This document shows positions 1 through 64,000 of a stretch of DNA of 64,000 nucleotides, piece after piece (the first letter of the stretch is position 1; each line of letters starts with the position of its first letter). A model generated the notes under the pieces. It saw nothing but the letters and a program-made list of their open reading frames with translations, was not told where the DNA came from and did no database searches. Both the position numbers and the translations under genes were made by a program. This stretch comes from Thermoplasmatales archaeon I-plasma (GTDB taxonomy: Archaea; Thermoplasmatota; Thermoplasmata; Thermoplasmatales; GCA-001856825), in the NCBI GenBank assembly GCA_001856825.1, contig ATMD01000001.1, positions 114,581 to 178,580 of the forward strand, read 5' to 3'.

Positions 1-142
1 GGCGTGGTGCTCACGAACATGAACAACCCCTGGCAGGCGCTGGTAATTTTCTACATTCCATCAAACTCGCCACAAACGTATTTAATCTACTGAAGTGCTA
101 GGCCGGTGCTGTGTTATTCAGACCGGATGACTGCTACCTACC

Positions 143-151
143 ATTTTAATA
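143..151 (+). promoter_or_regulatory. TATA-box-like element for the 172-1608 gene
   Basis: ATTTTAATA is centred ~25 nt upstream of the ATG at 172. This is the spacing expected for an archaeal leaderless transcript. Confidence 0.35.
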
Positions 152-171
152 GGAAGTGATATTTCACCAAT

Positions 172-1608
172 ATGGTTGAGTATGACGTAATAGTTGCAGG
201 AGCAGGAGTATCTGGTGCCACGGCTGCAGCTATGGCGGGGAAGCTTGGAAAGAAAGTATTGCTCATAGACAGGAATTCTGAAATGGAGCCAGGAAAGAAG
301 ACAGTCTGGGGCTGGGTCTGTGGCGATGCAGTTGCAAAATCTCACATCACGTACGTTCAAAAGAATCTGGGCAACACGTTCAGCAGTGAAGCCCTCGGGC
401 TTGCTGTTGATGGTGTGGTTGCCCTATCGCCAGATCTCGGTTACAAGCTGCCATTCGATGGGGAAGGGTACAGCCTGGAGAGGCCCCTATTTGGGAAGGC
501 ACTTTTCGACGAGGCTATAAAGAACGGTGCTGAGTTCAAGGGAAAGTTCAGCGTAGAAGGACCTATAATCGAGGACAACAAGGTAAGAGGGGTATTCGGC
601 AAGAATGAGAAGGGGGAGGAAGAGAAAATCAGGGGAAAGGTTACTATAGATGCACTGGGAATAGCTTCCCTCCTCAGAAGGAAACTGCCCGAGAATCCTT
701 ACATTGACAAGGAAATCGACTATGAGGACCTGGAGCTGACTGGCAGGTTCATATACAAGACAGAAGACTCGTTTGATGATCCAAAGTATTACGACAAGAA
801 GAACGCTCTCATACACCTTAACCAGCAGATGGCTCCCGGAGGGTACGGATGGGTCTTCCCCAAGACTGAAGGGAGGGTCAACGTGGGGCTAGGAGTGCAG
901 CACAAGAGCCTGGAACTCAGGAACAAGAAATTCGGTGCAAATGACAACCTGAAGTCGCTGATAGAGAAGTACGTGAAATGGAATCCGCTTTTCAAGAATT
1001 ATAAACTGGATAATACCAGCAGGAATGGCGAAGGTTACTGGAGCGTTAGCGTCAGGAGACAGATGGAGGGGATGGTATACCCGGGATACATAGGTGTGGG
1101 CGATTCAATGGCATCTGCAAATCCTTTGAGTGCGGGAGGGATAGGACCGGCATTGATTGGCGGTATTCTTGCAGGTAGGGCAGCCTCTAAGGCAGTTGAA
1201 TCAGGTGATACAAGCCTGGAGGGGCTGTGGGACTACAACCTGGATTACGTTAAGCAGTACGGCAAGAGCATGGCAGGAATGGAGGTGTTCAGGATATTCC
1301 TACAATCCATGAACAACCAGGACATAGATTACGGTATGAAGAGCTTCATAACTTACGAGGAGGCAGTGGAAATAACGTACGGCAGGATACCAGAATTGTC
1401 ACTGACAAAGAAGGTCAGCAAACTTGTGAGGGGCGTTGGTGCCCTAAGAACATTCAAGGACTTGGTATGGACAACGCAGAAGATGAAGGAGCTAAATGCA
1501 ATTTATGCTGATTACCCAAGGTCTCCAAAGGAGTTCCCAGAGTTCAAGAAGAAGGTGGTCTCAATTATAAATGAGGCTAAGTCGAGGATGCCTTCTTCCC
1601 CCGTGTGA
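172..1608 (+). CDS. FAD-dependent oxidoreductase, geranylgeranyl reductase family
   Basis: 478-aa ORF. N-terminal dinucleotide-binding motif DVIVAGAGVSGATAA...LLIDR. Later VGDSMASANPLSAGGIG, typical of GGR/FixC-type flavoproteins. Confidence 0.75.
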   Translation: MVEYDVIVAGAGVSGATAAAMAGKLGKKVLLIDRNSEMEPGKKTVWGWVCGDAVAKSHITYVQKNLGNTFSSEALGLAVDGVVALSPDLGYKLPFDGEGYSLERPLFGKALFDEAIKNGAEFKGKFSVEGPIIEDNKVRGVFGKNEKGEEEKIRGKVTIDALGIASLLRRKLPENPYIDKEIDYEDLELTGRFIYKTEDSFDDPKYYDKKNALIHLNQQMAPGGYGWVFPKTEGRVNVGLGVQHKSLELRNKKFGANDNLKSLIEKYVKWNPLFKNYKLDNTSRNGEGYWSVSVRRQMEGMVYPGYIGVGDSMASANPLSAGGIGPALIGGILAGRAASKAVESGDTSLEGLWDYNLDYVKQYGKSMAGMEVFRIFLQSMNNQDIDYGMKSFITYEEAVEITYGRIPELSLTKKVSKLVRGVGALRTFKDLVWTTQKMKELNAIYADYPRSPKEFPEFKKKVVSIINEAKSRMPSSPV

Positions 1609-1626
1609 TTAAGGGCAGTTGAAACT

Positions 1627-2097
1627 TCACCTCTTAACCGAGTGTTTCAGCAGGCTCCCTTCCTTCACCTTCGATTTGCAGTATTCATAGAGTGCATCGT
1701 ACAGCGGGAACTGCATCCTCATATTCTCGAAGTCGTCTTTAGCAATGAGGTTGAATCCTGTTGCTGCAGCCTCAAGTCCGGCAGACTCAGGCGGTGCATC
1801 CGGAATAGAGGCATCAGCCCCCCTTACTATTTTTGCAAGTTCAAGGAGCGCATCATCTCTCAGTTTATATTTCCGTATGATTGAATCGAAGGTGACAAAT
1901 TCATAATCCCCCTCCTTGTAATGGAAGAGTTCTGCTCCCGGTGTGTCGAACGGTATGGCACCTGTTCTCTTGGCTTCCTCAATTACCCTGTCTCTTGGTA
2001 CGAATAAAAAAACTGCATCAGGATCGACAAACTTCCTAATGAGCCAGGGGCATGCAATCCTGTCGACCCTTGCCTTCTCTCTTGTGATCCACTTCAT
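1627..2097 (-). CDS. ChrB C-terminal-domain-like (chromate resistance family) protein
   Basis: ORF 1627-2187. The conserved block begins at an internal Met (MKWITREKARVDRIACPWLIRKFVDPDAVFLFV) and resembles the Chrome_Resist signature W.TR...DRiA..WLIrrFiDp.A.F. The 30 upstream codons look non-coding, so I place the start at 2097. Confidence 0.6.
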   Translation of the reverse strand: MKWITREKARVDRIACPWLIRKFVDPDAVFLFVPRDRVIEEAKRTGAIPFDTPGAELFHYKEGDYEFVTFDSIIRKYKLRDDALLELAKIVRGADASIPDAPPESAGLEAAATGFNLIAKDDFENMRMQFPLYDALYEYCKSKVKEGSLLKHSVKR

Positions 2098-2258
2098 ATA
2101 TTTTTGAATGTCACGGTGATATAATAGATTATATGGAAAGAGAAGAGGCATAACCAGTAGCGGCAGTCTATTGGACATTTGAGGCAATTATATGTGGGCA
2201 GGCAGGCCCAAAGAATAGTAGCTGAATAGTATATGAAACAGCTTATAAGCTGGGCTTT

Positions 2259-3734
2259 ATGTGGGGAGCAATGAATTCAAGTCCACCTGTTGCACACAGT
2301 GGCAAAGAAAATCTGATCCTCTCAGTCATCGTCATAGGGTCGTTGATGGCATCCATAGACTCGACAATAGTTCTGCTGGCATTCCCCGCCATCACATCAG
2401 CGCTCCATTCCACCATATCAACAGTAATCTGGGTCATACTGATCTACATGATAGTAACTGCAGTTTTCTCCACCCAGTTCGGTAGAATAGGGGACATATA
2501 TGGCAGGGCAAGGACTTTCAACCTCGGGTTTGCAGTTTTCACGATATCATCATTTCTCTGCGGTGTGGCGCCAACTGACGTCATACTCATAATTTTCAGG
2601 GCTATTCAGGCTGTTGGGGGAGCGTTAATATCTTCTAACAGCGGTGCGATCATAGCAGACACCTTCCCTAGAAACAAGATAGGAAGGGCCTACGGATTCA
2701 CGTCAATGAGCTGGAATATAGGGGCACTTCTGGGGATATTGCTGGGAGGATTCATAACCACATTCATAGGGTACAGGTACATATTCTTCATAAATGTCCC
2801 GATAGGAATTCTTGCAACAATTCTCGGTCTTAGGTACATAGAGGACAACGCCAGGGTGAAGGAGGTTCTTGACATCCCCGGCATGGCTCTTCTCGGGATA
2901 GCCGTTGCACTGGTCTCCTATTCTGGAATAGACTATGCATCTTCAGGTTTCAGGCCGTTGAATGAAGTGACGCTTGTCGTTGGAATAATAGCTGCAATCG
3001 CGTTCCTGCTGGTTGAGAAGAAGGTCAAGGTACCCACCATAAACTTCTCAATGTTTAGGAACAAGATTTTCAAGAACTCCCTCCTAGCTTCCCTGTTCCA
3101 GGGGCTCGGATACATGGGTGTCACATTCCTGCTTATTATGTACCTGCAGGGTGTAAGGGGTTTCTCCCCTTACTTTGCTTCCCTTATACTCCTTCCTGCC
3201 TACCTGCTGAGCGGTATCCTTGCTCCTTTCATGGGTAGACTTTCCGACAAGCACGGCTCAATGGTCATTGCTACTTCAGGCATAACTCTGATGTCTGTAG
3301 GAGTTTTGCTCTACATATTGCTGCTAAGGACGAATTCATCTGTGTACCTTGTAATGTTAGGGTCAATAATCATGGGAATAGGCGGGGCGTTCTTCTGGCC
3401 TTCCAACCTAAGCGCTATAATGGCCAATGTCGCTCCTGAGCAGAGGGGTGCAGCTTCAGGGACGGCAAGGCTCCTAGGCAGCATTGGAATAATTGGGAGT
3501 TTCATAATAGCATTTGTTGCTGCAGCATCGGCTGTCCCCAGATACCTTGCATTTGCCATATTTGCGGGTACTTCAAACGTAATAGGCGGCATCGGCAAGG
3601 GGTTCGTGAACGGGATACATTATTCATTCATCGTCCTGATAGCGATGCTCGTCATATCCGGAATTTTTTCAATAACAAGAGGTGTCGAAAACAGGCACGA
3701 AAGACTTTATTCAAACGGGAAGGAACCATCCTGA
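2259..3734 (+). CDS. MFS transporter, DHA2 (14-TMS drug:H+ antiporter)-like
   Basis: 491 aa, hydrophobic throughout with about 14 helices. MFS motif A-like FGRIGDIYGRAR after TM2. Confidence 0.75.
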   Translation: MWGAMNSSPPVAHSGKENLILSVIVIGSLMASIDSTIVLLAFPAITSALHSTISTVIWVILIYMIVTAVFSTQFGRIGDIYGRARTFNLGFAVFTISSFLCGVAPTDVILIIFRAIQAVGGALISSNSGAIIADTFPRNKIGRAYGFTSMSWNIGALLGILLGGFITTFIGYRYIFFINVPIGILATILGLRYIEDNARVKEVLDIPGMALLGIAVALVSYSGIDYASSGFRPLNEVTLVVGIIAAIAFLLVEKKVKVPTINFSMFRNKIFKNSLLASLFQGLGYMGVTFLLIMYLQGVRGFSPYFASLILLPAYLLSGILAPFMGRLSDKHGSMVIATSGITLMSVGVLLYILLLRTNSSVYLVMLGSIIMGIGGAFFWPSNLSAIMANVAPEQRGAASGTARLLGSIGIIGSFIIAFVAAASAVPRYLAFAIFAGTSNVIGGIGKGFVNGIHYSFIVLIAMLVISGIFSITRGVENRHERLYSNGKEPS

Positions 3735-3804
3735 TGGATATCTGAACCCAAGTATCGCTACTGGTAGGCGCAGGAAGGGGAATGAAGCTTATAAAGAACA
3801 CCCT

Positions 3805-4746
3805 TCAGTGAATTATAACGAACAACAGATATGAGAGTAGCGTTCCTATTATCACGCCAGTGTTGAGGAAAGGAAGGCCCGGGGCAGGTTTCTTTACATT
3901 CCCCATTACAAGGTAGACCATTCCGACTATGCCTCCAACCAAAGGAAGAATCAGAAAGGGGACGAAGTGGCCTATCTTTATTCCATATATCGACGATGCC
4001 ACTACCATTATCCCAGGGAAAGCAACGTCACCAAATCCAAGTGCCATTACACTGTGCCCCTCAACCCCGTCTTCCGTAATCTGGATCTTACCCACTTCCT
4101 TGGAAAAATCAGTCGGAAATACGAAAAGCATCGGCAGGTCCTTGTCTATTGCAATCTTTGCAAGGTCTATCATGTGCTTTGTCTTATAGACGGATATGTA
4201 GTCATATATTGCGAATGCAGCAAGGAACACCGCAGCTGCCCATATACCAAGAATGAACCCAAGCACGAAAGCCATTCCAGACGTGAGGAAGAAGCCGGCT
4301 ATGTTGACAACGTACCACTTGTTGTTCAGTATGAGGGCAAGTACCATTATTACAGGTGCTGCTATAATGATAGCGTAATATTCATTGAGGGTATATGCAA
4401 TCACAAGTCCAAGGTAGTTCCAGATGTAGAAGACCATCAGGCCTATGACTGCTATGAACAGCCACTTGAGAAAATTCAGCCTGAATCTTCTAGCGAGCAG
4501 TATCAGAAGGACAGAAAATACAATCGCAGCAACAAGATAGTAAGCAACGTACCCAAACCCAGAAGTAGTGGTGCTCGCAGAAGTAGATGGCTCCACCTGA
4601 AGAGCTATACTTGCCAGATATACTGCGAAAATGGATGACAGTATGAACAGTATCAGGCTTGTGACCTGAGCAGATGGGAACTCTCGCTTCTCAGCCATTT
4701 CTTTTTCATTTCTCCCATAATTATTGAAAACTGTTATAGAGTTCAC
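3805..4746 (-). CDS. Presenilin/signal-peptide-peptidase-like GxGD intramembrane aspartyl protease
   Basis: Polytopic 313-aa ORF. It has the YD motif (FAIYDYISVY), the GxGD motif (MALGFGDVAFPG) and a C-terminal PAL-like PAPGLPFLNTG. Alternative start at Met17 (4698). Confidence 0.8.
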   Translation of the reverse strand: MNSITVFNNYGRNEKEMAEKREFPSAQVTSLILFILSSIFAVYLASIALQVEPSTSASTTTSGFGYVAYYLVAAIVFSVLLILLARRFRLNFLKWLFIAVIGLMVFYIWNYLGLVIAYTLNEYYAIIIAAPVIMVLALILNNKWYVVNIAGFFLTSGMAFVLGFILGIWAAAVFLAAFAIYDYISVYKTKHMIDLAKIAIDKDLPMLFVFPTDFSKEVGKIQITEDGVEGHSVMALGFGDVAFPGIMVVASSIYGIKIGHFVPFLILPLVGGIVGMVYLVMGNVKKPAPGLPFLNTGVIIGTLLSYLLFVIIH

Positions 4747-4851
4747 GATAAATGCTTTCCTATGACTATTAATAATGCGGGATTAGCAGATGATCTGTAC
4801 AGCAATATTGCAGACGCAGTCACGAGAAATTGATATACTTCCGTTACACTA

Positions 4852-5412
4852 ATGCCAATCATGCCTGTGAAGAAAATGGCAGGAAATCCCGGCAATCCGG
4901 AAATAAGGCAGCTCAATGCAAGTGGTCCATTCTCACCCCTTAAAAACAAGCTCATGCTATTTGGCCAGTTCGTAGGAGATTGGGACATAGTTGAAGCAAG
5001 GAGTCTTCAGGAGGATGGTTCATGGTTAGTTTCAAAGGGAGAATACCACTCCGGATGGATCCTTGGAGGGACTGCCATACAGGACGTTTGGAAGTCCAAT
5101 GACGATGGTATTGTAGATACAGGTGGAACGACCATCCACGTCTACGATCCCGACGCAGATTCATGGAATAGCATATGGATTTCACCCAACCAGGGAATAA
5201 TTAGAAGTTTCACAGGCAGGGAGAAAGGAAAGGAAATTGAACTTGAGTCCAGGGAGACCAGTCGGAAGCTCATGAGATGGATTTTCTATGACATTACCAG
5301 AGACTCTTTCAGGTGCAGATCAGAGAGCACCAATGACGCATGGAAAAGCTGGATAATCACGGAAGAGATTCTTCTTAAGAGGCAGAAACGCAGAGGAAGG
5401 AAGAAGCATTGA
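4852..5412 (+). CDS. Hypothetical protein (DUF1579/lipocalin-like pattern)
   Basis: 186-aa ORF. The beta-rich pattern FVGDWDIVEAR...GEYHSGWILGGTAIQDVW...YDPDADSWNSIWISP and a basic tail KRQKRRGRKKH are present. The family call is tentative. Confidence 0.45.
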   Translation: MPIMPVKKMAGNPGNPEIRQLNASGPFSPLKNKLMLFGQFVGDWDIVEARSLQEDGSWLVSKGEYHSGWILGGTAIQDVWKSNDDGIVDTGGTTIHVYDPDADSWNSIWISPNQGIIRSFTGREKGKEIELESRETSRKLMRWIFYDITRDSFRCRSESTNDAWKSWIITEEILLKRQKRRGRKKH

Positions 5413-5618
5413 TTGTATAATTTTCTGAAAAATGTAAAATCGTAGGGAGAACTATCGTCAATTTAACTGCTTATTCACTGGAAAGCAAATTGCGTTATGG
5501 AAAAATAGGGGGCTCCCAGCAGTCCTAGGCCCAATAAATCTATGCCCTAATTATCAATATTACCTTTGGGATGGCCTATTTCGTGAGGATTTTTAGTACA
5601 CAACCAATCGATGATAAC

Positions 5619-5628
5619 ATTATTATAG
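5619..5628 (+). promoter_or_regulatory. TATA-box-like element upstream of grpE
   Basis: ATTATTATAG is centred ~24 nt before the GTG start at 5648. Confidence 0.3.
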
Positions 5629-5647
5629 AAGTGCTAAATAAGGGAAA

Positions 5648-6130
5648 GTGCCAAATGTCTCCTACTATCGGTCTCTAAAGCATTCCCTATCAGAGTGTTC
5701 AGAAAGAGTCAAGGTGCTGGAGGAAAACATAGCTGAAAAGGAGAAGACGATCCAGGAAATGAAGGAACAAAACCTGAGGTTTTCCGCGGACCTCGACAAC
5801 TTCCAGAAGAGGATCAGCGAGGAGTCAATGAAGCTCTCGAAGTACGCATCTGAGAGGATCATCAGGGAGCTATTGCCTGTCCTTGACAGTCTTGAAAACG
5901 TCAAGGACGAAGGAACTCTTGCAATAAAGAGACAGATCGAGCAAATACTTCAGAAGGAGGGACTGGTTGCAATTGACGACAACAGCAAGTTTGATCCTAA
6001 CAGGCATGAAGCGATAGGGGTTGAAGATGGTGGTGAGGCAAACACCATCAAGAAAGTAGTGAGAAGAGGATATGCAATTGGAGACAGAGTGATAAGGCCA
6101 GAATTAGTAATTCTCAACAGAGGTGATTAA
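5648..6130 (+). CDS. grpE: Nucleotide exchange factor GrpE
   Basis: 160 aa with a GTG start. Coiled-coil N-terminus followed by the GrpE C-terminal signature [10 protein letters not shown]...[16 protein letters not shown]. It lies directly upstream of dnaK. Confidence 0.9.
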
Positions 6131-6131
6131 A

Positions 6132-7979
6132 ATGGAAAAAATATTAGGTATAGATCTAGGGACAAGCAATTCGCAGGCAGCAGTGATGATAGCTGGCAAG
6201 CCGGTAGTGCTACCGAGCTCAGAAGGTACGACGCTTGGGGGGAAAGCATTCCCAAGCTACGTAGCATTTACGAAGAATGGGGAGCTGCTGGTTGGGGAGC
6301 CCGCAAGAAGGCAGGCGCTTACCAATCCGGAGGGGACAGTATATGCATTCAAGAGAAGAATGGGGGAAGATTACAAGTTCAAGATAAGGGGGAAGGAGTA
6401 CACACCCCAGCAGCTTTCAGCTTTCCTCCTGCAGAAGATAAAGGACGATGCTGAAAAATACCTGGGGGAGAAGATCAGTAAGGCAGTCATTACCGTCCCG
6501 GCTTATTTCAACGATAACCAGAGGCAGGCCACAAAGGATGCCGGGGCAATAGCAGGACTAGAAGTTGTGAGGATAATCAATGAACCGACAGCAGCAGCGC
6601 TTGCATATGGACTTGACAAGACGGAAGGTGAACACAGGATCATGGTATTCGACCTGGGCGGAGGAACACTCGATGTAACGATAATGGAATTCAGTTCAGG
6701 CGTATATGAAGTGCTTTCCACATCTGGCGACACGAAGCTTGGCGGAACAGACATGGATGAGGCTGTCATAAACTATCTTGCAACAAAGTTCCAGCAGGAA
6801 AACGGAATAGATCTGAGGAAGGACAAGAATTCTTATATCAGGCTGAAGGACGCTGCGGAGAAGGCCAAGATTGAGCTTTCTACCTCCCTTTCAACTGAGG
6901 TAAACCTTCCTTACATAACGAGCGGAGCAGACGGTCCAAAGCATCTGCTGATATCCATGACAAGGGCAGATTTGGAGAACCTTGTGAGGCCGATCATCGA
7001 AAGGTCTAGGAAGCCCATTGAGGAGGCCCTTAAGGGGGCAAAACTGTCAGCCTCCGACATAAGCAAGGTTATATTGGTGGGAGGTCCCACCAGGATGCCA
7101 ATTGTCAAGAAATTCGTAGAGGACATACTGGGCAAGAAGGTGGAAAGCGGTGTGGACCCAATGGAGTGTGTCGCAATAGGTGCTTCCATACAGGGGGCAG
7201 TCCTAGCAGGAGAGGTCAAGGGAATAGTTCTTTTGGACGTGACACCCCTTACGCTAAGCATAGAGACACTAGGAGGAGTGGCCACTCCACTTATAAGTGC
7301 AAATACAACAATCCCAACAAAGAAATCTCAAATATTTTCAACAGCCGCAGACAACCAAACGGCAGTTGAGATAGTTGTAGTGCAGGGGGAGAGACCTCTG
7401 GCTAAGGACAACACATCCCTCGGCAGGTTCATGCTTGAGGGAATACCTCCAGCACCGAGGGGGATGCCACAGATTGAGGTCACGTTCGATATAGATTCCA
7501 ATGGAATACTCAATGTAACTGCAAAGGACCTGGCAACAAACAAGCAACGTGGTATCACGATAACATCAAGCACAAAGCTCAGCAAGGAAGAGATCAACAG
7601 GATGAAGGAAGAAGCAAAGAAGTACGAAGAGGAAGACAAGAAGAAAAAGGAAGAGATCGAAACTATAAACAATGCAGAAAGTCTTTCATACTCAACTGAA
7701 AAGACACTTGCAGACTATGGTGACAAGATTCCACAGGATATCAAAGATAACATAAACGGTAAGCTGAAGGACCTGAAGGACGAGATACAGAAGAAGGACG
7801 TACAGGCAATAAAGGAAAAGATGGACATACTGACGAAGGAGATACAGAAGATTGGTGAATACATGTACAAGAACGTGAAGGCAGACGAGCAGCAATCACA
7901 ACAACAGGGTGAAGCGTCCTCTACGCCCAACCAAGGTGAGACGGAAATTCACGAAGATAAAGAAAATAAGGGTCAATGA
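6132..7979 (+). CDS. dnaK: Hsp70 chaperone DnaK
   Basis: Hsp70 signatures [20 protein letters not shown] and [11 protein letters not shown]. The ATG at 6132 gives the canonical [11 protein letters not shown]-terminus, whereas the ORF track begins at GTG 6123 inside the grpE stop region. Confidence 0.97.
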
Positions 7980-7992
7980 ACTTCTGATCTGA

Positions 7993-9093
7993 ATGGGTAA
8001 GGATTACTACGCGGTACTGGGAGTGGACAGGAAGGCATCCAAGGATGACATCAAGAAGGCTTACAGGGAGTTAGCTAAAAAATACCACCCGGATCTAAAC
8101 CCCCAGAACAAGAAGGAAGCGGAAGAAAAATTCAAGGAAATCAGCGAAGCGTACGAAGTCCTCATGGACGACCAGAAGAGGGCGAGGTTCGACCAGTACG
8201 GCGAAGAGGGGGTTAAGTTCCAGGGTGGATTTGACTGGAACCAGTTCCATCATTACCAGGACATCCAGGACATATTCGGTGACCTGTTCTCCCAATTTGG
8301 ATTCGGAGGGGGATTTGGCAACCCATTCGGAGGCTTCTCAAGCCAGCAGAGGGAACTGAGGGGCTCTGACGCGTATGTGGAAATACCCATAGACATAAGG
8401 AGAATAGCTAGGAACGAGAGGATCGAGGTATACTACTTCAGGGAGATGAAGTGCGAGGAGTGCGACGGTACTGGCTCAGCTACAAAGAAACTTCTGACCT
8501 GCCCTACTTGCAGGGGGAGGGGGTACGTCGAAAGGTCGTCCAACCAGGGGTTCATCCTCTTCAGGACGACTGAGGTATGCAGGACCTGCAACGGAAGGGG
8601 AAAGGTACCGGAAAAGGTGTGCCATGTATGTTCAGGTTCCGGGTTTGTAAGGAAGAAGGACAAGATAGAAATCACGCCTCCAGCGGGCATTAATGAGGAT
8701 GAGATATACATCCTCAGGGGAAAGGGGAATTTCAGGCCAGGTGGATCTGGTGACCTGAGAATCAAGTTTGACATAGACTACATGGAATTCAGGAGAGAGG
8801 GCGATAACCTGGAGAAGGACATTGATGTTGATTTCATCGATGCAATTATCGGCGGGAAAGTGAAGGTGTCACTCCTTCGTGGGGAAAAGGAAATAGACAT
8901 TCCATCAGGAACACAACCTGGTGAAAGGATCGTGCTAAAGGGCGAAGGAATACAGAAGAAGAGTGGCAAAGGGAATGCGGACGTTATACTTCGTGCAAGG
9001 GTACAGCTACCGAAGAAGATATCGAAGAAACAGCGGGAACTCCTTGAACAGTTCAGGAATGAGAAAGGCTTCTTCTCTCAATTTCACTTGTGA
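7993..9093 (+). CDS. dnaJ: Hsp40 co-chaperone DnaJ (type I)
   Basis: J domain with HPD (KKYHPDLN), a G/F-rich linker, and four CxxCxGxG repeats ([32 protein letters not shown]). Confidence 0.95.
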
Positions 9094-9782
9094 AGGGAGA
9101 AGTACATCCTCTTGTTGTTTTTCCCCTTGTTCTCCGTCTTGTAAATGTCAATGGTCCCCACTTCTGAAGTATTCTTCACGTGGGTACCACCGTCTGGCTG
9201 CATGTCTATTTCTCCAATCTTCACAACCCTTAGCATTTCTGATGACGGAAGCAGCCTTGGGTCTACCTTGAGTGCACCTTCCACGTTCAGTATTTCTTCC
9301 CTCTTCATTGAAAGCACAGTGACTTCTTGATTCTTGAGCAGTTCTTCATTCACCCTGTCCTGCAACAATTTTGATATGTTGTTGTTCCAGTCCTTGAAGT
9401 TGAAGTCTATCCTTGAATATTCCTGGCTGATCTGGTTCCCAGTTATCATCGCGCCAAATTCTCTCATTGCAATGGAGGAAACTACGTGAATCGCAGTATG
9501 ATGCCTCATGTGCTTGTACCTCCTTTCCCAGTCTATCTTCAACCTGACCTTCTCCCCTATTGACGGGTGGGGATCGGTAATGTGCACTATTTCTTCCCTC
9601 TTTGCCACATCCTTTACCACGTACTCTCTCCCCCCTTCAATAACTCCTAGATCTGATGGCTGACCACCTGCAGCCGCATAGAAAATAGTCCTGTCAAGTA
9701 CCACTCCCTCCCCAACTTCTACCACCTCAGCATCCATTTCCTTAATATATGAGTCTTCCAGATACACTTGAACGGTCTTCAT
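9084..9782 (-). CDS. AlaX-like tRNA editing-domain protein (COG2872-type), paralog 1
   Basis: HxxxH motif (HHTAIHVV) and a second metal motif reading DGGTHV (Asp where AlaX has Cys). The ATG at 9782 gives [10 protein letters not shown]. The ORF-track TTG start at 9788 overlaps the upstream stop codon. Confidence 0.7.
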
Positions 9783-9784
9783 TT

Positions 9785-10681
9785 TCAAACACCAATGAAC
9801 GGTATCAGTAATGAGAAGATAGCGATAAATACAAAAAATATTCCTATGAAAATGTTTGTTGAAACGAAGAGTTTCATTATCCTTCTTTCCGGATCTGCAA
9901 GTGCCCTGAGGTACGAAACCAGCAAAGATATTCCAAGCAGCAGGTAAACTGCAAATACCAAAATCCCTACGTAAGAACTGAAGTAATCCCTGAATTCATA
10001 ACCAGTCAAGACCGTTACCAGCACCGCTAGAACTGCTATGGGAAAGAGGACTCTCATTGACTGTTTTGTCGTCCTCCTCACTGGGAGCATCGGAACTGAG
10101 GCAGCAGCATAGTCATCCTTGTACTTTATTGAAAGGGACCAAATATGAAGAGGTGTCCATATGAATATGGTGAGGAACATAAGAATCGCAACAATGTTGT
10201 AAGATGATGTGAAGGCGTAGAAACCAGCAAGCAATGGAGCTCCCCCAGAGTATGCTCCCAGAATGATGTTCCAGGAGGTCCTCTTCTTTGATATCAGGGA
10301 ATATATAATGGTATAATCGAATATTCCAGTTGCCATGAACACCAGGGACCAGAGGGACCTGAAAGCGGCAAGTATTAAGGTTGCGATAATGAGTATAGAT
10401 CCCCCATAAAGGGCAACACCAGGTTTCATCCTCCCAGAAGGAAGGGCTCTGTTCATTGTCCTCTTCATCTTCCTGTCAATGGATAGGTCGAAATAATTTG
10501 ACACAGATTCTGCTCCCATTAGCCCTAGTGCGATATACAATGCCACATAGAAGAACCCAATTACATTGAGGCTCCTCAGGATGCTGAGGGCGAATACTTC
10601 CCCTGCGATTCCTGTAATCAAGAGGAACACCCAAACCCTGGGTTTCGTCATGATTATGAAATCGACTATGGAGTTTCCCAT
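9785..10681 (-). CDS. ctaB: Protoheme IX farnesyltransferase (heme O synthase), UbiA family
   Basis: 298-aa polytopic protein with N-terminal MTKPRVWVFLLITGIAG and the UbiA Asp-rich motif NYFDLSIDRKMKRTMNRALPSG. Confidence 0.7.
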   Translation of the reverse strand: MGNSIVDFIIMTKPRVWVFLLITGIAGEVFALSILRSLNVIGFFYVALYIALGLMGAESVSNYFDLSIDRKMKRTMNRALPSGRMKPGVALYGGSILIIATLILAAFRSLWSLVFMATGIFDYTIIYSLISKKRTSWNIILGAYSGGAPLLAGFYAFTSSYNIVAILMFLTIFIWTPLHIWSLSIKYKDDYAAASVPMLPVRRTTKQSMRVLFPIAVLAVLVTVLTGYEFRDYFSSYVGILVFAVYLLLGISLLVSYLRALADPERRIMKLFVSTNIFIGIFFVFIAIFSLLIPFIGV

Positions 10682-10993
10682 TGTCAGGGTAGTATGGGAC
10701 GCTATAAATTAATGATGTTTTAGGTCGAACGAACCACCTAATGTCCCCTCAAATTAGAAAATCGGACGATCAAAAGTTTGCGATATGAGTCAGTCTATCG
10801 GTGGAAAGGTATTCAGGAATACAAAAGAAGAATTGACACGTTCTACGGGTTGGGAGACACCGCTGAATTGCCCCGATGCTAATAGCCATTATCTTCCATT
10901 CCAGTCAAAATTTGAACGCTCTAGATGACGCCAAAGAATATATAATGACGTTAGATGCAGATTAGTTCTCCTCCGCAAGGGGATTAAAAATGA

Positions 10994-11065
10994 GGGCTGG
11001 TAGATCAGCGGAAGATCGCCTCCTTGGCATGGAGGAGGCCCGGGGTTCAAATCCCCGCCAGTCCA
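10994..11065 (+). tRNA. tRNA-Ala (anticodon GGC)
   Basis: A 72-nt cloverleaf folded by hand: GGGCTGG/TA/GATC-AGCGGAA-GATC/G/CCTCC-TTGGCAT-GGAGG/AGGCC/CGGGG-TTCAAAT-CCCCG/CCAGTCC/A. The G3:U70 alanine identity pair is present. No CCA is encoded. Confidence 0.92.
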
Positions 11066-11186
11066 TTCTGGGCTATTACAGTTCGTTAAATCAATACTAT
11101 CCATAAATTCTTTGTCCAGGCCAATTCTAGAATTCTCGAAATTCAGTCACTTGCTGCTTATGTAAAATTATTGAGAAATTGCTCCA

Positions 11187-11942
11187 TTATAGATGTCCAA
11201 GGTAAAGCTTAGTCACATAAACCATATCCACGCGTTCATTTGACTCATATTTTTTGAAAACATCAGAAAAGTCACCTACCATATTTTCGTACCTGGGGTT
11301 ACTTGGTTTGATGGCGTATGAAGCAGATCTATAACGCCCAATTACTGACTCTAGCGTAAGTTTCTGCACGTTTCGAAGCTGAAATTCACGATAGGTTCCA
11401 TTGAAGAATGATGCAATATCTTTCGAGTTAAGGGCAGTGCTACCGGTAGAATGGTATTCCTCACTATATCGTCGTACGACTGATTCGTACTCTCCAGTGA
11501 ATGTTCCTGGTTCATTTACCCTGTCATTCCAAACTAGAGCTACCCACTTCCTTCCTCTAAGGATTCTTGTAAACTCCTTCTTTGCAAGTCTTCTATCCAG
11601 CCAGTGGAAAGACTGGCCGCAAGCTACCAAGTCAACAGAACTGTCAGGAAGGTTTGTGTTTTCGCCCGTTCCCTTAATGAATTCGACTTTACCTCTTGTT
11701 GAAAGAATCTCTAAGGACTTCTGCCTCATTTCATCGTTAGGTTCAACACATTTTACCTGATTTCCGTGCTCTATGAACAGAGTAGATAGAATGCCTGTTC
11801 CAGAGCCTATGTCTGCCACTACCCACTTTGGATTTAGCCCTGTCTCCTTTGTAATAGTATCCATTAATTCTTCTGGATACGTTGGTCGATAACGGAAGTA
11901 GAAATCAGCCGTTCCATTGAAAATCTTATCAGCACCTTTCAA
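11187..11942 (-). CDS. Class I SAM-dependent methyltransferase
   Basis: Motif I VADIGSGTGILS, followed by the post-I acidic residue (VKCVEPNDEM) and motif II-like DLVACGQSFHW. Confidence 0.8.
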   Translation of the reverse strand: MKGADKIFNGTADFYFRYRPTYPEELMDTITKETGLNPKWVVADIGSGTGILSTLFIEHGNQVKCVEPNDEMRQKSLEILSTRGKVEFIKGTGENTNLPDSSVDLVACGQSFHWLDRRLAKKEFTRILRGRKWVALVWNDRVNEPGTFTGEYESVVRRYSEEYHSTGSTALNSKDIASFFNGTYREFQLRNVQKLTLESVIGRYRSASYAIKPSNPRYENMVGDFSDVFKKYESNERVDMVYVTKLYLGHL

Positions 11943-12105
11943 TAACCGTTAATCTTTGTTCCGTTTAATTATTTGCCACAATATTCTTAATCTTATGCAC
12001 CACGCATCCTTAACCGCAGAAAGACTAGGGGATTTAAAATAATGAAACCATGTGAGATATACAGGAAACAACCCTTAAATAACATCCAACATATATTCGG
12101 GATGA

Positions 12106-13443
12106 ATGCGTCTTAGCTATGAATCAGGAACGATCATCATAGATGATCCTTCTTCCGTCCCGTCTTATGTCACGTTTGACAGGCGAACCCAATCATACAG
12201 AGCAGAAGGGTATCTCTATTCACGGCTCAAGGCTGATTTCCCAGATTCGGAAGACATCGTCTTCAATGACAGAAAGGTTGAACTGAAACACCAGGAAAAA
12301 CTAAGGTCATATCAAAAGAGGGCTGTTGATCTCTGGTCATCCAGCTCATTCTCAGGAACTGTTGTCCTGCCAACAGCTGCTGGAAAAACTCATATTGGAA
12401 TAGAGGCAATGTCAAGGTTATCAACCACAACACTCGTCGTAGCACCTACTATAGAGCTTGTGCAGCAATGGAGGGAGAGATTGCAGAAGTCTTTTGGAAT
12501 TGAAGTGGGTCAAATAGGGGGAGGGGAGAAGGACGTGAAGGATGTTTCGGTAAGCACTTACGATTCTGCATATCTAATGGCTGAGAAGCTCGGCAACAGG
12601 TTCAAATTCCTGCTAGTTGATGAAGTTCACCACCTAGCTGCAGAGCGTTATGTAGATATTGCGAGGATGTTCGCGTCACCTTACAGGATGGGACTGACAG
12701 CAACGTATGAGAGGACTGACATGCTTCATGAAAGGCTACAACAGTTTATGGGAGGGAAGGTCTTCGAGCTGGGTTATGAGGAGCTGACTGAATTCCTGGC
12801 TGACTATGAGATTATCAGGATACCAGTGGAACTGGAGCAGGAAGAGGAGGAGGAATACAACAGGAACAGAATGTTGTTCCTGAACTACCTCAGGAAGCAT
12901 CGCATGAGGATGAGGGGTCCATGGGACTTCGAGAGGTTCATCCTGTCATCGTGGAATCCAGAAGGGAGGGAAGCCCTCATAGCGTGGAGGAAGGCAAGGT
13001 CGATTGCCTTTAACTCCAGGGTCAAGGTGGACACAGTCAGGTACGTACTATCGAAACACAGGGGAGAGAAGACTATCATATTCTCCGAAGACACAAACAC
13101 CTCCTACCTCATTTCAAAGGAGTTCCTGGTACCGTGCATCACCTACCTGACGCCTGGTCCGGAAAGGAAGGAGTATCTTGACATGTTCAGGAGGGGTGAC
13201 GTCACTGCAATAGCTACGTCAAGGGTCCTTGATGAAGGCGTTGATGTCCCTGACGCATCCATTGGCATAATATTAAGCGGATCAGGGTCTACGAGACAAT
13301 TCCGTCAAAGATTGGGAAGGCTCCTGAGACCTTCATCCGGCAAGAAAGCAACACTCTACGAAATTGTTGCGAGTGGAACCAGCGAATTTGCCACTTCTAA
13401 GAGGAGGAGAAAGGGTGTTCCCGACTCAGCTGATGTCAGTTAG
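12106..13443 (+). CDS. xpb: XPB/Rad25-type SF2 DNA helicase
   Basis: Walker A LPTAAGKT, DEVHH box, RED-like TATYERTD, and helicase C motifs (TSRVLDEGVDVPD, QRLGRLLR). The N-terminal damage-recognition-like domain begins MRLSYESGTIIID. Confidence 0.88.
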   Translation: MRLSYESGTIIIDDPSSVPSYVTFDRRTQSYRAEGYLYSRLKADFPDSEDIVFNDRKVELKHQEKLRSYQKRAVDLWSSSSFSGTVVLPTAAGKTHIGIEAMSRLSTTTLVVAPTIELVQQWRERLQKSFGIEVGQIGGGEKDVKDVSVSTYDSAYLMAEKLGNRFKFLLVDEVHHLAAERYVDIARMFASPYRMGLTATYERTDMLHERLQQFMGGKVFELGYEELTEFLADYEIIRIPVELEQEEEEEYNRNRMLFLNYLRKHRMRMRGPWDFERFILSSWNPEGREALIAWRKARSIAFNSRVKVDTVRYVLSKHRGEKTIIFSEDTNTSYLISKEFLVPCITYLTPGPERKEYLDMFRRGDVTAIATSRVLDEGVDVPDASIGIILSGSGSTRQFRQRLGRLLRPSSGKKATLYEIVASGTSEFATSKRRRKGVPDSADVS

Positions 13444-14782
13444 AAGGAGCAAGAAGGGAATACTAAGGTCGGTGTTCCTGACAGAAGAGAACAGCGATTA
13501 CTGCACCTCAATAATCGAGCTATTCTCAAGGAGTAGGGGCAAAACCAGAGGGGAAATAGAAGAAGAACTGAAGACAATGGAACTAAAGGTGCAGAATCCC
13601 AAGATACTGAGGGGTTTGGCACTAATAATGTTCAGGAATTCGGAATTCAGGAGGCCATCCCCACTTGATTCAGAGGCAGTTAGGAAGGTAATTTTTTCGA
13701 TAGCTAGGAACCCAGTAGTGAGCCCAGAGGAGAGGAAAGCCGTACTGGAAAGGGTTGCATCTTCAATGTCTTCAACGTCCCAAGATGTAGACGAAGCAAT
13801 ATATGGAGACAAGGAGAGCAACATGGTTCTAGTGTCGCCGTTCAATGTTTCACCTGATATACTTTCTAAAAAATTCAACGAGGAACAGATAGAGACAGTC
13901 ATAATGAAGTCACTCTGGGTTGAAGTTACAACGAAAAATCACACAAACGATTTCATCAGGAACCTTAGGACGAAGGGACTGCTCTATGAGGAGAGGGTGG
14001 AGGAGGATAGACACATAATAAGGGTTAATGGTCCGGTATCGATTTTTGAGAGGAGCGAGAGATATGGCTTCAAGCTCGCACTCTTCGTGCGTTATGTACT
14101 TTCACAAGACGACTGGGAGATCAACTCATCCATATCCCTTAAAAGCAATGCAGGAAGGAAAAAAGAGGATGATTTCACTTACCATCTGGACGAATCGATT
14201 TCTGATCTCATAGTCAAGGAAGATGTTCAGGAGGAACAACTTCCAGCATTCGTGAACCGCAACCCTAAGCATATAGAAATTGACGGAGGCATCGTGACGC
14301 CCGAATTTTCCATAAGCTCAGGTGGGAAAGAAATTGCAATTTTTATATCCCCTCGTCGGTACTACGAAGATGAATTACCCAGGGTGAGAAAGATCAGGGA
14401 TGCCGGCATACCTGCTGAAGTCTTCTGCCTGATTGAAGGGAGGGAAAAGTGCCCAAAGGGGGCAATGTGTTTCAAGGATGCCATTGATTGGTGGAGAATC
14501 AGGGAGTATCTGGCTCAGATATACCAGAGCAGCAAGTCACAGAATAAGTTGGTTCCCAAGGAACTAGGACAAACTAAAATTGCAAATGGTAGCACGCCAA
14601 AGATCACGGAAAAGGTAATTTCCCACTTAAATTCCCTCTATCCGGATGATCAAGCAATGGTCGAGTACCTCGATTTCATGGGAATTCCGCCAGATGAAGG
14701 ACTGCGCGAGGCTGGATTTGAAGTCGCTTGGAAAGGCCTAAGACTGGTTGTTACAGGAAGGACAAGCAGGGGGAAGGAATAA
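13433..14782 (+). CDS. bax1: Bax1 (DUF790) XPB-associated endonuclease
   Basis: A ~450-aa ORF starting at ATG 13433 and overlapping the xpb stop by 11 nt, which is the conserved xpb-bax1 arrangement. It carries a nuclease-region-like block, TPEFSISSGGKEIAIFISPRRYYEDEL. The call rests mostly on context and size. Confidence 0.65.
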   Translation: MSVRRSKKGILRSVFLTEENSDYCTSIIELFSRSRGKTRGEIEEELKTMELKVQNPKILRGLALIMFRNSEFRRPSPLDSEAVRKVIFSIARNPVVSPEERKAVLERVASSMSSTSQDVDEAIYGDKESNMVLVSPFNVSPDILSKKFNEEQIETVIMKSLWVEVTTKNHTNDFIRNLRTKGLLYEERVEEDRHIIRVNGPVSIFERSERYGFKLALFVRYVLSQDDWEINSSISLKSNAGRKKEDDFTYHLDESISDLIVKEDVQEEQLPAFVNRNPKHIEIDGGIVTPEFSISSGGKEIAIFISPRRYYEDELPRVRKIRDAGIPAEVFCLIEGREKCPKGAMCFKDAIDWWRIREYLAQIYQSSKSQNKLVPKELGQTKIANGSTPKITEKVISHLNSLYPDDQAMVEYLDFMGIPPDEGLREAGFEVAWKGLRLVVTGRTSRGKE

Positions 14783-14923
14783 CTTTTCCCTAATGTCTCA
14801 ATGCCAACCTCCAGCACAAAGCACCCGATAATTCTGATAAATCAAGGAATATTTTAGCCTGACACTTCCAGGAACATTTAAGTATTCAAACCATTTAAAT
14901 CCTCAATTGGTATTATCTAAAAA

Positions 14924-15997
14924 ATGATGGCAGAATCGCAGATGGATGTGTACAAAGTCGCCCAGGAATTCTCGCTAGGGGACGATTTCACTTACGGGGT
15001 TAATGTGAAGCTTAGGGGGAGGTCTGGAATTGAACATAAGTTCGACCTTGTCCTGACTTCCAAGGAAGATGAGAGGACCAAAATTGCGGTTCTTCAGGGT
15101 GTTTCAGATGACCTTATAACGGACATAATGGAATTCAATGCAATTGCCCGAGACTGTGGCATTCAACTAAAGGCAATTGCAACGGACAGGGAACTCAGCA
15201 AATCAGAGATGAATCTTGCAAAGGTCTGCAACATATCTGTGGTCAAGAAGAATTACGAGAAACAGACAAACACAATACTTGGTGTGAAAAAATTCGACGA
15301 GAACGTTGGAGAACTGATAAAGAAGGGGAGCGTGTACATGATCTCCGGGGGACCGGGTACAGGTAAGACCGCTATCAGCTGTCAATTCCTGGCCGAGGGC
15401 GCAAAAATGGGTGAGAAGGGGATGATCATCCTGACTGACAGGCAGGGACGCAATTTCATATCCCAGGTGGAATCGTTTTCCAACGGGTTTGGGAATTACT
15501 ATAAAAATGGAATAATAGAAGTACTTGAAATCAGCGACCGTATCATGAAGCTTAAGGCTAATGTCACCCACGAGTATCAAACAATGAGCAGCTATATCAG
15601 AACACTCACCAACCAGCTGAAAACATTCGTAGCCGAATTCAACGTGACACGATTAGTCATTGATCCTGTCACACCGCTGATCATCCCGGATAACGATTTC
15701 CTGAACCTATTCTTCCGCTCGATTTCAATACCCCAGGTTTATACACTAGTCACGAGTGGAATAGGGAAGAATGATTTCTCCGCCTTCGGCCTCGAGCAAT
15801 CTTTCGTCTCAGGTCTTATAAAATTGGAAGATGAACTTAATGATTCTGAGGTAAAAAGAGCTTCGATTATAAAGATGAGCGGTGGTGGTTATAACGCCGC
15901 TCCTTTCAAGTTCAAGATAACTACAAAGGGCATCGTACCGTACGACGAGGATGACTCAACCAGTTCAAGTCCTCTGTTCAATCAAGTGATTCTTTAA
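14924..15997 (+). CDS. KaiC/RadA-like ATPase with an N-terminal nuclease-like domain
   Basis: Walker A ISGGPGTGKT and Walker B TRLVIDPVTPL. The C-terminal GIVPY tail is typical of KaiC-like single-domain ATPases. The N-terminal ~115 aa form a separate domain (RGRSGIEHKFDLVLTS...IAVLQG...). Confidence 0.75.
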   Translation: MMAESQMDVYKVAQEFSLGDDFTYGVNVKLRGRSGIEHKFDLVLTSKEDERTKIAVLQGVSDDLITDIMEFNAIARDCGIQLKAIATDRELSKSEMNLAKVCNISVVKKNYEKQTNTILGVKKFDENVGELIKKGSVYMISGGPGTGKTAISCQFLAEGAKMGEKGMIILTDRQGRNFISQVESFSNGFGNYYKNGIIEVLEISDRIMKLKANVTHEYQTMSSYIRTLTNQLKTFVAEFNVTRLVIDPVTPLIIPDNDFLNLFFRSISIPQVYTLVTSGIGKNDFSAFGLEQSFVSGLIKLEDELNDSEVKRASIIKMSGGGYNAAPFKFKITTKGIVPYDEDDSTSSSPLFNQVIL

Positions 15998-16068
15998 TTT
16001 GTATTCCTGAAGAAATACACCATTCTTAGATTATACAACTCCGACCGCGTTATAATGAAGAGAAAACG

Positions 16069-16860
16069 TTAGAAGAGCGTAGTCTGGCCTGTTTTTGCCG
16101 TCCAGTCGATAGTTTCTAGACCAGACATTTTTCTGAATAGATTTACAGTCGCTGGGCCGAATCCCTGAAAGTGGTTGTTGCTCACAACGTATGCATGCTT
16201 TATCATATCCTCTTTCTCTTTCAGCTCCTTTGCCCAGAGACCTACCTCAACACTCCTATCCTTCAATACTTTTCCAAATTCCTCCTCCCTGATAGACCTG
16301 TCACCTACGAATCGGAGATAAATGGTATCTGACGTAACTACCGGAGGAACGTGGGCGTAGGGTATCTCAGACCAGGCAAGACCAACTCCACTGTCCCTGA
16401 GCATGAAGAATGTATCATCAACAAACCATGAATCGTGTCTCATCTCCACAGAGTACCCAATTCCAGATGGGAGATCGGCAATTAGATTCTTCAGATTCCT
16501 GAACCCCTCTTTGAACGTTAATGAAGGAGGGAGCTGAATGAGTATCGACTTTAGTTTCTCTTCAAGTGTTCCGATCACGTCAATAAATTTTCTTGCTTCC
16601 TCTGATGCATTTCTCAACCTCAGGTCATGGGTGACAGCCTGAGGCATCTTTGCCGTAAATGCGAAGTCAGCTGGTACGACGTTAGACCAATTCTCTACCG
16701 TGTGTTTTTCAGGAATACCGTAAAAACTTGAGTCAATTTCAACAATATCAAATATCCTTGAATAGACCTTGAGGAAATCACTTGTCTTGGTGCCTATCGG
16801 ATAGAAGGCACCAACCCATTGGTTGTAACTCCATCCAGAACAGCCCGTTCGTATCTCCAA
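16069..16860 (-). CDS. DUF72 (YecE/UPF0759) family protein
   Basis: N-terminal IRTGCSGWSYNQWVGAFYP and EIDSSFYG, followed by ILIQLPPS. This is the characteristic DUF72 pattern. Confidence 0.8.
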   Translation of the reverse strand: MEIRTGCSGWSYNQWVGAFYPIGTKTSDFLKVYSRIFDIVEIDSSFYGIPEKHTVENWSNVVPADFAFTAKMPQAVTHDLRLRNASEEARKFIDVIGTLEEKLKSILIQLPPSLTFKEGFRNLKNLIADLPSGIGYSVEMRHDSWFVDDTFFMLRDSGVGLAWSEIPYAHVPPVVTSDTIYLRFVGDRSIREEEFGKVLKDRSVEVGLWAKELKEKEDMIKHAYVVSNNHFQGFGPATVNLFRKMSGLETIDWTAKTGQTTLF

Positions 16861-17088
16861 TAGAAAGACATAATTGATTCACTTTTAAGCTTATTCTTAC
16901 AGTGGGATAAATCAAACACAAAGATGAGACATGATCTTCGGCAAAGAAAGTGATTCAAGAAATTCAACGTCTGGATACATTGGCAGAAATGGCGTATTTC
17001 ACATTCCAGGATACTGTATAAATCGTCTTCTGCTGATCTTTCTCCCTGAGATTTGTACGTTACCTTCTATCTGGATTATTAGAGCATT

Positions 17089-17970
17089 TCACCTATTTCC
17101 GGAGTTTGATTTTTCCATTTCAAGAAAATACTTCTTTCTTCCTACTCCTAGTCCATATCCGCCCAGCCCTCCATCCTTCCTCACGACGCGATGGCAAGGT
17201 ATTATGAGTGGTACTAGATTCGAAGCGCAGGCATTCGCTACGGCCCTCACTGCCTTTGGAGAACCTATCATTTCAGCAATTTGGTGATAAGACCTGGTCT
17301 CTCCATAAGGTATATTGAGTAGTGCAGACCAGACCCTCTTCTGGAATTCCGTTCCCACTATATCCACGGGGAGGCTGAGCAACTGACCTTCAAAATAATC
17401 GAGGACAGAATTCAGTCGCCCCCTGACATTCTCTGACCTAATTATATCAGCTTTTGGGAACTCCTTTCTAAGAAAAGACTCGAGGGTATCTTTATCATCA
17501 GCAAGATTCAGCGAGCAAATACCGTATCTGGTCTCAGCCACTAGAAGGAAGCCGAGCTTGCACCTTGCTGTGAGGTAAAATATTGTAGCCCCATTGCCAC
17601 CTTTCCTGTAACTTGCAGGCGTCATTCCAAGCTTTGAGGACTGTGCCCCGTAGAGCCAGCTGTGAGAATTGTACCCTGCCTGGTATACAGCTCTTGGTAT
17701 TGGCTGGTCTTCCTTGAGGTTCTTCTTAAGCAGGAGTATCCTGCACTCCTCTGCATACTTTCTTGGACTAATTCCCATTACTTCTTTGAATGTCCTCTGG
17801 ATGTAGAAGCGCGACGTCCCGAACCTGGTTTCAAGAGTGTGAAGAGATACATTGCCTGAGGGATTGGATTTTATGAAGTTACATATAGATTCCACAAGAT
17901 CGGACTTTGACGTGGAAGAAGAATTCTTCTTATTTGCCGCTCCCTTGCGAAAAGCTGGGTTCCCCTTCAT
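17089..17970 (-). CDS. AraC-type HTH fused to O6-methylguanine-DNA methyltransferase (Ada/Ogt-like)
   Basis: C-terminal active site IIPCHRVVRKDGGLGGY (PCHR). The central MGMT N-domain is present. The N-terminal AraC HTH reads FGTSRFYIQRTFKEVMGISPRKY...AGYNSHSWLY. Confidence 0.88.
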   Translation of the reverse strand: MKGNPAFRKGAANKKNSSSTSKSDLVESICNFIKSNPSGNVSLHTLETRFGTSRFYIQRTFKEVMGISPRKYAEECRILLLKKNLKEDQPIPRAVYQAGYNSHSWLYGAQSSKLGMTPASYRKGGNGATIFYLTARCKLGFLLVAETRYGICSLNLADDKDTLESFLRKEFPKADIIRSENVRGRLNSVLDYFEGQLLSLPVDIVGTEFQKRVWSALLNIPYGETRSYHQIAEMIGSPKAVRAVANACASNLVPLIIPCHRVVRKDGGLGGYGLGVGRKKYFLEMEKSNSGNR

Positions 17971-18112
17971 TGAAAGTCATTTCTGTTCACATAAAAGATA
18001 TTTTGTCTATTTCTTGAACTTTGCATTTCTCCATAGCATCAGCCCTTAAACCTCAAGAAATTATCAGTAGTCTGCATCAAAAATTATTTTATAAAAGATG
18101 AGATATTAAGGA

Positions 18113-18667
18113 ATGTTTCAGAGTATTCAGGGACTAATAAAGAGGGAAAGGAGTGCGCTCATAGTCTGGGACGTTCAGGAAGCACTCGTTTCAGCTATAT
18201 TCAACAGGAAGGAATTTCTTTCCAACGTCACCAAGATTATCAAGAAATCGAGGGAGATAAATCTCCCCATATTCTACTCCAAAATAACCCCCCTCCCAGA
18301 GCGATTCGAATCCCCTCTGAGGAGAGCAGCTGGTTTTGGGAAATTTGAACCTGGAGATGTAGTGAAGGAAGTGTATCCTGAGAAGTCAGATATTGTCATA
18401 AATAAGAATACAGCCAGTTTCTTCATTGGTACCAATTTCGAGTTGATGCTTAGAAATGCTGGTATAAACGTTCTTTACTTTACGGGAATAGCAACTGAGA
18501 TGGGTGTCGAGACCTCTGCAAGACACGGGCAGAATTTGGGTTTCATTCCAGTAATAATTAAGGATGCAGTTTCATCGAGGGATAGGGAAGCGCATGAAAG
18601 GAGCCTTTTGAACCTGTCTAAAATGATGCCTGTAATTACAACAGATGAATTCATAAAAACAGTATAG
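18113..18667 (+). CDS. Isochorismatase-family hydrolase
   Basis: SALIVWDVQEA (catalytic Asp strand), NKNTASFF (Lys), and GIATEMGVETSARHG, where the usual nucleophilic Cys position is Gly. Confidence 0.75.
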   Translation: MFQSIQGLIKRERSALIVWDVQEALVSAIFNRKEFLSNVTKIIKKSREINLPIFYSKITPLPERFESPLRRAAGFGKFEPGDVVKEVYPEKSDIVINKNTASFFIGTNFELMLRNAGINVLYFTGIATEMGVETSARHGQNLGFIPVIIKDAVSSRDREAHERSLLNLSKMMPVITTDEFIKTV

Positions 18668-18747
18668 ATATCCTAGGAAACGGTAAATAAAGGAGGGCCT
18701 TCTGGCCTCAGTTTAAATGTTTTATACTTCCACCATTTACAAGGAGG

Positions 18748-19260
18748 ATGATAAGGGAGTTAAGGTGGAATGACTTGGAGGACTTGGTAGCTAATTATTA
18801 CTCCTACTATGACGAGTTAAAGGATACTCCTGATTTTGGCATTTCTTTCTACAAAGAAAGACCAGATTATTCTTCGGAAGTGGAGTGGTTTTCCGGCCTG
18901 TTCAGGGAGATAGTGGAAGGGAATGCTTTAGCAGTGGTAGCTGAAGAGAACGGAAAGGTAGTTGGACTGTGCGACGTTCACAGGGTAAGACCAGGTACAG
19001 AATTAGACCACTCTGCAGTTCTTGGAATTGCAATAAGGAAAGGGTATAGGGGAAAGGGACTGGGGGGATTAATGATGAAGAAGATAATTGAACTTTCCAA
19101 GGGGAAATTCGAGATATTGAAACTGGAAGTATTTTCGGTAAATTCCAGAGCCATCAACCTGTATAGGAGACTCGGATTCGTAGAATACAGCAATTTTCCG
19201 AAGGCAGTGAAGAGAGGGGACAGGTATTATGACTTGATACAGATGTACTTTACCCTCTAG
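18748..19260 (+). CDS. GNAT family N-acetyltransferase
   Basis: Acetyl-CoA binding motif A: IAIRKGYRGKGLGGLMMKKII. GNAT beta-bulge region: NSRAINLYRRLGF. Confidence 0.85.
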   Translation: MIRELRWNDLEDLVANYYSYYDELKDTPDFGISFYKERPDYSSEVEWFSGLFREIVEGNALAVVAEENGKVVGLCDVHRVRPGTELDHSAVLGIAIRKGYRGKGLGGLMMKKIIELSKGKFEILKLEVFSVNSRAINLYRRLGFVEYSNFPKAVKRGDRYYDLIQMYFTL

Positions 19261-19346
19261 GCTGGAACTCGTTGAGATTATTTGGTTGCCAGAATGGAGG
19301 CTCCCAAAGTCTTAAGTTGGAATTAACGTTAGTATGTCTTGATTAG

Positions 19347-20084
19347 ATGGTAATTACAAGTGGCTCTATACCCAGGGTATCCGGACAATTCGAGATGGGG
19401 CTTGGAAGTCAAGTAGAGAGCATATCAACTAGCATAACTGCAAACTGGTCATGGTACAATAAACTGATGGGAATAGTTTCATGGAACTTCAAAAATAATT
19501 CAGCTTTCCAGGAAACTGCAGTCCTGTACAGATCTGGATATTTCTTTGGAAACGCATATTTCCCGATATACCTGGAAAATGGCGTTTCTATGTGGGGGAC
19601 ACAGCTTGCGCCATTGACTAACAGGGGGATAGACAGGAATACGATGCCATTGGGGATTGTAGATTTCGGGCAAGGCAACAGGATAATAGCGTTCCTATTC
19701 ACATTTGACCCAGGTCAATCCTGGAGCGTCCTAGAGGGTGGTTTTTCTGCAAGATCTCCTCCTTCAAACGGCGTCCTCTTCGGTGCAATGCTTGAGAAAA
19801 CGGGTTCATTCTGCATAGGGTATGATCCCAAGCAGGTTACGGACTATGACAGGCAGACCTCAACAAGTCTAAAGGGTTATTCTCCGAATCCAAGCTACAT
19901 AAAAACGGTAGAGGTGGCAATTTCTACGTTTGCACAATTTGTTCAGCTATTCCCCGGGGATACGATAAGTGATAGACCCTGTCAAAACCAGAATGAGGTT
20001 GTGGTACAGGAAGAAAGTAACGTTGCACCGGGAGATATAGAAGAAATCGTAGGAAATATCGTAAGGGTAATTCGGTCCTTTTGA
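19347..20084 (+). CDS. Hypothetical protein
   Basis: 245-aa ORF with clear coding character, rich in W/F/Y/G/N/S. I recognised no motif. Confidence 0.5.
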   Translation: MVITSGSIPRVSGQFEMGLGSQVESISTSITANWSWYNKLMGIVSWNFKNNSAFQETAVLYRSGYFFGNAYFPIYLENGVSMWGTQLAPLTNRGIDRNTMPLGIVDFGQGNRIIAFLFTFDPGQSWSVLEGGFSARSPPSNGVLFGAMLEKTGSFCIGYDPKQVTDYDRQTSTSLKGYSPNPSYIKTVEVAISTFAQFVQLFPGDTISDRPCQNQNEVVVQEESNVAPGDIEEIVGNIVRVIRSF

Positions 20085-20110
20085 ACAGGGTCTATGACGG
20101 GCACTACTCT

Positions 20111-20788
20111 CTAGAACAAGTTTCCATCATTAATTATATTCGTAACGTCGTTAAAGCAGTGAACTACCCTGTCTGCTAAGGTAGGGGCTGGGGTATCCTC
20201 CATCTTGAGGGTGAAAAATTTCATCCTCTTGGCTCCCTCGATGTCCCGTCTCTCCGAGTCACCAATAAATATGACATTTGAAGGGTTGTTAGCCTCTCTC
20301 AAAGCAGCTTTAAATATAACTGGATCAGGTTTGGGTGCCCTGACCGACTCGGCAGTAACAATGGAATCAAAGTATTCTTTGATCCCAAGTGCAGACACCG
20401 TTCGTTCCGTGTAAACATTATCTGCATCAGTTACCATTACAATCTGGAAGCTATCTTTTGCAGAATTAACGAAATCTATGAAGTCAGGTCTCAGCTTAAG
20501 ATTCTTCTCGTGAAACTCGTAATATTCCTCTTCATAAATCTCAGATATGCCGTACAGTTCGGAGAGCACCTCATGATTTATCTCCATGAAAGTTCTGAAA
20601 TTCTTCTCCCTATCAATGAGCTTTTCCAGTCTCCGCTTGGAGAAGGCAGATCGAATATCTGTTGCGATGTGATACCTGCTACTTAACAAATCCAACCACT
20701 TGTAAATGGAGATGTTTTCAGACTCCACGGTGGTTATTGTATTTGAGAAATCCAAGAAAATAGCTCTCTCAGACGACACCAATCCCAA
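20111..20788 (-). CDS. HAD-superfamily hydrolase (subfamily IA-like)
   Basis: Motif I IFLDFSNT, motif II VMVTDAD, and motif IV IFIGDSERRDIEGA. TTG start. Confidence 0.75.
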   Translation of the reverse strand: MGLVSSERAIFLDFSNTITTVESENISIYKWLDLLSSRYHIATDIRSAFSKRRLEKLIDREKNFRTFMEINHEVLSELYGISEIYEEEYYEFHEKNLKLRPDFIDFVNSAKDSFQIVMVTDADNVYTERTVSALGIKEYFDSIVTAESVRAPKPDPVIFKAALREANNPSNVIFIGDSERRDIEGAKRMKFFTLKMEDTPAPTLADRVVHCFNDVTNIINDGNLF

Positions 20789-20836
20789 TCGCAGCCTTTG
20801 GTAAATATTTTAGGAAGGAAGTGTTTGAGGAAATAT

Positions 20837-20910
20837 GGCCGGGATGGGGTAGCGGTGCATCCTTGGGGACTGTGGATCCCCGGACCCGGGTTCAAATCCC
20901 GGTCCCGGCC
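20837..20910 (+). tRNA. tRNA-His (anticodon GUG) with genome-encoded G-1
   Basis: Acceptor stem GCCGGGA/TCCCGGC, with an extra 5' G (20837) pairing with discriminator C (20910), a His-specific feature. Anticodon arm GGGGA-CTGTGGA-TCCCC. T arm CCGGG-TTCAAAT-CCCGG. The D/variable region numbering is slightly atypical. Confidence 0.85.
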
Positions 20911-20971
20911 CTATTCTAACCGAAAAGGGGAGGAGGCAATGCATCGCCTTCAAGCGTGGAATCGGGATGAC

Positions 20972-23161
<2,190 letters not shown>

Positions 23162-23163
23162 TT

Positions 23164-23173
23164 AATAATTATT
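23164..23173. promoter_or_regulatory. 10-bp perfect palindrome in the katG promoter (TATA box and/or Fur-family operator candidate)
   Basis: AATAATTATT is self-complementary, resembles Fur-box half sites (ATAAT/ATTAT), and lies 33-42 nt upstream of the katG ATG (23131). It could equally be just the TATA box. Confidence 0.25.
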
Positions 23174-23292
23174 CCGATTTACTATTTGCTACAATATGCA
23201 TGTAGGTCTGGTCCCATCAACTAAATTTTCTGGGATAATAAGCTGAGAATATTAGTAAGGTTCAATAATTCCTGTTTGATAACAAGTAGTAT

Positions 23293-23694
23293 ATGAAAAT
23301 AGATTCAACTAAATTGCTAAGGCAGAAACACATCAAAGTGACTCCGCAGAGGGTATCTGTACTGAATATAATGACGTCTGGGGGTCATTTCACCGGAGAA
23401 CAGATTTACAATGTACTGAAAAGGAAGATGCCAAGCATTAGCCTATCGACTGTTTACAGCACATTGGAGGTCCTGGAAAAAAACGAATTAGTTACATCTT
23501 TTGAAGTCAACGGAATGAAGTGGTTTGAGTCAAAGACAGAAACACATGTGAACGTATTCTGTATAAACGAAAACAAGATCATGGACGTTGATCTTGATAC
23601 ATCCTGGTTTTTGAAGGAACTTAGAAAGAAAGGTATAAAGGCAAGCAAGGTAAGCATAGTGGCACACTCTATCTGCAATTCAAAGGATACCTGA
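23293..23694 (+). CDS. Fur-family (Fur/PerR-like) transcriptional regulator
   Basis: 133 aa with the Fur winged-helix pattern KVTPQRVSVLNIM...HFTGEQIYNVL...ISLSTVYSTLEVLEKNELV. It is divergent from katG. Confidence 0.8.
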   Translation: MKIDSTKLLRQKHIKVTPQRVSVLNIMTSGGHFTGEQIYNVLKRKMPSISLSTVYSTLEVLEKNELVTSFEVNGMKWFESKTETHVNVFCINENKIMDVDLDTSWFLKELRKKGIKASKVSIVAHSICNSKDT

Positions 23695-24055
23695 ATTATT
23701 TTTTTCCACAGCACTTGATAATATATTGTTTCTGAAATCATTTGCTAAATGAGTGTATTTATCCCTAAATGTTTCCAAGAATTGAAATCCTTACCGTATA
23801 TTGATTTGATAAGCCATTTGCAGGAAATGATATAATTGACGCAATTGGCCTAAGTCAAGTATCCATTTACCCACGATTTGCAGGTTTGGAAGAAATTGCT
23901 AGTGCACGCTATGGTTTCATTATTCAAACCTGTATTATTCTTCAATGAAGAGTGAGAGGTATGGTGGCAAGAAAACTGGGAGATTATGTTCCGGTTAATT
24001 CCCCACGGTATGTTTGTTATTACATCTATGCAATATAACATTATCAAGATCTTTT

Positions 24056-24811
24056 TTACTCGACACTCAATCTGCCTCTATTTAGATACCTTATGCTTTG
24101 GATAATATATATCGCTATGGTCGCAAGCGATATTGATAGGATTACAAAAAGAACTCTCCTGTGAGTGTAATCATATTCAGGAGTCAGTATATACACTCCA
24201 TAATATCCTGCAGCTTCAAGGAGTGCATATCTGATCCCAAATCCCGCGACAGTTGACAGGAAGTAAGGTATGAACTTCATTCTGAGCATGCCTGCCGCAA
24301 GGGCAACCGCTGAGTAGAAGTACGGTATAAAAGTCGAAATGAATATTGAGAAGGTACCGTGACTGATTATCCAGTCTTCTGCAATCTTGATATTTTCCTC
24401 TTTAACTCCAGCTAACCTGATTGACTTAAGCAACACTGGCCTCGCGGCATACCTCCCCGCGAAGTATTCAAAGGGCACAACAGCACCCGCTAATGCGGCT
24501 AGTAGTGCTATTCCAGGATTAAAAATACCGACAGAACTAAGGTAACCGATCAATGGTAGGGTAATGAAATCTGGAATAGGAAGTAGTCTAATTATGAATA
24601 TTCCAATATATCCGCCAAGAAGATGCGGGAAGGGTATAGATACGTCAACATGAGAGTAAGAGGAAATATTTACGAAATTAAGGTAGCCATTTAGAATGCC
24701 AGTAACCGAAACTGCAAGTATGCCCACTGCAGTTATAAGCGTATAGTGCCAGCTCTTGTGCATCCTCATTTCTATTGGGTTGGAATTAGCAATCTCATTG
24801 AGAACTACCAC
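24056..24811 (-). CDS. DedA/VTT-domain (SNARE-associated) membrane protein
   Basis: Polytopic protein with a DedA-like core: EDWIISHGTFSIFISTFIPYFYSAVALAAGMLRMKFIPYFLSTVAGFGIRYALLEAAGYYG. Confidence 0.55.
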   Translation of the reverse strand: MVVLNEIANSNPIEMRMHKSWHYTLITAVGILAVSVTGILNGYLNFVNISSYSHVDVSIPFPHLLGGYIGIFIIRLLPIPDFITLPLIGYLSSVGIFNPGIALLAALAGAVVPFEYFAGRYAARPVLLKSIRLAGVKEENIKIAEDWIISHGTFSIFISTFIPYFYSAVALAAGMLRMKFIPYFLSTVAGFGIRYALLEAAGYYGVYILTPEYDYTHRRVLFVILSISLATIAIYIIQSIRYLNRGRLSVE

Positions 24812-25026
24812 TTCTCATCCCTCAGGCTGCACTTCTTATAGTATTCTTGGCTCATTACATAACTCTTTGGAATGAAGGCGGTATTGAAAGGTTCGTAATG
24901 AATAATTGAAATATTTGCAGTAACAAAACTTAGCATCTCAAGGAATACATTCTCCAGTAATGAAGAGGTATTCCTGACTGTGCCCTTGAATATAGATGTA
25001 TTCCTATGCATGCTTCTCCTTTGCAA
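24805..25026 (-). CDS. Small hypothetical protein (possible MarR-operon member)
   Basis: 73-codon ORF (TTG start; ATG at 25011). It is wedged 2 nt after the marR stop and overlaps the DedA-like ORF start by 7 nt. No motif was recognised, so coding status is uncertain. Confidence 0.3.
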   Translation of the reverse strand: MQRRSMHRNTSIFKGTVRNTSSLLENVFLEMLSFVTANISIIHYEPFNTAFIPKSYVMSQEYYKKCSLRDEKW

Positions 25027-25028
25027 TG

Positions 25029-25487
25029 CTACGCATCCACTCTATTGAGTGCTTCTTCAAGCTTAATGAGATGTTTCCTTAATTCCCGCCTTTCTTCAAT
25101 GTTCATTTCCTGCAAGACCTTTTCCAGGAAGCTGGTGTACGCAGAAAACACATTCATGTATGTCTCCCTTCCGCTCTTTGTTAATTCAATCATTATTTTC
25201 CTCCTATCTCCAGCCTTGCCCTTCCTCCTGAGAAACCCACTCTTTACTAGCCTGTCAATTATTCCAGTAACGTTTCCAGGTGTAACAGAAAGGCAGTCGC
25301 TAATCTTATTCATTGGAACAGAACCGCCATCAGAAACGACTTTTAAGGCCAAGAACTGAGGTCTTGTCAATCCACGTTCTGATAAGAGGGAGGTTATCCT
25401 CCTGTCAAGGATTTTGTATGTGTTCCTAAGCGCCTCAACTGTCCCGTTTTCTGAGCTTTCATCGGGCAATTCTACATGTTTTCTCAT
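25029..25487 (-). CDS. MarR family transcriptional regulator
   Basis: LTRPQFLALKVV...ISDCLSVTPGNVTGIIDRLVKSGFLRRKGKAGDRRKIMIELTKSG is the canonical MarR winged helix. Confidence 0.9.
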   Translation of the reverse strand: MRKHVELPDESSENGTVEALRNTYKILDRRITSLLSERGLTRPQFLALKVVSDGGSVPMNKISDCLSVTPGNVTGIIDRLVKSGFLRRKGKAGDRRKIMIELTKSGRETYMNVFSAYTSFLEKVLQEMNIEERRELRKHLIKLEEALNRVDA

Positions 25488-25509
25488 CGTTTACTAGCAT
25501 GATTATTTA

Positions 25510-25526
25510 TGTATAAATAGTATACA
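25510..25526. promoter_or_regulatory. Inverted repeat TGTATA-N5-TATACA between divergent marR and radical SAM genes (candidate MarR operator)
   Basis: Perfect 6-bp arms with a 5-nt spacer inside the 45-nt intergenic region. It overlaps the predicted marR TATA box (TTTATA on the minus strand) and lies between the rSAM TATA (~25502-25509) and its ATG (25533). Confidence 0.4.
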
Positions 25527-25532
25527 CATATA

Positions 25533-27164
25533 ATGACCGAGATAGTTCTCACTGCCGATCGCGGTTCATTTACCGACTACGGTGGAGTCTCTACTCTTGG
25601 ATACGTGGCATGCATGCCCGATAGAATTGTACCAAAATTGATGATGGATGCTTTATTTACCCCCCGAATAAAATATAAATCCAATGGGGAGGCTATTGTT
25701 GCACCGTATGCATTGAGGAAGGTCGAAGCAATACTACTCAAAGCCGGTTTCAAGGATGTAGTGGTGGCACCTCCAGAGGCCCTTGGAAAGGTGGTTGACA
25801 AGGAAACCAGGCTCTTAGGAATAACTGTGCACGACCCTTACGGACTAAGCCCAGTCTCATTCAAACTGACTATGCTATTTGGGGGTGGACCAGCATGGAA
25901 CGCCACCTTCTTCAACGATCTATCACAGGAAATTTGGAGGCTAAGGAAAAAATATAATTTCAAGGTTTTTGCGGGAGGCCCGGCGACCTGGCAGCTTGCC
26001 CTAGAAAGACCGGATTGGTTGGATACTATTTATAACGGAGAGGCAGAGGTCGATCTACCGAAATATGTCAGCAGCGTATATCAAGGATCAGATGTTCCAA
26101 AGGACGTAAGGGGTAGGGACGCAAAGGTGGAGGAGATCCCAACAATAGTGAAACCAGCGAGACTGGGAGAGGTTCAGGTAACTAGGGGTTGTCCTAGAGG
26201 TTGCCAGTTTTGCTCTATAACACCTGAAACCTACAGAACGATACCACTGGAGGACGTACTGAAAGAAGTAAAGCTAAATATCGATGCAGGAGCGAGAAAC
26301 ATAGAGCTCTTGACTGACGATATCCTCCTCTACGGATCGAAGAGGCTTGCGATAAATAGGGAGGCTATAGTAACACTTTTCAGAAAGGTGAAAGAAGAGG
26401 GAGCGGAACAGATATTTTTCCCGCACATTTCTTCTCCTGCTGTGGTTGAAAGTCCTGAAACAGTAATGGAAATATCTGATATAGCAGAATACAAAAAGCA
26501 CAGGGCGGAAGCTCCCGTAGTTGGGCTTGAAAGTGGCAGCACAAGAATCATCTCCAAGTACATGAGAGGAAAGCCTTTCCCGTACAGACCGGAGGACTGG
26601 GGGAAGGTAATAATAGAATCAACGGGGATTCTCAACGATGCGTACATCACGCCTGCTTATACCATGACAGTTGGATTCCCTGATGAAACTGATGAAGACG
26701 TACAGCAGAGCATTGATTTAGTCCATAAACTATTTGACTCAGGAGGCAAGGCGTGGGTTTTCCCGCTGCCGGTCATTCCAATTACGTCTACAAAGATAAG
26801 TAGGAATCCTTTTCCAGAGCTTGAAAAACTTCCGGGTAAGTACTGGGAATTGTTGTACGTAAGCTGGAAGAAGGACCTCGAATTGACCAGGATAGTACTT
26901 CCGCAAATGACAGAGCGGATGAATAGCAAAATAACAAAGACCATAGTGAACACTGTTATGGATCACACTTTTTCCAACATTGAGGGTGTGTTTAAAGAAC
27001 TAATGGAAACAAGAGGTAGAAAGTCATATGAATACAGCACGGTCGAGCTTAACAGCGTGATTGGCATATTTAGGAGCATTTACCGGTTGATGTTAGTCTT
27101 CTCGAGAAGAGGTACGGACTACATTGGGAAATCAACCTCTTCAAGCTCAGGATCGTCAACTTAG
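25533..27164 (+). CDS. Radical SAM protein with N-terminal B12-binding-like (Rossmann) domain, COG1032-like
   Basis: CX3CX2C cluster motif VTRGCPRGCQFCSI at about aa 220. The preceding flavodoxin-like region reads LLGITVHDPYG, FKVFAGGPATW. There are only 4 Cys in the whole protein. The tail is poly-Ser (STSSSSGSST). Confidence 0.75.
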   Translation: MTEIVLTADRGSFTDYGGVSTLGYVACMPDRIVPKLMMDALFTPRIKYKSNGEAIVAPYALRKVEAILLKAGFKDVVVAPPEALGKVVDKETRLLGITVHDPYGLSPVSFKLTMLFGGGPAWNATFFNDLSQEIWRLRKKYNFKVFAGGPATWQLALERPDWLDTIYNGEAEVDLPKYVSSVYQGSDVPKDVRGRDAKVEEIPTIVKPARLGEVQVTRGCPRGCQFCSITPETYRTIPLEDVLKEVKLNIDAGARNIELLTDDILLYGSKRLAINREAIVTLFRKVKEEGAEQIFFPHISSPAVVESPETVMEISDIAEYKKHRAEAPVVGLESGSTRIISKYMRGKPFPYRPEDWGKVIIESTGILNDAYITPAYTMTVGFPDETDEDVQQSIDLVHKLFDSGGKAWVFPLPVIPITSTKISRNPFPELEKLPGKYWELLYVSWKKDLELTRIVLPQMTERMNSKITKTIVNTVMDHTFSNIEGVFKELMETRGRKSYEYSTVELNSVIGIFRSIYRLMLVFSRRGTDYIGKSTSSSSGSST

Positions 27165-27309
27165 CCACATATATTGCGACAGGAATTGCAGTCATTCTGT
27201 GTGTGATTCCAATATATTCCCTCATAGTTTTTGGCCCGATGTTAAGTCCAAGGTGCCACAACGATCATATTGCGTTAGTGTTTTGTAGTTCTATTTCCTT
27301 AAACGTGCA

Positions 27310-27834
27310 ATGAGAATCCCCAAAATGGAAGGGTTGCTGAATACAGATGAAATGCTCGACATGAAACCAGGAAGGGTATATGCGGCAGTGTCAATAGTAG
27401 TTTCAGAGAACAAGCTCATCATGGAAAAGAGAAGTTTTAGCGAAAATGATCCGTGGTCAGGTCAGTTTTCCCTTCCTGGGGGGCATCTGTCGGAACAAGA
27501 CAAATCATTGAAAGAGACTGCTATCAGGGAAACATTTGAGGAGACAGGTGTAGACCTAGGAAAAAATTCAAGATATATCGGATATTTCGGCCCGTTTACT
27601 CCAAGGAATAGGGAGAATCTTGAGGTATATGCATACATATTCGAGATTCCAAAAGTAGTGAAACTTGTTCCTTCCCCAGAGTCTGAATATCTAATATGGA
27701 TTGAACTTTCAAACCTGAAAGTAGAGAATGGAATCTACGGCAAAGAATTCAAGATAGCGGAGGGCACGATTTGGGGAATGACCGCAAGGGTGCTGGAAAA
27801 ATTCATCGAATTGTACCAGATGGGTACAAAATAG
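27310..27834 (+). CDS. NUDIX hydrolase (CoA-pyrophosphatase-like)
   Basis: Nudix box GGHLSEQDKSLKETAIRETFEETGV. Upstream, IMEKRSFSENDPWSGQFSLPGG resembles the NuCoA motif (LLTxR[SA]x3Rx3Gx3FPGG). Confidence 0.85.
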   Translation: MRIPKMEGLLNTDEMLDMKPGRVYAAVSIVVSENKLIMEKRSFSENDPWSGQFSLPGGHLSEQDKSLKETAIRETFEETGVDLGKNSRYIGYFGPFTPRNRENLEVYAYIFEIPKVVKLVPSPESEYLIWIELSNLKVENGIYGKEFKIAEGTIWGMTARVLEKFIELYQMGTK

Positions 27835-27862
27835 TTTTATAGAAAAGTATGTGGTACTAAAT

Positions 27863-29800
27863 ATGACAGACCAATCAAACCCGCTTCCATTCGATTCATT
27901 CATGAATCCCAGTCTGGGTAAATACACAAAGATCTACAGGGATTCTATTGAGAATCCTGAAAAGTTTTACGAGGATGCTGGCTGGGTACTTGACTGGTAT
28001 TCTAAATGGGAAACAATTATCGACCGCACCGGCGAACCTTACTACAGGTGGTACGTCAACGGAAAGCTAAATATCAGCTACAATGCGGTGGACAGGCATG
28101 CCAACGGACCGAGGAGGAACAAGGCAGCTTACATCTGGGTCGACGAGAAGGGGAACGAGAAAATAGTCACTTACAGGGGACTTTACAGGAGGGTCAACGC
28201 TCTAGCGAAAGCGTTGCTTGAAATGGGCGTAAAGAAGGGGGATAGAATAGCGATATACATGCCAATGATCATTGAGGAACCCGTAGCGATGCTTGCTTCT
28301 GCGAGGATCGGAGCAGTATTCACCGTAATATTCTCCGGGTTTGGTGCAGAGGCAATTGCAGATAGAATTAACGATTGCGGAGCAAAACTGGTAATAACTG
28401 CGGATGGGGGCTACAGGAGGGGGAAATTCATTCCACTCAAGGAAACGGTAGACAAGGCTTTAGAGCATACAAAGACTGTAGAATCAGTCATTGTGGTAAA
28501 GCACACTGGCCAGCCTGTCAGCATGACAGAAGGGCGGGACTACTGGTACAGCGACGTCATAAATGACAAGGAGGAAGTGGAACCAGAAAGGATGGATTCC
28601 AACGACCCTCTGTTCATACTCTACACATCAGGAACGACCGGCAAGCCCAAGGGCGTAGTACACGGAACAGGCGGTTATGGTGTCTGGGTTGCAAACACAA
28701 TGAAATGGGCGTTCGATCCACAGGAGACGGACAGATGGTGGTGTGCAGCAGATATAGGTTGGATTACGGGACACAGCTACATTGTATTCGCACCACTGAT
28801 TCTTGGACTGACATCGATCATCTATGAAGGGAGCCTGGACTATCCTGGACCGGACCAGGTCTGGAAAATAATATCGTACTACGAGGTGGACATTCTATAT
28901 ACCTCACCCACAGCAATCAGATCACTGATGAAGTACGGTGACGAATATCCCAAGAGTCACAATCTCTCTTCCCTCAGGGTTCTAGGTTCCGTCGGGGAGC
29001 CCATAAACCCGGTCGCATGGGAATGGTATTATGAAAAGATTGGAAACTCTCAGTGCCCTATCATAGACACATACTGGCAAACTGAAACAGGTGGTTTCGT
29101 GATCAGTCCGGTTACAGGGATAGGTACTACGCTCCTGAAACCAGGATCTGCGACACTTCCACTTCCAGGTATTGACCCGGTGATACTGAAGCAGGACGGC
29201 GGGGAGGCTGCTCCAGGCGAGAAGGGCCTCCTGTTCCTCAGAAAGCCGTGGCCTGGAATGATGATTGGACTTAACAACGATGATAAAAAGTACAGGACGC
29301 TATACTTTGGAAGAGGGAAGGATGGATATTACACCGGAGACTATGCAATTAAAGACAAGGACGGATATTACTGGCTACTTGGAAGGGCAGACGAGGTACT
29401 GAAGGTGTCAGGTCATAGGATAGGGACAGTGGAGGTGGAGGACGCATTACTATCAACCGGACTGGTAGCCGAAGCAGGCGTGTTCGGGAAACCCCACCAG
29501 ATAAAGGGGGAAAGCATAGTTTCATTTGTGGTACTCAAGAGTGACAGCAGGATGGAACCTTCAGTTGATGCTATCAAGGAAAAGGTAAGGCAGAAATTTG
29601 GACCTCTACTTGTACCCGACGAAGTCCACATTGTGGGCTCCCTACCAAAGACACGAAGCGGGAAGATCATGAGGAGAATAATCAAGGCCGTTTACCAGAA
29701 TGACATACCGGGAGACCTGACGACGCTAGAATCAGAGGCATCTGTAGATGAGATAAAGGAAGCCATCGACAAATTCAGAAATGAGATGGACGGAAATTGA
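27863..29800 (+). CDS. acs: Acetyl-CoA synthetase (AMP-forming)
   Basis: AMP-binding motif YTSGTTGKPKG, YWQTETGG, TGDYAIKDKDGYYWLLGRADEVLKVSGHRIG and C-terminal LPKTRSGKIMRR. The ATG at 27863 is preferred over the GTG at 27851. Confidence 0.95.
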   Translation: MTDQSNPLPFDSFMNPSLGKYTKIYRDSIENPEKFYEDAGWVLDWYSKWETIIDRTGEPYYRWYVNGKLNISYNAVDRHANGPRRNKAAYIWVDEKGNEKIVTYRGLYRRVNALAKALLEMGVKKGDRIAIYMPMIIEEPVAMLASARIGAVFTVIFSGFGAEAIADRINDCGAKLVITADGGYRRGKFIPLKETVDKALEHTKTVESVIVVKHTGQPVSMTEGRDYWYSDVINDKEEVEPERMDSNDPLFILYTSGTTGKPKGVVHGTGGYGVWVANTMKWAFDPQETDRWWCAADIGWITGHSYIVFAPLILGLTSIIYEGSLDYPGPDQVWKIISYYEVDILYTSPTAIRSLMKYGDEYPKSHNLSSLRVLGSVGEPINPVAWEWYYEKIGNSQCPIIDTYWQTETGGFVISPVTGIGTTLLKPGSATLPLPGIDPVILKQDGGEAAPGEKGLLFLRKPWPGMMIGLNNDDKKYRTLYFGRGKDGYYTGDYAIKDKDGYYWLLGRADEVLKVSGHRIGTVEVEDALLSTGLVAEAGVFGKPHQIKGESIVSFVVLKSDSRMEPSVDAIKEKVRQKFGPLLVPDEVHIVGSLPKTRSGKIMRRIIKAVYQNDIPGDLTTLESEASVDEIKEAIDKFRNEMDGN

Positions 29801-29929
29801 TCTGAAGAGCAAATGCGTATCCAGATAAGCGGTAATTAATCTACTTCTACGGTTACAATTCAATATTGAAGTGACGATAACACAGGCTTTTCACGGAAAA
29901 TTATTAAATTTCGCTCATATTACCAAACA

Positions 29930-30869
29930 GTGAAGGGTAAAAAAATTCTAGTAACAGGTGCAGCAGGTTTTATTGGTTCCAACCTTGTCGAGTCTTTGAT
30001 AAAGGATAATTTTGTGATAGGAGTCGATAACCTATCGTCAGGAAAGAAGGAGAATTTAAGAGATTTTCTTGAGTCAAAGAATTTTGCCTTCAAAAAGATT
30101 GACGTGAAGGATACAGACTTGCTGAAAAAGGAAATGGACGGGGTAGATTTGGTATTTCATTTGAGCGCCAATGCAGACGTAAGGAAGGGGTATGGCGATT
30201 CTGGCGTTGATTTCAGGGAGAATGTTCAGGCAACTCTTTCCGTGCTGGAGGCGATGCGTTCCAAGGACGTAAGAGAAATAATATTCTCCTCTACCAGTAC
30301 AGTATACGGCAATGCCGCAATCATTCCTACTCCTGAGTTCTACGGCCCTTTAATGCCGATATCACATTACGGCGCTTCAAAGCTCGGTGCGGAAGCATTC
30401 ATTTTCAGTTTCTCGAGCAACTATGGGTTCAAGCCATCCGTATTCAGGTTTGCAAATGTTGTAGGAAGGAGGGGGACACATGGCGCAATAGCAGATTTCA
30501 TTGCTAAGCTGAAGAAGGACAGGACAACTCTAGATGTCTTGGGGGACGGAACGCAGAAGAAATCATACATTTACGTAGATGATTGTGTCAACGGGATGAT
30601 ACTCCTACACGGGAAGGAGGATGGGCTGTTCAACCCTAGGTACTAGGGGAAGAACATCTGTGAGGGAGATTGCAGAGATGACTGTAGAGAGATTTTCTCC
30701 GGGTGCGAGGATAAATTACGTTGGTGGTCCAGGAGGAGCAGGATGGGTTGGCGATGTCAAATATGCCGGTCTTGACATCACTAAGGCGCAGAGGAACGGA
30801 TGGGAATACATGATTGACAGCAATGAAGCTGTAAGAAAGGCAATAGAAGATGCAGTGGCAAACACATGA
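29930..30869 (+). pseudogene. NAD-dependent epimerase/dehydratase (GalE-like) interrupted by a 1-nt frameshift
   Basis: The N-terminal part (29930-30646) has ILVTGAAGFIGSNLV and the YGASK catalytic motif. The C-terminal part continues in another frame (30621-30869: LGTRGRTSVREIAE...). Deleting one C from the CCC run at 30634-30636 gives the contiguous ...GLFNLGTRGRTSVREIAE... Confidence 0.85.
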
Positions 30870-31666
30870 AAATCCCCACGTTTGTTTCGTCTCTTGACAA
30901 CATAATGAAGGGAGGCATACCTGAGGGTAGTTCAGTACTGCTCATTGGGGAACCGGGAGCAGGCAACTTCGAATTTTCGATGACTTCAGCAGCCAACCTA
31001 GCAAGGGCACTTGATGGAAAAGTTCCCAGAGGGTTGGAGAACTTTGATGTTAGATTCCCGGCAGGTATACTTTACGTAACGTTTTCAAAACCAGGGGATG
31101 AGATAATGCGTATACTTTCACTTTCCCTTGAAGAGGGTCTTGCGTCCAGCCTCAGGAAACAGATATCCATTCTAGATTTCTCAAGGCTCTACTACTCCCA
31201 GACACAAGTGCCTTCCTCGTGGATCGGTGGCAGCACCATTAGGGACAGGGAAAACATCATTTCATCTTTCATCAAGGAAATAGAGAAGGGAGGAAAGGAC
31301 AAGCTCATAATAATAGATTCATTCACAGACCTGATAACGAGCAAGTTCCTTGATGAGAAGACTCTTTTTGACATATCCAGGGGGCTATCAAGAGCAAGCA
31401 AGATGTGGAATTCAGTTGTTTACGTACTGATGACATCTGGCATAGTGGATAAGAGGGCAGAGAACATACTTATGGAGATTTTTGACGGAACCCTGCTGTT
31501 TGAATGGAACACAACTGAGAAGTCGAGCAAGAGGAAGAGATACATGACAATACCGAGATTCACTGGAGTATTACCGGTTATAGAGAGGGAGAAGATAGAG
31601 CGATTTGACACTGAATTTGATTACAAGACCGGCATGATAGTACTGAACACCACGAAGGTGAAATGA
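30866..31666 (+). CDS. KaiC/RadA-like protein with degenerate Walker A (predicted inactive)
   Basis: GGIPEGSSVLLIGEPGAGNFEFS: the Lys-Thr of GxxGxGKT is replaced by Asn-Phe, and there is no Glu pair after strand 2 (YVTFSKPGDE). A Walker B-like KLIIIDSF is retained. Its ATGA overlaps the upstream stop. Confidence 0.75.
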   Translation: MKIPTFVSSLDNIMKGGIPEGSSVLLIGEPGAGNFEFSMTSAANLARALDGKVPRGLENFDVRFPAGILYVTFSKPGDEIMRILSLSLEEGLASSLRKQISILDFSRLYYSQTQVPSSWIGGSTIRDRENIISSFIKEIEKGGKDKLIIIDSFTDLITSKFLDEKTLFDISRGLSRASKMWNSVVYVLMTSGIVDKRAENILMEIFDGTLLFEWNTTEKSSKRKRYMTIPRFTGVLPVIEREKIERFDTEFDYKTGMIVLNTTKVK

Positions 31667-32358
31667 TGTCTATTGTTGATACAGGAGTGGACGGATTGAA
31701 TACGATGCTGGGAGGAGGAATCCCAGAGGGTAGCTCAACCCTTGTCCTGGGAAGCTACGGAGCAGGAAAGACGACAATGGGAATACACTTCGCCTACAGG
31801 GGGGCATCTAAAGGCGAGAACGTTGTCTACTTCACGCTAGAGGAGAGGAAGGAGAGCATAATACAGGCATCAAAAACGTATAATATGGATTTCTCGCCTT
31901 ATCTCGACAATAATCTATTCCTTCTGAATCCAGATACTATAGAATTTGTAGAGATGCTCAAGACAGAAGGCAATTTCAAGTCAAGCATAGAGTCACTCAA
32001 GCCGAAGAGGATCGTGATAGACAGCATATCTCTGATCCTGATGGTTGCAGAAAATGATGTCCTGAAGAGGAACGTGATTATCAACTTGTCCAACGCCCTT
32101 AGGGATATGAAGGTAACATCTCTCCTCCTGGCTGAATCGAACGTATCCTTCCCGTACTCGAGCAGAGACGGTCTTGCTGAATTCGTGTCAGATGGCGTTA
32201 TTTCACTGCAGAACAAGTACGATGACAGCATTGGGTCTACAACCAGCATAATAAGGGTCTTAAAGATGAGGCTTACAAACCACGACAGGAAGGCAAGGCC
32301 TTACAGCATTGGATCAAACGGACTCGAGATACTTGCGAAATCTGAATTATTCCAGTAA
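31663..32358 (+). CDS. KaiC/RadA-like ATPase (intact motifs)
   Basis: GGGIPEGSSTLVLGSYGAGKTTMG (Walker A), VVYFTLEERKES (catalytic EE) and RIVIDSISLI (Walker B). It overlaps the preceding paralog by an ATGA. Confidence 0.85.
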   Translation: MMSIVDTGVDGLNTMLGGGIPEGSSTLVLGSYGAGKTTMGIHFAYRGASKGENVVYFTLEERKESIIQASKTYNMDFSPYLDNNLFLLNPDTIEFVEMLKTEGNFKSSIESLKPKRIVIDSISLILMVAENDVLKRNVIINLSNALRDMKVTSLLLAESNVSFPYSSRDGLAEFVSDGVISLQNKYDDSIGSTTSIIRVLKMRLTNHDRKARPYSIGSNGLEILAKSELFQ

Positions 32359-32363
32359 GCTCT

Positions 32364-33053
32364 CTAGAACAGTCCGAACTCTACCTTTTTTCCAGGAGCC
32401 CTTATCCAGTAGTCGCCTATCTCTTCCGTATTCTTTACATGAGTTCCAGCACATGCGCAAACGTCTAGGCCTTCAATCTCTACCACTGAAACTTCGTCTA
32501 TGGATTTTGGGAGCCTCTCGAGGTTGCATCTTGCCATCAGCTTTGGGTCCAGTTCGTTCCTCTTTACGAAATATCTCTTCAGGGAACGGGGAATCTTGCT
32601 TATATTGAATGCTTCATCTGCCAGCACTATTTCTGTTGAATCACTCTCAATGTATCCATATCCTGGGAAGACCTCTGTAACCAGTGATTTGTATCCATCC
32701 TTGAATATCACTGCGGAAATGGCGTGCTGAAGGGTGTGCATTTTCATTATTTTGTACCTTCTTTCCCAGTCCACGATAAGTTTCCCTTCTTTGATGTCCA
32801 CTTCTTCGCTGGAAAGATGAATGACATTCTTTCCCTTCTTTTTGACGTTATGGATGGGTATCTTGATATCACCAGAAATGAGCAATCCCCTGTCGCCTGG
32901 CTGTCCACCGCCTTGGTAGTGCATTATGGTCCTGTCAAGAACGTATCCGCCGCCTTCAAATCCCAGAACCTTTACGTCTATCTCCCTGACGTACGATCCA
33001 TCTATACCCTGGAGGTAGATTAATTGACCTCCATCACTCAATAAATGTTTCAC
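32364..33053 (-). CDS. AlaX-like tRNA editing-domain protein (COG2872-type), paralog 2
   Basis: HxxxH (MHTLQHAIS) and CxxxH (CACAGTHVKNT) zinc motifs. The N-terminal barrel region aligns with paralog 1 (VLDRTIMHYQGGGQPGD versus [17 protein letters not shown]). Confidence 0.75.
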   Translation of the reverse strand: MKHLLSDGGQLIYLQGIDGSYVREIDVKVLGFEGGGYVLDRTIMHYQGGGQPGDRGLLISGDIKIPIHNVKKKGKNVIHLSSEEVDIKEGKLIVDWERRYKIMKMHTLQHAISAVIFKDGYKSLVTEVFPGYGYIESDSTEIVLADEAFNISKIPRSLKRYFVKRNELDPKLMARCNLERLPKSIDEVSVVEIEGLDVCACAGTHVKNTEEIGDYWIRAPGKKVEFGLF

Positions 33054-33639
33054 CTTTCTTGTAGTTGCTCTTGATATCGTCTATTATAATGTCCCTGTTC
33101 CTCCTCAACTGGCTCTCGTACCATTTTGATATCACGTTCAGCAGTATCTCTTCAAGTTCCTCTATCTTTGCCGCCTTCATTGGGGATTCATAGAGGATGT
33201 ACTGGGTAAAGTACCTGTGCCAACCTGTATACCTGTCGTACTTCTCCCCCTCTGAAAACTCGAAAAGAACTGAAATGCTTTCGTTCTCTTCCTTCTTGTA
33301 GATGATCTTGAGAGCATCTCCTACCCTTTCTACTTCCCCGGCAGTATCCTTGAATGATATGTTGCTCACATTCTCGAAGAAGAAGTCATTGCTCAACTGG
33401 AATTTTTCCGGGTAGCTAGTGAATTCGAGCCACTTGTTTGGCGGGGGGTCTATAGTGAAATGTATGTTCTGCTTGTTGAATCTCACCCAGGTCTGCCACA
33501 AATCAGTGAGGATTCTCTTGTTCATTTCTGATTTCTTGCCTGTGGTGAGTGAACTTTCCTTCATTACTTCCTTCTCTTTCTTAGTGAGTTGCTCATCGAG
33601 CTTAGAAAACCAGTCCTTAGGTTGCTCTGTTGCCGGCAT
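33034..33639 (-). CDS. Hypothetical protein
   Basis: 201-aa ORF with no recognised motif. Its 3' end overlaps the AlaX-like paralog 2 start by 20 nt, suggesting co-transcription. Confidence 0.5.
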   Translation of the reverse strand: MPATEQPKDWFSKLDEQLTKKEKEVMKESSLTTGKKSEMNKRILTDLWQTWVRFNKQNIHFTIDPPPNKWLEFTSYPEKFQLSNDFFFENVSNISFKDTAGEVERVGDALKIIYKKEENESISVLFEFSEGEKYDRYTGWHRYFTQYILYESPMKAAKIEELEEILLNVISKWYESQLRRNRDIIIDDIKSNYKKGETFIE

Positions 33640-33952
33640 TTATATCGTGAGAGTATTAAATAAGAAATATTAAACCTTTGAGTCAAACTATGTGGGTAAG
33701 GGAAGGGAGTCATGAAAAACCATGAATACAAGAGCTTTCATAAGTAGGTCTTCTATGCGATATGATGTTGAGGGGGAAACCGCTAAACTGTAGTCTTGTG
33801 GAACACGTTATTATCGCTTTGTCATAGGAATCATCAACCGCAGCACAAGTAGGTAATCAGCGGGGACGGGGAATCTAACATTGGGTCGTCGAGGGCTTTT
33901 TGATGAAGAGGGGGTAAGGACGCATCGCCTGCAGTTAACAAAAGCTTCCACT

Positions 33953-34567
33953 TTAAAGGAATGACGAGGCGCCATAAAAGAACATAACGCCCGCAAAGAC
34001 AATGAGAATGATGAACGAGAATATCCTCAGCAACGGAGAGTATCTGCTCCCTACCTTGTTCATTGTGTAAGGGAAGAGGACAATCCAGGTCAGCAATCCA
34101 AGGAAGAAGCCTCCAATGGACAGTAAAGTCATTCTCTGAATGAGGAAAAGACCAACGGTCACCCACCAGATTATCTGGAATGGATTGGTAATGCCCATAG
34201 ATAGGCCCACAAAATAGTTCCCCTTTGGAGTCTTCGATGGCATCTTGGACCTTAGGACGGAAATTGAAAGATATATCATCACAACCCCCCCAAAGAGGTA
34301 GAGATACTTGAATGTCCAGTCTGGTATAATAACTCTGCCGAAGTAAAGCAGTATCAGGAAGATGAAATCTGCCGTCATGGCCCCGGCTCCCACGCTTGAG
34401 CCATGAAGAACCGATTTTGAAGATTCATTCATTATAATTGCGTTCACCGGACCAGGCGGGGCTGCAAGTGATAGCCCAAGCACAAATCCGATCAGGGGAA
34501 GGTAAATGATGTTCAAAATCACTGCTTTTAATTTGTGCTTTGTATTAAACGATTGCTTCACGTGCAA
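33953..34567 (-). CDS. LysE/RhtB-family amino-acid exporter
   Basis: 204 aa with about 6 TM helices and the N-terminal LysE signature LGLSLAAPPGPVNAIIMNES. Confidence 0.65.
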   Translation of the reverse strand: MHVKQSFNTKHKLKAVILNIIYLPLIGFVLGLSLAAPPGPVNAIIMNESSKSVLHGSSVGAGAMTADFIFLILLYFGRVIIPDWTFKYLYLFGGVVMIYLSISVLRSKMPSKTPKGNYFVGLSMGITNPFQIIWWVTVGLFLIQRMTLLSIGGFFLGLLTWIVLFPYTMNKVGSRYSPLLRIFSFIILIVFAGVMFFYGASSFL

Positions 34568-34607
34568 CCTAAAAATCAGATGCTGAACAGAAACGCTAAA
34601 AGATGAT

Positions 34608-34682
34608 ATGCTCCGGCCGGGATTTGGACCCGGGTCGTCGGCTCGAAAGGCCGATATGCTTGGCCGGACTACACCACCGGAG
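34608..34682 (-). tRNA. tRNA-Glu (anticodon UUC)
   Basis: The reverse complement folds as GCTCCGG/TG/GTGT-AGTCCGGCCAA-GCAT/A/TCGGC-CTTTCGA-GCCGA/CGAC/CCGGG-TCCAAAT-CCCGG/CCGGAGC/A. A TTTATA element sits ~26 nt upstream on the minus strand (about 34709-34716). Confidence 0.9.
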
Positions 34683-34923
34683 CTGAACGAACGATAACAT
34701 CGCTTGTTATAAATTATTAGCGTTCAAGTAGCTTAGATAGGTGAAGTAGCCCCAGAGTACTGGAAAATACTTCCCCGGTAAATGAAATCAAGAACTAAGT
34801 CCAAGAATGAAAAAGTTACGCTTTTGGGTAATTTAAATAGAAATTATGTTAATTTAAAGTCGAAATACGACAAAATTAAAGTAATCATAATCCCTTACAA
34901 AACGAAACTCTGAGGGAACAAGA

Positions 34924-35769
34924 ATGAATCTTACCGTTGAGCCGTATATGACCAAGAAGCCATTTACACTAAAACTGCCAGCTTCAGTTTCGGACGCGAT
35001 GCAAATAATGGCAAGCAAAGATGTGGCCGCAGTTCCAGTTACAGACCCTAAGGGAAACTATGCAGGAATAGTTTCTAGAAGGGACATACTGGAACACCCT
35101 AAGGAAGACGAACTGTCACTGCTGATGAGGACTGACCTTCCGAAACTAACTTCAAAGGATACTTTGGATAAAGCAGTCGGCCTGTTCACCAAGATACTGA
35201 GAAGGCATCTGGTCATAGTGGACAACAAGAAAATATCTGGAATAATAACGCCATACGATCTACTGGATGCGGTAATATCCAAGAAGGTCGAAATACCCAT
35301 ATCAAAGCTGGTGACAAGGAATGCCATTCCCCTCCACATCAAGTCAACCGCTAAGATGGTTGAGAGGGTCATCAAGCTCACGAAGATAACTGCATTCCCG
35401 GTCCTGGACAACAATGGGAATCTGGTAGGGCTGGTAACGGAGAGGGACCTGCTGAACGGGGCAAACCTGGATTCAAAGACTGTTTCGACTCAGCTGGGAA
35501 TAGGGGAAGATGATGATGCGTGGAGCTGGGAAAGCCTCAGGGATATATACACATTCTACTACACCATAAGGGACCTCGAAATTCCCAATGTTGAGGTCGA
35601 GAAGATCATGGTAAAGAATCCCATATCAATTTTCGAAGGCGCATCAGCATATGATGCAGCGAGGATCATGAAGAAGAACAAGTTCACCCAGCTTCCTGTC
35701 AGGGACGTGGACGATGAGCTCAGCGGAATGGTTTATGACTTTGACATCATATCATCGTTGATAAAATGA
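34924..35769 (+). CDS. CBS-domain protein (four CBS repeats)
   Basis: Repeated CBS patterns: VPVTDPKGNYAGIVSRRDIL, LVIVDNKKISGIITPYDLL, FPVLDNNGNLVGLVTERDLL and LPVRDVDDELSGMVYDFDII. Confidence 0.85.
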   Translation: MNLTVEPYMTKKPFTLKLPASVSDAMQIMASKDVAAVPVTDPKGNYAGIVSRRDILEHPKEDELSLLMRTDLPKLTSKDTLDKAVGLFTKILRRHLVIVDNKKISGIITPYDLLDAVISKKVEIPISKLVTRNAIPLHIKSTAKMVERVIKLTKITAFPVLDNNGNLVGLVTERDLLNGANLDSKTVSTQLGIGEDDDAWSWESLRDIYTFYYTIRDLEIPNVEVEKIMVKNPISIFEGASAYDAARIMKKNKFTQLPVRDVDDELSGMVYDFDIISSLIK

Positions 35770-37403
35770 AGGGAGTGGACCAGGAAGAGATTGCTAGGAG
35801 AAGGGGCATTTATTTCCAGGGGTTCGGTATATACGGAGGCCTTTCGGGCCTGTTCGATTTTGGCCCGTACGGCTCACGCATGAAGGACAAGATTGTCCGG
35901 ACCTGGAAGGAAACGATGCTGTCAGAAGGAAACATAGCAGAATTCGACGGCACGACGATAACCCATACCCAGGTACTGAAGGCTTCCGGTCACTACGACA
36001 GGTTCTTCGATTTCTCCGTTGAATGCAAGAAGTGTGGTACAAAATATCGTGCGGACGACCTGGTTGAAAAGAGGGGAGTTAAGGTCACTCTTGACAGGGA
36101 CTGGCTGCAGAGCAAGATTACCGAGCTTGGAATAAAATGTGAGAAGTGCAACGGCGACCTGGGAGAAGTGAAGATACAGAAGCTGATGTTCCAGGTGGAT
36201 CAGGAAGAAGGCTCAGAGCCCCTCTTCCTGAGGCCAGAGACGGCACAGGGGATGTTCATAAATTTCAAGGAATACTACAGGTTTTTCAGGGAGAAGCTTC
36301 CATTTGCCATCATAACTGTTGGCAGGGGGTACAGGAACGAGATTTCACCGCGTAGGGCCCTGTACAGACTGCGTGAATTCAACATGATGGAATGCGAATC
36401 GTTCTTCGATCCGGAGAACGAAACGTGGGTGCATGATCCAGAAGACAGCATAGCCGTAACCTTCCTCACGAATGAGGGTAAAGAGATGAAGGCAACCCCT
36501 AAGGATGCTTATGAGAAGGGGATAGTGAAAAGCCATCCAATGGCATATTTCATGGGCCTAGCGCTGAGATTCTATTCCGCCGTTGGTATAGATATTGGAA
36601 GGATCAGGTTCAGGCAGCACAGGAAGGAAGAACTGAGCCACTACTCTTCTGAAACATGGGATGCCGAGTCTTTGACTGACCTGGGATGGATAGAGATAAC
36701 AGGTATTGCCCACAGGGGGACTTTCGATCTCACGAACCACATAAAGGCGTCTGGCAAGGACCTGTATGCACAAAGGGTCATACCAAGGAAGGAAGTCATT
36801 GAAAAGAAGAAGGAGATTGATTACCAGACGATTAAGGCAGAATTCCCCAAACAGTCTTCTAAGATTATTGCTGCAATGAAAGATGGAGCAAGCAGTCTTT
36901 CCATAGAAGGGAAGAACATTGACCTCAGAAGATTCCTTGTCGAGAAGGAAGAGAAGGTAGTAGTGGACAGGGAAAACTTTATCCCTGTTGTGATAGAGCC
37001 TGCTTTTGGACTGGACCGCATCATCTACACAATCCTTGACCACAACCTGTCAGTAAGGGAGGATTCAGGGTACGTCTGCCTCAAAATACCGTATTCAATC
37101 TCACCGTACGATGCAGCGATCCTGCCGCTGATGGCAAAGGACGGTTTGGACGTGAAGGCAAACTCGATCTTCGAGAACCTTTTGAAGCAAAAATTCTCAG
37201 TACTCTATGACGACTCCGGGTCCATAGGCAAGAGGTATTCGAGATACGATGAGGTCGGCATTCTCTACTGCATCACGGTCGATTACGACACCCTGAAGAA
37301 CGGCGATGTGACGATAAGGCACAGGGATACACGGGTACAGATCAGGATAAAGATTGACGAAATTCCCGATTACCTTGGAAGAAACCCATGGAATGGGAAA
37401 TAG
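35766..37403 (+). CDS. glyS: Glycyl-tRNA synthetase (archaeal/eukaryotic alpha2 type)
   Basis: RRRGIYFQGFGIYGGLSGLFDFGPYG, class II motif 2 GRGYRNEISPRRALYRLREFNMME, and motif 3 region PAFGLDRIIY. Its ATGA overlaps the CBS gene. Confidence 0.93.
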   Translation: MKGVDQEEIARRRGIYFQGFGIYGGLSGLFDFGPYGSRMKDKIVRTWKETMLSEGNIAEFDGTTITHTQVLKASGHYDRFFDFSVECKKCGTKYRADDLVEKRGVKVTLDRDWLQSKITELGIKCEKCNGDLGEVKIQKLMFQVDQEEGSEPLFLRPETAQGMFINFKEYYRFFREKLPFAIITVGRGYRNEISPRRALYRLREFNMMECESFFDPENETWVHDPEDSIAVTFLTNEGKEMKATPKDAYEKGIVKSHPMAYFMGLALRFYSAVGIDIGRIRFRQHRKEELSHYSSETWDAESLTDLGWIEITGIAHRGTFDLTNHIKASGKDLYAQRVIPRKEVIEKKKEIDYQTIKAEFPKQSSKIIAAMKDGASSLSIEGKNIDLRRFLVEKEEKVVVDRENFIPVVIEPAFGLDRIIYTILDHNLSVREDSGYVCLKIPYSISPYDAAILPLMAKDGLDVKANSIFENLLKQKFSVLYDDSGSIGKRYSRYDEVGILYCITVDYDTLKNGDVTIRHRDTRVQIRIKIDEIPDYLGRNPWNGK

Positions 37404-38134
37404 AGCTGGCAGAGGCCCTTGAGAGGGGCATACAGGAAATCCGGGATGGGACAGGAGTATTGTTTTCCGGTGGATTAGACAGCTCTTTCATAGCATTCCT
37501 GGCGAATAAACAGAGCAGGAAGGTGAGTTTGCATTCTTCAGGAACGTCGAATTCCCACGACAAGCAGTGGACAAAAAAGGCTGCAGGAATGCTCGGCCTC
37601 CCCCTTGAATTTTATGAGAAGAACGATGAAGATATAGTAAATGGACTATCTGAGATCAAGAAGCTAACAGGGGAAAAATCACCCATGCTGCTGTTAATAG
37701 AGCTCCCCCTGTACTTCGTCACTAAACAATCAGATTGTCCAGTCATGGCCTCAGGACAGGGGGCAGATGAACTGTTCCTGGGGTACAAGAAATATGAAAC
37801 AGAGGACACTTCAAAGGAAGACATCAGGAAAGTAATTGAATACGTGGTCCCCATGGAAATGAAGATAGCTAGGTCAAATGGGAAGGAGCTTCTCTACCCA
37901 TACCTTCAGAGGGATGTCATCGAGGTGGCTAATAAGATTCCTTTTGAAGGACTAGTCAGCGATGGAAAGAGGAAGATTGCACTTCGCAACGCTGCCTCAA
38001 AATTGGGGATGAATGATGAAATTGCATGGAAGCAGAAGAAGGCATCACAATATTCATCAGGTTTCAAGGACGCAGTCGATAGGATTGCAAGGAAGGAGAA
38101 AAGGACTGTTCACGAGTTTATCAGCGACCTGTAG
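37388..38134 (+). CDS. Stand-alone PP-loop ATP pyrophosphatase, asparagine-synthase C-domain-like
   Basis: PP-loop VLFSGGLDSSFIAFLA and AsnB-like ASGQGADELFLGYKKY. There is no N-terminal glutaminase domain. Its start overlaps the glyS end by 16 nt. Confidence 0.65.
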   Translation: MEWEIELAEALERGIQEIRDGTGVLFSGGLDSSFIAFLANKQSRKVSLHSSGTSNSHDKQWTKKAAGMLGLPLEFYEKNDEDIVNGLSEIKKLTGEKSPMLLLIELPLYFVTKQSDCPVMASGQGADELFLGYKKYETEDTSKEDIRKVIEYVVPMEMKIARSNGKELLYPYLQRDVIEVANKIPFEGLVSDGKRKIALRNAASKLGMNDEIAWKQKKASQYSSGFKDAVDRIARKEKRTVHEFISDL

Positions 38135-39393
38135 CGGTCAAATATCTCCTCATTTTTCTTCCTGATCTCATCAATGTTCAATCCAGAATATTTACCCTCC
38201 GAATAAACGAGTTTTCCATTAACTATTGTCTGCTCCACATCATTACCGGTGGAAGAATAAATCAAGATGCTCTCTGCATTGTCCGTTCTCAAAGGGACCT
38301 GTCCTACTTCCCCGCCTACAACAACGATATCAGCAAGTGCACCCTCCCTCAAAACTCCTGCATTCTTCCCAAGCACCTTCCACGGGTTCTTAGTCATGAA
38401 GTCTATGACCTGGTGGGGCGGAAGAACTGATCCTTCCTCCCTGTAGTTCTTTTGGAGAAGGGAGGAGAGTTTGGCGTTCTCGAGCATGTCCAATGAGTTG
38501 CCTGTTGCAGCGGAGTCTGTCCCTAGAGTGACGTTAACGCCGTGCTGTACCATCTCAACCAACGGGGCAAAATTCCCGTTCGCGAGTTTCATGTTGCTAA
38601 CGGGGTTGTTCACAGCAGTCAAACCATTTTTTCCCATTATCTTGATCTCATTCAGTGTGACATATATCGTGTGGGCAGCTATCAGCCTGTTGCTCAGGAA
38701 CCCTAGAGCATCCAAGTATTCCACCGGCCTCTTTTTCTCCTTCTTCACAATGTCATAGACCTCCCTCCTGTTCTCGCTCAGGTGTATTGTGTACGGAAGG
38801 TCGTACCTGTCGGCGAGGTCCTTTGATGCTATCAGGTCATCCCTTTCGCATGAATATATGCCATGAGGTGCAGGAATGGGCGTCACAAGATCGTTTCCCC
38901 TGAACCTCTGGATGAATTGCTCAGCGTTTTTCAGAGGATCACCTTTCTGGGTTGTCTGGTTCTTGTTAACTATGCTCCAACCTAGGTATGACCGAATGCC
39001 GGCTTCCTGTGCTGCCTTGGCTACCATATCCTCCCCGTAGTACATGTCAAGGAATGTGGTTGTCCCCTTCCTCAGCATTTCTGCTATCCCCAGCTTGCTT
39101 CCAAAATAAAGCTCCTCATCCGTCCTTACTGCATCCAGTTTGAATCCTGTATCTAGGAATCTGGAGAAGGGCATATCGTCCAGGAGAGTCCTCATGTTGG
39201 TCATCGCAACATGGGTGTGCATATTCACAAAACCTGGGGATATGATCTTGTTTTCGCAGTTTATGACGTAGTCAGATTCCACACCCACCCTTTCCGAAAT
39301 TTGGGAGATGATATTATCGTCTATGAACAGGTCCATCTTCTTTGGCACGTGGTCCTCAGTCAGAAGGATGCCGTTCTTCAACAGGATCTGCAT
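38110..39393 (-). CDS. Amidohydrolase-superfamily deaminase (MTA/SAH deaminase or chlorohydrolase-like)
   Basis: Metal site PGFVNMHTHVAM, later YTIHLSENRRE, HTIYVT and GTDSAATGNSLDM. This is the pattern of the MtaD/SsnA/guanine deaminase group. Confidence 0.75.
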   Translation of the reverse strand: MQILLKNGILLTEDHVPKKMDLFIDDNIISQISERVGVESDYVINCENKIISPGFVNMHTHVAMTNMRTLLDDMPFSRFLDTGFKLDAVRTDEELYFGSKLGIAEMLRKGTTTFLDMYYGEDMVAKAAQEAGIRSYLGWSIVNKNQTTQKGDPLKNAEQFIQRFRGNDLVTPIPAPHGIYSCERDDLIASKDLADRYDLPYTIHLSENRREVYDIVKKEKKRPVEYLDALGFLSNRLIAAHTIYVTLNEIKIMGKNGLTAVNNPVSNMKLANGNFAPLVEMVQHGVNVTLGTDSAATGNSLDMLENAKLSSLLQKNYREEGSVLPPHQVIDFMTKNPWKVLGKNAGVLREGALADIVVVGGEVGQVPLRTDNAESILIYSSTGNDVEQTIVNGKLVYSEGKYSGLNIDEIRKKNEEIFDRYRSLINS

Positions 39394-39421
39394 GAATTGC
39401 TATAGCCTCTTGTTATATATT

Positions 39422-40483
39422 TCATTTGAAGAGTATCAGAAAACCTGCTACCGCAGTCACTGCAAGGAAAAGGAAGGAATACTTGTTGAACTTGAGGAAG
39501 TTTTTGCCAGACAGGTTCCTCAGAGCGATGATATTTGCAAGAGAAGCAACAACGGTGCCGTTCCCGCCTATGTTCACACCGTAAGACAATATAGCAAATG
39601 ATGAAGCCTTCCCTAGGAGAACAGTCGTGGGAACATTCGATATGACCTGCGAAAGGAGGATGGAGGAGAGGAATGACTGCATTCCGTCCAGCGTTGGGAT
39701 GGTTACAAGAAGCCTTACAGAGTTCATCACGAGGAATATGAGGATGAAAACTACAATGAGAATGTAGTCCACCTTCACTATAGTCTTCGGCTCAAAGAGC
39801 ATGAGGGAGACCATGGAAACTGCAATAACCACTACAAAGAGGTATATAGGTGCATTGAGCAGCATCCCGAGGATAGTGGAGACAAGCAGTGCGGCGAATA
39901 GCGCAAAGAAGAATGCATGGGGTTTCTGCGCATTCTCCTGTGAGACGAATTTCTCATCCTTGAATACTAGAGAAAATAGAACAAGTATTATCATTGAAAC
40001 CAGGAAAATTGGTGCCATAGTCCTTACAAATTCAAAGAAATTCAATGAAAACAACCTGAACATTATGATGTTCTGTGGATTACCGAACGGCATCAGCATG
40101 GAACCGACGTTAGCAGCTATTGCCTGGAATATTATTACGTCATCAATGTTCTTACCTGCAAATCTTCCAATCGCAATTGTTATTGGGATGAGGACGAGGA
40201 GGGAAACGTCGTTTGTCAGGAACATCGCAACTAACGACGTTAGGAGGATGGAAATAATCATGAGTTTCCTCCTGCCGTTCGTAAATTTCATGATGGTGTA
40301 TGCGACGTAATTCAGTCCACCTGTGTACATCAGCCCCGTGTTAACGACAATGAGCGAAGATAGTATGGCGATTGTGTCCCAGTCGACCAGTCCAGTTGAA
40401 TAGATGCTTCTCCTCAGCAAAATGATGACTATGTATGAAATTCCCAGGACGAGGAGCAGAATCCTGTTTACTGTTATCTTCAT
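39422..40483 (-). CDS. ArsB/NhaD-superfamily (CitMHS-like) anion/ion permease
   Basis: 353-aa polytopic protein carrying FLTNDVSLLVLIPITIAIG and GNPQNIIM, motifs typical of the ArsB/NhaD permease fold. Confidence 0.6.
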   Translation of the reverse strand: MKITVNRILLLVLGISYIVIILLRRSIYSTGLVDWDTIAILSSLIVVNTGLMYTGGLNYVAYTIMKFTNGRRKLMIISILLTSLVAMFLTNDVSLLVLIPITIAIGRFAGKNIDDVIIFQAIAANVGSMLMPFGNPQNIIMFRLFSLNFFEFVRTMAPIFLVSMIILVLFSLVFKDEKFVSQENAQKPHAFFFALFAALLVSTILGMLLNAPIYLFVVVIAVSMVSLMLFEPKTIVKVDYILIVVFILIFLVMNSVRLLVTIPTLDGMQSFLSSILLSQVISNVPTTVLLGKASSFAILSYGVNIGGNGTVVASLANIIALRNLSGKNFLKFNKYSFLFLAVTAVAGFLILFK

Positions 40484-40825
40484 CTAAAGCGTGTTCTTCA
40501 GTAAAGTGTCCAGCTCCGGCCCGATTGCCTTCAGTATGGACTTAACCATCTCATCCCTGAACGATTCGGGCATCGAGATCAGGCCGAGCTCAGCCACAAC
40601 CTTCAGTATCTTCCCCTGGGCCCCGGCTTCAAGTAACTTCCCTCTTGTGTAGTCCTTTATGGCGTCCTTGAGCTCCTCTTCCATTCTTGGATTGGCTTTG
40701 AGTCTCTCCTTGATCCTTTCCTTTATTTCGTCCTTGTAGAGTTCCTGGATAGCCTGCACAATTATCTCGTCGGAAATCATTAGTTTCTTCGAATCTTCAA
40801 AGATGAAATTGTCGTCTTTGGCCAT
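40484..40825 (-). CDS. Small charged alpha-helical hypothetical protein
   Basis: 113 aa and K/E-rich (KERIKERLKANPRMEEELKDAIKDY). Its stop abuts the permease start codon with 0-nt spacing. Confidence 0.5.
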   Translation of the reverse strand: MAKDDNFIFEDSKKLMISDEIIVQAIQELYKDEIKERIKERLKANPRMEEELKDAIKDYTRGKLLEAGAQGKILKVVAELGLISMPESFRDEMVKSILKAIGPELDTLLKNTL

Positions 40826-40875
40826 GAGAAGTTATACCTACTCAATATTATAACTATTCTTCTCGCAGGCTGCAA

Positions 40876-41274
40876 TCATACGTCCAGAGTGACCTCTATG
40901 ACGGCTGGCTTCCTTGACACGTTTATCCTGTCGTAAGTTGCAGCCTTTACTAGAACGGAACCGCCTTCCATCCGGTCTGCCCTCTCTCCCGCTGCCTCCC
41001 ATATTACAGAGTTGTTGCAAATTGTGATCCTCCTTATCTTCAGGGCAAGGGATGCTGATTCTGATCTGTAGATGATGTCGTTCAGTGTTCTTATCACGCA
41101 GTTTTCGTCTGTATCATATTCAACTTTGGAACTAAGAAACAGTTCAGGATGGATGGATTCACCGTACATCATTGCAAGCATCCTGTTTGACAGGTCAAGA
41201 AGTGCTCGCTGAAAGGTGTTCCCCCAAGCCCGCAACCTGATATCTGCAGTATGTTCTATGCTACTCACCGGCAC
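40876..41274 (-). CDS. Archease
   Basis: N-terminal SIEHTADIRLRAWG (the archease HTAD motif), C-terminal VKAATYDRINV, 132 aa, GTG start. Confidence 0.85.
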   Translation of the reverse strand: MPVSSIEHTADIRLRAWGNTFQRALLDLSNRMLAMMYGESIHPELFLSSKVEYDTDENCVIRTLNDIIYRSESASLALKIRRITICNNSVIWEAAGERADRMEGGSVLVKAATYDRINVSRKPAVIEVTLDV

Positions 41275-41303
41275 AATTTAAAATCAAAGAGAGGGATAAA
41301 ACA

Positions 41304-42845
41304 CTATTGCGATTTGTTTCTGAGTTCCCCCACTGCGTAGTTCCAAAGTTTCTTCAGGTTTAGCATGTTGAGTATGTCCATGAGTTCTTCCCTTGATATC
41401 GTTCTCGAAACGATCAAGAGGCCTACATATGCCAGGGAGTATAGGAGAAAGAGGCCTATGAGAACCACAGAATGAAGCCTTATGGAATCTTCAAGCAGGT
41501 AATAGAAAAGCGCTCCAAGCAGTACGGAGATTACACCACCCTTTATGGACTGAAGTGTGAGAGGTACCTTCACTTCAAGATTTAGAGCTATTATTGAAGA
41601 TACGAGGATCACGACACCTGATATCAGATACGCATAGGCAGCACCTATGACTCCAAGTCCAGCAAAACGTATGTCAGCGAGCGAATGAGGTATGAGAACT
41701 ACGTCAAGCACAATCCAGAGCGTATAGCCGAAGTTGTTCAAAATTCCAGATACCCTGGTCTTTGCTATTGCATTGAAGTGGGTCCAGTACGGGGTTGACA
41801 TTGTCCAGAACCACGAGCCTATGAGCATGATCTGCAATGCAAATGCAAACTGTATCAGGGCTGAGTTCCACAGGTTGAGGATTGCAGCTGCGAATACAAT
41901 CGCGAATACTGTTATAGGCGTCACGAAGATTGTCAGGTATTTCACCGTAACCCCCATAGTCCTGCCATAGTCTTCGCTTGAATCCAGCCTGGTGGTGAGG
42001 GAAGGGAGGATGAGTACAGTTACAGACATCGTGAAACCTGTCATCATGAGGATGAACCTGTAGTCAGCTGCAAAACCTCCTGAAGCAAATGACCCGATCG
42101 CAATGTATACCAGCACCTGTGGAATGTTTGCAGATATTGCCTTGGTAATTGCTGCCCCCATGAGGGGATATGAATATTTCAGGTAGGTCCTCATCGTTTC
42201 AATATGGGGCATCCTGAACTTCCATGGCATTCCAACAACGAAGCTCAGCAAGAAGTAAACAACATAAGAAATTGAGTAGGAAATGGCGATCAATATTGCC
42301 ATTTCAGGGATCCCTGATTTCGCATTTGGAAAGTTGAAAACGTTGAAATGAATCAGGATAACCACGGCTGCAAACCTGACAACCGATTCCATTATTGCAG
42401 GCAGGGACATCTTGAATGCTTCCTGCGTACCAGTGAAGAATGCCCTGTTTGCCTGTATGTATGGCAGCCCGAGGAAATATGGGATCAGGAGGAGGATGCT
42501 CAGGTATACAAGGGGGGACTGGAACTGCTGGTGGAACAGAACAGTCCATACATACACAGCAAGGAATATGACACCGATGTATGCGAGCGTGAGGAATATC
42601 TTCATGAATATCAGTGCATTGTTGTATTCATTCCTGTCCTTCCCAAGGGCTATCATCCTCGTGTGTGCTGTGTTTATCCCAAGATCAGACACAAATGAAA
42701 AGATGAGGCCAAAGGAAAGAGCAGTCGAGAAAATTCCCCAGGAACTGACGCCTGCATCCCTAAGTATCAGTAGGTAAGTCAGAAATCCAAGTATTAGACC
42801 AAATGCGTTCTGCAGGAGAATCCAAGCTGGTTTGGAAGTTTCCAT
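41304..42845 (-). CDS. MOP-superfamily polysaccharide/oligosaccharide flippase (Wzx/AglR-like)
   Basis: 513 aa, about 14 TM helices, N-terminal pattern ILLQNAFGLILGFLTYLLILR. Confidence 0.65.
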   Translation of the reverse strand: METSKPAWILLQNAFGLILGFLTYLLILRDAGVSSWGIFSTALSFGLIFSFVSDLGINTAHTRMIALGKDRNEYNNALIFMKIFLTLAYIGVIFLAVYVWTVLFHQQFQSPLVYLSILLLIPYFLGLPYIQANRAFFTGTQEAFKMSLPAIMESVVRFAAVVILIHFNVFNFPNAKSGIPEMAILIAISYSISYVVYFLLSFVVGMPWKFRMPHIETMRTYLKYSYPLMGAAITKAISANIPQVLVYIAIGSFASGGFAADYRFILMMTGFTMSVTVLILPSLTTRLDSSEDYGRTMGVTVKYLTIFVTPITVFAIVFAAAILNLWNSALIQFAFALQIMLIGSWFWTMSTPYWTHFNAIAKTRVSGILNNFGYTLWIVLDVVLIPHSLADIRFAGLGVIGAAYAYLISGVVILVSSIIALNLEVKVPLTLQSIKGGVISVLLGALFYYLLEDSIRLHSVVLIGLFLLYSLAYVGLLIVSRTISREELMDILNMLNLKKLWNYAVGELRNKSQ

Positions 42846-42886
42846 CCCTTAGGGCGTAGTAAGGAAATATAGAAAAACCTTCGGAT

Positions 42887-43471
42887 TTGAAGAAATGGTT
42901 ATATTTTCGCAAACTCTGGCCTGATGTGATACCCTCCTTCATCTCGGCATTAATACTATTCATACCAGCATTCATAGCCAACCCCAGCGCTGTGATCACT
43001 GGAGGTCATTTTGTCATAGATGGAGGAAAGAGCTGGAGGGGGAAGCGGATATTTGGCGACCATAAAACGTGGTCTGGATTTTTAGGTGGCATGGTGGCAG
43101 GTACTGTGATAGGATTGCTGCTCAATTACCTTTTCCTCTTTGCGGGGGTAAAGGAGCTCGTTTTCTCTGATCAGCTGTTAAACTCATTCCTGATGGTACT
43201 TGCCTTATCTGCCTTCTCGATGCTTGGGGACCTTGCTGGCTCTTTTATCAAGAGAAGGATAGGAAGGGCACCAGGTGCAGAGTCTCTGTTCCTGGACCAG
43301 TATCCGTTTGCGCTATTCTCCCTCGCCTTTTTCTACATCATATTTCTTCCGCAGGCAAAGGTGCTCTTCCCCTGGGAAGGGGTAGTTGCAATTCTCATAG
43401 TAACACCGCTCATTCACAGGGCAGTCAACATAATAGGGTACAAATTCAAGATGAAGAGCGTTCCTTACTAG
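42887..43471 (+). CDS. carS: CDP-archaeol synthase (DUF46/CarS)
   Basis: IPAFIANPSAV...DGGKSWRGKRIFGDHKTWSGFLGG...GDLAGSFIKRRIG matches the CarS family signature. TTG start, about 5 TM helices. Confidence 0.85.
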   Translation: MKKWLYFRKLWPDVIPSFISALILFIPAFIANPSAVITGGHFVIDGGKSWRGKRIFGDHKTWSGFLGGMVAGTVIGLLLNYLFLFAGVKELVFSDQLLNSFLMVLALSAFSMLGDLAGSFIKRRIGRAPGAESLFLDQYPFALFSLAFFYIIFLPQAKVLFPWEGVVAILIVTPLIHRAVNIIGYKFKMKSVPY

Positions 43472-45270
43472 TCTAGGAATTCGTTTGCGTCCTTGACAGG
43501 GTCTTTGCTCAGATATAGGTTCGGGAGATCATTCCTGAATTTTCGTGCCCTAGAATCAAGGATAATTGCAACACCTCTGTCCTCCGGGCTCCTTATGAGG
43601 CGGCCTATGGCCTGTCTCATCCTCGTGGCAGCAACCGCCTCATATGCGTACTCCCATCCTCTCCTGAATTTCATTTCGTAGAATAGTTCCATTGCCGCAG
43701 TCTCTGGGGCGGGGGGCGGATAGGGTATTCCTGTCAATACGGCAACTTCAACAATCTTCCCAGGCAGGTCTATGCCTTCGGATATCCTTCCATTCACTAC
43801 GGCGAACAGGTTCCCCCCTTTCTCCCTGAAGTTTGTTGTTATAAGATTGACAAACTCCTCGTTGTTCATACCTTTCCTCTCGAAATATATCCTCCCCTTC
43901 ATTTCGAGCTCAAGGAAGGATGAAAGCTGTTCATAAGACGTGCAGAATATGACCTTGTTTCTCTTGATCCCCTCAACTATCTGCTTCACGTAAAAATTCA
44001 TCTTGTCCCTTGACTCATCCTTAAGGCTGTATCTGGACGTGACGTCATCCACAAACAGCACCTTCAGATTCCTCTCAAGGTAGTCTGCCTTCACCAGCAC
44101 CTTTTCCGGATCGTCAATCCCCATTTCGTCAATGAACTTGCTGAAGGGCGAAATGGTGCCTGACATGAAGAAAGACCTGAATGCATTACCGAAGAATCTG
44201 AGGACATCGTATGTTTCCAGATTCATCAGGTTTATTCCGGAAGGCTCATCGTTGTGTGTTATCATTACCCTGTATCCTTCGTCATCCTCCATCATCCTTG
44301 ACGCGATTATTGATGTGTTGTAGATGTAACTCCTTGGAAGTTTTCCCTCGTTGCTCCTTGACTCCCTAATGGAAAGACCATAATTCGCCATAAGTGATAG
44401 TATTCCGCGAATGTCAAGCGAATTCATCTGGAATGCGTCCATGTAGGCTTCAGTGACTTCCTGAGTTGTGATTATCCTGTCCCCCTCCTTTAGGAGAGAT
44501 GAAAGAGCCTCACCAAGGGAATCGATGACATAGGATGCGTTAATCTTGTTGAGCATCATGTCCCCGAACTGGTCGATCTCCTTGGAGCAGCCGGCCAGGC
44601 TGTTGTGAGTGAGCTTAGCAGACAAGAGACTCCTCGTGAGATCGGGAATGTTGTGAGCTTCGTCGGCAATCAATATTATGTCCTTCAGCTCCGCACCCAT
44701 CCAGTCGAGGAATCTCTCCCTTATGAAAGGATTGAGGAAGAATGAATACGACGTCACCAGAACATTTGCCTCTATGGCAAGCCTCTTCTGTGCAAAATAG
44801 GGGCAAAAGTCCTCGTTCCCCAATTCAATGAAATCTTCCTGTGACATGACGTTCTTCTTCCATCTTCCGTCGTAGTCTGTTCCGTAAGGGCACCCACCCT
44901 TTCCACCCTTGTGCTTCTCAACCAGCACCCTGCAGTAGCTGCTCTGTTCCTCCGGTGTTCCCTGGGACATGTCAGGTGCCTGTTTCCTGAACAAGCACAT
45001 TTCGCCACGCCCGAAGAATGTCATGACCTTATCCACCCCCATGCGCCTTGCTTCACGCAGCAGGTTCTCAGCCTGTGAATTCGTCCTTGTGAGGAACACC
45101 ACTCTCCTGTCAGGATATTTTGTCAGAACGTGGAATAGGACTGCAGCAGTCTTTCCTGACCCTGTCGGGCTTTCCAGTATGGTGGACTTCTTGTTGCTGG
45201 AATCAAGCTTCTGGAAAATCATTTCCTGCCATGGGTACATCTCATAGGGGAACTTTAGCGGCCCTTTCAA
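43468..45270 (-). CDS. xpd: XPD/Rad3-type Fe-S DNA helicase
   Basis: FPYEMYPWQ, Walker A ESPTGSGKT, DEAH box IIADEAHNI, and four Fe-S Cys (GEMCLF, SSYCRV, GGCPYG, DFCPYF). C-terminal motif VI: AIGRLIRSPEDRG. Confidence 0.92.
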   Translation of the reverse strand: MKGPLKFPYEMYPWQEMIFQKLDSSNKKSTILESPTGSGKTAAVLFHVLTKYPDRRVVFLTRTNSQAENLLREARRMGVDKVMTFFGRGEMCLFRKQAPDMSQGTPEEQSSYCRVLVEKHKGGKGGCPYGTDYDGRWKKNVMSQEDFIELGNEDFCPYFAQKRLAIEANVLVTSYSFFLNPFIRERFLDWMGAELKDIILIADEAHNIPDLTRSLLSAKLTHNSLAGCSKEIDQFGDMMLNKINASYVIDSLGEALSSLLKEGDRIITTQEVTEAYMDAFQMNSLDIRGILSLMANYGLSIRESRSNEGKLPRSYIYNTSIIASRMMEDDEGYRVMITHNDEPSGINLMNLETYDVLRFFGNAFRSFFMSGTISPFSKFIDEMGIDDPEKVLVKADYLERNLKVLFVDDVTSRYSLKDESRDKMNFYVKQIVEGIKRNKVIFCTSYEQLSSFLELEMKGRIYFERKGMNNEEFVNLITTNFREKGGNLFAVVNGRISEGIDLPGKIVEVAVLTGIPYPPPAPETAAMELFYEMKFRRGWEYAYEAVAATRMRQAIGRLIRSPEDRGVAIILDSRARKFRNDLPNLYLSKDPVKDANEFLD

Positions 45271-46174
45271 GGAAGGAATCCACCTCCTTCACGATGGGTA
45301 GTCCAAATGCTTCTATCTGTCTTTCCAGATCACTCCTGTCTATGAGGGTTGTGAAGTGATAGGAATTCAGGCTCCTTATGACGTCTTCATCCCCTACCTT
45401 CAGTAACCTGCTCATGACATTTGCCGTATCCCTCTTTTCTTCCTTGTTCAGCGGCTCACCTACTTTCCTCTTGTATTCCCTGAGAAATGTGCTTACTGAG
45501 TACCCCCGCTCCACTCTCGTGAAGATGCAGCAGCAGAGCCCCTCTTTCCTTTTCTTCACGCCATTATTCATAGTGAGGAAGGGCTCCCATATCTGTGCCG
45601 CATCAATTTCCCCCTTATGGTAAGAGCGAAGCATGTCGTCCATGCTCTTGAAATACACCTGTTCATAATTCCTGAAGTCCCTTGAATCCCTGTCCATCCT
45701 TGAAAGGGGTGTCGTTCCTATTTTCCCCTCATCCCTTCTTTTAATCAACCCGGACCCGCCTTCCGCGACTCCTGCTATTGGCCTGATGCTCCTGTCTATA
45801 AGGTAGAAAAAATAACCGGATATGAGCGGGCTGGCGACCATGTCCTCCGCTCCTGTCATGAGTTCCTTGAGCGCCTCAAGGCTGTTGTCATAGACAGTCA
45901 GCCTGAAGGGTATCCTCTTTCCCAGCTGTTCCAGCGTGGAAACCATATGGAAATACTCAGAACTTCTAAGTATCCCAACCCGGAGTGTCCTTGAATGGTT
46001 GATTGAAACGAGAACTGTCCTCTGGCTCACCCTTTTCCTTGTAATGATATGCTGTGCCTCAAGCTTTCTTAGGACCTCGGATATCCTTGACCTTGAAGAA
46101 TTGAGCCTGGATGTCAGTTCCTTCTGTGTTATGTCCTCTTTGAACAGTAGATCAAGAACCCTATCCCTTAGCAT
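45242..46174 (-). CDS. Putative transcriptional regulator: N-terminal winged HTH + periplasmic-binding-protein-like (NMT1/type 2 SBP) domain
   Basis: wHTH: ITQKELTSRLNSSRSRISEVLRKLEAQHIITRKR. This is followed by the SBP-like LRVGILRSSEYFHM...LTVYDNSLEALKELMTGAEDMVASP...GEIDAAQIWEPF. Confidence 0.5.
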   Translation of the reverse strand: MLRDRVLDLLFKEDITQKELTSRLNSSRSRISEVLRKLEAQHIITRKRVSQRTVLVSINHSRTLRVGILRSSEYFHMVSTLEQLGKRIPFRLTVYDNSLEALKELMTGAEDMVASPLISGYFFYLIDRSIRPIAGVAEGGSGLIKRRDEGKIGTTPLSRMDRDSRDFRNYEQVYFKSMDDMLRSYHKGEIDAAQIWEPFLTMNNGVKKRKEGLCCCIFTRVERGYSVSTFLREYKRKVGEPLNKEEKRDTANVMSRLLKVGDEDVIRSLNSYHFTTLIDRSDLERQIEAFGLPIVKEVDSFLERAAKVPL

Positions 46175-46179
46175 ATGCG

Positions 46180-47403
46180 TCAGAGTTCAAACTCTTCTCC
46201 GTTCTTCGGGAGGACAACCTTCGTAGATGTTAGGTCCTTCGCAAGCTCCTCCCTCTTTTCCCCGTGCATCAGGACAACCTTGTCAGGCCTTGAACCCTCT
46301 ATGAACTTGACTATTTCCTTATGGCCGGAATGGGCAGAGAAGTCGAAGAACTTGACGTCCATGCTCACCTTGCTTGCAACCCCGGCAAGATCAATGCTTC
46401 CAGTCTCCAGCAGCATCCTTCCGTTCGTGTCCTCAACCTGGTATCCCGTCAGGAATAGACCGTTCTTCTCGCTGTTCAGCTGAGATATGTAGTTAAGAAC
46501 AGGTCCTCCGTCAAGCATCCCGCTGGTCGTTATTATCACATCACCCTTCAATGCCTTGTCACGGTCGGATTTGCTCCTTACAAGGTTTCACCCTCCTGAG
46601 CATTTTCTTGTACCTGTGGTAGTTCTTGATGTACTTCGGGAAGCTAAGGAGTACATTGCATACTGTCCTTGCCATCCCGTCTATCCATATCTCATAATCC
46701 GTATTCTCCAGAACCATGAGCAGTTCCTGGTGCCCTTCCGGGTTGCAAATGCAGGCACTACTGCAACGCCTTCATTCTCCACCACCTGCTGTATTGATGC
46801 AAGGAAATTCTCCTCCACCGATGGTCTCGGCGGATGCTCCTTCCCTGCATACGTGCTCTCAACGATAAGAATGTCTGTGTCAATTGGCTTGATGCCGAAA
46901 GTGAGGTGGGTATCGATGCTCTGTATGTCCCCCGTGAAAACGACCTTCCTGTCGTTCTGGATGAGGTACATAGAACTTCCAACTAGATGGCCCGTGTTGT
47001 GAGAAGTTATTTCCTGGTCCTTGAACTCCATAGTCTCACCGTAATCAATTGGTGTGAAAGCTTCTATTATGCTGTCAACATCCTGCTCCTCGAAGGGTAG
47101 CTTGTTCCCCTCAATGTTGGCTATCTTCACTGAGTCGTAGAGGAGTATGGGAACGACGGCCAGAGTTGGAGGCGTCGCGTAAACATTTGCACCCCCATTC
47201 TTGTTTAGCCATGGGAGCATGCCGACGTGGTCAAGGTGGGAATGCGTTATGAAAACTCCATCTACCTTTGGCGCAAGCATTGGGAATGTCGGCGGCTTGG
47301 TCGGATTCATCCCATAGTCGAAGAGGAACTTGTAGTTGTCAGTAGACAGTACCATGCCCAGTCTTCCGACCTCATCCCCTCCGCCAAGAAATTTCGCCTT
47401 CAT
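46180..47403 (-). pseudogene. Metallo-beta-lactamase/beta-CASP ribonuclease (aCPSF2-like) disrupted by compensating frameshifts
   Basis: N-terminal part: ITHSHLDHVGMLP, TGHLVGS. C-terminal part (46180-46551): TTSGMLDGGP, FSAHSGH, VVLMHGE. These two parts are in the same frame, but the ~150-nt middle segment encodes the conserved GRAQELLMVLENTDYEIWIDGMARTV... only in another frame. The frame switches occur at about 46740/46730 and about 46583. Confidence 0.8.
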
Positions 47404-48170
47404 AGACCTGCCTCCTTTAGATGTAGGCCGCACCCACAGCTCCTAATGGACGATATCTTTGGAATAGCGCTTTCAAGCACTTTCTTTATGTTCTCTTCAC
47501 TTTCCTTCATTACCCTCACAACTTCCTTTGAATTTACAGGTATTTCTGCCCAGACGTCGTAATCAGTCACAGTTGCCAATGTAAGATAGCACATCTCCTT
47601 TTCCCTTGCAAGGTTGATCTCTGGAACGAGTGTCATGCCTATTATGTCCCCCACCCCTCTGAAGAACTTGCTTTCCGCCCGAGTAGAGAATCTTGGCCCC
47701 TCGATGCACACGTAAGTCCCGCCTTTCTTTGACTTTATCCTTAGCTCTATGAGCGTCTTGTGGAAAACGTCCAGCATCTCCGGGCAGAACGGGTCTGCCA
47801 TTGATATGTGAACAACTTCAGGCCCGTCGAAGAACGTGTATGTTCTACCCTTCGTGAAATCGAAGAATTGATCCGGTAGTGCGATTGCACCCGGCTCTAT
47901 ATCCTTCTGGAGGGAACCAACGGCCGATACGCCTATTACCCTTTCCACTCCTACTTCCTTCAATCCCCACATATTTGCCCTGAAGTTTATCTTGTGTGGT
48001 GGTATTTTATGCTCCTTTCCGTGCCTGTAGAGGACTACTACGTCCTTTCCGGCAATTTTGCCCAATTCCAGCGGGGAAGACATTTCCCCATAGGGAGTAC
48101 TAAGTTTTACAATCTCAGCATCTTCTAACAGTTTTCCGGTAACTGAGCCTCCAATTAGTCCGATTGACAT
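47400..48170 (-). CDS. mtnP: S-methyl-5'-thioadenosine phosphorylase
   Basis: IGLIGGS...STPYGEMSSP...VLYRHGKEHKIPPHKINFRANMWGLKEVGVERVIGVSAVGSL and GMTLVPE are MTAP/PNP-family signatures. Its stop shares an ATGA with the downstream beta-CASP start. Confidence 0.9.
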   Translation of the reverse strand: MSIGLIGGSVTGKLLEDAEIVKLSTPYGEMSSPLELGKIAGKDVVVLYRHGKEHKIPPHKINFRANMWGLKEVGVERVIGVSAVGSLQKDIEPGAIALPDQFFDFTKGRTYTFFDGPEVVHISMADPFCPEMLDVFHKTLIELRIKSKKGGTYVCIEGPRFSTRAESKFFRGVGDIIGMTLVPEINLAREKEMCYLTLATVTDYDVWAEIPVNSKEVVRVMKESEENIKKVLESAIPKISSIRSCGCGLHLKEAGL

Positions 48171-48398
48171 TAAGAGTGCATGGTGTGTTCCCTAAATAAA
48201 CTTCCTGAGAATAAATGAATTATGCGAATGTAAATTGTGTTTCATACAATAATACTGATATCTACAGGGTCACTATGAATAGCTGCACAGAATGATCCCT
48301 TTTCAGGCAAGGTGCAAATCGAGCTTTGATATTTAGGTTAGTTATGAATGCACTTAAGAGGCAGAACATCATTAAATATGAGGTATCAATTGGGTTCC

Positions 48399-48635
48399 AT
48401 GGAAGGTAAGGTACGTCCTCTGAATGTACTTGGAAGCAGTCTTAACCAGTACGTGCTGGTTAAGGTCAAATGGAACAGGGAATACAGGGGACTGCTGGAT
48501 GGTTACGATCAGCACCTCAACCTGGTCATAAAGAATGCGGAAGAGGTAGTCGAGAACAAGAGCAGAGGAACATTCCCAATAATGGTAATAAGAGGGGACG
48601 TGGTAGTGTACATTTCACCTTCGGAGGCGATATAA
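48399..48635 (+). CDS. Sm-like (LSm/SmAP) RNA-binding protein
   Basis: Sm1/Sm2 motifs: PLNVLGSSLNQYVLVKVKWNREYRGLLDGYDQHLNLVIKNAEE...MVIRGDVVVYISP. The start is placed at Met18 of the ORF (48399); 48348 and 48378 are alternatives. Confidence 0.85.
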   Translation: MEGKVRPLNVLGSSLNQYVLVKVKWNREYRGLLDGYDQHLNLVIKNAEEVVENKSRGTFPIMVIRGDVVVYISPSEAI

Positions 48636-48636
48636 A

Positions 48637-48798
48637 ATGAGAGGAACCCCATCGATGGGGAGAAGGAACAGGATAAAGGTCCATATAAAGTGCAGGAGAT
48701 GTGGTCACCACTCTTATAACGTGAGCGACAAAAGGTGCTCCCACTGTGGATATCCGGATACAAGGATCAGAAGCTATAACTGGGCGAAGTCTAGGTGA
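48637..48798 (+). CDS. rpl37e: Ribosomal protein L37e
   Basis: Hand-translated 53-aa ORF, below the ORF-track cut-off: MRGTPSMGRRNRIKVHIKCRRCGHHSYNVSDKRCSHCGYPDTRIRSYNWAKSR. It has the C4 zinc ribbon and the RxYNW motif, and starts 1 nt after the Sm gene stop, a conserved archaeal pairing. Confidence 0.9.
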   Translation: MRGTPSMGRRNRIKVHIKCRRCGHHSYNVSDKRCSHCGYPDTRIRSYNWAKSR

Positions 48799-50152
48799 AT
48801 CGTGCGGGATAGTCGCTCTCGCAGAGAGCGTTCCCGTTGGTTATAGATTGGTACAATCGCTCAGGATTATTCAGCACAGGGGACAGGAATCTGCAGGAAT
48901 TTCCATAGACACTGGCAAGACGATGAAGACATACAGGGGCATGGGGTTAGTCAATGAAGTTTTTTCAGGCGTGAAGCTGGAGAAGGACACAGGAATGGGA
49001 ATAGGGCACATCAGGTACAGCACAGCCGGCTCCTCCTCACTAGAGAACGCTCAACCGCTTCATGCAAATATCGGGAAGTACGAAATATCAATGGGGCACA
49101 ACGGGGAGATAGTGAATGCAGCACAGCTGAAGATGTCCCTGGAGAGCAGGGGTTACTCGTTCGCGACAAACTCAGATACTGAGGTCATAATGAAGCTTCT
49201 CTCCATCGAGTTGTCAAAGACGTCCGACCCGATACTCTCAATGAAGAACACATTCAAGAAGCTCGTAGGGGCATATTCATTGAACATAATGATAAACCAG
49301 AGGGTATTTGTTGCACGTGACCCGAACGGTATCAGGCCATTAGTTGTTGGCACAACGGAATACGGTTACTGCGCAGCTTCCGAGAGCGTTGTATTCGACC
49401 AGCTGAACGGGAAGATGATAAGGGACGTGAAGCCAGGTGAGATAGTTGAGATCAAGAAGGACGGCGTAGATTCTTTCATCTATAACGATACCGCAAGGAC
49501 AGCTCACTGCATGTTCGAATACGTCTACTTTGCAAGACCGGACAGCGTGCTGGACGGAAGGAGTGTCTTCGAAACCAGGATGGAACTCGGGAGAATCCTT
49601 GCAAGGGAGAGTCCGGTGAAGGGGGCTGATTGTGTTGTCGCAGTCCCTGACTCTGCAAGAACACACGCACAGGGTTACGCGGAGGAGTCTGGGATTCCGT
49701 TGACAGAAGCGCTAATCAAGAACAGGTATGTTGACAGGACTTTCATAATGCCTGAACAGGCCGGAAGGGAGAGCGAGCTTGACATCAAGCTCAACCCTAT
49801 AAAGCAACTGATAGACGGCAAAAAAGTTGTTCTTGTTGATGACAGCGTAATAAGGGGCAATACAACAAGGAAGATAGTGAAGATGCTAAAGAAGTACGGG
49901 GCAAAGGAGGTCCATCTCAGGATTGCCTGCCCCCCGGTGCGTTTTCCGTGCTACCTTGGGATAGACATGAAGACAAAGGACCAGTTCATTGCATCGAACC
50001 GGAGCCTGAACGAGATAAGGGATAAGGTCGGGGCCGACAGCTTGCGATACATTTCGCTTGACGGACTTATAGAGGCCACTACACAGGGAAAGGAGAAGCT
50101 ATGCCTGGGCTGCCTGACAGGCAGGTACCCAGTGAGAATAGGCAATCACTGA
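48746..50152 (+). CDS. purF: Amidophosphoribosyltransferase
   Basis: Ntn Cys in GESCGIVALA, RHRGQESAGI, PRPP loop VVLVDDSVIRGNTTRKIV, and Fe-S Cys motif CPPVRFPCYLGID...LCLGCLTGRYP. The only in-frame start upstream of the catalytic Cys is the GTG at 48746. Confidence 0.9.
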   Translation: MDIRIQGSEAITGRSLGESCGIVALAESVPVGYRLVQSLRIIQHRGQESAGISIDTGKTMKTYRGMGLVNEVFSGVKLEKDTGMGIGHIRYSTAGSSSLENAQPLHANIGKYEISMGHNGEIVNAAQLKMSLESRGYSFATNSDTEVIMKLLSIELSKTSDPILSMKNTFKKLVGAYSLNIMINQRVFVARDPNGIRPLVVGTTEYGYCAASESVVFDQLNGKMIRDVKPGEIVEIKKDGVDSFIYNDTARTAHCMFEYVYFARPDSVLDGRSVFETRMELGRILARESPVKGADCVVAVPDSARTHAQGYAEESGIPLTEALIKNRYVDRTFIMPEQAGRESELDIKLNPIKQLIDGKKVVLVDDSVIRGNTTRKIVKMLKKYGAKEVHLRIACPPVRFPCYLGIDMKTKDQFIASNRSLNEIRDKVGADSLRYISLDGLIEATTQGKEKLCLGCLTGRYPVRIGNH

Positions 50153-50172
50153 AATGCTATCTTAATGGAATT

Positions 50173-51033
50173 TCAAGGAGCCTTACTACCGTTCTTCTGA
50201 AGGAACTTGATGGATTCGTAGAGAAAACTGTTGACCTTCATATCCATTCCCTCCCTTTTCCCTAGCGCAATGATCTCCCCCGTAATGGAATCGATCTCCG
50301 ACATCCTCCCCTGCTGTATGTCCTGCAGCATGCTGCTGACATTCTCAGACGTCACTGTGCATGTCTCCCTGACGTTCTTCTCTACCTCCAGATTGTACCC
50401 CATGGCAGAGAAAAGTCGTTCCAGTTCCTCTATAGCTGCAGAAGCTATCTCCCACAATTCCCTGCTCCTGATGACCTCACCATTCTTCACGCCGAAGAGA
50501 GCAGTTATGGGGTTGATGACAGCGTTTATCGCAGCTTTCCTGTAGAGTTCTTCCCTGATGTTATCGGACCAGACTGCATTTATTCCTGCATCGTTCAAGA
50601 AGGATATATCCATCCTGCCTGAATCGCTTCCCACACGGAAATACCCCCTTCCTGTAAGTTCAGCAGCGCCCCTGCCGATCTTCTTGGCCCCCCAGGTGGT
50701 CACAGCGTAAAATTTCTCCACCCCCTCCTTTTCCATCTTCAGGTGCGCGAGACCGTTCTGTATCAGAATGACCCTTCCCTTCAATTCGTGATTACTGAAA
50801 ACGTTTTCAAGGTCGTACGATTTCACTGCAACTATCGTGACGTCTGACTCCCCGATATCTTCCCTCACTTCTACAGAAAACATCTCCTCCCTACCGTCTA
50901 GTTTGAGCTTGAGACCGTTGCCATAAAGATCCCTCTCCCCCTTCCTGACTACGAGGGATACATCATTCTTCTTCCGCAAGAAGTAGGAAAGAACGATGCC
51001 CATTGATCCGGGACCAATTACGTTTATTTTCAT
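50173..51033 (-). CDS. panE: 2-dehydropantoate 2-reductase (ketopantoate reductase, ApbA/PanE family)
   Basis: MKINVIGPGSMG Rossmann start, VAVKSYDL, and C-terminal SSMLQDIQQGRMSEIDSITGEI (PanE C-domain signature). Confidence 0.8.
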   Translation of the reverse strand: MKINVIGPGSMGIVLSYFLRKKNDVSLVVRKGERDLYGNGLKLKLDGREEMFSVEVREDIGESDVTIVAVKSYDLENVFSNHELKGRVILIQNGLAHLKMEKEGVEKFYAVTTWGAKKIGRGAAELTGRGYFRVGSDSGRMDISFLNDAGINAVWSDNIREELYRKAAINAVINPITALFGVKNGEVIRSRELWEIASAAIEELERLFSAMGYNLEVEKNVRETCTVTSENVSSMLQDIQQGRMSEIDSITGEIIALGKREGMDMKVNSFLYESIKFLQKNGSKAP

Positions 51034-51623
51034 GCGGCCTTTGCTGATTCAGTCACGAGAAGCTTCTGCCCTTCCTCAAAGGCTCTCATGTTTATGTCCC
51101 AGTACCTTTCAGGAAGTGAGTCCTTGATTGCTTTTATGATACTTTCTCGTGAAAGACCCAGGATTCCAGTTGAATAGACAGCCCCGACCATTACTGTATT
51201 TGCCACCCGCTTGTTCCCAAGGCTCAGTGCAACCTGGTCTGCTTCTACATTCAGCGTGTTGTACCTGCTAAGCTCCTCCTCGATGGCGTCAGTCGGATAG
51301 TTCTGCCTCCTCAACGTCATCGATACAGGGTGGATCTTCCTCCTACTGAGCAGTATCATCCCTCCATCCTTCAGCTTCTTCAAATTCCTGACTGCCTCAA
51401 GTTCTTCAAATGCAACTATGGCATCTGCAGTATTTGCAGGGATTATGGCGCTCTTGTATTCTCCGATCCTGACCTCAACCAATATCTTTCCCCCCCTCTG
51501 GGCCATGCCGTGCAACTCGGTCATCAGGACGTTCTTTCCTTCTATCACCGCCGCCCTTCCTATTATCATAGCGACTGTTATGACACCCTGCCCGCCTACC
51601 CCTGCGAAGACGATGGAAACCAT
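51030..51623 (-). CDS. iorB: Indolepyruvate:ferredoxin oxidoreductase, beta subunit
   Basis: IVFAGVGGQGVITVAMIIGRAA...HGMAQRGG, the gamma-domain pattern of 2-oxoacid oxidoreductases. It lies directly after iorA with a 1-nt overlap. Confidence 0.85.
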   Translation of the reverse strand: MVSIVFAGVGGQGVITVAMIIGRAAVIEGKNVLMTELHGMAQRGGKILVEVRIGEYKSAIIPANTADAIVAFEELEAVRNLKKLKDGGMILLSRRKIHPVSMTLRRQNYPTDAIEEELSRYNTLNVEADQVALSLGNKRVANTVMVGAVYSTGILGLSRESIIKAIKDSLPERYWDINMRAFEEGQKLLVTESAKAA

Positions 51624-53452
51624 TAATCCATCACCTCTATCGCATTAAACGGGCAGACAAGTGGCTCTGTGCACACTGAACAGCCATCGCACAGTTCGGG
51701 ATCTATCTTCACCTTTCCATCCTCGAAGTAGAAGGCTGCGCAAGAGAAATTCTTGATGCAGTTGTAGCATTGCGTGCACTTGTCCTGATTTATCTGGAAT
51801 ATCTTCGTTTCTGATGGCGATTTCTTCCTGTCAGCCTCGAGTGCACACTCCCTCTTGCTTATTATTACCGCAAGCTCATCTGACTTCAGCGCCTTCTTGA
51901 ATGTCTCGAGTGAATTCTTAAGGTCGTACGGGTCCATCGTATATACGTTCTTTATGCCAATCCCCCTGACCACGCTCTCTATGTCGACCTTCCTGAAAGG
52001 TGGGCTCGTCTCCGGGGTTGGCTGCCCTCCAGTCATTGCAGTAATTGAATTGTCAAGTATAACAAGAACGAAGTTGTGGTTGTTGTGATATGCATTGATC
52101 AGTGCGGGTATACCAGCGTGGAAGAAGGTGCTGTCGCCTATGAAGCTTACGACCCTCTCCTTGGCACTCATCGCGTATCCACTCGATGAACCAAGTGAAG
52201 AACCCATCGAGTAACAGAAATCCCCTAGATTGTATGGTTGATAATATCCGAGGGTATAGCAGCCTATGTCGGTTGGAGCAATCGGGTTCCGGATCCCGAG
52301 CTGCTTCATTGCAAGTGTTGCAACGTAATATGAGGCACGATGAGGGCAGCCCGGGCACAGAACGGGTTCCCTTTCAGGAATGATAGTGGCAGCTGGCTTG
52401 TTTGTATTGAAAGGTATTCCGTATATGGTAGACAGGAATGAGGCCACTCTGTCAACGTCCATCTCGTAGGATGTCGGAACGCTACCGTTCAGCTTTCCGT
52501 AGAACTTCTTGTTTATTGAGTGAAGTGCGCACTCCTGTAGCACCTGTTCCTCAATGAAAGGTCCTCCTTCCTCCACGAATATGACCCTTTCTGCACCTCT
52601 GATCTCGTCGGTGATTCTTTCCAGGTCAAGGGGGAAGCTCATTCCTATCTTCATTATCCTTGCACTTGCCTTAAGCATCTGCAATGCTTCGTCTATGTAA
52701 TTGTAAGCAGCACCTGATGTGATTATGAGTGTTGATGAATCTCCATAAACGGCATCAAATCTGGTCTGGTACTTTGCAGCGGAAACATTCTCAATTCTCT
52801 TCGCTATTGACAGCTGTGCCTTGTAGGCGTTCTCAGGGAGAAGAACATATGAAGGGTCCTTCTTGTACGACCATTCATTCTTTTTCCTGATTGGTCCAAG
52901 CTTGACCGGTGCCCTTATGTGTGATATCCTTGTGACGCTTCGTATGAGAACGGGATGACCAACTTCCTCAGATACGTCAAACGCCTTGATAACGAAATCC
53001 TTCAGCTCCTGCGGGCTTGATGGCTCAACTACAATGGTCTTTGCAAATTTACCAAGGAACCTGTTGTCCTGTTCGTTTTGTGATGAGTGCATTGAAGGGT
53101 CATCTGCGGAGAAAACAACCAACCCCCCCTTCACCCCGGAGCCTGATAGGGAAACGAAAGAATCCATTGCGACATTCAGTCCAACGTGTTTCATGAAGAC
53201 GAAAGATCTCAACCCGCCTGAGGAAGCTGCAGCAGCTATCTCCAGTGCGACCTTCTCATTTGTTGCGAATTCGAACTTTATTCCCATCCTCTCTGACAGC
53301 TTGTAAAGGACGTCCCCTATCTCTGAACTGGGTGTTCCCGGGTATGTTGCTGCTACAGAAACACCTGCCTCATATAGACCCCTGGCGACTGCCTCATTTC
53401 CAAGAAGAAACTCATCCTGTCCCTGAGCATCCAGGAGAGGCTCTGATTGCAT
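51623..53452 (-). CDS. iorA: Indolepyruvate:ferredoxin oxidoreductase, alpha subunit
   Basis: 609 aa: FLLGNEAVARG...YPGTPSSEI, TPP motif FIGDSTFFHAG, and a C-terminal 2x[4Fe-4S] region (CTQCYNCIKNFSC...CDGCSVCTEPLVCP). Confidence 0.88.
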   Translation of the reverse strand: MQSEPLLDAQGQDEFLLGNEAVARGLYEAGVSVAATYPGTPSSEIGDVLYKLSERMGIKFEFATNEKVALEIAAAASSGGLRSFVFMKHVGLNVAMDSFVSLSGSGVKGGLVVFSADDPSMHSSQNEQDNRFLGKFAKTIVVEPSSPQELKDFVIKAFDVSEEVGHPVLIRSVTRISHIRAPVKLGPIRKKNEWSYKKDPSYVLLPENAYKAQLSIAKRIENVSAAKYQTRFDAVYGDSSTLIITSGAAYNYIDEALQMLKASARIMKIGMSFPLDLERITDEIRGAERVIFVEEGGPFIEEQVLQECALHSINKKFYGKLNGSVPTSYEMDVDRVASFLSTIYGIPFNTNKPAATIIPEREPVLCPGCPHRASYYVATLAMKQLGIRNPIAPTDIGCYTLGYYQPYNLGDFCYSMGSSLGSSSGYAMSAKERVVSFIGDSTFFHAGIPALINAYHNNHNFVLVILDNSITAMTGGQPTPETSPPFRKVDIESVVRGIGIKNVYTMDPYDLKNSLETFKKALKSDELAVIISKRECALEADRKKSPSETKIFQINQDKCTQCYNCIKNFSCAAFYFEDGKVKIDPELCDGCSVCTEPLVCPFNAIEVMD

Positions 53453-54334
53453 TCAACTCTGCTCCTTCTTCAGCAGGGACTCCCATCTTTCGTCCACCGC
53501 TTTCTGTACCTCTTCTACCTCATCTTCCCTGAGGTGGGCGAACCTTCCCTGCAGCGATAGGTATTCCGATACTGGTAACGTTTTCGCCGGTTTGTAGACC
53601 TTCAGCTTCCCGTCCCTGTACTCGTATAACGGGAATACCTTCGTTTCAACTGCTAGTTTGGAAATCTTCACGGTATCGGCAGAATTGTAGTACCATCCAG
53701 GTGGGCACGGCGAAAGTATCTGTATGAACTTAGGTCCCTTTATTGATTTGGCTATTGCCACCTTCCTCTCAAGGTCTTCAGGGAATCCTATTGTGGCAGT
53801 AGCCACGTAAGGAACGTTCTGTGCAATCATGAGGTCTGCAACAACCTTCTTGTTTTCCCTCTTATAGTCCCTCTTCGAACCAACAGGAGTCGTGGTTGTC
53901 CATGCCCCGTAGGGCGTGCTTCCGCTTCTCTGTATCCCTGTATTCATGTAGGCCTCGTTGTCGTACATCACGTAGAGTACGTTATGCCCTCTTTCCATCG
54001 CAGCGCTGAGCCCCTGGAGACCGATATCAGCCGTCCCTCCATCGCCTGCAAATGCAAGAACAGTGTAGTCTTCCTTTCCCTGCGCATCAAGGCCTTCCCT
54101 GAGTCCAGAAATTGACGCACCTGCGGATGCGAACGTGGTATAGATCAACGGCACCTTTAGGGCAGTATAAGGGAATTCCCCTGGTATTACGGCCCAGCAG
54201 CAAGCTGGAATTGCAACCGCACTCTTCTCGCCCGCCCCCTTTAGGACGTACCTCATGGATAGCGTGGCTCCGCATCCTGCGCAGGCTGTATGCCCCTGCA
54301 GCATTAACTCTTCCCTCGGAATCGTCAGAGGCAT
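53453..54334 (-). CDS. porB: 2-oxoacid:ferredoxin oxidoreductase, beta (TPP-binding) subunit (POR/VOR type)
   Basis: GHTACAGCG, CCWAV, TPP motif AFAGDGGTADIGLQ, and SPCPPGW. Confidence 0.88.
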   Translation of the reverse strand: MPLTIPREELMLQGHTACAGCGATLSMRYVLKGAGEKSAVAIPACCWAVIPGEFPYTALKVPLIYTTFASAGASISGLREGLDAQGKEDYTVLAFAGDGGTADIGLQGLSAAMERGHNVLYVMYDNEAYMNTGIQRSGSTPYGAWTTTTPVGSKRDYKRENKKVVADLMIAQNVPYVATATIGFPEDLERKVAIAKSIKGPKFIQILSPCPPGWYYNSADTVKISKLAVETKVFPLYEYRDGKLKVYKPAKTLPVSEYLSLQGRFAHLREDEVEEVQKAVDERWESLLKKEQS

Positions 54335-55510
54335 CTATTTCACCCCCACGTTGATCCATTCCATTTCGTTGTCCCCTTCCACAAGATTTTCAAACATCTT
54401 CTCGTAATCCTTCACTCTGATGTCCCTTCCGCCGAGGCCAACAACATAATTCCTTACAGGAACGTCAGCCCTCCTGTACAGTGCGGATACAACATCTTCG
54501 AACGTCGGACCCCTCTGGCCGTACGATACGTTCCTCTCAACAACTCCCAGTCCCTTTAGTCCCTTCACTGCCTTGAGTATCTCCTCCCCGGGGAAAGGCC
54601 TGTAGAAATACAGCCTGATCAAACCAACCTTCTGCCCCTTCTCCCTCAGCTTCCTCACTGTGTACTTTGCAGTTGATGAAATTGCACCCGCAGTGATCAA
54701 TGCGTAATCCGCATCCTCCATCATGAAATTCTCCGTAAGTCCTGGAAGATTTGCTTCAAACAGGTTGTTGAAATTGGATATCTCTTCCCTTATGATTCCT
54801 GCGGCATTGTACATGCTGTCCCTCATGTCCTTCTTCATCTCCATGAAGGGTCCGTCTGGCGCCACCAGGGAGCCGTATCCTGCAGGATTCTTGTAATCTA
54901 TCTTGAAATCAAGGTCCAGGTCACCTAGGTAGTCATGGGCAGTCTTCTCGTCTCTAATTTCCACTGGCTCTGATGTGTGGGAGAGTGTGAACGCGTCCAG
55001 CATGTTCATGAGTGGAAGCAATATCTTCTTGTTCTCTGCTATCTTGTAGCCAAGGATCACGCTGTCCATCGCCTCCTGGTTGGATTCACAGTATACCTGC
55101 ATCCATCCCGTGTCCTTCTGGTTAAACGTATCAGTCTGTTCACCCCATATGCTCCAAGGCGGTCCTATCGCCCTGTTCACAACAGACATTACAAGCGGAA
55201 CCCTCATGCCGGCGGCCCAGTGAAGGTTTTCATGCATGTATAGAATGCCGTGTGATGATGATGCGGTATAAGACCTGGCACCCGTCAGTTCGCTCGCAAT
55301 CACGGAGGCCATTGCACTGTGCTCGCTCTCCACCTCTATGTACTTTGCATCTAACTCCCCGTTTGCAACCATATCTGCGAGCTTCTCAACTATCGTAGTC
55401 TGCGGAGTTATCGGGTAAGCTGAAACCACTTTCACTTTTGAAAGCTTGACGCCTGTTGCAACTGCCTCGTTTCCCGTCATTATCCTTCTAGACGATTGAA
55501 CTGCCTCCAC
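54335..55510 (-). CDS. porA: 2-oxoacid:ferredoxin oxidoreductase, alpha subunit (POR/VOR type)
   Basis: MTGNEAVATG...AYPITPQT...EVESEHSAMA pattern, 391 aa, GTG start. Confidence 0.88.
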   Translation of the reverse strand: MEAVQSSRRIMTGNEAVATGVKLSKVKVVSAYPITPQTTIVEKLADMVANGELDAKYIEVESEHSAMASVIASELTGARSYTASSSHGILYMHENLHWAAGMRVPLVMSVVNRAIGPPWSIWGEQTDTFNQKDTGWMQVYCESNQEAMDSVILGYKIAENKKILLPLMNMLDAFTLSHTSEPVEIRDEKTAHDYLGDLDLDFKIDYKNPAGYGSLVAPDGPFMEMKKDMRDSMYNAAGIIREEISNFNNLFEANLPGLTENFMMEDADYALITAGAISSTAKYTVRKLREKGQKVGLIRLYFYRPFPGEEILKAVKGLKGLGVVERNVSYGQRGPTFEDVVSALYRRADVPVRNYVVGLGGRDIRVKDYEKMFENLVEGDNEMEWINVGVK

Positions 55511-55511
55511 C

Positions 55512-55802
55512 TTAAATCTCCTCCCTGACCATTTCTATTGCGTCGAACGGGCACTCCGTTGCGCATATTCCACAGCCCTTGCAGTGGTCGTAGTCTATTG
55601 AAGGTGCCTCCAGGGCCTTGAACCTGTCGTTAGGTGCACCGAGGCTTACATCGGTTATCAGGTCTATAGCAACGTCAGGGCAGAATTTCCAGCATATTGA
55701 GCATCTTGTGCACTTTGAATAATCTATCACTGGCCTTGATGTCCTCCAGGATGACATCACCCTCGTTGAGGAAGACAGATAAGTTACAGGAACAATCGGC
55801 AT
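55512..55802 (-). CDS. porD: 2-oxoacid:ferredoxin oxidoreductase, delta subunit (2x[4Fe-4S] ferredoxin)
   Basis: CTRCSICWKFCP and CKGCGICATECP cluster motifs, 96 aa. Confidence 0.88.
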   Translation of the reverse strand: MPIVPVTYLSSSTRVMSSWRTSRPVIDYSKCTRCSICWKFCPDVAIDLITDVSLGAPNDRFKALEAPSIDYDHCKGCGICATECPFDAIEMVREEI

Positions 55803-55804
55803 CT

Positions 55805-56350
55805 TCAGTTCAACTCCGTCTCTTCGTACGCTTCCTGGATCGCGTTTACGTTCTCCTTCTTCTTGGAAGGAACGGTGTCTGAAGTTGCATTCTTGATTGA
55901 TTGAAGGGAAACAAGGTTGCTCACCTTTGCGAATGCTCCGAGGATCGCAGTGTTGACTATGGGGTGGGAAGGATCGCCGAGGCCATTCCTGAGCGCGATG
56001 CTTGTTGCATCAACGTATCCAACCCTGTACTTCCCTGCCTCCACCAGGTCACCGGTCTTGCCGTTCACTATGATCACACCATCACTCTTCAATCCCTCAG
56101 TCACATTCACGACCTTCATCAGTGATTTGTCAAGGACCACAACTGCATCCGGCTCGTATATCTGGCTCCTGAGCTCTATCTTCTTTTCATCAATCCTCGT
56201 GAACGCAGTTACAGGTGCACCCCGTCTTTCCGTGCCAAAGAATGGAAAGGACGTCACCCACTTGCTCTCCAGAAAAGCGGCAGTAGCAAGTATCTTTGAT
56301 GCTGTGACCGCACCTTGTCCACCTCTTCCGTGGAACCTTATTTCGTACAT
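55805..56350 (-). CDS. porG: 2-oxoacid:ferredoxin oxidoreductase, gamma subunit
   Basis: [21 protein letters not shown]...FGTERRGAP. It is the first gene of the gamma-delta-alpha-beta array. A TTTTATAG element on the minus strand sits at 56382-56389. Confidence 0.88.
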
Positions 56351-56542
56351 GTGTCACACTGTTTCCAATATTGCGGGATGCTATAAAAGGATGCTGAAAT
56401 TAGTTGTACCAAAACCTGCCAAAAACCCTGGAAAATACGGACTCTTGAATGATTTTTACATATTTCTGTCATCCGAAAAACCTGTACCAAGCCTAAACAC
56501 CAGAACAATAATCATATTATCTCCCAGATTATACCAAATTGC

Positions 56543-57439
56543 ATGGACATCCGAATACTCATTGGAGAGATTGTGAAGGGTATGGGATACAGGACTTATC
56601 CAGGGTATCCGGAGGATTACATATGGGTGGATCACGGTGATGGGTCTGGGGAGGTGATCATGCTCCTGGAAAACCAGGATCTGGAGAAGGTCAGGGAGTT
56701 CTACTCATCCACCGCATCCTTCCCCGGTGAAAGATTCCTCTTCATCCTAAATGATGCAGCGAACAAGGAAATACTTTCCTACTGCAAGAGCCACAAGATA
56801 ACAGCTGTATCAAGGGATGACACCGCAAAGCTGCTAGGGAAGGCACTAATAGACATGCAACTGTCAAGGAAGGTCGAGGGGAGGCCGAGGGTCCAGGGTA
56901 CAAAGGAGGACAAGGATTTCATTCTTGTTTACCTAGAGGAGGGCAACAACCCGAGATACATCCGTCCTGTAGTAAGCGGTGAGATGATCACAAGTTCCAT
57001 AGGTCTGAAAGCAGATCTCATATTCGTACCGTTCCACTTCTTCTCCTACTCGATGAAGCTCATGGAGGGGGATAATCTGGTTGTCAAGGAGGGGAACGTG
57101 ATGGTCAACGCAGTTAACGGGAAGGCGTCAAGGTCAATAAACGGCTACGAGTTGCTTGATTCATGGCCCACTACCCACAGGGAACTTGAGTTGAAATGGG
57201 AACCACTCGCCTCAATGGAAAGGGCTAAGAGATGGATAAGCGACAGCCTTGAGACCGAAGTAGTGGAGAAGAGCGAGACAGATGCATTCATCATATATTC
57301 CAGAACAAGGGTCAAGCCGCTTGAAGACACAATCAAGGTCACTTTCATCAACACATCCTTCTATCCCATATATTCATCTCCTGCCCTGGTAATGGACGGC
57401 TTCACCGGAGAGATAAAATCCATAAACGATTTCGTGTAA
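56543..57439 (+). CDS. Hypothetical protein with N-terminal restriction-endonuclease-like region and duplicated C-terminal module
   Basis: 298-aa ORF. N-terminus: IGEIVKGMGYRTY...DYIWVD...GEVIMLLENQ...FLFILNDAANKEILSYCKSHKITAVSRDDTAKLL (Mrr-like layout). Two C-terminal repeats end in NAVNGKASRSING and DGFTGEIKSINDF. Confidence 0.55.
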   Translation: MDIRILIGEIVKGMGYRTYPGYPEDYIWVDHGDGSGEVIMLLENQDLEKVREFYSSTASFPGERFLFILNDAANKEILSYCKSHKITAVSRDDTAKLLGKALIDMQLSRKVEGRPRVQGTKEDKDFILVYLEEGNNPRYIRPVVSGEMITSSIGLKADLIFVPFHFFSYSMKLMEGDNLVVKEGNVMVNAVNGKASRSINGYELLDSWPTTHRELELKWEPLASMERAKRWISDSLETEVVEKSETDAFIIYSRTRVKPLEDTIKVTFINTSFYPIYSSPALVMDGFTGEIKSINDFV

Positions 57440-57564
57440 GATTGCTTCCAGATCAAATGCCTCTCCTCTGCAACATACTTTAAAGGATCATCGAAAGCCC
57501 GCAGATATCGGTATTCTCAGACGGAAAGGATAATAATAAGTAATTTATATTGACTGGGATATTA

Positions 57565-58104
57565 ATGCAAGAGGCAAGTGGCTCTGACTTGAAGTTTATA
57601 ATAGAATACGTGAAGCAGAGGAGAGGGATGAGTGGAGTGAGGATGTTGCTCAATAAGCTGAACACGCCGTCCATTCTCTTCACCGGACTTGGGAATATCG
57701 GCAGGACACAGATATTCCCCGAGGAAATTTACAAGAAGGTCATAGAGTCTGCAGCAGCTGTCCTCGGCGGTGACGAGAAGACGAGGCTCAACCAGCTTGG
57801 GTACGCACTCGGAGACAGGGCGAAGATGACAAAGTTCATAGCCAGATTCTCTACATCCAAGCAGCTCATCAGGCTCCTTGAGGACGGCATAATAACGGAT
57901 GTTCCATTCGTGAAATCGTCAGTCAACGATGTTTCAAAGCACATATCCATTCTGAGGATAACAGCTAGAAAGGGTGGAGACAAATTCCTCGACGTTGCTG
58001 ATGGGTACATAACAGCAGTTCTCGACCAGACTAGCAAGGAGCTGAAGATATCAGAGAAGAAGATGGGGAACGGAGAGCTTTCCTACAAATTTGTCATAGG
58101 CTAG
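57565..58104 (+). CDS. Hypothetical protein (possible small ligand-binding domain)
   Basis: 179 aa from ATG 57565 (the ORF-track TTG start is 57550). AT-rich TATA-like sequence at 57529-57550. No firm motif; there is a vague resemblance to DUF2378/H-NOX-associated type proteins. Confidence 0.5.
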   Translation: MQEASGSDLKFIIEYVKQRRGMSGVRMLLNKLNTPSILFTGLGNIGRTQIFPEEIYKKVIESAAAVLGGDEKTRLNQLGYALGDRAKMTKFIARFSTSKQLIRLLEDGIITDVPFVKSSVNDVSKHISILRITARKGGDKFLDVADGYITAVLDQTSKELKISEKKMGNGELSYKFVIG

Positions 58105-58113
58105 TGGTCATGC

Positions 58114-58833
58114 ATGAGCCTTGTCAAAGTTGAAAAAAGGGACAAGGTAGCCCGTGTAACATTGAACAGGCCCGAAAAGAAGAACGCCCTTTCTCCCGCT
58201 GTTATAGGGGAAATGGAAGGTGTGCTGAGGTCCCTGGAAAATGTTTCAGTCGTGATTGTTAGCGGCGAAGGCGGTTTCTTCTCCGCGGGAGGGGACCTGT
58301 CCGTCATGCTCTCTGCAGCCGAAGACCAGAGAAGGGAGTTCTCGAAGAGGGGCAATGACTTCATGGACTTCCTGCAGGATTTCGGTGCAATTACTATAGC
58401 GGCCATTGAAGGTGGTGCATACGGTGGCGGCCTGGAACTTGCGCTCAGCTGTGACCTGAGGGTCGCATCGTCAAAGACGAAGATGGGGTTGACGGAAATA
58501 GGTCTCGGGCTTATACCCGGCTGGGGGGGAATGAAGAGGATAGCAAGGATAGCAGGATACGGTGCTGCAAGGTACGTTGCACTTACTGGTAAGGTAATGG
58601 ACGGCAGTGAAGCCTACAGGTTAGGGATAGTGAACTACCTCTCTGACAACCCTGTTGAATATTCCAACGAACTTGCATCAGGTTTATCCCAGAAGTCATT
58701 GGACAGCATAAGGGCAATAAAGACGCTCCTCGGAACGGCCCAGTATTCGTCAGATCTGGAGGCAGACCTGTTTGGGAAGATACTGGGAACGCAGAATGCG
58801 AGAACAACCCTGGAGAAGTTCCTGAAGAAGTAA
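58114..58833 (+). CDS. Enoyl-CoA hydratase/isomerase (crotonase) family protein
   Basis: VARVTLNRPEKKNAL, oxyanion-hole region VIVSGEGGFFSAGGDL, and AAIEGGAYGGGLELALSCDLRVAS. Confidence 0.9.
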   Translation: MSLVKVEKRDKVARVTLNRPEKKNALSPAVIGEMEGVLRSLENVSVVIVSGEGGFFSAGGDLSVMLSAAEDQRREFSKRGNDFMDFLQDFGAITIAAIEGGAYGGGLELALSCDLRVASSKTKMGLTEIGLGLIPGWGGMKRIARIAGYGAARYVALTGKVMDGSEAYRLGIVNYLSDNPVEYSNELASGLSQKSLDSIRAIKTLLGTAQYSSDLEADLFGKILGTQNARTTLEKFLKK

Positions 58834-58835
58834 GA

Positions 58836-61547
58836 TCATTCCAGCCTTATCGCCGGTCTTCCAGGGAGGGCTTTCTTTGTGTGGGCACCCTCCTTGCTCA
58901 ACACAATCTCAACATTCAGGTATCTTGATAGATCGTCCTTATACTTCGTTATGACCTCCTCCTCGTTCCTCACGATTGGGGCGATGTCCTTCTTCTTCAT
59001 GAGCAACAGCAGGAAGTCCCTGTGTTCGGGTGTTGCCTCCTTTATCAACGTCTTCAGGTCCATTGATTTGGATTCATCCAGGAGTTTCCACTTCCACTCT
59101 TCTGCAGTGCCAATGATCATCCTGCTGGGTTTCATGTTCGAAACTTTCGTGATGCTCCTGAAGTCTTCAACTATTGACTCTATGAACTCCCACTCATACT
59201 CATGGTCCCTGAAGTTGTTTGTCATTGAGGGGTATCGCTGGAGGGAGGCAAAACCATCCCCGCCGTACATGGAATATATCTCTTCAGACATGAACGGGAT
59301 GACAGGCGATAGGCTCAATGCCCACTCCTTAGCAAATTTCCTTACTGCCCTCAATGCCCTCTCCTTTCCTGCAAAGTTCTCTAGGTCCCTTACGTCGTTC
59401 AATGCGTTGAAGAAAAGGTCTATTGTCGCTTCCCTTATCCTCATCGAGTCATAGTTCCTCGAACTCTTCTCGATCCTGTCTATCATCCTTGATACTATCC
59501 ACATGTCCCTCTCATCAGGTTCGGAAGTCGTGCTTCTTGCCTCATCCAGGAGTGAATAGAACCTTTCCAGCTTCTTTGAATAGTTCTCCACCTCGCTCGT
59601 CCTCCAGTCAACATCATACCATACATCTGCATTCGATGCAAGGTACATCCTGAAAAGGTCAGCGCCATATTTCCTCTTGACAGTTAGGAGAGGGTAAACG
59701 TTCCCCTTGCTCTTGCTCATCTTCTGCCCCTCAGATATCACCATGCCGCCTGTCGATATACCAACGGGCCACTCATTCTCAGGGAAGATTGCCACGTGGT
59801 TGAACAGGTAGAATGTGAGATGATTTGAAATGTGGGGGTAGCTTGTGTGCCTCAGGTCCACTGGATACCAGTAGAGGAATTCCTTCCTGGCCTCATTTGC
59901 CTCATTCCGTGTTGCCTCGCTCTTCCTTGAAATGTCTCCGCTACCGAAGAATATGTAGTCAAATAGGTCGTTGTCAATTTCCTCATACCTCATCCTCCTG
60001 AGGAAGGGCATTATTGTGTAGACAACGGTATAGATGGTTGAATCGCTCAGGCTTTCTATCACCCAGTCAGTATCCATCGGGAGCTTCGTACCCAGTCCCC
60101 TCTTCCTCGCACATGGTCTCTCCTTTATCCAGTCCACTGTCTGCAGGAACTGGTTCTTCAGGTTGTCAGGCTTCAGGTCCATCCTCCCTATCAGCTTCCT
60201 TACCTTTTCCTTCCACTCTTCAAGCGAATAATCGATGAACCACTGGTTCTTTATCACAGCGACTATGACGGGATTTCCCTCCCTCGTCTCCGCTTTCCTG
60301 GATGTTTCGTAGACAGGGATCGCAATGCCCATTTGTATCAAGTCCTCTATGATCAAGTCCTTGACGTCCTTCACAACCCTCCCCTTGAACCTACCCTTCA
60401 GTATCTTGCCGTGGTAGAACTCCTGCTCGTAAACGTATTTTGTAGCCTCCACCAGTTTTTCCCTGTCCTTCAAGCCTGATATGCCGAATTTCTTCCTGAT
60501 CTCCTCCATGTCAAGACGCTGATTTTCCATCTCTATGACCTGGATGTATTCCGGCTTCTCCGAAATCTCCATAAGGCCGACATGGTCCCATATTGAATGG
60601 GCAGGGACGGAATAATCAACTCCCGTTCCTATTTCAGGATCGACGAACTTCCCGGGGAATATGGGTATCTCCCTAGAGTAAAGCGGTTCCCGTGCCATCT
60701 TGTAGATGTAGTCGTTCACATCCACGTCCGAAATGAATTCAGCATCCCTCTGGTATTTTAGCTTCTCGTACCCCCTTCTGCTGACAATGAACGTCTGCCC
60801 CCTCATCCTTATCCTGCAGTATTGTATCTCAGGGTTCATGAATATGTTTGTAACGCCGTCAAGGGTCTCAGGTCTAACTGTTGAAGCCAGAAGTATGTCA
60901 TTCCCAAAGTAGAAGAACACCCCGGTGAACTGAGTGATGGATACTTTGTCCGTATCCCCTTCAAGTATGTCATCCTCCCCCACGGGGTTCCCTTCCTCTG
61001 CAGAATAAAGAATGGGGTAATCGCCTCTCTTTATCAGGTTCTTCTCCTTGAGGATGCTGAACTGCCATTCAACGAACTTGTTGTATATTGGTTCACCTGA
61101 CGTGAACTTCCTAGTCCAGTCTATGGAGAAGCCCATGTTTGTGAAATCATTGATGATTCGCTCCGAGAAATATGATGCAATGTTGTCCGGGATTGCAAAT
61201 TCCGAAACCTTCGAAGGATCGTCTCCGTATAGCTCAAGGTAGCTCTTGTAGAGGTTTATAGTCTGTGCATCCCCGTTCTCTATCTTCTTGCTGAACGCAA
61301 GTATTGGCGTGCCCGATATGTGGAATCCCATTGGGTAGAGGACGTTCAGCCCCTTCATCCTCTTGTACCTTGCAACTATGTCGCCTATGGTATATGTTCT
61401 TCCATGGCCTATGTGCAGTGCACCGTTGCAGTATGGCCATGGCACGGTGATGAGAAACTTTTCACCGTCCATCCTTGGCTCAAATGCCTTTTCCTCCTTC
61501 CACTTGCGCAGCCACTTCTCCTCTATTGAATTGAAATCGTATATCAC
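58836..61547 (-). CDS. leuS: Leucyl-tRNA synthetase (archaeal type)
   Basis: HIGH motif PYCNGALHIGHGRTY, KMSKS motif GQKMSKSKGNV, 903 aa with a CP1 editing insertion. Confidence 0.95.
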   Translation of the reverse strand: MIYDFNSIEEKWLRKWKEEKAFEPRMDGEKFLITVPWPYCNGALHIGHGRTYTIGDIVARYKRMKGLNVLYPMGFHISGTPILAFSKKIENGDAQTINLYKSYLELYGDDPSKVSEFAIPDNIASYFSERIINDFTNMGFSIDWTRKFTSGEPIYNKFVEWQFSILKEKNLIKRGDYPILYSAEEGNPVGEDDILEGDTDKVSITQFTGVFFYFGNDILLASTVRPETLDGVTNIFMNPEIQYCRIRMRGQTFIVSRRGYEKLKYQRDAEFISDVDVNDYIYKMAREPLYSREIPIFPGKFVDPEIGTGVDYSVPAHSIWDHVGLMEISEKPEYIQVIEMENQRLDMEEIRKKFGISGLKDREKLVEATKYVYEQEFYHGKILKGRFKGRVVKDVKDLIIEDLIQMGIAIPVYETSRKAETREGNPVIVAVIKNQWFIDYSLEEWKEKVRKLIGRMDLKPDNLKNQFLQTVDWIKERPCARKRGLGTKLPMDTDWVIESLSDSTIYTVVYTIMPFLRRMRYEEIDNDLFDYIFFGSGDISRKSEATRNEANEARKEFLYWYPVDLRHTSYPHISNHLTFYLFNHVAIFPENEWPVGISTGGMVISEGQKMSKSKGNVYPLLTVKRKYGADLFRMYLASNADVWYDVDWRTSEVENYSKKLERFYSLLDEARSTTSEPDERDMWIVSRMIDRIEKSSRNYDSMRIREATIDLFFNALNDVRDLENFAGKERALRAVRKFAKEWALSLSPVIPFMSEEIYSMYGGDGFASLQRYPSMTNNFRDHEYEWEFIESIVEDFRSITKVSNMKPSRMIIGTAEEWKWKLLDESKSMDLKTLIKEATPEHRDFLLLLMKKKDIAPIVRNEEEVITKYKDDLSRYLNVEIVLSKEGAHTKKALPGRPAIRLE

Positions 61548-61556
61548 GTCAACACC

Positions 61557-62099
61557 CTATCCCAAAATCATCACTGCTGCTGCAACAACTGTCGTCCATT
61601 CATCTGCATTCTTAACCGTTGACGATGCAGTCACGTTGCTCGTTAGCAGTATGGCATCATTCAGCCTGAACTTCCCGTTTTCGTCTAGTTGATATGAATC
61701 AAGTCCCATCGTGCTTGCCAGCATCTCTGCAGCAAGCTCTTCTGCAAATTTACCTGAAGCCTCAGGTGTTTCACCGAAACTGTGGTGCTCGCTGAGGTAT
61801 CCGTACATAGTCCTGTTCCGTGGTATTGCGAAACCTACCGATGCGGTTATCAGCCTGTTTAGTTCATTAGAGCTGTTCCTTGCGAGGACAAGATAGACGA
61901 TCTGCCCCGGTTTCAGCTCCTTCAACCCCTCCTCCCTGTCAACAAGTTCAGCATAGGGAGGGAATATGGAACTAACCTCTACTAGGTTGTATTTGGCTAT
62001 ATCTGCATCCCTGAGAGCGTTCTCAAATGAACCGAGCTGGCTCCTGTGGGTGCCAACTCCCTTGACAAAGAATATCTTTCGTGGCATCATCGACTGCAT
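61557..62099 (-). CDS. pdaD: Pyruvoyl-dependent arginine decarboxylase
   Basis: PRKIFFVKGVG...KYNLVEVSSIFPP (Ser-Ser self-cleavage site), 180 aa, 9 nt upstream of leuS. Confidence 0.88.
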   Translation of the reverse strand: MQSMMPRKIFFVKGVGTHRSQLGSFENALRDADIAKYNLVEVSSIFPPYAELVDREEGLKELKPGQIVYLVLARNSSNELNRLITASVGFAIPRNRTMYGYLSEHHSFGETPEASGKFAEELAAEMLASTMGLDSYQLDENGKFRLNDAILLTSNVTASSTVKNADEWTTVVAAAVMILG

Positions 62100-62213
62100 T
62101 TCAGTGGTAAATCACATCTCGGCTTTATCCTTTTTCATCTCAAGGCAAAGCAGGCAGGTAATGGGAGGGCAGTAAAGGAATACAGAATCCAAGTTACAAA
62201 AGATTTAATAACT

Positions 62214-62228
62214 TTAGTACGATACTAA
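62214..62228. promoter_or_regulatory. Inverted repeat TTAGTA-N3-TACTAA immediately upstream of the DtxR-like gene (candidate metalloregulator operator)
   Basis: Perfect 6-bp arms. It lies between a TATA-like ATTTAATAA (62203-62211) and the GTG start (62232). The TTAG...CTAA ends recall DtxR/MntR/IdeR box half sites. Confidence 0.4.
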
Positions 62229-62231
62229 TGA

Positions 62232-62654
62232 GTGGAATACAATACTAATACAGTGACCAGAAGGGAGAGGGATTGCCTGGTCATACTGGAGGAAGATTCG
62301 CGGGACGACTTCCCTGTGAGACTGCACGAGATTGCGCTAACGCTAAATGTGAAACCGCCTACTGCCCTGAACGTTGTGAGGAGGCTCGAAAGGAAGGGGC
62401 TTGCAGAATCCAGGGACGGAATGATCATCCTTACGGAATCAGGAGAAAAGGTGGCAAAGAGCATCCTCCTTGTTCACAGGACGTATGAGTCATTGCTCTG
62501 TCAGAGTGGTGTTCCTGCAAATTCTGCCTGCCAGGAAGCAGCAGAAGTGGATTACATAATACCGGAGGGAGATGCCAAGCTCATACTCAAGAAGATTGGA
62601 AATCCGAAAAAGTGCCCACATGGCAAGCCAATTCAGGAGGTTGACGAGGAATGA
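62232..62654 (+). CDS. DtxR/MntR-family metal-dependent transcriptional repressor
   Basis: wHTH VRLHEIALTLNVKPPTALNVVRRLERKGLAES, followed by a dimerisation/metal region with HRTYESLL...CPHGKPI. Confidence 0.85.
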   Translation: MEYNTNTVTRRERDCLVILEEDSRDDFPVRLHEIALTLNVKPPTALNVVRRLERKGLAESRDGMIILTESGEKVAKSILLVHRTYESLLCQSGVPANSACQEAAEVDYIIPEGDAKLILKKIGNPKKCPHGKPIQEVDEE

Positions 62655-63577
62655 TCAATCTGCTAACAATTCTCAATCCTCCTGCAGGCATGTCCGTCTA
62701 TCTCATACTGCTGATCGCCATAATTCTAGGGATACTGCACGGAATAACGCCTGATGAGCACACGTGGCCAATTACGTTCAGCTACTCCGTAGGAAGCTAT
62801 AGCACGCGGGGAGGCATGAAGAGTGGTTTCACTTTTTCTGCAGGTTTCACCATACAGAGGGCAATACTGACGTCCCTAGGGTTTATTGGTCTTGCGGCCA
62901 TATACGAGAAATACGACCTGAACGGGTACGTCTACGTGATCGTCGGTTTCGTGATGTTCATAGTTGGGTACTATCTGATAAAGGGAACTGACCTGCACGT
63001 ACCGCTGGACAGGCTGTTCGGCGGTATCGCCCACCACTCAACGAAGGCGGAGAGGATGCCAATGCAGGAGGTAGAAAATACAGTGAAGCCTATTCCCATG
63101 AGGATGGCGCTTGTTCATGGATTCGTCGCAGGATGGGGCTTCGGTGGCTTTTCGACAATAATCACGTTCATCCTTGCGCCCCAGATGCCCAATATATACT
63201 ATGCCGCGCTTGTGGGTGCATTTTTCGGGCTGGGAACCATGATGATGCAGATAGTTCTAGGAGCGGTATTCGCGAACATTATGAAGGTCAAGAAGCTCAC
63301 CGCAAACCAGATAAAGTATGTTGGCAGGTCCACTGCTGCAAGGACGCTCTTTCTTGGAGGGCTTGCATTTGCTATAATGGGGGCATTTGTGATATCCTTT
63401 CCCATACTGGATTCCCTTTCACTGAGTACTGGGAACCCCATCCCGAATCTGAACTCAATCGGAGTTGAAACGGTCCTTGTCATCCTTGTGGTGGGTGTTA
63501 TAGGCATCTGGAGCCTTCTCAGGGGGTACAGGGAAATTGTTGGTTCACGAAGGCATGATGTTCCGGAAGGAAAGTGA
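62651..63577 (+). CDS. Putative transition-metal transporter (NicO/RcnA-like His-rich TM motifs)
   Basis: 308-aa polytopic protein. TM1 carries GILHGITPDEHTW and a later helix carries ALVHGFVAGWGFGG, with a His-containing loop (GGIAHHSTKAERMPMQ). It overlaps the DtxR-like gene by 4 nt. Confidence 0.45.
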   Translation: MINLLTILNPPAGMSVYLILLIAIILGILHGITPDEHTWPITFSYSVGSYSTRGGMKSGFTFSAGFTIQRAILTSLGFIGLAAIYEKYDLNGYVYVIVGFVMFIVGYYLIKGTDLHVPLDRLFGGIAHHSTKAERMPMQEVENTVKPIPMRMALVHGFVAGWGFGGFSTIITFILAPQMPNIYYAALVGAFFGLGTMMMQIVLGAVFANIMKVKKLTANQIKYVGRSTAARTLFLGGLAFAIMGAFVISFPILDSLSLSTGNPIPNLNSIGVETVLVILVVGVIGIWSLLRGYREIVGSRRHDVPEGK

Positions 63578-63742
63578 AACATAAATTCTATATTATTTTC
63601 TATCATCTTTAATTTCAAAAAATTTTTCAAACTACACGTTGCAACGACGGGAACATTTTCTTTCGATTATAGATAAATGAGAATCATTGATGCAATGGGG
63701 AAAGCGTATTTTCGGCATCGGTAGAATTTTCCATCGGCAAGT

Positions 63743-63750
63743 ATTTTATA
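63743..63750 (+). promoter_or_regulatory. TATA-box-like element for the P-loop gene at 63772
   Basis: ATTTTATA is centred ~25 nt before the ATG at 63772. Confidence 0.35.
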
Positions 63751-63771
63751 CGAGGTCCGATTCGAACCTGA

Positions 63772-64000
63772 ATGCAGGCATCCCCTACCATATCAAAAGT
63801 ACTTGTCGTTGGCCCAAAAGGTTCAGGAAAGACAAGTCTGCTTTGCAGGATGATATATGATTCTTTGGAGGAGTGCCACACGATGCCTGGGCAGTTCATG
63901 AAATTCAGCTTCACAAGAGGGGATGGCGATACAATTTCATTCCTTTTCAAGGAAGTAAACAATCTTCCAACTTCAGAGAAGAAATCAGCGTACATTCTCA
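63772..64000 (+). CDS. P-loop NTPase (small-GTPase-like), 5' partial at window edge
   Basis: Hand translation: MQASPTISKVLVVGPKGSGKTSLLCRMIYDSLEE..., open to the window end. It has the Walker A/G1 motif GPKGSGKTS. It is absent from the ORF track, presumably because it has no stop codon inside the window. Confidence 0.6.
   Translation, partial: MQASPTISKVLVVGPKGSGKTSLLCRMIYDSLEECHTMPGQFMKFSFTRGDGDTISFLFKEVNNLPTSEKKSAYIL

Follow-up and report, generated by a model that had tools for sequence, protein, structure and literature searches.

Organization of the locus

The window, the stretch of 64 kb that was analyzed, contains two adjacent genes for KaiC-like proteins, which follow an epimerase gene on the same strand (Table 1). 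The product of the first gene (A) is identical to EQB65979.1, annotated as 'HTR-like protein' of Thermoplasmatales archaeon I-plasma, and that of the second (B) is identical to EQB65980.1. The two genes overlap by the sequence ATGA at 31663-31666, as read directly, and a second ATGA at 30866-30869 joins the stop codon of the epimerase gene to the start codon of A. Such overlaps are frequent in prokaryotic operons and are nothing unusual alone. A Shine-Dalgarno-like GGTGA is located within the 3′ end of A, and the junction AAGGTGA[A/G]ATGATG is kept in four related loci (L001, L005, L008 and L010). This motif and the ATGA overlap suggest that the translation of B is coupled to that of A.

Table 1. 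Features of the epimerase-A-B locus, in coordinates of the window
Feature	Position	Strand	Description and basis
TATA/BRE-like element	29899..29912	+	AT-rich, AAATTATTAAAT; ~20-30 nt 5′ of the epimerase GTG start
NAD-dependent NDP-sugar 4-epimerase gene	29930..30869	+	extended SDR, Gal4E type; Pfam, structure match
Extra C in CCC run	30634	+	shifts the epimerase frame
Gene A (ORF A)	30866..31666	+	266 aa, KaiC/RecA-fold pseudo-ATPase; read from sequence
Degenerate P-loop of A, G28-F37	30947..30976	+	GEPGAGNFEF; family signature and hhalign mapping
A-specific conserved insert, D104-W119	31175..31222	+	DFSRLYYSQTQVPSSW; hhalign gap in B
Shine-Dalgarno-like GGTGA	31657..31661	+	within the 3′ end of A, just 5′ of the B ATG; read from sequence
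Gene B (ORF B)	31663..32358	+	231 aa, canonical single-domain KaiC-like ATPase
Walker A of B, G30-T37	31750..31773	+	GSYGAGKT; read from sequence, alignment
Catalytic Glu pair of B, E60-E61	31840..31845	+	in TLEER; alignment to KaiC CI
Walker B of B, R116-S121	32008..32025	+	RIVIDS; read from sequence, alignment
K201-M-R203 of B	32263..32271	+	KaiC 'K-x-R' motif; aligned to 'LKFRG' of KaiC

The upstream gene matches the Epimerase family (PF01370, E 3e-46), and the solved structure closest to its intact 312-aa ortholog is 8rdg, the GDP-sugar 4-epimerase of P. horikoshii (E 7e-80). In the window, this gene is split into two ORFs (29930..30646 and 30621..30869), and only an 82-aa C-terminal fragment overlaps the start of A as the sequence reads. 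The window has AACCCTAGG at the position of the extra C, where L007, L008 and L010 have AA-CCTAGG, and the epimerase gene is intact in all relatives examined. Six of six contigs with 99.8-99.9% identity across the operon do not have the extra C, which makes an error of sequencing or assembly the probable cause; otherwise, the C would be a private mutation. A programmed frameshift was rejected, since these six contigs simply lack the additional nucleotide. The proposal in the preliminary description that all three genes are co-translated therefore fails for the window as read, in which the epimerase frame is broken, and the break is private to this record. The TATA/BRE-like element upstream of the epimerase gene is preserved in L008, and in part in L010, although the intergenic DNA around it has diverged. 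It is a putative promoter of the three-gene operon, whose leader would be short or absent.

Active sites of the two paralogs

The Pfam KaiC domain (PF06745) spans all of B (E 8e-52). B also matches the NCBIfam model KaiC_arch_3 at E 4e-53, under the cut-off of that model, and solved KaiC structures up to E 2e-44. The residues expected of an active member are present, namely GSYGAGKT, E60-E61 and D120. The two glutamates are aligned to E77/E78 of KaiC CI. R116 and D120 are invariant among 12 aligned B orthologs, and K201 and R203 are likewise invariant in the ortholog alignment; the K-x-R motif of KaiC acts in trans and comprises a Lys and the Arg finger. Of the 63 partner B proteins in the loci listed, 59 retain GK[ST]. 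In the Methanocorpusculum-type pairs, B has GRT instead of GKT and is devoid of the EE pair, so that the module does not turn over ATP in every lineage.

A does not conform to the Walker A consensus GxxxxGK[ST], as it reads GEPGAGNF. In its GEPGAGNFEFS sequence (aa 28-38), the glycines are retained and Lys-Thr is replaced, and the Glu-Phe that comes next is invariant throughout the family. The hhalign alignment of A with B placed K36/T37 of B on N34/F35 of A and the Arg finger R203 on T233. E60/E61 corresponded to S74/K75, so that the catalytic Glu pair is gone, and the Walker B Asp is retained as D151. The motifs and this mapping bear out the earlier description of a paralog pair in which one active site is destroyed and the other intact.

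In A, the Pfam KaiC match is limited to aa 3-40 (E 4e-10), and BLASTP between A and B detected the shared N-terminal motif only (E 2e-7). The paralogy nevertheless extends beyond this motif, because a profile-profile comparison of the A and B families aligned 201 columns (probability 98.7, E 4e-16). For A, AF2 gave a model (pTM 0.80) that resembles KaiC-like structures, with PH0186, SSO2452, KaiC CI and FlaH (4yds) as its top Foldseek matches. The KaiC-type RecA-like fold is thus assigned to B by the full-length PF06745 match and to A by hhalign and the AF2 model. The insert D104-W119, the hallmark of the A family, is absent from B. Its residues D104, S106, Y109, P116 and W119 are nearly invariant among ~110 members, and it is a candidate for a partner-binding surface.

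Conservation and genomic neighborhoods

We gathered the family loci by a degenerate DNA pattern for GGxPxG-9x-GxGxxEFxxT, which matched 14 of 18 known loci, once each. The scan of GTDB with this pattern yielded at least 120 loci, and the counts given here are samples, not a census. A word-indexed protein search with a diverse profile returned mostly canonical KaiC sequences, and the A family grew by only four members. The Walker A Lys was found in 0 of ~110 A-family members (>110 members in ~120 species genomes, among the loci listed). The family shares the signature GxxGxG-xx-EF, and E36, F37, D104, P116, D151, W214, R223 and R225 are invariant together with W119. The dN/dS ratio was 0.030 for A versus 0.035 for B; purifying selection on A is as strong as on B, and the disrupted motifs are conserved across the orthologs under this selection. 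The preliminary description had named orthologs retaining GKT as the sign of a local decay product, and none of the ~110 in-family members retains it. The alignments indicate that the catalytic residues of A were lost long ago and not by local decay.

Outside Halobacteria and Hadarchaeota, B is located immediately 3′ of A in 62 of the 67 loci listed. With downstream DNA available, this holds for 51/56 loci of Thermoplasmatota and other Euryarchaeota and for 11/11 Methanomicrobia-like loci, again among those listed. The gap from the A stop to the B start is mostly -4, -14 or within a few nt. The distance matrices of A and B correlated with r = 0.92 over 45 pairs, a value reached in 0 of 2000 Mantel permutations, although such a mirror-tree correlation is confounded by the species phylogeny. 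The neighborhood conservation that had been suggested as a check therefore holds: the genes are adjacent and mostly overlapping across Thermoplasmatota and Methanomicrobia-like lineages, and the proteins co-diverge.

Halobacteria are the exception. Among the 46 halobacterial loci listed (~50 species), B is adjacent in one and A is solo in 45. A can thus persist without a neighboring partner, and B could be encoded elsewhere in these genomes. As ~50 species of Halobacteria carry A without an adjacent B, the 'obligate' hetero-oligomer that had been predicted is too strong a term for the whole A family. A basic residue occupies position 231 of A, the equivalent of KaiC K224, in 60 of 62 listed members from pair-bearing groups, and this position is Q or E in solo Halobacteria. 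The correlation with pairing is imperfect, because L071, the one halobacterial locus with B, has Ser at position 231. Position 233, equivalent to the Arg finger, is T or I in the clade of the window, and A therefore cannot fully complete the B site there.

Linkage to the epimerase gene was observed in 17 of the loci listed, which belong only to Thermoplasmatales and DHVE2. The 4-nt overlap between the epimerase gene and A is present in 14 of the 17, and the apparent overlap is larger in L021, L037 and L049. The link that the preliminary description had left unexplained is thus real but confined to one clade and not general to the module. Elsewhere, the pair adjoins type-IV-pilus-like (T4P-like) ATPase/TadC genes, DinB or a sensor kinase. 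T2SSE/T2SSF genes adjoin the A family in 12 of the loci listed; PilB3-type T2SSE and T2SSF (TadC) are found beside A-B pairs in 7 of 12 listed Methanomicrobia-like loci and in this context in 4 of 4 listed Hadarchaeota loci. The 64-kb window contains no T2SSE/T2SSF genes. A DinB-type polymerase gene lies 3′ of B on the same strand in ~12 Thermoplasmata MAGs among the loci listed, and A is followed by a MASE3-PAS histidine kinase, not by B, in two Euryarchaeota MAGs (L026 and L030). As the contexts are heterogeneous (T4P, DinB, histidine kinase and epimerase), no single output is established. We also saw genes for an Lhr helicase, a PD-(D/E)xK nuclease and CinA near the pair, each in single lineages only.

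A possible hetero-oligomer and its alternatives

ArlH (FlaH), which binds ArlI, is the KaiC-like protein of the archaellum motor. A has the same fold, as FlaH (4yds) is in the Foldseek matches, and its best NCBIfam match is ArlH, at E 1e-8 and far under the model cut-off. A is not an ArlH, because it scored 35 bits (B, 52) versus the equivalog cut-off of 215. Unlike A, ArlH has an intact Walker A, binds ATP with little turnover, and is a single protein located in arl operons, where it is the partner of a T2SSE-family ATPase. B aligns over its full length to both CI and CII of cyanobacterial KaiC, and the alignment takes in Walker A, the EE pair, Walker B and K-x-R. In contrast to the tandem CI-CII protein of ~500 aa, A (266 aa) and B (231 aa) are single-domain each, and the NCBIfam circ_KaiC model gave 90 bits versus a cut-off of 546. 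In passing, we noticed no kaiA or kaiB among the neighboring ORFs. By analogy, RecA-fold rings or dimers with both catalytic and non-catalytic subunits, such as F1/V1 alpha3beta3, Rad55-Rad57 and the RAD51 paralog complex BCDX2, may illustrate how a degenerate paralog works as an obligatory partner, forming the neighboring side of an interfacial nucleotide site; they are different families from A-B, and the likeness is one of working, not of membership.

A role as signal-transduction hubs has been proposed for archaeal KaiC-like ATPases and their inactivated homologs, 'iKaiC' (Makarova, Galperin & Koonin 2017, mBio, cited in PMC5847659). The A-B pair resembles the iKaiC systems, as far as they are outlined there, in the single-domain KaiC/RecA fold, the disrupted-site paralog, the variable contexts and the linkage to sensor/output genes, and A is conserved next to an active KaiC-like gene, Halobacteria excepted. 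In Methanomicrobia, VirB11/TadC can share a transcript with the KaiC families arCOG01172 and arCOG01173 (Makarova, Koonin & Albers 2016, PMC4858521), in agreement with the T2SSE/T2SSF neighbors of the A family. We infer that A and B are arCOG01172/arCOG01173, on which the supplements of PMC4858521 carry no text; the module in the window is joined to the epimerase gene instead of VirB11/TadC. Comparative genomics has already described inactivated KaiC paralogs and links between KaiC and T4P, and the A-B pair is widespread and catalogued, a genuine but not a new kind of system. No experimental work on the A family was found in literature searches including 'HTR-like protein', 'RAD55 family ATPase' and KaiC heteromers, which did not cover the 2017 mBio paper.

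We propose, with about an even chance of being right, that A and B form a hetero-oligomeric RecA-fold complex in which B is the engine and A a dead regulatory subunit. A and B constitute a conserved two-gene module and, with the upstream NDP-sugar 4-epimerase, a three-gene operon. B would be a working single-domain ATPase of the KaiC-like (RecA-fold) type, and it may also be an autokinase. In A, an ancient paralog, the fold is preserved together with the glycine-rich loop and the Walker B Asp, but the Walker A Lys/Thr, the Glu pair and, in the clade of the window, the Arg finger have been lost, and the conserved surface insert D104-W119 has been gained. Overlapping, Shine-Dalgarno-coupled translation would supply A and B in roughly equimolar amounts for a mixed oligomer, either an A-B heterodimer or an alternating ring, with ATP turnover at the B sites only. 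A would provide the neighboring-subunit face of the interface, including the conserved Lys/Arg231, and may serve as an adaptor linking the nucleotide or phosphorylation state of B to partner proteins. The module is portable: in several lineages it is found beside a PilB3-type secretion ATPase and TadC, much as ArlH is with ArlI, and in Thermoplasmatales and DHVE2 it shares an operon with the epimerase gene. The T4P-like and epimerase contexts may both point to the regulation of cell-surface processes. The residue losses and their conservation, the adjacency and the co-divergence are observed, and from them we infer the physical interaction, stoichiometry, ring geometry and output of A-B. The hetero-oligomer is weakened as a reading because Halobacteria carry A alone.

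The same solo loci (45 of the 46 halobacterial ones listed) favor the alternative that A and B are independent, A being a stand-alone scaffold or adaptor whose adjacency to B reflects co-regulation and not a complex, as does the histidine kinase that replaces B after A in two Euryarchaeota MAGs. We consider this unlikely in view of the tight, ancient adjacency with overlapping frames in several classes, the co-divergence of the proteins and the trans-acting Lys231, which is kept only where B is adjacent. Loss of the catalytic motifs in the A sequence of the window, and nothing more, would fit the view that A is a copy of B in local decay, on its way to a pseudogene. This explanation was rejected as practically impossible: the same substitutions are fixed in >110 species with a dN/dS of 0.03, the orthologs are full length with the family-specific insert, and the identical protein occurs on at least 24 contigs examined (89 blocks in the index listing).

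Two other arrangements retain a complex. A DNA-repair mediator heterodimer like Rad55-Rad57, the RAD51 paralogs or aRadC, modulating recombination or damage tolerance, is suggested by the name 'RAD55 family ATPase' that NCBI gives to family members, by the Sulfolobus RadA paralog SSO2452, the solved structure that the A sequence matches best (E 3e-6), and by the DinB-type gene after B in the ~12 listed Thermoplasmata MAGs and the single-lineage Lhr, PD-(D/E)xK and CinA neighbors. However, B matches KaiC far better, at E 1e-41 to 1e-44, than RadA/RadB/RecA, at E 1e-7 or weaker, and Pfam detected neither an HhH nor another DNA-binding N-terminal domain in A or B. No repair gene is near the pair in the window or its clade, DinB being restricted to another Thermoplasmata lineage, and the T4P, histidine-kinase and epimerase contexts are unrelated to repair; a repair function is thus quite unlikely. 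In bona fide KaiC, two RecA-like domains in tandem build rings that are stacked on each other. A and B might by the same token be homo-hexamers stacked like CI/CII, the dead ring being a platform without alternation within a ring, and B matches both KaiC domains while 1:1 coupling suits A6B6 as well as A3B3. KaiC-type rings, however, assemble around interface-bound nucleotide and A is devoid of the Walker A Lys/Thr, retention of Lys/Arg231 in pair-bearing lineages fits A facing B-bound nucleotide in one ring, and an A-B fusion protein is absent among the profile matches, which makes stacked rings distinctly improbable.

A further reading, which we regard as highly improbable, is a minimal 'split' KaiC-type phospho-switch in which A reads the state of B and passes it to the co-encoded enzyme. 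B would autophosphorylate or cycle nucleotide, and A would sense this via its glycine-rich loop, with the invariant Glu-Phe replacing Lys-Thr, and the conserved aromatic insert. If true, a GDP/UDP-sugar 4-epimerase, and hence surface glycan composition, would be controlled post-translationally in the clade of the window, and a type-IV-pilus-like ATPase would be controlled in other lineages.

The practical result for the window is small: A and B are a real, conserved pair, and the epimerase 'fragment' most probably comes from a 1-nt error in sequencing. Few regulatory ATPases of archaea have expanded as much, or are understood as poorly, as the KaiC-like proteins. A small, soluble dead/live pair conserved from Thermoplasmatota to Methanomicrobia would make the effects of an inactive paralog on the activity and output of KaiC-type ATPases tractable, and solo A in genetically tractable Halobacteria offers another way to approach them. 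If the pair is a real complex, GxxGxG-xx-EF would flag the dead subunit in proteins now called 'HTR-like protein', 'RAD55 family ATPase' or 'hypothetical'.

Two overlapping KaiC-like genes

The preliminary description had placed two adjacent KaiC-like paralogues here, the first (A) deprived of the P-loop Lys-Thr and the catalytic Glu pair that the second (B) keeps intact, and comparison of ORFs, motifs, profiles and models confirmed both points. A contains GGIPEGSSVLLIGEPGAGNFEFS, and B contains GGIPEGSSTLVLGSYGAGKTT, TLEER and RIVIDS. The two genes overlap by ATGA, as had been noted, and a GGTGA Shine-Dalgarno-like motif lies shortly 5′ of the B ATG. The encoded proteins are identical to EQB65979.1 (A) and EQB65980.1 (B) of Thermoplasmatales archaeon I-plasma. 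No further KaiC-like gene was found in the 64-kb window.

The Pfam KaiC profile (PF06745) matches B end to end (E 8e-52) and A in residues 1-40 only, and BLASTP similarity between A and B is confined to the N-terminal motif. Despite these short matches, the paralogy is full-length as judged by profile and model: hhalign aligned the A-family and B-family profiles over 201 columns (probability 98.7, E 4e-16), and the best structural matches to the AlphaFold2 model of A (pLDDT 75, pTM 0.80) are all KaiC-like, namely PH0186, SSO2452, KaiC CI, PH0284 and FlaH. In the profile alignment, the Walker A K36/T37 of B correspond to N34/F35 in A, the catalytic E60/E61 to S74/K75, and the Arg-finger equivalent R203 to T233. 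A retains the Walker B Asp (D151), is basic (R231) at the position equivalent to K224 of KaiC, and carries a conserved insert, D104-W119, that is absent from B.

Features of the window around the A-B pair
Feature	Position	Strand	Remarks
tRNA Ala-GGC	10994-11065		
tRNA His-GTG	20838-20911		
Epimerase fragments	29930..30646 and 30621..30869	+	238-aa and 82-aa ORFs; gene not intact in the window
A	30866..31666	+	ORF read from sequence, 266 aa
B	31663..32358	+	ORF read from sequence, 231 aa; overlaps A
AlaX-like editing-domain protein (tRNA_SAD)	32364-33053	-	convergent to B
201-aa ORF	33034-33639	-	overlaps AlaX-like ORF
tRNA Glu-TTC	34609-34683		

Apart from the three tRNA genes, no Rfam family reached the gathering score in the window, and the 201-aa ORF had no match in Pfam or NCBIfam. 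Thirteen Thermoplasmatales/DHVE2 loci among the matches listed retain it, together with the AlaX-like gene, 3′ of A-B. A 543-aa ORF (25533-27164), 5′ of NUDIX and acetyl-CoA-synthetase genes, may encode a radical-SAM enzyme, judging from a CxxxCxxC-like motif (GCPRGCQFC).

Inactivation across the A family

As the preliminary description had set out, orthologues elsewhere would be expected to keep GKT if A were a local decay product. None does: 25 close orthologue clusters (55-97% identity), all from Thermoplasmatales-type MAGs, read G[EDQ][PA]G[AS]G[NSG][FLYT]EF. A search of 1.84 billion representative proteins with the A-family profile retrieved 465 relatives, 153 of them at E <= 1e-10, which share the signature GG-x-P-x-GS..LL.GE.GAG-xx-EF-x-TS with Lys-Thr missing. 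Recast as a degenerate DNA pattern, this signature matched 14/18 known loci, once each, and found at least 120 loci when one genome per GTDB species was scanned; six of these are bacterial, all without a family-A ORF. Such an ORF is present in 127 of 138 loci (120 listed by the scan and 18 known beforehand).

Among the matches listed, the Walker A lysine occurs in 0 of ~110 family-A sequences and [ST]-[RK] takes the place of the Glu pair (T-A in Halobacteria); G33, E36, F37, D104, S106, P116, W119, D151, S152, W214, R223 and R225 are essentially invariant. When the window was compared with a 97%-identical relative, A gave a dN/dS of 0.030 and B one of 0.035. The residue losses shared across the family and the low dN/dS indicate that A is an old, constrained pseudo-ATPase, and we reject local decay on these grounds.

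Neighbors of A in archaeal genomes

The preliminary description had called for a check of neighborhood conservation. Genes flanking A were clustered across every A-bearing locus, and the resulting clusters received Pfam annotations. Outside Halobacteria and Hadarchaeota, adjacency is near-obligate among the matches listed: a canonical single-domain KaiC gene directly follows A on the same strand in 51/56 Thermoplasmatota/other euryarchaeal and 11/11 Methanomicrobia-like loci with downstream DNA, with B usually starting at -4, -14 or within a few bases of the A stop. Of the 63 B partners counted among these matches, 59 preserve GK[ST], the exceptions being of the Methanocorpusculum type. In three such loci from Methanocorpusculum/Methanomicrobiales (L015, L054 and L122), the B site is degenerate too, with GxxGxGRT and no Glu-Glu pair, so that both subunits may be non-catalytic in this lineage. 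Pairwise distances of A and B were strongly correlated over 45 non-redundant pairs (r = 0.92, reached by 0/2000 Mantel permutations), which fits co-inheritance as one module, shared species history also contributing.

Halobacteria carry A without an adjacent B in 45/46 of the listed loci, the sole exception being Halorutilus. Their A (~50 listed loci, e.g. L020, L058, L098 and L138) has 278 aa and GAG[AS]REF, and a beta-ribofuranosylaminobenzene-5′-phosphate-synthase-like GHMP kinase gene typically lies upstream of solo A, just upstream in 20 of the matches listed. A sister group in four Hadarchaeota loci (L024, L034, L055 and L088) retains the Walker A Lys-Ser (GESGAGKSEF) and K-x-R-G, but its Walker B Asp is exchanged for His, Leu or Ser and it lacks an adjacent B; it may be an intermediate toward the dead subunit or a parallel form. 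T2SSE/T2SSF genes always adjoin it. Among the matches listed, PilB3-type T2SSE and T2SSF (TadC) genes adjoin A in 12 loci (7/12 Methanomicrobia-like, 4/4 Hadarchaeota and one other); the 64-kb window has neither gene. A MASE3-PAS-HisKA-HATPase sensor kinase gene replaces B directly 3′ of A on the same strand in two Euryarchaeota MAG loci (L026 and L030), an arrangement that connects the dead subunit with two-component signalling.

The proposed link to an epimerase stood in part. An ATGA overlap joins the NAD-dependent NDP-sugar 4-epimerase gene to A, but in the window a single additional C, within a CCC run at 30634, breaks the epimerase gene. Six other contigs, 99.8-99.9% identical over the operon and encoding the identical A protein, all lack the extra C and have an intact 312-aa epimerase. 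The insertion is therefore private to this record and most likely a homopolymer sequencing error; a programmed frameshift or lineage feature was rejected. In the metagenome contig of a close relative (L007, 5438-6133), B is itself interrupted, leaving ORFs of 69 aa and 157 aa, probably through another assembly indel, which shows that frameshifts in these assemblies call for caution. Among the matches listed, an extended-SDR epimerase gene precedes A in 17 loci, all Thermoplasmatales or DHVE2/Aciduliprofundum, overlapping its start by 4 nt in 14 and apparently by more in the other three. Relatives conserve a TATA/BRE-like AT-rich element ~20-30 nt 5′ of the epimerase start, which suggests that epimerase, A and B probably belong to one three-gene operon whose leader is short or lacking. 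Although real and old, the association is a property of one clade and not of the A-B module.

Possible roles of the A-B pair

Sequence comparison shows a dead A and an intact B that are both constrained, co-inherited and translationally coupled. Because the nucleotide sites of RecA-fold ATPases lie between subunits, a mixed oligomer is the natural reading: only the B sites would be active, and A would contribute the neighboring face of the B nucleotide site. We give such a hetero-complex about an even chance. Modest support comes from position 231, equivalent to the trans-acting Lys, which among the matches listed is K or R in 60/62 members of pair-bearing groups, Q or E in solo Halobacteria and Ser in the Halorutilus exception. 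As a candidate partner-binding surface, the aromatic-rich, invariant D104-W119 insert stands out most.

That A and B act independently of each other seems unlikely to us, solo A in Halobacteria being its chief support. A Rad55-57-like repair mediator is suggested by the NCBI names of family members, the SSO2452 match of A and the DinB context (among the matches listed, about a dozen Thermoplasmata MAGs have A-B between TruD and a DinB-type polymerase); B is, however, far closer to KaiC than to RadA or RadB, and other genomic contexts lie outside repair, making this role quite improbable. Stacked homo-rings of A and of B, in the fashion of a split KaiC, we consider very unlikely. The preliminary description is confirmed in its observation and partly supported in its interpretation.

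Neither A nor B is a bona fide KaiC, since both consist of a single domain and fall well short of the equivalog cut-offs; nor is either an ArlH, the scores being 35 bits for A and 52 bits for B (cut-off 215). A 2017 paper reportedly described inactivated KaiC-like domains ('iKaiC') and put forward KaiC-like ATPases as archaeal signalling hubs. In the literature searched, we found no experimental study of the A-B pair and no report of an archaeal KaiC-like heteromer. A survey of type IV pili noted that the KaiC families arCOG01172 and arCOG01173 can be co-transcribed with VirB11/TadC in Methanomicrobia (Makarova, Koonin and Albers, 2016; PMC4858521), a remark that very probably concerns the A-B pair, although the arCOG assignment is putative.

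A-B is a widespread archaeal module, catalogued but uncharacterised. New here is the family signature, together with the demonstration that A lost its active site long ago and throughout the family, that its adjacency to B is near-obligate outside Halobacteria, that the epimerase link is limited to one clade, and that the epimerase 'fragment' traces to a private 1-nt insertion. Such a pair will not surprise a specialist, yet it offers a clean, small system for the function of dead KaiC paralogues.
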